Assembly (NCBI GenBank): GCA_020137815.1
Contig: CM035356.1
Location: forward strand, 4,650,001-4,714,000
DNA length: 64,000 nt
Reading direction: 5' to 3'
Origin: Hormiphora californensis
Taxonomy: Eukaryota; Animalia; Ctenophora
Under the pieces are notes generated by a model. The model did not search any database. It saw only the letters and a program-made list of their open reading frames with translations, and was not told the DNA's origin. The position numbers and the translations under genes are program-made. Of the stretch, positions 1-64,000 are shown piece after piece. Positions within the stretch are counted from its first letter, which is position 1; each line of letters begins with the position of its first letter.

Positions 1-546
1 TCCAATGGATATACCGTGAGTGCAGCCTTTACTCTTAGCCAGCACCTCCGACTCAACAATCAGCCTCTCACCCAAACCATGGCCCCTGTGGTCTGGATGA
101 ACCACAAGAAAGGTGTCGGAGAGAATCTTATCAGTGGAGAACCTCTCGAAAAAGGGTGTTTTGTCGTACCCCGCTGCAGCGAACATGAGGGGGAGTCGTG
201 TGAAGACAGCCTCGTGGTCCTCAGCAGATGCAAACAGCCAGAACAAGATACTAACAATGGTGGAATGGAGCCACTTCCACAGTGAGATCAGCAGGGGGTA
301 ACTGGGCATGTTGACATCACCCAGTCTACATCCCACAACATCCCCAGTCTCCGTGTCAACAGCCATGACGGTGTACCCACTACTTGCTATGGGTGCTATG
401 AAGCCTTGGTCCCACAGAGGGTACCGGTAGAGGGGGCAGATGATGGACCAAGGTTCCTCTGTGTAAAAGTGACCCATCATGGCCACTATCTCCTGGACTC
501 GGTCAGGTGTGGCAGGCACCACGCGATATCGGTCAGAGGATGTCAT
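1..546 (-). CDS. GNAT acetyltransferase, arylalkylamine N-acetyltransferase-like (paralog 1, runs off the window edge)
   Basis: Not in the ORF track. Manual translation from ATG at 546 gives MTSSDRYRVVPATPDRVQEIVAMMGHFYTEEPW...VMAVDTETGDVVGCRLG...KILSDTFLVVHPDHRGHGLGERLIVESEVLAKSKGCTH, collinear with the two neighbouring paralogs and with an acetyl-CoA motif RGxGLG. Confidence 0.85.
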   Translation of the reverse strand, partial: MTSSDRYRVVPATPDRVQEIVAMMGHFYTEEPWSIICPLYRYPLWDQGFIAPIASSGYTVMAVDTETGDVVGCRLGDVNMPSYPLLISLWKWLHSTIVSILFWLFASAEDHEAVFTRLPLMFAAAGYDKTPFFERFSTDKILSDTFLVVHPDHRGHGLGERLIVESEVLAKSKGCTHGISIG

Positions 547-999
547 GTTCCTGCAACATAGATAATGGGATTAGGAATGAACATTGAATAAGACTGAAGG
601 TCGATTTCAGCCGCACGAGGGAATTTCAGGGGAATGAGGGGGGAATGAGGATGACGTATTGAATAAGCTTTTTTCAAAGAAGACCCGATTTAAGGAATCA
701 TCAATCAATAAATCTAATAAAAGATACAATTTATTACATGAGATTAAAAGAACATTTTAGTGATATAACTAGCTGGTCAAATAATTTACACATTGCTTCA
801 CAGTGCAGTTCTTGTATGGATGTACACTGTAAAGTTTCTATGGTAATAATTTACATTTAGGAAAGTTTAAGAGATTTTACCACTGGTAATCATTTCATCA
901 ATGCTACAGAGAACATAAACTGGCGTAGAGGCATGTTAATTTTGTTAATATTTTGCTAATTAACATGACAAGCTCCCCCTGCCCCCATTGAATACCAGT

Positions 1000-1716
1000 T
1001 CAAAGGACTTTAGTAAAGAGTTTTGCTGACTGGTGTATTTTTGGTAGTTTCCCCAGGTTGGGCAGCTGCTCCCCACTTTCTAACCGGATATCAGAATACA
1101 TAGTCTCCTGCTCCATTTTATAACCCAACCTATGGAAGACCTTCTGAGAGAAGATCCCGGTTGCCACAGCCACGGTGTGAGTACAACCTGCTGCCCTGGC
1201 AACAGCTTCAGATTCCGCCAGGAGACGCTCACCCAGCCTAGCACCACGTGCAGTAGAACTAACACAGAGGAATGTATCGGAGAGGATCTTACTACAGTTG
1301 AAAACTTTGAAGTATCGCCGCGGGGTGTACCCGGTAGACTCACTGATCAGAGGTAACAAAACCAGCTCCCCATACCGTATCCCCGGTGTAGCATACATCA
1401 AATACATCCCAAACACGATCCATTCCCAGATCCAGTTCTTGAACCGCTCCAGGAGAGAGTAGTGACTCTTGTAAACTCTACCAAGACGTATCCCCACTAT
1501 CTCACCGGTGTGTGTATCGGTTGCCATGACGCTTACCCCGCTCCGTGCACATGGTCCAGTTACCGAGAAATGGAACATTGTGTGAGGAGGGTTGTTAGAT
1601 CCCATCAGGATGGAGAAGGGCTCCTCAGGAAAGAAATGGGTGTTCATGAGGTCGGAAATTTCTTGGAGGCGGTCAGTGTTACATGGGATTGTTTCGATAC
1701 GATACCTCTCACTCAT
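1000..1716 (-). CDS. GNAT acetyltransferase, AANAT-like (paralog 2), intronless
   Basis: 238 aa with FFPEEP, GEIVGIRL, LCVSSTARGARLGERL and ATGIFSQKVFHRLGY motifs, typical of insect-type AANAT GNATs. Confidence 0.85.
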   Translation of the reverse strand: MSERYRIETIPCNTDRLQEISDLMNTHFFPEEPFSILMGSNNPPHTMFHFSVTGPCARSGVSVMATDTHTGEIVGIRLGRVYKSHYSLLERFKNWIWEWIVFGMYLMYATPGIRYGELVLLPLISESTGYTPRRYFKVFNCSKILSDTFLCVSSTARGARLGERLLAESEAVARAAGCTHTVAVATGIFSQKVFHRLGYKMEQETMYSDIRLESGEQLPNLGKLPKIHQSAKLFTKVL

Positions 1717-2145
1717 GTTGCAGTACTGTTGACCTGGGCCTGTTAGAGGGCCTAAAGGAAAACAAAGATTTCAATGAAAAAGAAACTTAAATGAAGAACA
1801 ATACTCATTTCATCATATTATATAAGTAAGGGGGTCGGCCAATATCGGCCATATAATGTAAAAAAGTAAAACCAGTTGATATTGCGAAGTAATAAAGGCT
1901 AAAAGTTAAAACTACAGACGAATGAACAGAAACTTTGCACATAACTTTCTAGTTACACATCACAGATCTGAACAATAATATTATCATCTCAACATTACAC
2001 AATAAACCTGAATAAATGCTTAAAAACTACAAGAAACTATATATTATACATATATCAGTAGTATTATCAATACTTGTTATATGTTCTAACCCCCTTTTAC
2101 ATTTGTTTGTTACCGTGCGGGGTGAGACAAGGGCTAGATAAGTAC

Positions 2146-2850
2146 TCAAAGCTCTCTGGTAAATGAGATACAGTGGGTGTGGATGCTGGGAACCTTATCC
2201 AAATTGGGAAGGGGATCTCCGTTTTTAAGTCTCATCTCATCATATCGCACCTCCTTAACCAGTGTGTAGGGCAACTTCTTGAATATCCTCTGAGAGTAGC
2301 ACCCCGTCGCCACGACAACAGCATGAGTGGCGCCCAGTTCCTTGGCTCTCTGCTCTGATGCCACCACCAACCTCTCCCCCAACCGGGCACCACGGGCACT
2401 AGGACTAACACACACAAACGTGTCCGCCAACATTCGGCTACATTTCAATTTCCCGAAAAACGAGCGGGTATCGTACTCCACGGCCTCGTTGATAGTAGGA
2501 ATCACGGTGACGAAGCCACGATAGAGATCCCTGTTTGTGAACCAGAGACCCCACTCAAGCATCTTCATAAACGCCTTATCCCTGAACTTCTCCCAGTATG
2601 TATCATTAATTACGTATCCTAGTCGGACACCAACCACCTTACCAGTCTCTCTCTCCACCGCCATTACACCAGTCCCCTGACGGACCATGTCTTTGAAGAA
2701 ATCATCGGTAGCTGAACTTCTTTTGATTCCCAGCATGGTTGAAATAGGTTCTCCCTCAAAGAAGTGCTCCATGATGACCAGGATCTCTTCTATCTTGTCA
2801 GTGTTGGGCGGAATGGGTACAATGTCATACTTATCTTCTGCTTCACTCAT
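2146..2850 (-). CDS. GNAT acetyltransferase, AANAT-like (paralog 3), intronless
   Basis: 234 aa with HFFEGEP, GKVVGVRL, VCVSPSARGARLGERL and ATGCYSQRIF motifs. Confidence 0.85.
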   Translation of the reverse strand: MSEAEDKYDIVPIPPNTDKIEEILVIMEHFFEGEPISTMLGIKRSSATDDFFKDMVRQGTGVMAVERETGKVVGVRLGYVINDTYWEKFRDKAFMKMLEWGLWFTNRDLYRGFVTVIPTINEAVEYDTRSFFGKLKCSRMLADTFVCVSPSARGARLGERLVVASEQRAKELGATHAVVVATGCYSQRIFKKLPYTLVKEVRYDEMRLKNGDPLPNLDKVPSIHTHCISFTREL

Positions 2851-3262
2851 ATCTCCGGCCTATAAACAAAGAAAAAGTCATAATAGTGTCAGTTGTGGAA
2901 TTATCAGCGGTCGCAGTCAGTCAGACCATTGCACTGAATGGTGGTCAGTGGACAGTCATGGACAGTCGACAGTGACGCTAACCACTGTGAGAAGTAGAAG
3001 TCTAGGATCTCTTAACAATGTCAATCATTGACTCAAAAACCGGTTGAGAGTGCACATTGACAGTCAATGTACCCTCTCAACCAATTAGATTCTTGGTTTT
3101 TGGGCAAAAACGTGGAATTATTGATAGTTTTGAGGCATTCTGGTGACTTGGATATACCATATATTTGGTTGGAACTAGTCGCGCGGTGCAGGCCTGAACA
3201 TTTCCGTCCAAAATCAAAGCAAGACATTGGCATACGTTGCAGGCCCCTTATAATATAATATA

Positions 3263-3460
3263 AGGGTTAAGGTTAGGGTTAGGGTTAGGGTTAGGGTTAG
3301 GGGGGTGCGCGCATGAGGGGGCTGCAGCGCATTCCAAAGCAAGACAAAAAAGGCCAGCGTTAAAATCTGGGTGTTTCGTGAGTGCTGACAAACGGTTTTT
3401 TAGGGTTAGGGCTAAAGTAGGGTTAGGGTTAGGGTTGGGGTTTGGGTTGGGGTTAGGCCT
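3263..3460. repeat. Interstitial (TTAGGG)n-like tracts inside a dispersed repeat
   Basis: gggttagggttagg runs at ~3263-3300 and ~3400-3458, flanking a segment shared with the repeats at ~7672-7708 and ~11655-11690. Confidence 0.7.
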
Positions 3461-3593
3461 TGACATTCCCTACCAGATAAACTTTGAATTAGCCAAAATG
3501 GTTGAGTGGTTCGGCGGTTAGAGCCGTTTTAGTGAATCAACTTTTTTGGCAGCGCGCACCTGTAAACAGGCCACCAAACACCCAGATCGTAAC

Positions 3594-3690
3594 GTTGGCA
3601 TACGTTGCAGGCCCCTTATAATATAATATAAGGGGCCTGGAGGGAATACCGCGCTAGGGGGGAATACATAATCAATCATATCTCCGGTTC
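3594..3690. repeat. Dispersed repeat with palindromic core (gcaggcccctta...taaggggcctg); continues as the family at 7220-7710 and 10681-11700
   Basis: 3601-3690 is identical to 10681-10770, with a partial copy at 3226-3265. 7221-7710 aligns with 10772-11690. Confidence 0.75.
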
Positions 3691-3781
3691 AAATTCAAAT
3701 TTGAATTCAAATTCATAAATTTGCGTAACACACAGGATATTTAAAAAGATAAACCTCCTAAAAAGAGTCAATACTCAGTAC

Positions 3782-5109
3782 CAGGAAACGACCGAACCGG
3801 GTTTTTTTCCACCGAACCGAACCGAACCGAATTCGAAAAACTTTTTTACCGAACCGAACCGAACCGAACCGAACCGAATTTCGGTAACCGAACCGAACCG
3901 AACCATACAAAACTTTTTCTGTATAAATGTTTCTCTAAAAAGTCATGGAGAGCACCGATCAAGGTATTGAGAATCATTCTCTGAAATTTTGTTAAAAAAT
4001 GTTTGAAAAAATTTCAAAGTCAATTTTGTGAAAAAATTTTCAAAGTCAATTTTATCGTAAATTTTCTATGTCAATTTTTGCGTACGAATCGTGTTTCGAA
4101 TCGGCAATGCTATACGGGAATGGTATTGCTAATTAGCAGGATTAAACGAACCATGAATCGTGTCTCTCTAAATTTCCTAATTAGATTTGATGGGGGATCA
4201 CGTATCAGCACAATCCATCTCGGACCCACTAGTTACCAACATCACTCCCGTTTAGCATTGTCGATTAGAAACACGATTCGTATACCATAATTTACTTAAA
4301 ATATTTTTCACAAAAAAAATTCACAAAATTTCAGGTAATGATTCTCAATACTTTGATCGATGCTCTCCATGAATTTTTAGAGAAACATTTAATTTTGTGA
4401 AAAAACTTTGTAAAATATTTCAAAGTCAATTTCGGAAAAAAAAATCTATGTCAATTTTGCCGTACGAATCGTGTTGGGAATCGGTGATGCTATGCGGCAG
4501 TGCTCTCGCTAATTAGCAGGATTTATTGAAACATGAATCGTTTCCCCTAAACTTCCTAATTAGATTTGATGGGGGATCACGTATCAGCATAATCCATCTC
4601 GGACCCACTAATTAGCAACATCACTCCCGCTTAGCAATACCGATTCGAAACACGATTCGTACGCAAAAATTGACATAGAAAATTTTCAATAAAATTGACT
4701 TTGAAATATTTTCAAACTTTTTTACAAAATTTCAGAGAATGATTCTTAACACCTTGATCGGTGCTCTCCATGAATTTTTTGAAAAAAAAGTGTCTGAATT
4801 TGTTGACCCTCTCATGAGGACACGATTGGACGGGAAGTCAGGTATCAAATCAATCCATATCGAACCCGCTAACTAGCGAAATCATTTCCACATAGCACCA
4901 CCTATTCGAAATTGACATTGAAATCCATATAATTTTCGTGAAATAATTGAAAAATTTTGCATGAAAAAGCCCGATTTCTGGGCATTTTTGACCAAAAAAT
5001 TCGGTGGTTCGGCCAAAATTTCCTACCGAACCGAACCGAACCGAACCGCCCAAAAAACACCGAATTTCCGAACCGAACCGAACCGAACCGAATATTCGGT
5101 CGCTTCCTG
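3782..5109. mobile_element. Non-autonomous hAT-type element
   Basis: TIRs caggaaacgaccgaa / ttcggtcgcttcctg, 8-bp TSD ctcagtac (3774-3781, 5110-5117), subterminal (accga)n arrays and internal direct/inverted repeats. Confidence 0.85.
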
Positions 5110-5117
5110 CTCAGTAC

Positions 5118-7218
5118 ACTCACAGCACAGCGACACATAACACACTAACACGCATCATGGACACCACTCTAGTATTGAGTTGCTGTTTGCTTGAGCAGGA
5201 TAACCGCTGATGGGGGGTGTATCCGGAATGGTAGAGAGGAAACTACCTAGCTGAGATTTGAACTGATAAAGAGTTGGGGCCTCCTTTACAGATCGAGGCA
5301 AAGTGTTCCACAACCTTGCCCCCAGTACCGCAAATGATTGTTCATATAGCGACAAGATAGATCGTTGAGCCTCGTACGAGTATCGAGGGACGACAGCTCT
5401 AGGGCCAGAGCGGTGACTGTCGACGAAACACATGTCAGTACTGTTGGGTATCTCATTGTTGTACACTTTCCACACAAGAATCATAGTGTACCTCTCTCGT
5501 CGGCGCTGAAGCGACAAAAGTCCCAGGGTTTGAAGACGTTGCCAGTAGTTCAGCCCCTTGAGACCAACGATCTTACGGGTGTACGATCGTTGAATATCCT
5601 CAACACGACTGATATCCCCATTTTTGGAAGGTGACCACAGTGTGCAACAGTAGTCAAGATGGGGACGCACCAGTGACTTGTAAAGAGTCATCATGGTGCG
5701 GCGAGTTCTGGATCTAAATGCACTTAACGTCCATCCAGCAACCCGACTAGCCGTGGTAACAACTCGAGATATTTGGGCCGACCATTGACCATCACTCGAG
5801 AGTAGAACACCTAAGTCTCGGACAGTGTCTGTTGGATCGATGAACCTCCCATCAGAGAGTTGATAGGAATAGTTCTCAGCACTGAACGGTACTTCTCTAA
5901 GCGAACTGGTGTGATTCAGGGTGAAATTCATGACCTCGAACTTTGACTGGTGCAAGGACATATTGTTAGCGTCAGCCCAGGTTATCACACTGTTCAGGTC
6001 CTCCTGTAGGTTCAATTTGTCAACCATAGTACGGATAGCAGAGAAGATTTTAGTGTCATCAGCGAACGACAAAGAAGAACCGTGTTTGATTACGGATTCC
6101 AGGTCAATTACATAAATCAGAAATAAAAGTGGACCGAGAACAGTCCCTTGTGGGACCCCACTTCTGACTTCTGCAAAAGAAGACGCTACGCCGTCGACTA
6201 AGACCGTTTGTTTCCGGTCTAGTAGGAAGCTGCGGATCCATTCAAGGAGTTTGCCCTTAACTCCATATCTCTGCAGCTTTTCGAGAAGTATACCGATGTC
6301 AACTTTGTCAAAAGCCTTCTCGAAGTCTAAGTAGATTACATCCACTTCAAGAAGGTTGTTGAGATTGTTCAGAATATTGTCAATGTGACGAGTGAGTTGG
6401 GATAGGCAGCTCCTCTTGCTTCTAAATCCATGCTGAGACTCGTTAAACAAGTTCTCTGATTCAAAGTATGACACCATTTGAGATCTTACAACCCGTTCAA
6501 ATGTCTTGGCAATGTGGCTGGTGAGGGAGATCGGGCGGTAATTTTCAGCTTTCATTTTAGGACCCTTTTTGTAGAGGGGTGCAATGTACTGAAGTTTCAG
6601 ACAGGGTGATACAATACCAGAATCAAACGATTTGGCCCATAAGATAGATAGGGGGTAGGACAGCGATGATCGGCAGTCACGTAAAATTCTGGCAGGTACA
6701 TCTCCTGGAGGGCCGGCTGAATAGGGATTGAGGTCATGTAGTGCCTTTTCAATATCAGCGGTGGAGAAAACGATGTCTGAAAGGCTGCATGTAGAAGGAG
6801 TAATGTTGTCTGCAGCTGCTGAAGGGGAGTTTGAAGGAGTGCTGAAAACAGAGGTAAATTGTGATTGAAATAGTTCTGCCTTCATCTCGGGAACGTCCGT
6901 AAGTGACCCATCACTTTTCTGTAAAGGAGGTATACGTGACTGGGTCTTCCTCTTTCTGTTGGCGTATGACCAGAAGAATTTTGGGTTAGCTTTGAGTTTT
7001 ATCAACGCCTCGTTTTCATCAGAATCAAGTCGCTGAGAAATGTGACACAAGATGGCCCAAGTAATTCTGGAAACACCAACCTCTAGCTGTGGCAAAAGGT
7101 GAGGTTTATTCTGCCGGGCGAGAGTAATCCGTTTATTCAAACTCCGCTGTTTCACTTTCAATTTCCTGAGAATAGGGTCCCTTCTTTTTTTACGGGCCTT
7201 CTTCTTACGAGAGTGGTG
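5118..7218 (-). mobile_element. 5'-truncated CR1-group LINE (RT domain, ORF 5155-7161)
   Basis: [37 protein letters not shown] and a CR1-type C-terminus (LLSLQRRRER). The APE domain is missing. Confidence 0.92.
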
Positions 7219-7714
7219 AGATAAGGTACAGAAATCGTTTTGGTAGCGTTGGAAAGAGGAAGATAACAGCTTTCAAATGCAACCGGTTTCAGGTCTCTAT
7301 CTTATCAGGAACAGGAGATATGAACCAAACTCCGCAAAATCGAGTGCGGTAAAATAAAAAATTCGAGATTTTAATTCAAATTTGAAACAAAGTGTCCCTG
7401 CAGGGATCTGTGACGTCACTTTTTGAAAACAACCAATCTTTGAACGGCTATTGCTCAGCCTCCTCAAGTCCAATTAACTTCTCTCAAAAACAGCAAGGTA
7501 GATAATTGTCAGATCTAACAGCTAGTGAAAGAATCAAGCAAAACGGACTTCAGGGGCCAAAGTTATAAGCACCGCCGTTTTTTCGCTCGCAAAGTTATCT
7601 TCGACCCAGCCGGGCCCGTCCTGAGCTCAGGCCAAACGCGCGCGCGGCATTCCCTTCAGTCCCCTCGTTGCGGGGGTGCGCGCATGAGGGGGCTGCAGCG
7701 CATTCCAAATCGTA

Positions 7715-7865
7715 AAGTCGGATTTTTTGAAGTTGTCACCCCCCTTTTCGTGCGCGGAATGTTTTTGCGCGTCACATCACATGTTAACGTGTGGTGTGCG
7801 CGTCAAAATTGATAAATTTCACATGCGCGGTCATTTTGGGGTGACAACTTCAAAAAATCCGACTT
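7715..7865. mobile_element. TA-flanked MITE (TIR aagtcggattttttgaa)
   Basis: TIR pair with TA on both sides; same family as 11099-11320 and 11338-11559. Confidence 0.8.
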
Positions 7866-7873
7866 TAACGGCG

Positions 7874-9290
7874 GTTTCAAGGCAACTTTCGTGTCTGGGA
7901 AGGTTGACGAATGGTGTAGACAGGTGGAGTTGTTGTCTGCCATCGCCCTCTCTGAACCCCAATGTGCATATAGTGGTTACTCAATGGGTTTATCGAAAAA
8001 ATGGTTGTTTCTTATGCGTACCACATCGGACATTGGCAATCTTTTTGACCCCCTTGAGGAGGCTATATCGAACTCCTTTATCCCAGCATTACTTGGTCCC
8101 AATTTACCACAACATCTACGGTCCGTGTTTGCTCTTCCCTCGAGGGACGGAGGCCTTGGCATCCACGTTACCCCATCTCAAGCTGATGCTGAGTTCTCCA
8201 ACTCTACCCAGGCCACTGCTCCTCTGAAGGAACTGATACTTGAACAGCGATTGTCTATTGATGACGAACGAGCCGGCAGATTTATCTCCGACTCCAAGGA
8301 GGCCAAGTCCGACGTTGTCAAGAAAAAGCGTAAGATCCAATCTACCGAAAAGGAAAGTGCCTGCGGTAATATACCTGAAAACGAGAGACGACTTTTTGAT
8401 GAAATTTCTTCCCGGGGCGCTTCTAGTTGGCTAACCGCCCTCCCTCTAAAGGAACACGGTTTTGTACTAAACAAACAGCAGTTTCAAGACGCCCTTCTTC
8501 TCAGATACAATCTGCCGTTCCAAAACATTCCCCTGTCCTGTGCCTGTGGAAAGGTCAATACCCTTGAACATTGCTTATCATGTGCTCTTGGCGGGTACGT
8601 GTATATGCGCCACAATAACATCAGGGACCTGACTGCTAATATTCTACTCGAGGCAGGGTGTAAGGATGTCGAAGTCGAGCCTCAGCTCCTTCCCATCTCC
8701 GGCGAGACGTTCAACTATCGTTCAACAATCACTGAGAACAGTGCCCGACTTGACGTCTCGGCCAGAGGTGTGTGGAGCCCGCTTGACAAGGTTTACACGG
8801 ATATAAGGGTTTTCAACTCTTTGGCACCCACTAACAACCGCCAGTCCGTGGATGACACTTTTCGGAGACACGAACAGGAGAAGATCCGGAACTATAACGA
8901 CCGTGTAATACAGGTGGAAAAGGCGACTTTCATGCCGCTTGTGTTCTCTACTACAGGCCTGATGGGTCCTAAGGCGGAAGTTTTTTACAAACGGGCTGCC
9001 ACCCTTCTATCCAACAAAACAGGCCACACCTACAGCGACTCCATCCGCTATATCCGGCTCCGCCTTTCATTTTGTCTGCTGAAGACTATACTGATATCAA
9101 TAAGGGGGTACAGAGGAAACTGTTTTACCCGATTTAATTCTTATGACAATGATTTTAACCTTATAATCTAACTTATTATTTTTATAGTCCTAATGACCAA
9201 CTTAATGTGTATATAGTGATTGTGTAACCTGATTTATTTCTTATATAAAGTTGAACCGGTCAACCCGGCTTTCCAAAAAAAAAAAAAAAA
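7874..9290 (+). mobile_element. 5'-truncated CRE-like non-LTR retrotransposon with restriction-like endonuclease (ORF 7891-9171)
   Basis: LPSRDGGLG, zinc motif CACG...EHCLSC, RHNNIRD, RLE motif RLDV...DIRV...EKIRNY, poly(A) at 9275-9290, 12-bp TSD actttaacggcg (7862-7873, 9291-9302). Confidence 0.88.
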
Positions 9291-9316
9291 ACTTTAACGG
9301 CGCCCGACTTGGCATA

Positions 9317-10680
9317 GGGGAGATTAGCGTATAATGGGATACCATTATATTTTTGACTACACCTCATACGTTATTACACTCATCCCTTCTGATTAACAAC
9401 CCAGGATGCTGTTTTGCCCCAATATATATCCCCAATATGGTTTTATGTGCCCGATATGCTCTGATGCGTGAATATCGTGATATCCCATTTGGGGTGCAAA
9501 TTTTACAGCCGAAATAAAATGTGGTAAAATGGGATAGTACTTTTTGGTAATATGGGATATCCCATTTGGGCCAAAAAATGGTATCCCATTTGACCTAAAT
9601 GAAGTTTTTCACTACTACGACAGATGAAAATCATCATAAACAGACATTAGAGATGTCAGGGATACGTTATGATTCGTATCTATATATAGAGTCTGGCAGA
9701 CATTAGAAGCTACTAGCTAGTAAATCGGCTGGAAAGATTGGAGCCGCGGGTCTTCAAACAGTGGCTGAGACGACAACCGCTTGCTAGTCTTGGGGGCCAC
9801 AGCTGGTTTTCCCAACACTAGAACGACGTCATCGAGGTCAACCACTTTCACTTATGCTTGATATTATAAAATGTCGCTCTGCGAGCTCGTAGACCAGTCG
9901 ACGGATGTCCGTTATCGTCAAACCAAATAAATGCGTCTCCAGTAGCAGGATGTGATCACACAACTGCTGTTCCAGATCTGCAGACAAAATGGTAGTTCCG
10001 CTCCCCAGAATCTTCATGGCACCCTCTGCAAACTTCTTCCCTTTCACTCTCCATTCGAGGGTGCTCTTGGGCACGTTGAACAATTTCGAGGCCATAAGGT
10101 ACCCACATTCCCCTGTCTTGACAGCTTTGATGGCCTTCCTCATACTGACAGTGTCCCAGCTTTGTCTAGTGGTTTTCCGAGTTTTTTGAGACGTGAAATC
10201 GCTGCCATTACGAATCTAATTAAAGAAAAGTACATTTTTGGTCAAATGAGATACCAAAAATTTGGTCAAATGGGATACCCCATTTGGCCAAACAGCAAAC
10301 CATCCCATTAAACAAAAACAGGGCATGAAGTAAAATCAAGTTATCAAGTCATGAGATAGTTATTTATCACTAAATTCATAGCAGGAGTGGAATGAAAATT
10401 GTTTAAACTAACCTATTGATCGGTCAAATCTAGCATACAAGTCACAACAAAGATAAGAAAGCGAGCTGAGCTCGATTGAACTTTCTAGTTGCGTTTTTTT
10501 CAAAGGGGACCCCTGTGTTATTTGCACTGTAATTCTCAGATGAGTTGTTGAACGTTATAAGAATGGTGTAAGATTATATCAGAACAGCATCCTATGTCAG
10601 AAAATCACGCACATCCCACAGTAATCCCTGGAGCCCAATATCCCATTTGACCAAGTATCCCATTTGAGGCGAATCTCCCC
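9317..10680 (-). mobile_element. Internally deleted pogo/Tigger-like DNA transposon
   Basis: TIRs ggggagatt / aatctcccc with TA TSD. ORF 9838-10143 encodes psq-HTH plus CENP-B-type HTH with no DDE domain. The empty site ggcaTAcgttgcagg is seen at ~3229 and ~3597. Confidence 0.85.
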
Positions 10681-11098
10681 TACGTTGCAGGCCCCTTATA
10701 ATATAATATAAGGGGCCTGGAGGGAATACCGCGCTAGGGGGGAATACATAATCAATCATATCTCCGGTTCCAGATAAGGTACAGAAATCGTTTTGGTAGC
10801 GTTGGAAAGAGGAAGATAACAGCTTTCAAATGCAACCGGTTTCAGGTCTCTATCTTATCAGGAACAGGAGATATGAACCAAACTCCGCAAAATCGAGTGC
10901 GGTAAAATCAAAATTTGAATGAAATTTTTAAAAAGGTGTCCCTGCAAGAATCTGTGACGTCACTTTTTGAAAACAACCCATCTTTCAACGGCTATTGCTC
11001 AGCCTCCTTAAGTCCAATTAACTTCTCTTAAAAACAGCAAGGTAAAGATAATCGTCAGATCTAACAACTGGTGAAAGAATCAAGTCAAACGGACTTTA

Positions 11099-11559
11099 AA
11101 GTCGGATTTTTTGAAACTGTCACCCCCCTGGGTATTTTCAAATTTCGTAAATGACCATAAATCCGGTTCCTGACGAGATAGAGACTTGAAATTTGGAGGT
11201 TACGAAGATCTTGCTAAGTTCTTCCGAACCTCCAAATTTCAAGTCTCTATCTTATCAGGAACCGGAGATATGGCAAATTTTGTTATTTCAGGGGGGTGAC
11301 AGTTTCAAAAAATCCGACTTTAGGAGCCAAAGTTATAAAGTCGGATTTTTTGAAACTGTCACCCCCCTGGAGTTTTCAAATTTCTTTAAATGACCATAAG
11401 TCCAGTTCCTGATGAGATAGAGACTTGAAATTTGGAGGTTACGAAGATCTTGCTAAGTTCTTCCGAACCTCCAAATTTCAAGTCGCTATCTCATCAGAAA
11501 CCGGGGATATGACAAATTTTGTTATTTCAGGGGGGTGACAGTTTCAAAAAATCCGACTT
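11099..11559. mobile_element. Two adjacent copies of the TA-flanked MITE (11099-11320, 11338-11559)
   Basis: Near-identical ~222-bp units with TIRs. Both are absent from the paralogous repeat at ~7545-7570, which supports TA target duplication. Confidence 0.88.
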
Positions 11560-12025
11560 TAAGCACCGCCGTTTTTTCGACCGCAAAGTTATCTTCGACC
11601 CAGCCGGGATCAGGCCAAACGCGCGCGCGGCATTCCCTCCAGTCCCCTCGTTGCGGGGGTGCGCGCATGAGGGGGCTGCAGCGCATTCCAAGCGCCCGAC
11701 AAAAAAGGTGTCCAAAACGCGAACGACTTTTCCGTCCAAAAATTTGGCATTTTACTGGATTGTCTGCTGCATACTGGCGTGAATTGAGCGCCGTGGCGAA
11801 AAAAGTTGCCAAAAGCGCTGCAAATATCAAGCCGCGCAGTCTTTTCATTCTCTTAATATTAAGTTATATATATTATATTAAGTCCGTTTCAAGCGACTTG
11901 ACCCAGAGGGGCGAAAACTTCAAAAAAATCCGACTTTAGATACACTTATCATCAAATCATGCATCAATTCTCAAAACTACACCCATTTGACATATTAACC
12001 CGATTTCTTTGTATTATGCAGGAAT

Positions 12026-13930
12026 ATGTCGACAAATGATAAGTTGGATCCCCAGCCATTTACCGACTCACCCTTCAATAATCTACCGGACGAAGTTCTT
12101 CTGTACATACTTTGCTATCTGGACTCACCTGATCTCTTGAACTGTCGTGGTGTTTCCAGATCATGGCGGGAACTGTCAAAGGTATTGTTGCAATCACGGG
12201 AATCCAGACGTGCTTCCAGTGTCGAGCAGTGTCAAGCTCAACGAAACAAACCTCGATTTGCAGATTTCACGACGGAAAGAATGGTTGAAAGAGAACCGAG
12301 TCTTCATCAGCTACCAGACGAAGTGATTCTTCACATTTTTACCTTCCTTGAACCCCTTGAGTTGCTGACCTGTGGTAAGGTCTGCAAGCTATGGTACAAC
12401 CTGTCTAGGGATGCTCTGCGATCGGTTCATGAGATGGCTTTCCAGGCTTACCATCACCAATCTTCCCCCTTCATGTATACCGAGCGAGATTTATTACGGC
12501 GAGAGGTAACCTGTATGGAAAAGTACATTGCTCCAGCTTTGGCCACCTTTAAAAGGACCGTTCAACATGTCGAGTGCAATCTTTCTCTAACAAACTTGGC
12601 TGCCCTCAGTCAAACGCCAGGCCTCAAATCCCTGAGGTTGTTTTGTGCGACGGTTTCCATGGCTTTGGTGAATGCTGCTTCTGTCCTCCTTCCCAGTTCA
12701 CTGGAAAGTCTTGATATTCGTTGTGGAAAGATAGATGGCATTGATTGTGTTCGATTAGCACGTTTAGTTTCAAACTTGGTATCTCTTAAAAAACTTAAAA
12801 TTCAAACAGTGTTTTTTAATTCTGTTGAATGCTTAGCTAATTCTTTAAAGAATCTACCAATACAGGACATTAGTTTCGTCACCTTATCTAGAAGAGGCCC
12901 CATTCGTGTCGATGAACCAATGAATAGCGTCTTATCCAGCGTTTCGGGGACATTGGAAACCATATTTCTCTATGGACCGTTTCTTCTCGATGCAAATTCT
13001 TTGCCATACCTCCACAACTTTAAGCAACTCGAGTTGTTTGGATGTGATAATCTGACCGAGGAAACTTTAGGAGTACTACTCTCCAAGATGCCTAAACTGG
13101 TGTCTTTCCATTTTGAGGAATGTAAACAGATAACTGGGAAGTGTATCGCTAAATCTTTAAGCAGGAATGCCATTGAAACAGTTAATGTTGCAAGGAGTAT
13201 TGTCGATCTTGATTATAGACTCGATAACGACACTATAACAGATATCATTCTGACCTTTTCGGCGACCCTGGAAACTCTGGTAATCCCCTTCGATTATCTT
13301 CAAAGCAGCAGTCTGAATAATCTGCCAAACTTCCCAAAACTGACCCATTTAACATTGACAGGGAGCTATATCAGGCGAGAGCCTGACTTTTCCCCGGAGT
13401 TCTTGACTCTTCTTGGCCGAGTGCCAAATCTGCAGAAATTATCTTGTGAAAATTTCCGGTTTTCTATGAAGACATGTCTTCCAGAAATAATGCAGATGTG
13501 CCCAAAGATTCAAGATCTAGATATTTATAGAATTAATTGTTCTGGATCAGTGACGGAGTCAGAAGTTGGGTCAGATGTGTTTCGTCAGATGTCAAGTGTT
13601 AAAAACCTCAGCATATCAATAAGCGGACCAAGTACCAGTTTTCTGTCATTCTGTCAATCCTTAACAAGTCTATCACTCTACAGCTCAGATATACAGGATA
13701 GCGATCTAGCATGTATCATTTTCAATTTGAAATATCTGAGAAAGCTTGATCTATATTCTTGTAATAGGTTGACTAAAGCATTTTTTGAGCTGATCTCTTC
13801 ATTAGACCACTGTGCCCCCAAACTCTATATACACTTCCAATCTGATCCGAGGGATAAATTTATTGTAGAGCCAAAGTTTGTCCCCAAATTTGTTGTTTTG
13901 TGTGGATATTGGTTTTTTAAAGCAGAGTAG
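12026..13930 (+). CDS. F-box/LRR-repeat protein with two F-box domains, intronless
   Basis: F-box motifs NLPDEVLLYILCYLD...VSRSW and QLPDEVILHIFTFLE...VCKLW, followed by AMN1-type LRRs (LRKLDLYSCNRLT). Confidence 0.88.
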   Translation: MSTNDKLDPQPFTDSPFNNLPDEVLLYILCYLDSPDLLNCRGVSRSWRELSKVLLQSRESRRASSVEQCQAQRNKPRFADFTTERMVEREPSLHQLPDEVILHIFTFLEPLELLTCGKVCKLWYNLSRDALRSVHEMAFQAYHHQSSPFMYTERDLLRREVTCMEKYIAPALATFKRTVQHVECNLSLTNLAALSQTPGLKSLRLFCATVSMALVNAASVLLPSSLESLDIRCGKIDGIDCVRLARLVSNLVSLKKLKIQTVFFNSVECLANSLKNLPIQDISFVTLSRRGPIRVDEPMNSVLSSVSGTLETIFLYGPFLLDANSLPYLHNFKQLELFGCDNLTEETLGVLLSKMPKLVSFHFEECKQITGKCIAKSLSRNAIETVNVARSIVDLDYRLDNDTITDIILTFSATLETLVIPFDYLQSSSLNNLPNFPKLTHLTLTGSYIRREPDFSPEFLTLLGRVPNLQKLSCENFRFSMKTCLPEIMQMCPKIQDLDIYRINCSGSVTESEVGSDVFRQMSSVKNLSISISGPSTSFLSFCQSLTSLSLYSSDIQDSDLACIIFNLKYLRKLDLYSCNRLTKAFFELISSLDHCAPKLYIHFQSDPRDKFIVEPKFVPKFVVLCGYWFFKAE

Positions 13931-14267
13931 TCGACAGTATCTAACATGCTGCATTGTCCCACACGTCTAGTACAGTACAGTACTGTTTGTGGTGTAGTTT
14001 AGTAGTTGAAGGGGGACTGCAGCGTATGACAAGTCGACGGTATACCTTTTATAGCCCTTATTATATGTAATTGAAAATGTATTATCTAATCAATTTAATT
14101 TTTAACCATCTGATTTAAAACGGCTGTTTTTGAACTCGACTCAACTACGAATTCTATTATCTTTGGCCTTTATGGTTTCCACCATGAGTCATGACCAAAG
14201 TACATCCCTTTTGTGCTTTAGAACTATTGTCATCAATAATTAAATCTCATTTTCCCCTTAGATCATC

Positions 14268-25720
<11,453 letters not shown>

Positions 25721-26553
25721 ACCAGCTCCGCAGTCCGCTATAATATAGATAACCCTGGTTAGTAGAGGGATGAAATCTGATATACCAGCCTAACAGGGTG
25801 GTATATCAATACGATATCCACGAGGAACGGAGTGACGAGGGGAATATCGTGTGATAATCCCCGTAGGGGATTATCAAATTTCATCACTTAACTAGCCGTG
25901 GTTATTTCTTATAAAACGACCCCGGACAACGACACCGGACAGCTGCGCCAGTATGAACGATAGAGAGGGAGGACCCGTGAACAATGTTTGATTAATTAAT
26001 TACTCTGAAACTGATACCAAGCTGATTACTCAAGACGATTGTAAACCGTGCCATATCAACTTTTCCCATGCCTTTTTCCAATTACCATTACGCATGACCG
26101 TTGTAAATGTGGCCAATTTTTTAAACAGTAATTTCGATTTGTATCTGTAGAACTTTTTTTTCTACTTTTATCTCACCAAGTTCTTCGTTTTAATTTTACG
26201 GTACTTGGTAAATGTTTTTTAAACAGGTTTTAGTTCTCAAAGTGAACCTAAATCTGGCGGTCGGCATCGAGGCGACTTTTGACAAACAGTACATAATGGG
26301 GTTGTGCGTCTACTTCTTAGTCGGCTTTATTAGCATTCACCGCAGCGGCAAAATTATGCATAAAGCCGTGCATTTAATCGCCGCGCCGCGCGATATGAAA
26401 ATACAATTTTATATTATTAAGAAATATTCATTTGCTCAAATTTGACTTTTTGTTCAAAAGTTCAACTTTTACACCGTTTTCGCAGTTTTCCTCGACTTTT
26501 GGCACCGTGTTTAGGCGATCAGTTACCAAAAATGGTGTAAAACAAGTAAAAGC

Positions 26554-26968
26554 ATGGTCTCGAAGCATCCTGTTACTTTGATACTAAACAGATGTCTCAG
26601 CTATGCTTCAAGAGGTGAGTTGAATAAATCCCGGTGAGGTTTTATGGGAATGCGAGTGACTCAGCTTTGGACTTTCCCTTAGAGAAATGCGAGCAAACGT
26701 TTTTCAAATGTTGCATTTTTTATAGAGTTTGTACATACTTTTATCAAATTTCTCATCAGGGAACTTTAAGGATGGTGTACGGTACGGGAAGTACGGACCT
26801 GTCGGATCGGATAAAAAGACAGAGTTTGAGATTGAGCACACTGCAAAGCATTACAATAACTGGAAATCTAATAAACTAATTATCTTTATGATATATTCGC
26901 TAATATTTCCCGGAACATTTGTTGTATTAAAACTGAGAGATGCTTTTAAAGGGGAAATTTCCATGTAA
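26554..26968 (+). CDS. Small 2-exon protein (89 aa), possible mitochondrial single-pass membrane protein
   Basis: Exons 26554-26614 and 26760-26968 join in phase 1: MVSKHPVTLILNRCLSYASRGNFKDG...NKLIIFMIYSLIFPGTFVVLKL...; basic acid-free N-terminus and one hydrophobic segment. Confidence 0.55.
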
Positions 26969-27082
26969 TGAAATGTCCACACACATGTTTTCTAAATAAT
27001 TTATTGTGTTTTTCAACTACTTGTTGTTTCATCTAGTTTTTCTCACCGATTTAACCTGCTCATAATTACTAGTAGGATCAGA

Positions 27083-28644
27083 ATGCCAGCTACAGCCTAC
27101 ACCCAGAACGTAACCCTTACAGACCCACATCTCAGCAAATCTAACTCCGGCCAACTAATAGAACGGTTACTTGGCCACTTTCTTTTCCACCGAGGTCAGA
27201 TTGAGAAGCCCCTCGAACAGTTACGTGATGAAAACAAGCCTGCAATGCGAGTTAAACTACAGTATAGCGAGAGATCAACACCGTATAAACACAAGGGGTG
27301 TGAAGGGATGTTTGCCACGCCCCTTCCAGCTACTCCCAGTGTAACTAGGGATGTAGAGGGTTTGGCGAGGTCGCTACACGGGTTTTCCATACACACAGAG
27401 GAGGGGAAGGAAGAGGATTGTGTTATGGGTAGGTTGCTTTACATTTCCATTTACAAGTTGTAAATTTCAGTCCATAAGTGTGAACTATAAGTGGTGCATG
27501 TGAATGTGATTTTAAAGGGATGGCCATTCTTAGAAGATGTATTTCTGCCCGTACCTGTTCTTTATTTACTTGAGGGTGATGCCCTACTTCCAGTTTATAT
27601 TTGTAGATCACAATTACAGTGTACAGTGTACAGTGTACATGCTAAACACATGTACTCACTAGATACGCCTCTGACAAGTAGGGGAGAGGATGCAGCCCCA
27701 GCAGCAGAATCAAAACCACGCAGAGTCCTGGGAAAACTACAAGAGGTAAGGAATCAGTTCTGTCTGAGGTACAAGAGGTAAGGAATCAGTTCTATCTGAG
27801 GTACAAGAGGACTGTCTGTAAAACAGTTCAGTTAGGAGATCTATAGAAAAACTGTTAAACTTCAATTAAACTCCTGTGTTTCATCAGGTGTCAGTTCCTA
27901 TAACACCCCAGCTGAACTATAAGAAAAAGAAAAGTCAGAGTAGCACTGAGTACCTGGTGGAGATTGTGGAACAAATCAAGGCACACATGGAGGCAGGCTG
28001 GATTATTAACAAGGTATAACACACTCGGTTTCTAATTTCTTTTGAAAGAAAGGCTACATTGTTAGAGAAATTGTAAAGCGAGTGCCGAGTGGGTGAAAGC
28101 TTCATACAAATGTTCATGTCAGGGAAGTGAGATTTTTATGATTTGGAGCCTGTTTTTGAAGACGCCTGTCTCCCTTTATCAGTTTATAAACTCCACTTGT
28201 TTTTAGGTGATTCTGCTACTCGGAACGACAGTTATGTCTCCCAAGGAATCCTATATAATCGACCTCTCCTCACTCTCCTGTACCTCTCACTCTCCTTCAC
28301 CCCCAAACCTATCTCTCTCGCTCCGCCAGATCATGCAGAAACTGTTCACTGATCCTGATCTCAACGCCCTCCCCTCCCTCGCTAACTACTCAAACTGCCA
28401 CATCCTCCTGCAAGTTGACAAGGAGAGTGTCACGGAAACATCATTCTTCCTTCCGAAGCTGAGGTTTTCCCTTCCAAACAGGGGGACTAGATACACACTG
28501 AATTTAGTGACGTCACAACATAATGACATCATAACAGAGGAAGAACAGCTCTATCTGGCAGCCCCACGGCCGTTTAGGGCAACAAGGACGATCGATTCAC
28601 CCACTGTTTCTAGGGACTTACTTGATACTATCGAGTGCTGTTGA
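27083..28644 (+). CDS. MAD2L1BP: MAD2L1-binding protein (p31comet)
   Basis: Exons ~27083-27428, 27663-27746, 27888-28012, 28207-28644. Motifs LLGHFLFHRGQIEKPLEQL, ILLLGTTVMSPKESY, FLPKLRFSLPNRG and LAAPRPFRA match the p31comet HORMA-like pattern. Confidence 0.8.
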
Positions 28645-29214
28645 GATGTAGTAAGATTTATTGGTCTGAAGGCTGTCTGGCGCTGCGAGTTGCGACCCAT
28701 CTGATCGCACTGGCAAATGGGGTATGGCGCCGCCATACAGTCTGAAGGGGTTAGATTTAGGTAACTGACTTGATAAAAACGTATCTTATCGAGTTAATAA
28801 TTTATGCTTGCTGGACACAGTATTGTACACAGTATTGTTTGCACAATGTGTACATGTTGTACATTCTGTGTACATGTGTTTACATTTAGCAGCCAATAGT
28901 TTGCTCAATTTATCTGACCGTTTCTTAAAGCGATACAAAAGTTTTGTAAAAGCTGGAAAATAATAATTTCTAGGTTTTTTAAAGTTTTTACCTTTCCATT
29001 TCTTAGACAGTTTCTGGTGCCTTTCTATAATGCAATATTCATTGAAATCACCCGCTAAAAATGTTTTAAAAATTTTGCTCCGTCTCGAATGTTGATTATT
29101 AACCCCCCTCAACCTTGCACATTTACATGATTACCTAAGAAACTAGTATAGGTTTGATATATATATTCGCAACCGAAGAACTACCCTCCCTCTGATCTAT
29201 AGGTATTATGTCTG

Positions 29215-29352
29215 ATGTTACCGACTCCTGAAACAGGTCCCCTTGATCCGTCTGTATATCCACCAGCAGAAGACACCTTCCTTCTGTTAGACGTGCTTGA
29301 AGAACACCTCCTTAATTCATCCCCCCTGATTTCCCTTGAAATCGGACCAGGT

Positions 29353-29445
<93 letters not shown>

Positions 29446-30446
29446 CTCTCTCTCTCTCCTAACTATATTTCAGGTTCAGGTGTAATCTCGACTTTGATCG
29501 CAACTGCCACCCCCACCTGTCACTGTATTGCTATTGACATCAACCCAGCTGCAGCATCTGCTACCAGAAACACCGCCAAGAAAAACGGTCAGACAGTCGA
29601 CGTTATCTGCTCTGATCTTGCCAACTCTATTTTAGGTAGGATAGAAAACAGGAACCAATCAGAACTCGTTGTTTAAGTCACGTGACTGGTTATCAGCCAA
29701 TCAGGGACCAGTATTTCCTGATTTGATAGAGAAATAAAGCTTGAAGAAGTTGTAAAGCTTGCATACGTATCTAGTTTTACATTTTACGCCCCCACACTTT
29801 ATTACTTCACCACATCCCGCACCCAATTAGTACACCAGTACCATAATTACAGCTACCAGGCCACCCCTAATTACACCCCTAATTACATGTTAACTACATC
29901 CTAAGTACATGCTATTTATCGTTACAGGTGGCAAAGTTGATTTGTTGGTTTTTAACCCACCCTACGTAGTGACTGACCCCTGTGAAGTCAGTAAGTGGGG
30001 AATAGAGGCCAGTTACGCAGGAGGTTACTTCGGAAGACAGGTAACCAGAATGTGTTAATTATTCCCATTATTTTACTTTTTCGAGATTCTTTCCTTTTTT
30101 GCATACATGTTTGTTGTAACGTAGTGCGAGACTTGGTTACGCGCGGAGGGGTAATTTCATTACCAAGTGCGAGACCCAGTTCCATAACTCATTTGCATTA
30201 TATGGTATCGAGCTGAGTAACAAAATGATGATCACCATTTTCCCTTGTCGCAGGTTATAGACGAGTTTCTACCGCGTGTTCCAGATCTACTAACCCCCGC
30301 CGGAGTTTTCTTTCTACTGGGAATCAAGCAAAACAAGCCAGAAGAAATCATCTCCATTTGTGAAGACAAACTCGGACTAACTGGAGAGATAGTAGCAGAA
30401 CGGAAAGCAGGCATAGAACGGTTGTGGGTTGCAAAGTTTTCCAAAC

Positions 30447-30457
<11 letters not shown>
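29215..30457 (+). CDS. N6AMT1: HemK2/N6AMT1 methyltransferase (204 aa, 4 exons)
   Basis: Exons 29215-29350, 29474-29635, 29928-30040, 30254-30457. Motifs MLPTP, VYPPAEDTFLLLD, LEIGPGSG, DINP, VDLLVFNPPYV, YAGG.FGRQVID and RKAGIERL. Confidence 0.93.
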
Positions 30458-40849
<10,392 letters not shown>

Positions 40850-40866
<17 letters not shown>

Positions 40867-41432
40867 TGATATGTGATCATTTCATCTTAGTGATATGTGA
40901 TCATTTCATCTTAGTGATATGTGATCATATCATCTTAGTGATATGTGATCATTTCATCTTAGTGATATGTGATCATATCATCTTAGTGATATGTGATCAT
41001 ATCATCTTAGTGATATGTGATCATATCATCTTAGTGATATGTGATCATATATCATCTTAGTGATATGTGATCATATCATCTTAGTGATATGTGATCATTT
41101 CATCTTAGTGATATGTGATCATATCATCTTAGTGATATGTGATCATATCATCTTAGTGATATGTGATCATATCATCTTAGTGATATGTGATCATATCATC
41201 TTAGTGATATGTGATCATTTCATCTTAGTGATATGTGATCATATCATCTTAGTGATATGTGATCATATCATCTTAGTGATATGTGATCATATCATCTTAG
41301 TGATATGTGATCATATCATCTTAGTGATATGTGATCCTATCATCTTAGTGTTATGTGATCATTTCATCTTAGTGATATGTGATCCTATCATCTTAGTGAT
41401 ATGTGATCATTTCATCTTAGTGATATGTGATC
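40850..41432. repeat. 24-bp minisatellite starting at the UTP25 stop codon
   Basis: About 24 copies of tgatatgtgatcat(a/t)tcatcttag. Confidence 0.95.
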
Positions 41433-41747
41433 CTGAGATGTGATCCTGTAATCCTGACATGTGGAGGATATGTGACCCTGGTTTTTTTAAACACGACCTT
41501 CTTTTACTTACTAACTTATTCAAATAACTTATTATCAAATCTATTTACAAAGATCACGTGTATTTCTTTCCAACAGTGCCCAACCCGTTCATTGATCATT
41601 CAGCTTCCAGATGATTCAATTTCCGTTTCCCGATGATCCTCAATTCCCACAAAGCCCCAGAAAATAACTCATCTTTATAATTCCTCAGTTCCCCCAATTG
41701 GCTAATTAACTAATTAATTTCTGCACTAGGCCTGATGGTAAGGCTCA

Positions 41748-42850
41748 ATGGATGACAGAGACCGGGCGTCGAAGCAATGGTTCGTTAAGTGGAGTGAACG
41801 TAAACAAAAGGTATTAGAAAAAGATCCCCCCCCCCCCACTTATTGCCTTGTTAAAATAAATCGAGTCGGAACAAAACAACTCACTTGTCACTCCCCTCGG
41901 CCCTCGCTAATCCCCCCTCGCTAATCCCCTCGCTAATCCCCCTCCCCTCTCGCTAGTCCCCTCTCGCTAGTCCCCCCTCGCTAATCCCCCTCCCCTCTCG
42001 CTAGTCCCCCCTCGCTAATCCCCCTCCCCTCTCGCTAGTCCCCCCTCGCTAATCCCCCTCCCCCCTCGCTAATCCCCCTCCCCCCTCGCTAGTCCCCCCT
42101 CGCTAATCCCCTCGCTAATCCCCCTCGGCCCCCCTCGCTAGTGCCCCTCCCATCTCGCTAACACGCCCGAAAAGAGAAGACCCCCCTCGCTAGTCCCCCT
42201 CCCCTCTCGCTAACACACCCGAAAAGAGAAGACCCCCCTCGCTAGTCCCCCTCCCCTCTCGCTAACACGCCCGAAAAGAGAAGACCCCCCTCGGTGAAAT
42301 TGTCAGAAACAAGAGCCAGCCCCCCCCCCCCCCAGAGACAGCAATTTTAGGGGCATTATCATTCTAACTGCTTTGCATTTGACAAGTGCCTTTCTCTCTG
42401 TCAGAGTAGTGGCCTGACAACATTCTCTCTCTCACCATCCCTCGCTTTGTAGAAAGTTAACACATGTCACCTCCCTCGAAGAAGTGGGCACCAATGAAAA
42501 ATAGGTCGATAAACAAGGGTCACGTGATAGTCATGTCTTCTTCTTATTTAATTCTCGTTTTGATGTGAATTACGAGATATATCGTCATTATATCTTCGTG
42601 TGGGGACCAATGTCTTTCAATCCCCATGTCGCATTGTACCGCTCATTATATATTTTCTTGAAACAAGTACTGGGCAAAGCCGATAAAACATCAAATAATG
42701 ACAAACACACGAAGATATAACACCACGTGGTATGAAGATAATATGTCTCCTAAATTAATATTCATTCCTATCACCCCTCTCCCTTATTTATCTTTTCATC
42801 CATGAATCTCTCTCTCTCACTCTCTCTCTCACTCTCTCTCTCTCTCTCTC

Positions 42851-42900
<50 letters not shown>

Positions 42901-42941
42901 TTCTCTCTCTCCCCCATCTCTCTCTCTCTATCTCTCTCTCA

Positions 42942-42998
<57 letters not shown>

Positions 42999-45900
42999 TC
43001 TCCCAGGTATTTTACGTTAATATCCAGACCCGTGCCTCATCTTGGACCCAACCCGAGGGATTTATAGCAACTAAACATGAACTGCAGAGCCTAAAAAGGA
43101 AACGTCAGCTCTCATCTCACTCATCCTCCGATCGTTGTTGTAAGAAAGTGCGGCACAGTACGGTGAGCAGAGGGAACGAGGGTGCTGCGGCTGTTGACTC
43201 TGGCAACAAGACGCCCCCGGGGGAGTTCTTCCAAACCAAAGTTAAGACACCCGAGAAGGGAATCAAGAAGAAGAGTATGAGGGAAGGCCGAAATGAAGAA
43301 ACAGGAGGACCTGAAGGTAGGGGATGCAGTGATGACAAACAAACAGACAAACTAACAGACAAACTAACAGACAAACTAACAGACAAACAGACAGACACAC
43401 TAACAGACGCACACGACGAGACAGGTTTTCAAGATCCAATTTCTCGAGTTACCGGGGTATATATTGTGACCGGTAAATCAATAATTGTGCCGTGAACTGA
43501 GAGAGATAGTTACTGTCTTGCTCAGATTTTGCCAATTTCAGATTATCTGGAACACTACAGCGAGAAACGGCAAGCGAAGTATTGGTTTAACATCAAAAAC
43601 AAACATGCACAGTGGAAAAAACCAGCATGCATACAAGGTACTTTGAGAGCGTTTTGGGGCTGGGAAATAATTAGCAAGTAATTAAAGTACATTTATACTC
43701 AAACTAGCGCACCCATTGGGTGCGCCTGAAATAAGGGCCTTTTGATAACCCACCCGGCTTCGCCGGGTGTTTCTTTTTGCCCCTTTCAACGTCAATAACA
43801 CGGTTGCCATGGCAACTGAATTGGTAACTAAGGACTGGCATGTTAAAAGTCATTCGAAAATATTAACAAACTTCGCCGGAAGTTCCAAAAGTGTGAGTAA
43901 CAGCTTTAAAGCTTTTGGCGTACAAAGTGTTTTATGAAGGAGTACTGTCGCGTAGAAACGCACTGAACGAACGACTTCGACGACGTTCATCTCCAAATTA
44001 TAATAGAGATACATAAAACTAACTGTGTGTACTTGAGGTTCGATAATTATGACTGCTGTATAGGATTGTATTTTATACTAGAGCAATTATCAACAGCCCA
44101 ACACAAGGGAGTTGATGAATGAGAGTTACCGAGAACCGTACACGTTACTGAGAGATGTGCGGCAGGTGTACTTTGAATATATAATGTCTAATCACAATCC
44201 CTCCCCAGCCAAGGAGAGCAAGGAGGCGATAGCGAATGTGAGAAGAATGAAAACCGAGCAAGATATGGCAAAAACAAAGAAAGAAGAGAAGGAGGAAGAG
44301 AAAGAAATCGAGCAAGATATGGCAAAAACAAAGAAAGGGCAAGAAGAGAAGGAGGAAGAGAACGAAATCGAGGAAGATGTAGACTTGAAGTTGGATCAAA
44401 TTGACAAATTAAAGGAGGAGATTCAGGTGGAAACTGAAGAGAAGTATAAAAACAGCAAGATCGAAAAACGAAACCGAGATAATACTAAAAGGAAGGAGCT
44501 CCAACTCCCCTCTACTAAAGAGAAGAAGGAACAGAAGAAGGAACAGAAGAAGGATCAGAAAAAGGGGGAAGATAAAACAGTTCTTATCAATGGCGCTGCT
44601 GCAGCTGCAGTCGATGATTATGGAGAGAGTTGTGGGGAGGAAGAAGATGTGATAAAATCCTCCGCTCTTAACCCGGATGCTGCTGAGTTCTCTCCCTTCA
44701 AATCTATCCCCTCTCTCTCCTCCCCTCCACTAAATGTTGACGCTGCCGAGTTTGTTCCTAGACAGGATTCACCTCTCAAGGGGGCCTTCCAACCCACAAC
44801 GGTCACTATAATTAACGGTAAGTCAGTGAAGAGATTCCCGAGTACACGGGAATATAGATAGTAGCGGCCCTCAATAAACTGTAAACCTCAATGTTGTGTT
44901 TTCCCTATTTCTAGAGAGATGAGAACTCAATATTCTCAATATTGTCTTCAGCCCGATAAACCTTGTTATCGAAAATATGATATTTTGTGACCTTTTTCAG
45001 ATAAAATATATTTTTCAGATAAAATATATTTTTCAGATAAAGTATATATTTGTGACCTTGTATATTTTTCAGATAAAGTTCCAGATTTTAAAAGTCCAGT
45101 TCAACCTCGTCCAAAGAATGGTAGGATAAGAACGATATCATTACGGCGGTCTGTCAGTGACCCTACAGCACCCACCAAGGAATACGGTCCTGACAGGTAA
45201 CTAAAGTTGGGGCTGGTAACCAGTTCTAAAGTTAGGGCTGGGAATTGGTACTAAAATTAGGGCTGGTAATCGGTACTAATTTGTTTAGGCCTAATTCCCA
45301 TCAGCCAACCTAAAATACTTTCGCCTGATGAATCTCATTCGCAATTATACTAATTATAAATACACTACTTCTCGATAGAGCCCGAAGATCTGCGAAGGAG
45401 AGGTTATCATTGTCTGGCGGGGCTGACTCAATTTCAGCGGGCGAAAGTAAACCAGATGTTAGACGGAGAATTGAAGCACCACGGAAGTCAGCACATTCTC
45501 GGCTGGGACCTAAAAGTTATAAAGACTCGTCAGAAATTGAGTAGGTACCCATTACTCACACACACATGACACATGACACATGACACACACACACACCCAT
45601 CACTCTGCCATGTCGGACCCCGATTTACCGGGATCCTCGGGGAAAGGGTTTTGTCCGGTAAATCGGGGTGCCCGATATAGATCGGGGTCAAATACTGTTA
45701 ATTTCCTATTATATCAGGGGAATTTTATCTTCCCGGTAAATCAGGGTTCCGGTAACTGTATCTCATATTACCTTTCAGTCTTTCCTTCCAACTACTAAGT
45801 TCTGTGGTCAGTAACATCCTATTAAGAGAGTGTGATCATCTCTCTATCGCTTCTCCAACTCCACATCCAGGTCAGTGCCATGGGGTCAGTAGGAGAGGCA

Positions 45901-47897
45901 GGGGGTCAGTAGGAGGGGCTGGGGCGGGCTGGGAGGGGGAGTGGGTCACTGGGCCCCCGTCACTGGTCAGTTCCGGTGTATTCTGGGGGTGGTCCCGGGG
46001 TGGTTAAAGGGCCAGTTCTCAGCCAATATTATACAGGGGGAAGGTATGCTATTATCATGGGTTCGCCACACGGCTTCCATCACCTCGAATACTTCATTCT
46101 TTTCCTACCACACACATGTCTTTTTTGCAGAGCTGGAGTTGAGGAGATATACCGAGGTTCAGAATGTACGGAATCTGTTTGCGACATTGTGCAGAGACGA
46201 TTTGGGTATGTTACTAGAGTTTTACATATAATATACTTCTTACAAATTAAAAACAACGGTAGTTTTTAAGTCCTATACAATTGTTTCATGGTGTCTCACG
46301 AGGAGACACTAATCATCAGTAATATTCTTCTAATATCAGCGTATTAGCTACGCAGAAAATGATGGTAAACCGATAAACTGGGGGGGGGGGGGGGGCCTGC
46401 CGCAAAAATCTCAGCTACCCTCTTTTCGGCCGATAAGATTTTTGAGATTTTTGTGGTAAATTGGAACAATTTTGGCTGCCAATACTCAATTTTTCGACAT
46501 ATTTTTTAGCTTAAAACTGAATCATAATAGCAGTTTAGTAATTTAAATTGGTAGATTTCATTTTTAGCTTCACATTAACTTTTGTACTAGAACACAAGGA
46601 AAATTTCTATTCAGAATTTTGATTTTTGGTAGAAAAACACAACGATAGTTTCTATTCCAAATTTTCGAATGGAAAGTTTTCCTTTCTATGAGATTTTTGA
46701 GAAAAATTTGCAGGTTTTCCCCGAAAAATCGCAAATTTGCCTCAAAAATCCCACGTTATTTAGCCAAAAATCGAAAATCTCAAAAATCCCAGCTACCCTG
46801 AAAATCGCCAATGAGGCATGAGATTCTTGCGGCAGGCCCCCCCCCCCTAAACTATTCGATAGAATTAAATTCGATAGAATTAAATTCGATAGAATTAAAT
46901 TCGATAGAATTAAATTCGATAGAATTAAATTCGATAGAATTAAATTCGCTCAACTTCCTCCGAGCTTCTCTTAGTTCTGAGTTTTCTAGAAACCGTTTAA
47001 CCGCATTGTCGGACGGAGATTGGTATATTAATTAAAATATAAAATCCTTACTTATAAAACAAAATCGAGTTATATTAAGAAAGTTCTCGAGAAAAGTTGT
47101 ACTCCCCAAAATTCCCCCCAGCTTTGCACCGAAACAACCCATTTTACATGTTCCTAACCCCGTGTTATTTCCAGGTTTGGAAGAACCAACTGAAGCACTC
47201 AATAGATGGTTACTAGAGCAGCAGCTGAATAGAGCCCCCTCACAGCTGGAGCCCCTACTTTGTTTCTCAGGTATTTTGTTGTGTTGTTAGGGGTTACTAG
47301 GGGGTTACTAGGGGGTTGCTAGGGGTTACTAGAGCAGCAGCTGAATAGAGCCCCCTCACAGCTGGAGCCCCTACTTTGTTTCTCAGGTATTTTGTTGTGT
47401 TGTTAGGGGTTACTAGGGGGGTTACTAGGGGTTACTAGGGGGTTACTAGGGGTTACTAGAGCAGCAGCTGAATAGGGCCCCCTCACAGCTGGAGCCCCTA
47501 CTTTGTTTCTCAGGTATTTTGTATTTCCTTTTGTGAAGGATAGGGTAGATCAGTGCCCAGTGGGGTGGATCAGATCTTTTTGGATTATTTTAGACTTTTG
47601 TAGCATTGAAAAAGTCCATCCATCGGTACCCTTATTTAGGGCCAGACCCCCGCCGGATAGCGTACAATCTAACATTGACTCAAATTCTATCTCCCTTCAG
47701 ATAAAAAGTCAGTGTCGATGTATCGGGAGATTCTGCAAGACGTGCCTGTAAAATGTCGCTTCCCTGGCCGGACCAGGACATGTACTTCCACTGTGAATCA
47801 TTTTATAAGCAAACTACGGGAACTTGCAGCAGATCACCTGTAAGGACATATCATTTGTAGTTCTCTTTCTCTCGTTCATTCTCTTTCTTTCTCTCTT

Positions 47898-47956
<59 letters not shown>

Positions 47957-47983
47957 CTTTCTCTCTCTTTCTTTCTCTTTCTA

Positions 47984-48059
<76 letters not shown>

Positions 48060-48194
48060 TCTCGCTCTCGCTCTCTTTTACTTTGAACATTTTTATCCTC
48101 TCGGCTCTCAGTATATATCCCCTCTATCGTTTCTGATTTCTCAGTAACTATCTAAAAGCCTTTATGAAAGCTTAATAAGCCGTTAGTAGGAATT

Positions 48195-48238
<44 letters not shown>

Positions 48239-51200
48239 AGGGCAGAAAAAGATCGGTCACAAGTTGACACAGCTTTGGATAGAATCCTCGTTGATAACAT
48301 TGATTCCAGCGATTCAAGGGTAACTTTAAGTGAGCTCAATAACTCAGATTGAGAAAGCCATGTCACTTTACCACCACATTATCACTATCAGTACAGGGCT
48401 ACATTCTTATTACATTACATTATTGCACTACATTATTACTATCAGTGCAGGGTTACATTCTTGTGGAAAACGGGTACAATCTAGGATAACCTTGTGGTGG
48501 TGGTGGTGGATAACCTGGTATCTTCTCTTGCATTTAGGGATGTTAACCACCCATTAACCACCCAACTACCCACCCCTCTAACCACCCATCTAACCACCCC
48601 GTTAACCGCTCATCTAACCACCCAAATAACACCCATCTAACCACCCATCTAACCACCCATCTAACCACCCATCTAACCACCCATCTAACCACCCATCTAA
48701 CCACCCATCTAACCACCCATCTAACCACCCATCTAACCACCCATCTAACCACCCATCTAACCACCCCTCTAACCACCCATCTAACCACCCATCTAACCAC
48801 CCATCTAACCACCCATCTAACCACCCATCTAACCACCCATCTAACCACCCATCTAACACCCGTTAACCACTCCTCTAACCACCCATCTAACCACCCCTCT
48901 AACCACCCATCTAACCACCCATCTAACCACCCATCTAACCACCCAAATAACCACCCCTCTAACCACCCAACTACCCACCCATCTACCCACCCAACTACCC
49001 ACCCAACTAACCACCCAACTAACCACCCATTTAACACCCATCTAACCACCCATCTAACCACCCCTCTAACCACCCAAATAACACCCATCTAACCACCCAT
49101 TAACCACCCATTTAACCACCCATCTAACCACCCACCTAACCACCCATCTAACCACCTCTCTAACCACCCAACTACCCATCCCTCTAACCACCCATCTAAC
49201 CACCCATCTAACCACCCACCTAACCACCCATCTAACCACCCAACTACCCACCCATCTAACCACCCGTTAACCACCCCTCTAACCACCCCTCTAACCACCC
49301 TTCTAACCACCCATCTAACCACCCATCTAACCACCCATCTAACCACCCCATCTAACCACCCATCTAACCACCCATCTAACCACCCCTCTAACCACCCATC
49401 TAACCACCCAAATAACACCCATCTAACCACCCCTCTAACCACCCATTTAACACCTGTTAACCACTCCTCTAACCACCCATCTAACCACCCCTCTAACCAC
49501 CCATCTAACCACCTGTTAACCACCCATCTAACCACCCCATCTAACCACCCATCTAACCACCCATCTAACCACCCATCTAACCACCCATCTAACCACCCCT
49601 CTAACCACCCATCTAACCACCCATCTAACCACCCATCTAACCACCCATCTACCCACCCCTCTAACCACCCATCTAACCACCCATCTAACTACCCATCTAA
49701 CCACCCCTCTAACCACCCATTTAACACCTGTTAACCACACCTGTTAACCACCCATCTAACCACCCCTCTAACCACCCATCTAACCACCCAACTAACCACC
49801 CATCTAACCACCCACCTAACCACCCATATAACCACCCATCTAACCACCCATCTAACCACCTGTTAACCACCCATCTAACCACCCATCTAACCACCTGTTA
49901 ACCACCCATCTAACCACCTAGAAACTGGTTGCCCAGCTACGGGAGGAGTGTAGGATACCTCTGGAGAATCATTACAAACCCATCATCGAGAAAATATGTG
50001 AGAAAATGAACGAGGAAAACAAGGCTGCCGGAAAGAGAATTCTTGATTTTGCTCGGGAAAAACTCGCTTTCACTGAACTAGATGTCGGAAATGTCAACAG
50101 AATCTCAGAAAAACGTGAGGATGATGGTGACACATATAATGTTAACCTATAATTGTAACATTGTAACCGTGGTAACACGATATTCCCCAGTTACCTCTTG
50201 GTTACGAAGTCACCCCTATTATTGCATAGCGCAGAGGGGGAATTTCATTACCAAAGTTACCTCCTGCCGACCTGCTCAGCCCCTTGCATCCTGCTGTAAT
50301 GTTAACATTGTAACTATGGTAACACGATATTCCACAGTTACCTCCTGCCGACCTGCCCAGCCCCTTGCATCCTGCTGTAATGTTAACATTGTAACCATGG
50401 TAACACGATATTCCCCAGTTACCTCCTGCCGACCTGCCCAGCCCCTTGCCTCCTGCTGTAATGTTAACATTGTAACCATGGTAACACGATATTCCCCAGT
50501 TACCTCCTGCCGACCTGCCCAGCCCCTTGCCTCCGAACTGACTGCCACTACGGTTGAAGAGTGCACCGTATCAGAGTGTAGTGCCGATAACCTAAACCTG
50601 GGAGAGAGACAGTGTTCGATTAGGTACACCCCGAGAGAAGGGGAGCCAGCCTCAATGAGCATCAACTTCAAACATTACAAGAAGCTGGTAAGTAGGGGGG
50701 GTGGGGGTCCGCACACTCCAGAGCTAACTAGGGGGTTACTAGGGGGTTGCTAGGGGGTTGCTAGGGGTTACTAGGGGGTTGTAGCTGAATAGAGAAGGGG
50801 AACCAGCCTCAATGAGCATCAACCTCAACCATTACAAGAAGCTGGTTAGTAGGGGGGTGGGGGTCCGCACACTCCAGAGCTAACTAGGGGGTTACTAGGG
50901 GGTTACTAGGGGGTTGCTAGGGGTTACTAGGGGGTTGTAGCTGAATAGAGAAGGGGAATCTGCCTCAATGAGCATCAACCTCAACCATTACAAGAAGCTG
51001 GTTAGTAGGGGGGTGGGGGTCCGCACACTCCAGAGCTAACTAGGGGGTTACTAGGGGGTTACTAGGGGGTTGCTAGGGGTTACTAGGGGGTTGTAGCTTA
51101 ATAGAGAAGGGGAATCTGCCTCAATGAGTATCAACCTCAAGCATTACAAGAAGCTGGTTAGTAGGGGGGTGGGGGTCCGCACACTCCAGAGCTAACGAAA

Positions 51201-54200
51201 TAACCCCTCCCTTGCCAGCGCGCTGAGGGGTTATTTCGTAACCAACTCCAGAAATTATGATGTAATTATGGGGGTAATCTTGGGGCAAGGGGATTTCGTT
51301 ATGTGCAGGAGATCCGACTTTAATTCACTCTACCGTTTACCATGACGTGTCGTGCTGGGAGGTGACCAATGAATGAAGCAGGGTAGTTTCTAAATGACAG
51401 CCACCTTTCTAAAGGGAGGGCAATGGTGGACAAGCTAACCAATGGTTCCATAGTATAGATATTTAAATTCAACGGAATTCAGAGAGGCACATATATAAAA
51501 TATATATAAATCGTTTATTCCGTTACCATTCCTCCTTAGATATAATATCGATCAAAGAATATTATAATATTGAGAATCTTCAGTTAAATACACCTTGGGA
51601 TAATTCTGGAGATAATTCTGAAGATAATTTATATCATTTCTTCTTCTCGAAGAGGAACCAGTCAAATTATATATTACATTCTTGAAGGAGAATGAAACGT
51701 AAATACAGTCGAACCCCGATTTACCGGGCCCCGATTTACCGGGAGTAAAAACTTCCCCCGATTTAGGAAATTAACGGTATATCGCCCCGATATACCGGGC
51801 ACCCCGATTTACTGGGCAAAACCCTTTGATTTGATTTGATTTGAAAAAGGTAAAATATAAAGATACATTGATACTTCATACAAAACCCGACAGACTCTCT
51901 ATTAAAATAGACTAGCGCACCCATTGGGTGCGCCTCAAGTAAGGGCTTTTTGACAACCCACCCGGCTTCGCCGGGCAGTTCTTTTCGCCCTTTCAACGTC
52001 AATAACACGGTTGCCATGGCAACTGAATTGGTAACCATGAAGACTGGCATCTTAAAATTCATTCGAAAATATTAACAAACTTCCACTGGAAGTTCCAAAA
52101 GTGTGAGCAACAGCTTTACAGCTTTGGTCACATAAAGTGTTTTATGAAGGAGCACTGTCGCGTAGAAACGCACTGAACGAACGACCACCACTTCGACGCG
52201 ACATCTCCAAATTATAATAGAGATGCCCAAGGCATGAGTGCTTACGTCTTAAATTTAGATAAAGTGTAAAAATGTAGTATAAAAATACGTCATGTTAGCT
52301 ATATACACACTCGATTAGAAATATATATTGGTTTAATAGTAATAAATTAAGTTAATAGGTTAATAAGTTCCGGAGTAACCCTTCCAAACCCAAACCCTCC
52401 CTACCCCAGTCAGTGTCAACTGTCAATTTGTGTCAATTGGTATTGGCGCATCACCGGGCAACAACTTTTAAGTTTCAAACATTTCGAACACAACTCCAAA
52501 CCCATCAACAATTTCTATGACCTCAAACTCCTAAAAACAATAAACATATTATACCATTTACAATTGTTGCCAAGTGATCCGCCAATGATAAGGAAAAAAT
52601 TCAGACAGAAGGCTGGATACTAGATGCATTCCACAAATGCTTCTTAAGTTCTGAGGAAAATATCACATGGTCACTAATGCTACGAATATCATGCGGTAGG
52701 GAATTCCACTCTATGTGGGTGCGGTAGAAAAAGGAATCTTTAAAAACATCTATTCTAGGGCGCTCATCACACACTACGTAAGTCGCGTCTTTGTTTATTT
52801 GTTGTCTTGTACGTGGTCGGTCATTGTCAACAGTTGGGTCAAAACGTCTCATGTAAGGGGGGAATTCTATTGGTATAAGCTTGTAAAGTATCTTATGGAA
52901 CATTTTAAGATCATTATATAGGAACTTAGAAGACATGGGTAGGATCTTAAGTTCCTTGAGCCTAGTTACGTACACTTCGTTGCTGTAACTACACTCCAAT
53001 TCATTGAATACCCATTTTACGGCCCTTTTTTGCATCTTTTCAAATTTTTCAATACTAGATGCAGAAATGGGCCGCCATACTTCGCTACAGTGTTCATATA
53101 GTGACCTTACTAAACTAATGAAGAGAGTTTTGCGTTTTCTCTGCGACTGAACTAGGTCAGAACACGTTCTCCTCACTAGACCTAACCTCTGGGAAGATTT
53201 TGATAGGAGCTTGTTCTGATGGTGGGTTGACGAAAGTTTATTTGTAGTCAGAACACCCAGATCAGTCTCCGTTTGACTAGGACCTATTTGTGTGCTTCCC
53301 AGATGGTATGTTAAATGTACAGGATTTTGTTTTAGGGAACATCTAAGGAGCTTACACTTATCAGGATGAAAGTGTATTTTGTTATTCTCGCTCCAGATCA
53401 ACAATCTATCTATGTCAGGTTGGAGACTATCTCCGCTACTTTTAATGATACGCCAGATTTTCATATCATCTGCATAAAGCCTTATATTTGTGTCCATTCC
53501 GACTTGATCCACTATATCGTTGATGAAAAGGACAAAGAGGAAGGGACCAAGTATAGAGCCTTGGGGGACTCCACTCCTAACTGAGCTCCAGTTTGAGAAC
53601 TTTCCATCCAGTACAACCCTTTGTCGTCGGTCGGAAAGATACTCTTTGATAAATTGGAGCATTCTACCATTAATGTTATAGTCTACTTTAAGTTTTTTAA
53701 GAATCACATCATGAGAGACGCTGTCAAAAGCCTTTTTAAAATCAAAGAACACTATATCAGTCTGCAGACCTTTATTTAGGTTAAGGGCAAGATCACAATT
53801 GAAGTCTATAAGCTGGGTACTGCAGGACTTAAGGGGAACGAACCCATGTTGAAACGGAGTTATTTTAGGAAGACAAACCCTATAAAGCCTCTCTCGAACT
53901 AACTTTTCTAAAACTTTCATTGTTAGGCAGGTTAAGGATATCGGCCTGTAGTTCTCGATGTTTGCCTTATCCCCTTTTTTATGAATGGGTACCACATTGG
54001 CATTTTTCCATTCTTGGGGGAATTTACCCTCTCTATAGGATCTATTAAAAATTAGAGTTAAAGGGTATGCAATGGATCGACAACACTTTTTTAGTAAAAT
54101 ACCCGGTATATTATCAGGTCCTGTAGCTTTTGAGGGGTCAAGCTTACGTAGTATTTCTAGAACCTCATCGACATGAAACATTTCATCGTTAAAGTCGTTT

Positions 54201-57200
54201 TCATGATTACGTGTCACATCGATGTGTTCCTGGTAACTACTAGCTTCAGTAAACTGATCACTGAAAAAGGTGTTAAATATTTCGGCCTTTTCCATGCTCT
54301 CAGTTCGAAACTTCTTCCCGTAGAACACAGTGTCAGGGATTCTAGAACTTGATTTCTGCGATTTCACATGCTTAAAAAACTTTTTGCTGACCTCAGCTGA
54401 GCTATTATTTTCATTTATAAACGGCATGTCATAATAGCTCCGTTCTTTTTCTAGTGACTGGGTTCTATACAAATCTTCTGTCTCGATGTGATACCGCACC
54501 ATACTTTCATTATCTGGGTGCTTTATCACATCAGCTCTTGCTCGGTCTAGGTCTTTTTTAAGTGATCTGAGCTCATCATCGTACCATGGTGGCTGTGAGC
54601 CCAGTTTCACTGATACAAGAGGCACATGCTTTCGGAGTGTAATATCAAGTCTTGACTTGAAGATCTGCCAGCATACTTCAGCTGACATTCCCTCAAATCT
54701 ACTCAACCAGTTCTCCGAAAGTAATTCTTCATCAAGTGCCTCCCAGTTTGCTTTTTTAAACGCAAACTTTTTAGTAGTGGTATACTTTGGTCGGATCTTT
54801 CTAATAGACAGATGACAATGTATAGTAAAATGATCCGACTTCATGAGCCCGCTCTCAACCACGGAAACTTCAGAGAAAAGATTTTCGTTGCTGGTAAGTA
54901 GGAGATCTAGAATGTTTCCATCTTTGTGAGTTGGCTCATTTATCATGGCCTTAAGTCCCAGGGAATTGAATAGGTGAATATAATCTTCATGAATTGAGCT
55001 GTTCGAAACAGGTAGATCCCAATCTTTGATAGTACTGAGATTGAGATCTCCAAAAATAGAGAGATTTTTATACTTCTTCATAAGATTAGTGTAATACACT
55101 TCTACTCCTTTGAAGAAGTCTAAACCTGAGTAATCGTACCTGTACAGTGTGGAAAGGCAGATTGGTGTTGTATTTTTAGGTTTAAGGAGTATAGAAACTA
55201 TAGGTAGTTCAGTTTTAGTATCAATCTGCTGAACCTCTACTCCTAAATCATTTTTGGCTAGAATCAACACACCACCACCACCACACTTTCCATACTTCTC
55301 CATATCCACTTTCGTTCTGTCTTTTCGGAATATGGAGTAGTACTTATCAGAGACAACTTCCCCATCTTGCACATGTTCATTGAGCCATGTCTCATTTAAC
55401 AGTACAATATCGGGAAGGTACTACTACTTAAGAATAATATAAAAACACAATTAGCATACCACTGATACATAATTGGCCACTGCATTCCGTGAGCATCCAG
55501 ATTAGCAGGGGCTTTTTTAGATATACAAGAAGGTGCATACAAGAGCATTAGACCTGTAAGGAGGTAGGTTATAGCTACATGTATAGAGAATATTAATATT
55601 TCAAATGGGGTGATAAAGCTAGAAGACGGGGGCTTGTCAGTGTATATATTAATGCCATTGTCTGTGTCATTGTCCTGTCTATTTTTACCTTCCCTGTTAC
55701 CCCCCGCAAACAACCCGATAGCGATTCTGTATTGTTCTACACTGATACCCATTCAATCAAAACTTGTACTTGTGGGTAGTCAGGTAGGGGTACATAGGGG
55801 GTATAGATGTATGAATTCGACACAAAGTAAAGTAAATTAAAACTCCCAAAAACCCCCAGTGTAATTAACTTTGTCACCAAACTCTCAATTCAATATCACT
55901 CAAACTCGAAGGACAGCTCATAATATATCATATCACACTATAAACTAGCTTCTTAGCCACCATATATCCATATCTATTAAGATGTATCCCATCTTTGCAA
56001 AAGAGTCTATTATTAACATATAACATATTAGATTGCTTGGCCCTAGTTAGAAATTCATTAGTCCAAAATAGAGTATAACATCCCATCTCAAAACAAATTT
56101 TATTAATCATATTATTAAAATTCCACACATTTCCAACAGTAAACCTATGCTCCGGCCTCATTGGGATGAGATGGGCAACAAAAATAATGGCGTTTGTAAA
56201 CATATCTCTCGCCTCCTTAATCAGAGCCCTCATGGGATTCTCAAGATGTTTAATGCAGGGAGGGTTTCCTCTCTTCCCTCTGAGGTAGCGCAGGTCGTTT
56301 GTTCCAAAGGCTATTATGACCTTACCAACCTTGATGTCAGGCTCACTCCTCCTAAACTCTTGTAGTATCTCAGACGCCGTCCTGCCTCTCCATTCCTGGT
56401 GGGGTGAAACGAGCCTAGCCCCAGAGGTGGAGAGATTAACAAATCCAGGTCCATTGGGTATCCACTTTGTCAGGGAAGTACCGAGAAGTACAGACACCTC
56501 CTGATCTTGAGATGGGGGTGATGGTAGTACAGCTTCCCCCGAGCATCCCAGTAAATCGGGGTCCGACTGTATAAAGGTTTTTCGGATTTTCACTAAACAT
56601 GAATATACCTAAAGAAGTTCTGTTTGTGTACTGAAACTTAATTTTGGGTAGGAGGGACAATTTGCATCTAGGGTAGGAGGGACATATTAATTACAAAACT
56701 AATTAACTAACTAATTGACTAATTGACTAATTGCAGGAGAAGCTGTATAAAAGTACTGGTTTAGATTCTTCCGGCAAGGGACTTGGTTCGAGAGTTTGGT
56801 GTCTTCTAAAGCGATACAAGGTAATTACTGATCTCCAATCAATTAAAGTTTTCCAATTGGTCTAGTAATGCTCACTTTTAACTATGTAATTAACAACAAT
56901 TAATAATGATTATTTGTCAGATGCTTCGCTCCTCTATGACTGGTGGCGGTAGATTACACCAGGAAAACTTTGGGCTCCATGCGGCCCTACCTCGGAAAGC
57001 ATTCGATCTCCTGAACCGGAAGTTTGGGGTCACATTTGAGTGTTTTGCCTCACCCCTCAACTGCTACTTCGGTCAATACTGCTCCGCCTTCCCTGACATT
57101 GATTGCTATTTCGGGTCTCGTGGATCTTTCTTCGAGTTCAAACCTAAATCTGGGTCATTTCAAGCGAACCCCCCATTCTCAGAGGAAGTTATGATGGCGA

Positions 57201-57230
57201 TGGCGAATCACATGATCAGTTTACTGGAAG
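41748..57230 (+). CDS. PCIF1: mRNA cap-adjacent adenosine N6-methyltransferase (CAPAM); 3' exons lie outside the window or were not found
   Basis: Phase-compatible exons ~41748-41810, 43007-43316, 43542-43637, 45073-45196, 45379-45540, 45779-45870, 46131-46205, 47175-47270, 47701-47839, 48241-48319, 49922-50114, 50500-50686, 56737-56820, 56921-57230. Contains a WW domain plus [43 protein letters not shown] and the catalytic ANPPF motif. Confidence 0.9.
43704..44009 (-). mobile_element. Non-autonomous Helitron-like element (~305 bp); copies at 51912-52223 (-) and ~61030-62247 (+, interrupted)
   Basis: 5' TC and 3' CTAG, inserted between A and T with no TSD; subterminal hairpins cacccggcgaagccgggtg and gcgcacccaatgggtgcgc. 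Confidence 0.78.
44115..44861 (+). CDS. Charged coiled-coil protein with two PAM2-like (PABP-binding) motifs, nested in a PCIF1 intron on the same strand
   Basis: [12 protein letters not shown] and [11 protein letters not shown] motifs, acceptor tatactag at 44081, stop at 44859-44861 and AATAAA at 44873. Confidence 0.72.
   Translation: MNESYREPYTLLRDVRQVYFEYIMSNHNPSPAKESKEAIANVRRMKTEQDMAKTKKEEKEEEKEIEQDMAKTKKGQEEKEEENEIEEDVDLKLDQIDKLKEEIQVETEEKYKNSKIEKRNRDNTKRKELQLPSTKEKKEQKKEQKKDQKKGEDKTVLINGAAAAAVDDYGESCGEEEDVIKSSALNPDAAEFSPFKSIPSLSSPPLNVDAAEFVPRQDSPLKGAFQPTTVTIINGKSVKRFPSTREYR
46380..46847. mobile_element. MITE with G-rich TIRs
   Basis: gggggcctgccgcaaaaatctca / tgagattcttgcggcaggccccc, with taaact repeated on both flanks. 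Confidence 0.7.
48545..49920. repeat. 12-bp minisatellite (taaccacccatc)n in a PCIF1 intron
   Basis: About 1.4 kb of tandem array. Confidence 0.95.
51706..56569. mobile_element. TA-flanked cagtcggaccccgattta MITE split by a LINE; family copies at ~45611-45760, 60333-62525 and 63174-63389
   Basis: The halves 51706-51822 and ~56530-56569 rejoin to match the reverse complement of the 60333 copy's arm. Confidence 0.75.
51826..56525 (-). mobile_element. CR1/Crack-group LINE with an SGNH-esterase ORF1 (5'-truncated) and an internally deleted ORF2
   Basis: ORF1 remnant LLGTSL...GTNDL...DGIHLN. The ORF2 N-terminus [15 protein letters not shown] is joined out of frame to the APE ([11 protein letters not shown]). 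RT at 52601-55372 with YADD, and an (ATCAA)n tail at ~51826-51845. Confidence 0.88.
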
Positions 57231-58276
57231 GTAAGCATCAATACCCCCCCTCCCTTTTTAGTCACCCACCCCCGCATCAATATTGATTGTTACCCCCTCC
57301 CGGCTACCCCCTCCCCCCCCCCCCCCCCCCCGCCGCATATTAGACTGTCATATATAGATAAAACCACTCAAATATTATATCTATAATAATTATACACCTA
57401 CTTTCTACAATATCAAACATATAAATTCTCATTTTCTCAAATTACACACTCATACAAAATCACCCAATCCATGTGCCAAGTCCTATCCCATGCTTCCCAA
57501 CCCCTCACACCCCTCTCTCTCCAACCTCTATCCCCACTCCACTGTGTGTGATAACAAAGTGGACACTCCACCTAACCATCATATACAGTGGAGTGGGGAT
57601 GGAGGTTGGAGAGGGAGATGAGGTGGGGTCAAGGATCGATGAGATAGAAATTGGGGCATGCCTCAGAATCAAAGGGGTTGAAGCTTTATAATAGGAGACA
57701 CCAGGGTGGTATGCACAAAATATGTACACCACACACATGTATAATTACAAGTGTATGGCGCATATTTTTTGTGCGTACCACGCTAGTGTCTCATAGTAGT
57801 GATCGTCAAGAGGAGATTGGAATTAACATGATTCAATCTAAATTACAGACTAGCACTGATCTGTCCGGGGTTTTCTCTCTAACAATTCCTGATACAGGGT
57901 GTCATAAATTAAATGTAAGGTGGTGTTTAATTTTTGACACCCTGTACATGTGGTGATTTAAAGAGAAAATCCCAGGCTCAACCATTTTTTGTTCAATCTA
58001 TAATTTAGATTGGATCTAGTACCCGCTACTGTGGACCCTAGAGTGGGGGTCAGCGGGGTTCTGGAATCATTTTCAACATGAAAAATATCGGCTGGTTGTC
58101 TATTAGATAAGAGTCATATCTCTCTCTCTCTGTTCTAAAGAAAGTTCTTCTTTCACTGTCTCTGTCTCTATCTATCTCTCTCTCTCTATCTCTCTTTCTC
58201 TCTCTCTCTCTCTCTATCTCTCTCTATCACTCACTCTCTCTATCTTTCTGTCTCTCTCTAAAACGGTCTAACCCGT

Positions 58277-58954
58277 TTACTCCTTGCCCGAATTCTTGAC
58301 GGTCTCAAGAAACACCTTTCTCCCGGAATCCCCACTTTTCGTCTTATTCCGTGTCCTCCCATTGGCTGCGCAATTGATCTCCGCCGGGGCTTCAACAGTC
58401 ACCGCCTGTTCCTCTGTTGTTAGGATACCAAACCTCTTTGCACCCTTTTGCATTCTAAGAGCCCTTGCCAGCGCCTCATCCTTAGCCCGTTTCTCTGTTA
58501 CCTGGGTGGGACTGAGCGGGGAACACGCCACCAACTTTAAATGGCTCAGCTCCTCTGCCAACTGGGTTATCTCTACAGCAGGAAGTGGAACTGTGGTGGT
58601 TGGGTGGCTAGGTGGGGAGGGTTCGTCTGAGATATCTTCCTCACTCCGAGATAGGGCACACGTGTTGGGTGTTGTCCTCCAGTCGGGCTCCACGGGGCTT
58701 TTCGAAAACACTGGATCCTCGCATATGGGAGAGGGCCTAGGAGGGGTGTTGAATAAGTATCAATGGGCCGGTGGATTAATTAAAGGTAGTATTAGTTAAT
58801 TAATTGATTAATTAATCACATTTTTAACGTACCCATTGTGTTGGCACTGAGAACTAGCGGCACTTTCAGTTGTTATTTCTCCAAAAACCACCTCTATAAT
58901 TTCCAGGGCTTGCTTTAGGAGCTCTCTCATCTTGAGAAGCTGACCGGTTGAGAT
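58277..58954 (-). CDS. 3' exons of an unidentified antisense gene, probably inside a PCIF1 intron
   Basis: Exon 58954-58833 (ISTGQLLKMRELLKQALEII...NG|gtacgt) joins exon 58736-58277 (ctag|PSPICEDPVFSK...GKE*) in phase 2. Confidence 0.55.
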
Positions 58955-58959
58955 CTGGG

Positions 58960-59402
58960 GGAGGAGGGGTGATAATGAGATCTGAGGGGTGATAATGAGA
59001 TCTGAGGGGTGATAATGAGATCTGAGGGGTGATAATGAGATCTGAGGGGTGGATAGTGAGATCTGAGGGGTGGATAGTGAGATCTGAGGGGTGATAATGA
59101 GATCTGAGGGGTTAATAATGAGATCTGAGGGGTGATAATGAGATCTGAGGGGTGGATAGTGAGATCTGAGGGGTGGATAGTGAGATCTGAGGGGTGGATA
59201 GTGAGATCTGAGGGGTGGATAGTGAGATCTGAGGGGTGGATAGTGAGATCTGAGGGGTGGATAGTGAGATCTGAGGGGTGGATAGTGAGATCTGAGGGGT
59301 GGATAGTGAGATCTGAGGGGTGGATAGTGAGATCTGAGGGGTGGATAGTGAGATCTGAGGGGTGGATAGTGAGATCTGAGGGGTGGATAGTGAGATCTGA
59401 GG
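58960..59402. repeat. 20/21-bp minisatellite (gagatctgaggggtggatagt)n
   Basis: Tandem array abutting the minus-strand acceptor at 58955. Confidence 0.92.
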
Positions 59403-60064
59403 GGGGGAGGGGTTTGTTCGGGTTTAAAATCAAAATTTTTATTTTAACTTTGGCGTGTGCTGGCCCTTATATTGAATGAGAACTATCTATAGTTACCAAG
59501 TTACCCCCCCCCCCCAAGTTATATACATTAAATGAGAACTATCTGAGACTGGGGAAGATGGGCGTGTCATTTTAAAAACGTAATAGTAGGACTTGACATT
59601 AAAGAGACGGCTAGTTAGACATTTAGGTTATAGAGCTAGATCTGACATTTAGTTTATAGGGGTAACTCTCACAATGTGAGTCTCATAACTCTGTGAAACT
59701 AAATGAGGGATTAAACTTGGTGACTATCTGGTTACAGTTCTGGTTGCCATGCAGTAACCATGGTTACAGTTCTGGTAATGGTTACCATGGTTACAGTTCT
59801 GGGTGTGTAGATCACTTCCAACTGCGTGAACCCTGAATGTATTACCTCTGCCGTAACATTTGCTGTCATGGTAGTTCTTTGGTCAACTTCCATCATAGTA
59901 CCAATTATATAGAGCACACAATTCACAACACAGAAGAAATGAGGAGTGGTAGAATCAGAATGTCGTCTAGTTTTATACCACAGCCCTCAGTTCCACATGA
60001 GCCACTCATGATTTGTTTTGTTCACTGTCATTCACAAGATATATGTGTGTGGGAGAGAGATAGA

Positions 60065-60157
<93 letters not shown>

Positions 60158-61300
60158 CATTATTATCATGCATGTGTCATAAGATCTAACTATAACCACT
60201 GTTATTTTCATTTACCGTTTTGGGTATGGGTATAGAATACCTCTTACTAGTACTACAACTAATAACCAGACACCGCCTTTTATTTCGAGATGAATTTAAT
60301 TTGAATTCACTAGATAAATAAAATAGCTATATAGTCGGACCCCGATTTACCGGGATCCTCGGGGGAAGCCATTTTGCCCGGTAAATCGGGGTGCCCGGTA
60401 TATCGGGGTAGAGCATATTTGACCCATAAATCCTACCCATAAATCCTACTTTTGTCCAAAATTCTATACCAAGACACCTCTAACTGTATAGTATACATTT
60501 ATTGATGACAATATGATCATTGCTTCTGTCATTAGAAATAGAAAATTTAAAAAATTCAAAAAAAATTGTAAAAACTTTTTCTAAGGTAAACCACCCCAAC
60601 CGAGTCCGAATCGTGTTTCGAATCGGTGCATCTTATCGCATGTCCTGCCGCTAATTAGACGGTTCGAAACGAAACGATACGTGATACCATGCCGAATCTG
60701 GGCACCCTAAGCGGGGTGAGGAAGTATCAAAGTTTCAAAATAACTTTTTCTCTGAAAATTTACGGGGAGCATCGATCAAAGCATTGACAATGATTCTGTA
60801 AAATTTTGCAAAAAAAAGTTATGAAATTTTTCTAAGGTATACCAGCCACGTTCGAATCGTGTTTCGAATCGGTGCATCTTATCACGTGTCCTGCCGCTAA
60901 TTAGACGGTTCGAAACGAACCGATACGTGATACCATGCCGAATCTGGGCACCCTAAGCGGGGTGAGGAAGTATCAAAATTTCAAAATAACTTTTTCTCTG
61001 AAAATTTACGGGGAGCATCGATCAAAGCATTGACAATGATTCTGTAAAATAATTTGGAGATGAACGTCGAAGTGATGGCCGTTCGTTCAGCGGTATCTAA
61101 GCGACAGGCTGCTCCTTCATAAAATACTTCATGTGCCCAAAGCTGTAAAGCTGTTGCTCACACTTTTGGAGTGGAAGTTTGTTGATATTTTCGAATGAAT
61201 TTTAACATGCCAGTCTCCATAGTTACCATTCAGTTGCCATGACAACCGTGTTGACGTTGAAAGGGCGAAAAGAACCACCCGGCGAAGCCGGGTGGGTTAA

Positions 61301-62203
61301 AGTGAGAGAGAACAGCCCCGATTTTGATGAAACTTGGTCAGAATAGTGTTTGGTATCTAATTAGAAGTGAAAAAAATTTTTAGTGCTCAAATCCTAAAAT
61401 TAGGATTTTTAGGATTTTTAGGTTTTTCGGCTTTTATGGGTTTCAGGAACGTCCTAGAACAAAATGAATAGAACCATCTTTCTCGGCGTGAAATTCTGCA
61501 TCGATTATAGTGGTTGTAAACCTTTCTATGACGTAAGGTTCAGAAGTTATCGCGAAAAACCCCAAACGGGTACATGTGTTAGGGGCGGGTTCATGTTTTA
61601 GGCTAACGGGCGAACCTCTTGTCAGAACACCATCTTATAGGGTGTCAATCGACGCGTATTGATAAGGAGATCATTTTAGTGAAAACCATTTTGATCTGGT
61701 TTAACGAATGTCTGTGTAACGAATGAAACCTAAAAAACCTTTTAGCCAAACGGGTATGCTTCATTCAGTAAGGTTTTTTAGGTTTCATTCGTTACACAGA
61801 CATCGCAGATCAAAATGGTTTTCACTAAAATGATCTCCTTATCAATACGCGTCGATTGACACCCTATAAGATGGTGTTCTGACAAGAGGTTCGCCCGTTA
61901 GCCTAAAACATGAACCCGCCCCTTACACATGTACCCGTTTGGGGTTTTTCGCGATCACTTCTGAACCTTACGTCATAGAAAGGTTTACAACCACTATAAT
62001 CGATGCAGAATTTCACGCCGAGAAAGATGGTTCTATTCATTTTGTTCTAGGACGTTCCTGAAACCCATAAAAGCCGAAAAACCTAAAAATCCTAAAAATC
62101 CTAATTTTAGGATTTGAGCACTAAAAATTTTTTTCACTTCTAATTAGACACCAAACACTATTCTGACCAAGTTTCATCAAAATCGGGGCTGTTCTCTCTC
62201 ACT
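61301..62203. mobile_element. Foldback MITE, Kolobok-like (TTAA TSD, AG...CT termini); a second copy starts at 63691
   Basis: Near-perfect inverted arms of ~400 bp flanked by ttaa, inserted in a Helitron-like element. Confidence 0.82.
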
Positions 62204-63193
62204 TTAACAAAAGGCCTTACTTGAGGCGCACCCAATGGGTGCGCTAGTTCTGTAAAATTTTGCAAAAAAAGTTATGAAATTTTTCTAAGGTACCTATACC
62301 AGCCACGTTCGAATCGTGTTTCGAATCGGTACATCTTATCACGTGTCCTGACGCTAATTAGAAGGTTTGAAACGAACCGATACGTGATCCCCATTAGACC
62401 TAGCGAATTGCAAATGCAAATTGCAAGTTTACCAACCGGCAAAACTTCGAAAATTTTCCAAAAAAAAAACGGGGGAAAGAAATCCTCCCGGTAAATCGGG
62501 GTTCCGGTAAATCGGGGTCCGACTGTATAATTAATTAACCCTTTTAGATTAAGATGAATTTAAGAGTTGTAATGTCTCTTAACATTTAACATTTAAACCA
62601 CCCCTCTCTGTCGTAAATCATTCTATAGTATTTATTTATCTCAATTTTTCTCGAAGGGTTAGCTAATAGCTATTTATCAAGCAAATTTAAATTCAATTCT
62701 TCTCATCGCCAATATTGAAATATTATTTTAAAATGCAAATATGCAAATATGCATTTAATTTCAATAAAGCTGTATTCTTAGAAGCGCTCTGGTCGCAAAT
62801 ATTCTCAGAAATTCTGGCCCTACCCCTAAGTTTTATCATCTTCAAACTAGCCCTCGGATGATTATTCTAAATACGATCTGAGCAAGAATTAAGTAGTACA
62901 TAGTAGTACATAGGGATAAATCGAAAAACACTGGGTTTGATCGAGAATTAAACCATATGAACCTTCAGAGAGCCATGTTCGAAGATATTATACACCACTT
63001 GTACTTGGCACTAACTAAGCTACCAATCCATTATTTAATTCTCGCTCAGATCTCATTCAGAATAATCAATCAATCTCCTCGTTAGCCGAGATCAGCCCGT
63101 GTATGTGTGAGATTCCCGATTCATCTATTGTACAGAGGACGTGTGAGTGTGTATCAGCACCAGAAGGAGATACAGTCGGACCCCGATTTAGTG

Positions 63194-63259
63194 TTGGTTA
63201 CGAAGTCACCCCTATTATTGCATATAGTGAGCTAGCGCAGAGGGGAATTTCATTACCAA
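63194..63259. mobile_element. Miniature MULE-like element with 9-bp TSD; relatives at 30133-30166, 50198-50254 and ~24763-25075
   Basis: Termini ttggttacg / cattaccaa, with TSDs gatttagtg, gtgcgagac and agttacctc. Confidence 0.75.
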
Positions 63260-64000
63260 GATTTAGTGACACCCTCGGGGGAAAGGGTGTTGTCCACTAA
63301 ATCGGGGTCAAATAATGTTAATTTCCAGATATCGGGGGAAAATAATCCTGTCACTAAATCGGGGTGCCACTAAATCGGGGTTCTACTGTATTAAAATTAC
63401 TCCCTTTATCCCTCTATGTATGATATTTTATGCATTATGCCCTTATTTTCACTCAACCGGAATCTGTCAAAAACTCATTAAATTTTAATGTATTTTCTAT
63501 TAGATATTCCTCTCAACCAATGCACGTGGAGACCACCCACTTGGTAACCACATGACCCCCCCATGACCATGTTGATATTTTCGAATGAATTTTAACATGC
63601 CAGTCTCCATAGTTACCATTCAGTTGCCATGACAACCGTGTTGACGTTGAAAGGGCGAAAAGAACCACCCGGCGAAGCCGGGTGGGTTAAAGTGAGAGAG
63701 AACAGCCCCGATTTTGATGAAACTTGGTCAGAATAGTGTTTGGTATCTAATTAGAAGTGAAAAAAATTTTTAGTGCTCAAATCCTAAAATTAGGATTTTT
63801 AGGATTTTTAGGTTTTTCGGCTTTTATGGGTTTCAGGAACGTCCTAGAACAAAATGAATAGAACCATCTTTCTCGGCGTGAAATTCTGCATCGATTATAG
63901 TGGTTGTAAACCTTTCTATGACGTAAGGTTCAGAAGTTATCGCGAAAAACCCCAAACGGGTACATGTGTTAGGGGCGGGTTCATGTTTTAGGCTAACGGG

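Follow-up and report, generated by a model that had tools for sequence, protein, structure and literature searches.

A probable bicistronic N6AMT1-UTP25 mRNA with an internally AUG-free first cistron in Hormiphora californensis

How can two conserved proteins be produced from a locus whose coding sequences overlap on the same strand? This question is raised by N6AMT1 and UTP25 of Hormiphora californensis, which lie in a 64,000-nucleotide stretch of DNA analyzed here as a whole (the window). Our analysis suggests that a single mature mRNA, probably capped with a spliced leader, likely serves for the translation of both; on it, UTP25 would be reached by ribosomes scanning through an AUG-free first ORF (ORF1). 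Since the genes overlap and internal Met is absent throughout the clade, one mRNA likely makes both proteins.

ORF1 encodes an N6AMT1/HemK2 protein of 204 aa in four exons on the + strand, from the ATG at 29215 to the stop at 30457. Three GT..AG introns join exons 29215-29350, 29474-29635, 29928-30040, and 30254-30457. RNA contigs of a near relative, aligned to the window at 80-85% likeness, confirmed the splicing of intron 2, the only N6AMT1 intron so seen, and introns 1 and 3 were placed by homology. Exon 1, position 30254, and the leader site fall outside the cover of these contigs, which have no bearing on them either way. The run search gave small shares only (0.10, 0.07, and 0.00). Position 29203 is the putative first exon base behind an AG, and the ATG itself is at 29215. 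The features of the first cistron are as follows.

29201..29202, + strand: AG acceptor, putative spliced-leader trans-splice site, preceded by a pyrimidine-rich tract
29208..29231, + strand: uORF of 7 codons, out of frame over the N6AMT1 start, A at -3
29203..29350, + strand: N6AMT1 exon 1, CDS from ATG 29215, N-terminus in agreement with homologs
29474..29635, + strand: N6AMT1 exon 2, 0 ATG, Pfam MTS E 0.00027
29928..30040, + strand: N6AMT1 exon 3, NPPY motif, 0 ATG
30254..30457, + strand: N6AMT1 coding part of the shared exon, sole ATG that of UTP25, matched by 91% and 64% homologs
30447..30457, + strand: dual-coding overlap of 11 nt, UTP25 ATG (+1 frame) followed by the N6AMT1 stop

The GxGxG and NPPY motifs are both intact in the ORF. 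The Pfam MTS/Methyltransf_25 match on exon 2 was below the curated cut-off. The best named matches of P0001, a homolog 91% identical to the window protein, were N6AMT1/HEMK2. The class I SAM-binding motifs and these named matches identify the product as an N6AMT1/HemK2 methyltransferase. The context of the ATG at 29215 is weak (C at -3, T at +4), and the 7-codon uORF runs from ATG 29208 to TGA 29229-29231; both had been described in the initial annotation and were found unchanged.

The UTP25 ATG at 30447 lies in the +1 frame and precedes the N6AMT1 stop (TAA 30455-30457) by 8 nt, so that the two CDSs overlap by 11 nt. All features of the arrangement first proposed, four N6AMT1 exons with a UTP25 ATG 8 nt upstream of the TAA, were therefore present. 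The second ORF gave a Pfam UTP25_NTPase-like match (E 6.5e-25), and a Utp25_C match was found at 39164-39487. The CDS has at least eight coding exons and reaches about 40851, as listed below.

30447..31403, + strand: UTP25 first coding exon, the same exon as the N6AMT1 3' end, PF22916, matched by P0121-P0123 at 40-45%
31603..31831, + strand: UTP25 coding exon 2
33465..33622, + strand: UTP25 coding exon 3
33735-33917, 34451-34654, 38439-38597, 39260-39412, and 40768-40851, + strand: remaining UTP25 exons, approximate, by tblastn with P0121 and P0122

Both protein-coding ORFs are thus intact, conserved, and neighbors on one strand. The N-termini of the UTP25 homologs align from 30447 (P0122 from residue 4 at 30444), and the tails of N6AMT1 homologs read in the shifted frame point to the same start. 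These results place the UTP25 start at the overlapping ATG, as the initial annotation had assumed, and not at a later AUG.

We examined the ATG content between the two starts. No ATG was found in the 601 spliced nt, which bears out the earlier claim of none against a naive expectation of about nine. The expected number was 8.9 by base composition, 6.3 by a first-order Markov (dinucleotide) model (P 0.002), and 11.7 by the ATG density of the window UTP25 CDS (P about 9e-6), which served as the density background. The only exonic ATGs from 29203 to the N6AMT1 stop are those at 29208, 29215, and 30447. Introns 2 and 3 of N6AMT1 contain 2 and 5 ATGs, and the depletion is therefore exonic. When the protein was held fixed, 5.3 out-of-frame ATGs were expected in the window ORF1 (P 0.0007), and 3.8 were expected when ORF1's own codon usage was also kept (P 0.008). 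By comparison, 3-14 ATGs were found over similar spans in 11/11 counted HemK-family loci from outside the clade (80 fetched). The region upstream of ORF2 is AUG-depleted, as in a bicistron read by scanning.

To place the window protein among its relatives, homologs were searched with P0001. The best 120 of 287 matches were used, and the top 12 (52-100% to P0001) were taken as close homologs. The window protein and all 12 formed one clade against 20 outgroup rows (support 98/97). The 90% cluster of one homolog includes Bolinopsis microptera XP_063684374.1, and it is the only cluster among the clade homologs with a named ctenophore member; from this member and the leader-like sequence described below, we infer that the clade represents ctenophores. 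Its pairwise identity is 54-92% (median 61%) and its tree length 3.86, and the 12 homologs amount to about six or seven deep lineages.

Internal Met was absent from all 13 clade proteins (the window protein and 12 homologs). The cores of the 12 homologs contained 0 Met in 2369 residues, compared with 320 in 20,717 residues of 106 outgroup proteins (108 rows, 2 without the anchor motif dropped), of which two were Met-free. Met-free cores were also seen in 6 of the 122 full-length outgroup representatives of 50% clusters (149 examined, 27 without a single full-length core dropped). Kinship was allowed for by simulating evolution on the clade tree from a Met-free root (LG+G4, 1000 runs). At most 9 of the 13 tips stayed Met-free, none of the 1000 runs matched the observed 13/13, and a mean of 15.4 columns gained Met, compared with 0 observed. 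A generally low Met content in these animals was also considered. This explanation was rejected, as the UTP25 homologs P0121-P0123 have 14-19 internal Met.

A scan of metagenome contigs returned 80 loci, two of them transcript-like contigs from the clade (L001 and L002). L001 (2650 nt), from a distant relative, is intronless and carries both ORFs. It begins with a 27-nt leader-like sequence, followed by an upstream ATG (uATG) at 29 and N6AMT1 at 36-665; after a spacer of two bases, UTP25 starts at 668. L002 has the same N6AMT1-UTP25 junction, a complete UTP25, and a terminal A-run. These intronless contigs join the two ORFs, which may lie on a single mRNA molecule, but as assemblies they could also merge overlapping transcripts. 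No ATG is present between the two starts of L001, whose ORF1 has 0 ATG in 629 nt against 11.8 expected, and 38 ATGs follow from 668 onward. A strong context (-3 A, +4 G) surrounds the UTP25 ATG in the window and in both contigs. The Met-free clade and the AUG-free ORF1 of L001 continuing into UTP25 support the bicistronic scanning interpretation of the initial annotation; orthologs with normal internal AUG content, which it had named as counter-evidence, were found neither among the 13 proteins nor in L001.

ATG is also the only one of the 64 triplets missing from both the window ORF1 and the L001 ORF1. Codons for D/N/H/Y standing before G ended in T in 0/6 cases in the window ORF1 and 0/2 in the L001 ORF1, compared with 23/29 and 26/32 in the UTP25 CDSs of L001 and L002, which served as the codon-context background. 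In L001 alone, with the protein fixed, the out-of-frame depletion was not significant (1.4 expected, P 0.17). Dipeptides prone to contain ATG are halved in the clade (17% vs 37% of D/N/H/Y). Out-of-frame AUGs are avoided in ORF1 as well.

The initial annotation had offered trans-splicing of UTP25 as an alternative. One pre-mRNA would be resolved at the acceptor 30253, which would be used in cis for N6AMT1 or with a spliced leader for a monocistronic UTP25 having a 193-nt AUG-free leader. H. californensis trans-splices at least 56% of its mRNAs (PMC8527503), and two UTP25 contigs have just 213-229 nt outside the CDS, as such a transcript would. However, this arrangement predicts AUG loss in exon 4 only, and exons 1-3 alone contain 0 ATG in 408 nt, with 7.9 expected by UTP25 density (P 4e-4). 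Met is missing along the whole protein in 13/13, and the leader in L001 lies upstream of ORF1. The alternative is therefore weakened by the depletion in exons 1-3, and we consider it unlikely as the main route. A separately trans-spliced UTP25 may exist as a minor isoform.

Another possibility is that the locus contains two independent units, with a UTP25 promoter inside N6AMT1, N6AMT1 polyadenylation at an AATAAA over its stop, and an incidental lack of AUG. The hexamer is present at 30453-30458, overlapping the N6AMT1 stop of the window, and several N6AMT1 contigs are short. Among 17 clade contigs, 7 extend 2.0-2.6 kb past ORF1, giving space for most or all of UTP25, 2 extend about 1.4-1.5 kb, and 8 less than 500 nt. 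Four UTP25 contigs have 505, 667, and (in two) 213-229 nt outside the CDS. The short contigs fit a fragmentary assembly and also separate mRNAs. Pieces of near-relative RNA stop at 30436 and resume at 30590, with no bridge over the junction among the pieces listed. However, AATAAA occurs nowhere in L001 or L002. In P0001, the 91% relative, the frame reads on through the place of the AATAAA, and so the hexamer is not kept as such. Two independent units also give no cause for the clade-wide Met loss, which was matched in 0/1000 simulations. We regard this explanation as very unlikely and a shared mRNA as the better account.

We then compared the junction among the homologs. In 11/12 homologs, a D/N/H/Y followed by a residue with a G-starting codon was found 4-6 places past the last KF. 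As this dipeptide is what an overlapping ATG requires, these 11 tails can hold the UTP25 ATG. Its residues vary among the NAT-codon amino acids across homologs, and it was found in only 1/103 and 12/82 scorable outgroup proteins (5/108 and 65/147 rows without a scorable tail were dropped). The tail of P0003 and the N-terminus of the UTP25 homolog P0121 fit one DNA read in two frames at 18/18 positions up to the stop, while the best of 20,000 shuffles reached 10; this match suggests that the two proteins come from one species. The P0010 tail fits P0122/P0123 over 6 positions. The one exception, P0011, belongs to the 90% cluster of P0199, the ORF1 protein of L001, and is explained by the UTP25 ATG of L001 falling 2 nt after the N6AMT1 stop. 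The spacing thus differs widely: the ORFs share about 18 codons in P0003/P0121 and are 2 nt apart in L001, with frame changes.

These junctions bear on two further explanations. In the first, N6AMT1 would be extended into UTP25 as a fusion protein, through frameshifting or alternative splicing. Most lineages have overlapping ORFs, as a fusion would allow. However, their relative frame varies among lineages, a stop separates them in L001, and the strong-context UTP25 ATG is kept in the window, L001, and L002. A search for longer proteins containing exon 4, which is a weak test, gave just products of 210 and 214 aa. A fusion is thus scarcely credible. The second is termination-reinitiation, in which ribosomes would complete N6AMT1 and then initiate again at the UTP25 AUG close by. 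This stop-restart type is known from caliciviruses and influenza B virus. In the window and in L001/L002, only a short distance separates the UTP25 AUG from the N6AMT1 stop, and the same probably holds for the other homologs, judging from their tails. However, a restart at the stop needs no AUG-free ORF1, the spacing and frame vary as described above, and the start of ORF1 is weak. We therefore judge stop-restart to be quite unlikely, and scanning through ORF1 remains our preferred explanation.

The Bolinopsis protein is also of note for annotation. P0187 (B. microptera XP_063684374.1) is a RefSeq protein of 167 aa, compared with 213 aa for P0007. The two are identical for 149 residues, after which the last 18 residues of P0187 match an out-of-frame translation of part of the same CDS (18/18). 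The short form is likely an annotation artefact beside the overlapping UTP25. Annotation thus seems to mis-model the N6AMT1-UTP25 locus, with the RefSeq protein cut short by an off-frame tail.

The leader region was compared between the window and L001. The 27-mer of L001 ends in TGAG and joins 1 nt ahead of the uATG. By eye, it shares the 5' CAAACTT and the terminal TGAG with the H. californensis leader (cf. PMC8527503). The window contained no convincing copy of the 27-mer (best 20/27). In L001 the leader is present only upstream of ORF1, and L002 continues from ORF1 into ORF2. The window and L001 each have the uATG at -7 with A at -3, opening a uORF of 7 and 13 codons, respectively. A short uORF in favorable context over the ORF1 start is thus conserved in the two lineages for which DNA was available. 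The N6AMT1 ATG has C/T at -3/+4 in the window and T/G in L001, with a pyrimidine at -3 in both. By the -3/+4 rule alone, ORF1 context is weak and ORF2 context strong in the two lineages. The recurrence of the uORF at -7 in L001, in a better context than ORF1, suggests a route of bypass and reinitiation. Whether the uORF matters, relative to plain leaky scanning, is in our view a toss-up.

Based on these features, we propose that ribosomes would enter at the leader and be split three ways. Some would initiate at the uATG and, after 7-13 codons, terminate beyond the N6AMT1 AUG; on scanning further, these ribosomes would next meet the AUG of UTP25. Others would leak past the uATG and make N6AMT1. 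The remainder would leak past both the uATG and the weak N6AMT1 AUG and reach UTP25 directly. Any AUG within ORF1 would capture ribosomes on their way to UTP25, an essential ribosome-assembly factor, and selection would therefore purge all of them. A more speculative extension is a trans-spliced bicistronic mRNA throughout the ctenophores, in which the tiny uORF just behind the leader routes ribosomes past N6AMT1 to UTP25. Such an mRNA would be the cellular equivalent, in animals, of the ORF35-36 switch of a herpesvirus. Since reinitiation after a uORF depends on the release factor and the ternary complex, N6AMT1, as the enzyme that methylates eRF1, could act on its own mRNA by feedback and so determine how much termination modifier is made relative to ribosome-assembly factor. 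We put this extension forward only tentatively and consider it possible rather than probable.

Similar arrangements have been reported in other systems. In KSHV (Kaposi's sarcoma-associated herpesvirus), uORF2 overlaps the start of ORF35 and drives ORF36 (PMC3561293). As at N6AMT1-UTP25, the KSHV transcript has a short uORF with A at -3 over the ORF1 start, few internal Met in ORF1, and a partly overlapping ORF2, which is reached by scanning after uORF termination, the same route that we propose here (PMC3561293). The KSHV case is viral, has two uORFs and a relatively strong ORF1 context, and tolerates one internal Met, and its authors named HBV alone as a further case in 2013 (PMC3561293). 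Unlike it, N6AMT1-UTP25 belongs to the cellular genome of an animal and has introns, a single uORF, an ORF1 start in weak context, and no internal AUG.

In Drosophila stoned and snapin transcripts, in-frame AUGs attenuate ORF2 (Wall et al. 2005, cited in PMC3372440). HemK2 itself (CG9960) is the second cistron behind snapin in Drosophila, and the pair has been traced as far as Daphnia (bioRxiv 2024.01.29.576963, PMC2276209). Like snapin-CG9960/HemK2 and stonedA/B, the present locus would be an animal nuclear dicistron whose ORF2 relies on the lack of in-frame AUGs in ORF1. The same enzyme is ORF2 behind snapin in flies and ORF1 ahead of UTP25 in H. californensis, and from these opposite positions we infer an independent origin of the fly and ctenophore dicistrons. 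Insects are described as having no spliced leader (PMC7986045). Green-algal bicistronic loci are translated by leaky scanning, as tested with reporters, and share a weak ORF1 context, a strong ORF2 context, a short leader, and AUG depletion ahead of ORF2 (PMC11892635). However, the algal depletion is partial and internal AUGs remain (PMC11892635), whereas N6AMT1-UTP25 shows complete depletion, overlapping CDSs, and a leader that is probably trans-spliced, and is known from sequence alone. The locus would also resemble the operons of nematodes, tunicates, and others in that neighboring genes are co-transcribed in an animal with spliced-leader trans-splicing (PMC7986045). Those operons are cut between the genes into monocistronic mRNAs (PMC7986045), whereas the N6AMT1-UTP25 overlap leaves no intercistronic space, and the AUG loss throughout ORF1 points to an uncut mature mRNA rather than a cut operon.

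A 2021 paper described operons and polycistronic mRNAs as unreported in ctenophores (PMC7986045). Our literature search, with subscription papers and supplements outside its scope, found no prior report of ctenophore bicistrons or of the N6AMT1-UTP25 pair. As the stoned/snapin and HemK2 dicistrons of Drosophila have already been described, the scanning-dependent bicistron as such is known. The new elements are the gene pair, the animal group, the complete AUG loss across the pair, the overlap of the CDSs, and a spliced leader combined with a uORF that overlaps the start. If the interpretation is correct, a bicistronic mature mRNA is present in the sister group of other animals and has been kept despite trans-splicing that could split it. 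Selection for scanning would then have been strong enough to strip Met from a whole enzyme of 200 residues across about 3.9 substitutions per site. HemK2 would be part of a dicistron in arthropods as well as in ctenophores, at opposite positions, and the testable question arises of why this enzyme is co-translated. Met-free orthologs may also serve as a cheap genome-wide screen for hidden bicistrons.

Outside the clade, Met-free N6AMT1 cores were found in P0244, P0275, P0340, P0224, P0228, P0299, P0036, and P0112. The Met-free N6AMT1 proteins outside the clade include those of Artemia, Bursaphelenchus, Choanoeca, and Coemansia. They may be due to either chance or further bicistrons.

Several other observations were made in the window. 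A p31comet/MAD2L1BP gene is located at 27201-28644 on the + strand (Pfam PF06581, E 1e-7), with one intron seen spliced. The gene stops 558 nt short of the putative leader acceptor, with which it shares the strand. No AATAAA lies in this gap, and p31comet could belong, as an upstream member, to an operon-like unit. The Pfam-recognized host genes in 11999-57283 are all on the + strand: F-box/LRR, LOTUS-domain, p31comet, N6AMT1-UTP25, and single exons at 44082 (PAM2 motif) and 56894 (PCIF1). Intron 2 of N6AMT1 contains a 71-nt repeat at 29653-29723, with copies at 38626-38696 and 39774-39844, and most of the RNA contig depth near 29653-29723 comes from this small repeat, which had many matching contigs in all three runs. 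Intron 2 of UTP25 contains an intact + strand ORF of about 346 aa (32114-33154), flanked by two CA microsatellites, which we take by eye to resemble a LINE ORF1-type protein. On the - strand, three tandem, mutually similar ORFs of 190-256 aa at 1-2859 are GNAT acetyltransferase-like by eye.
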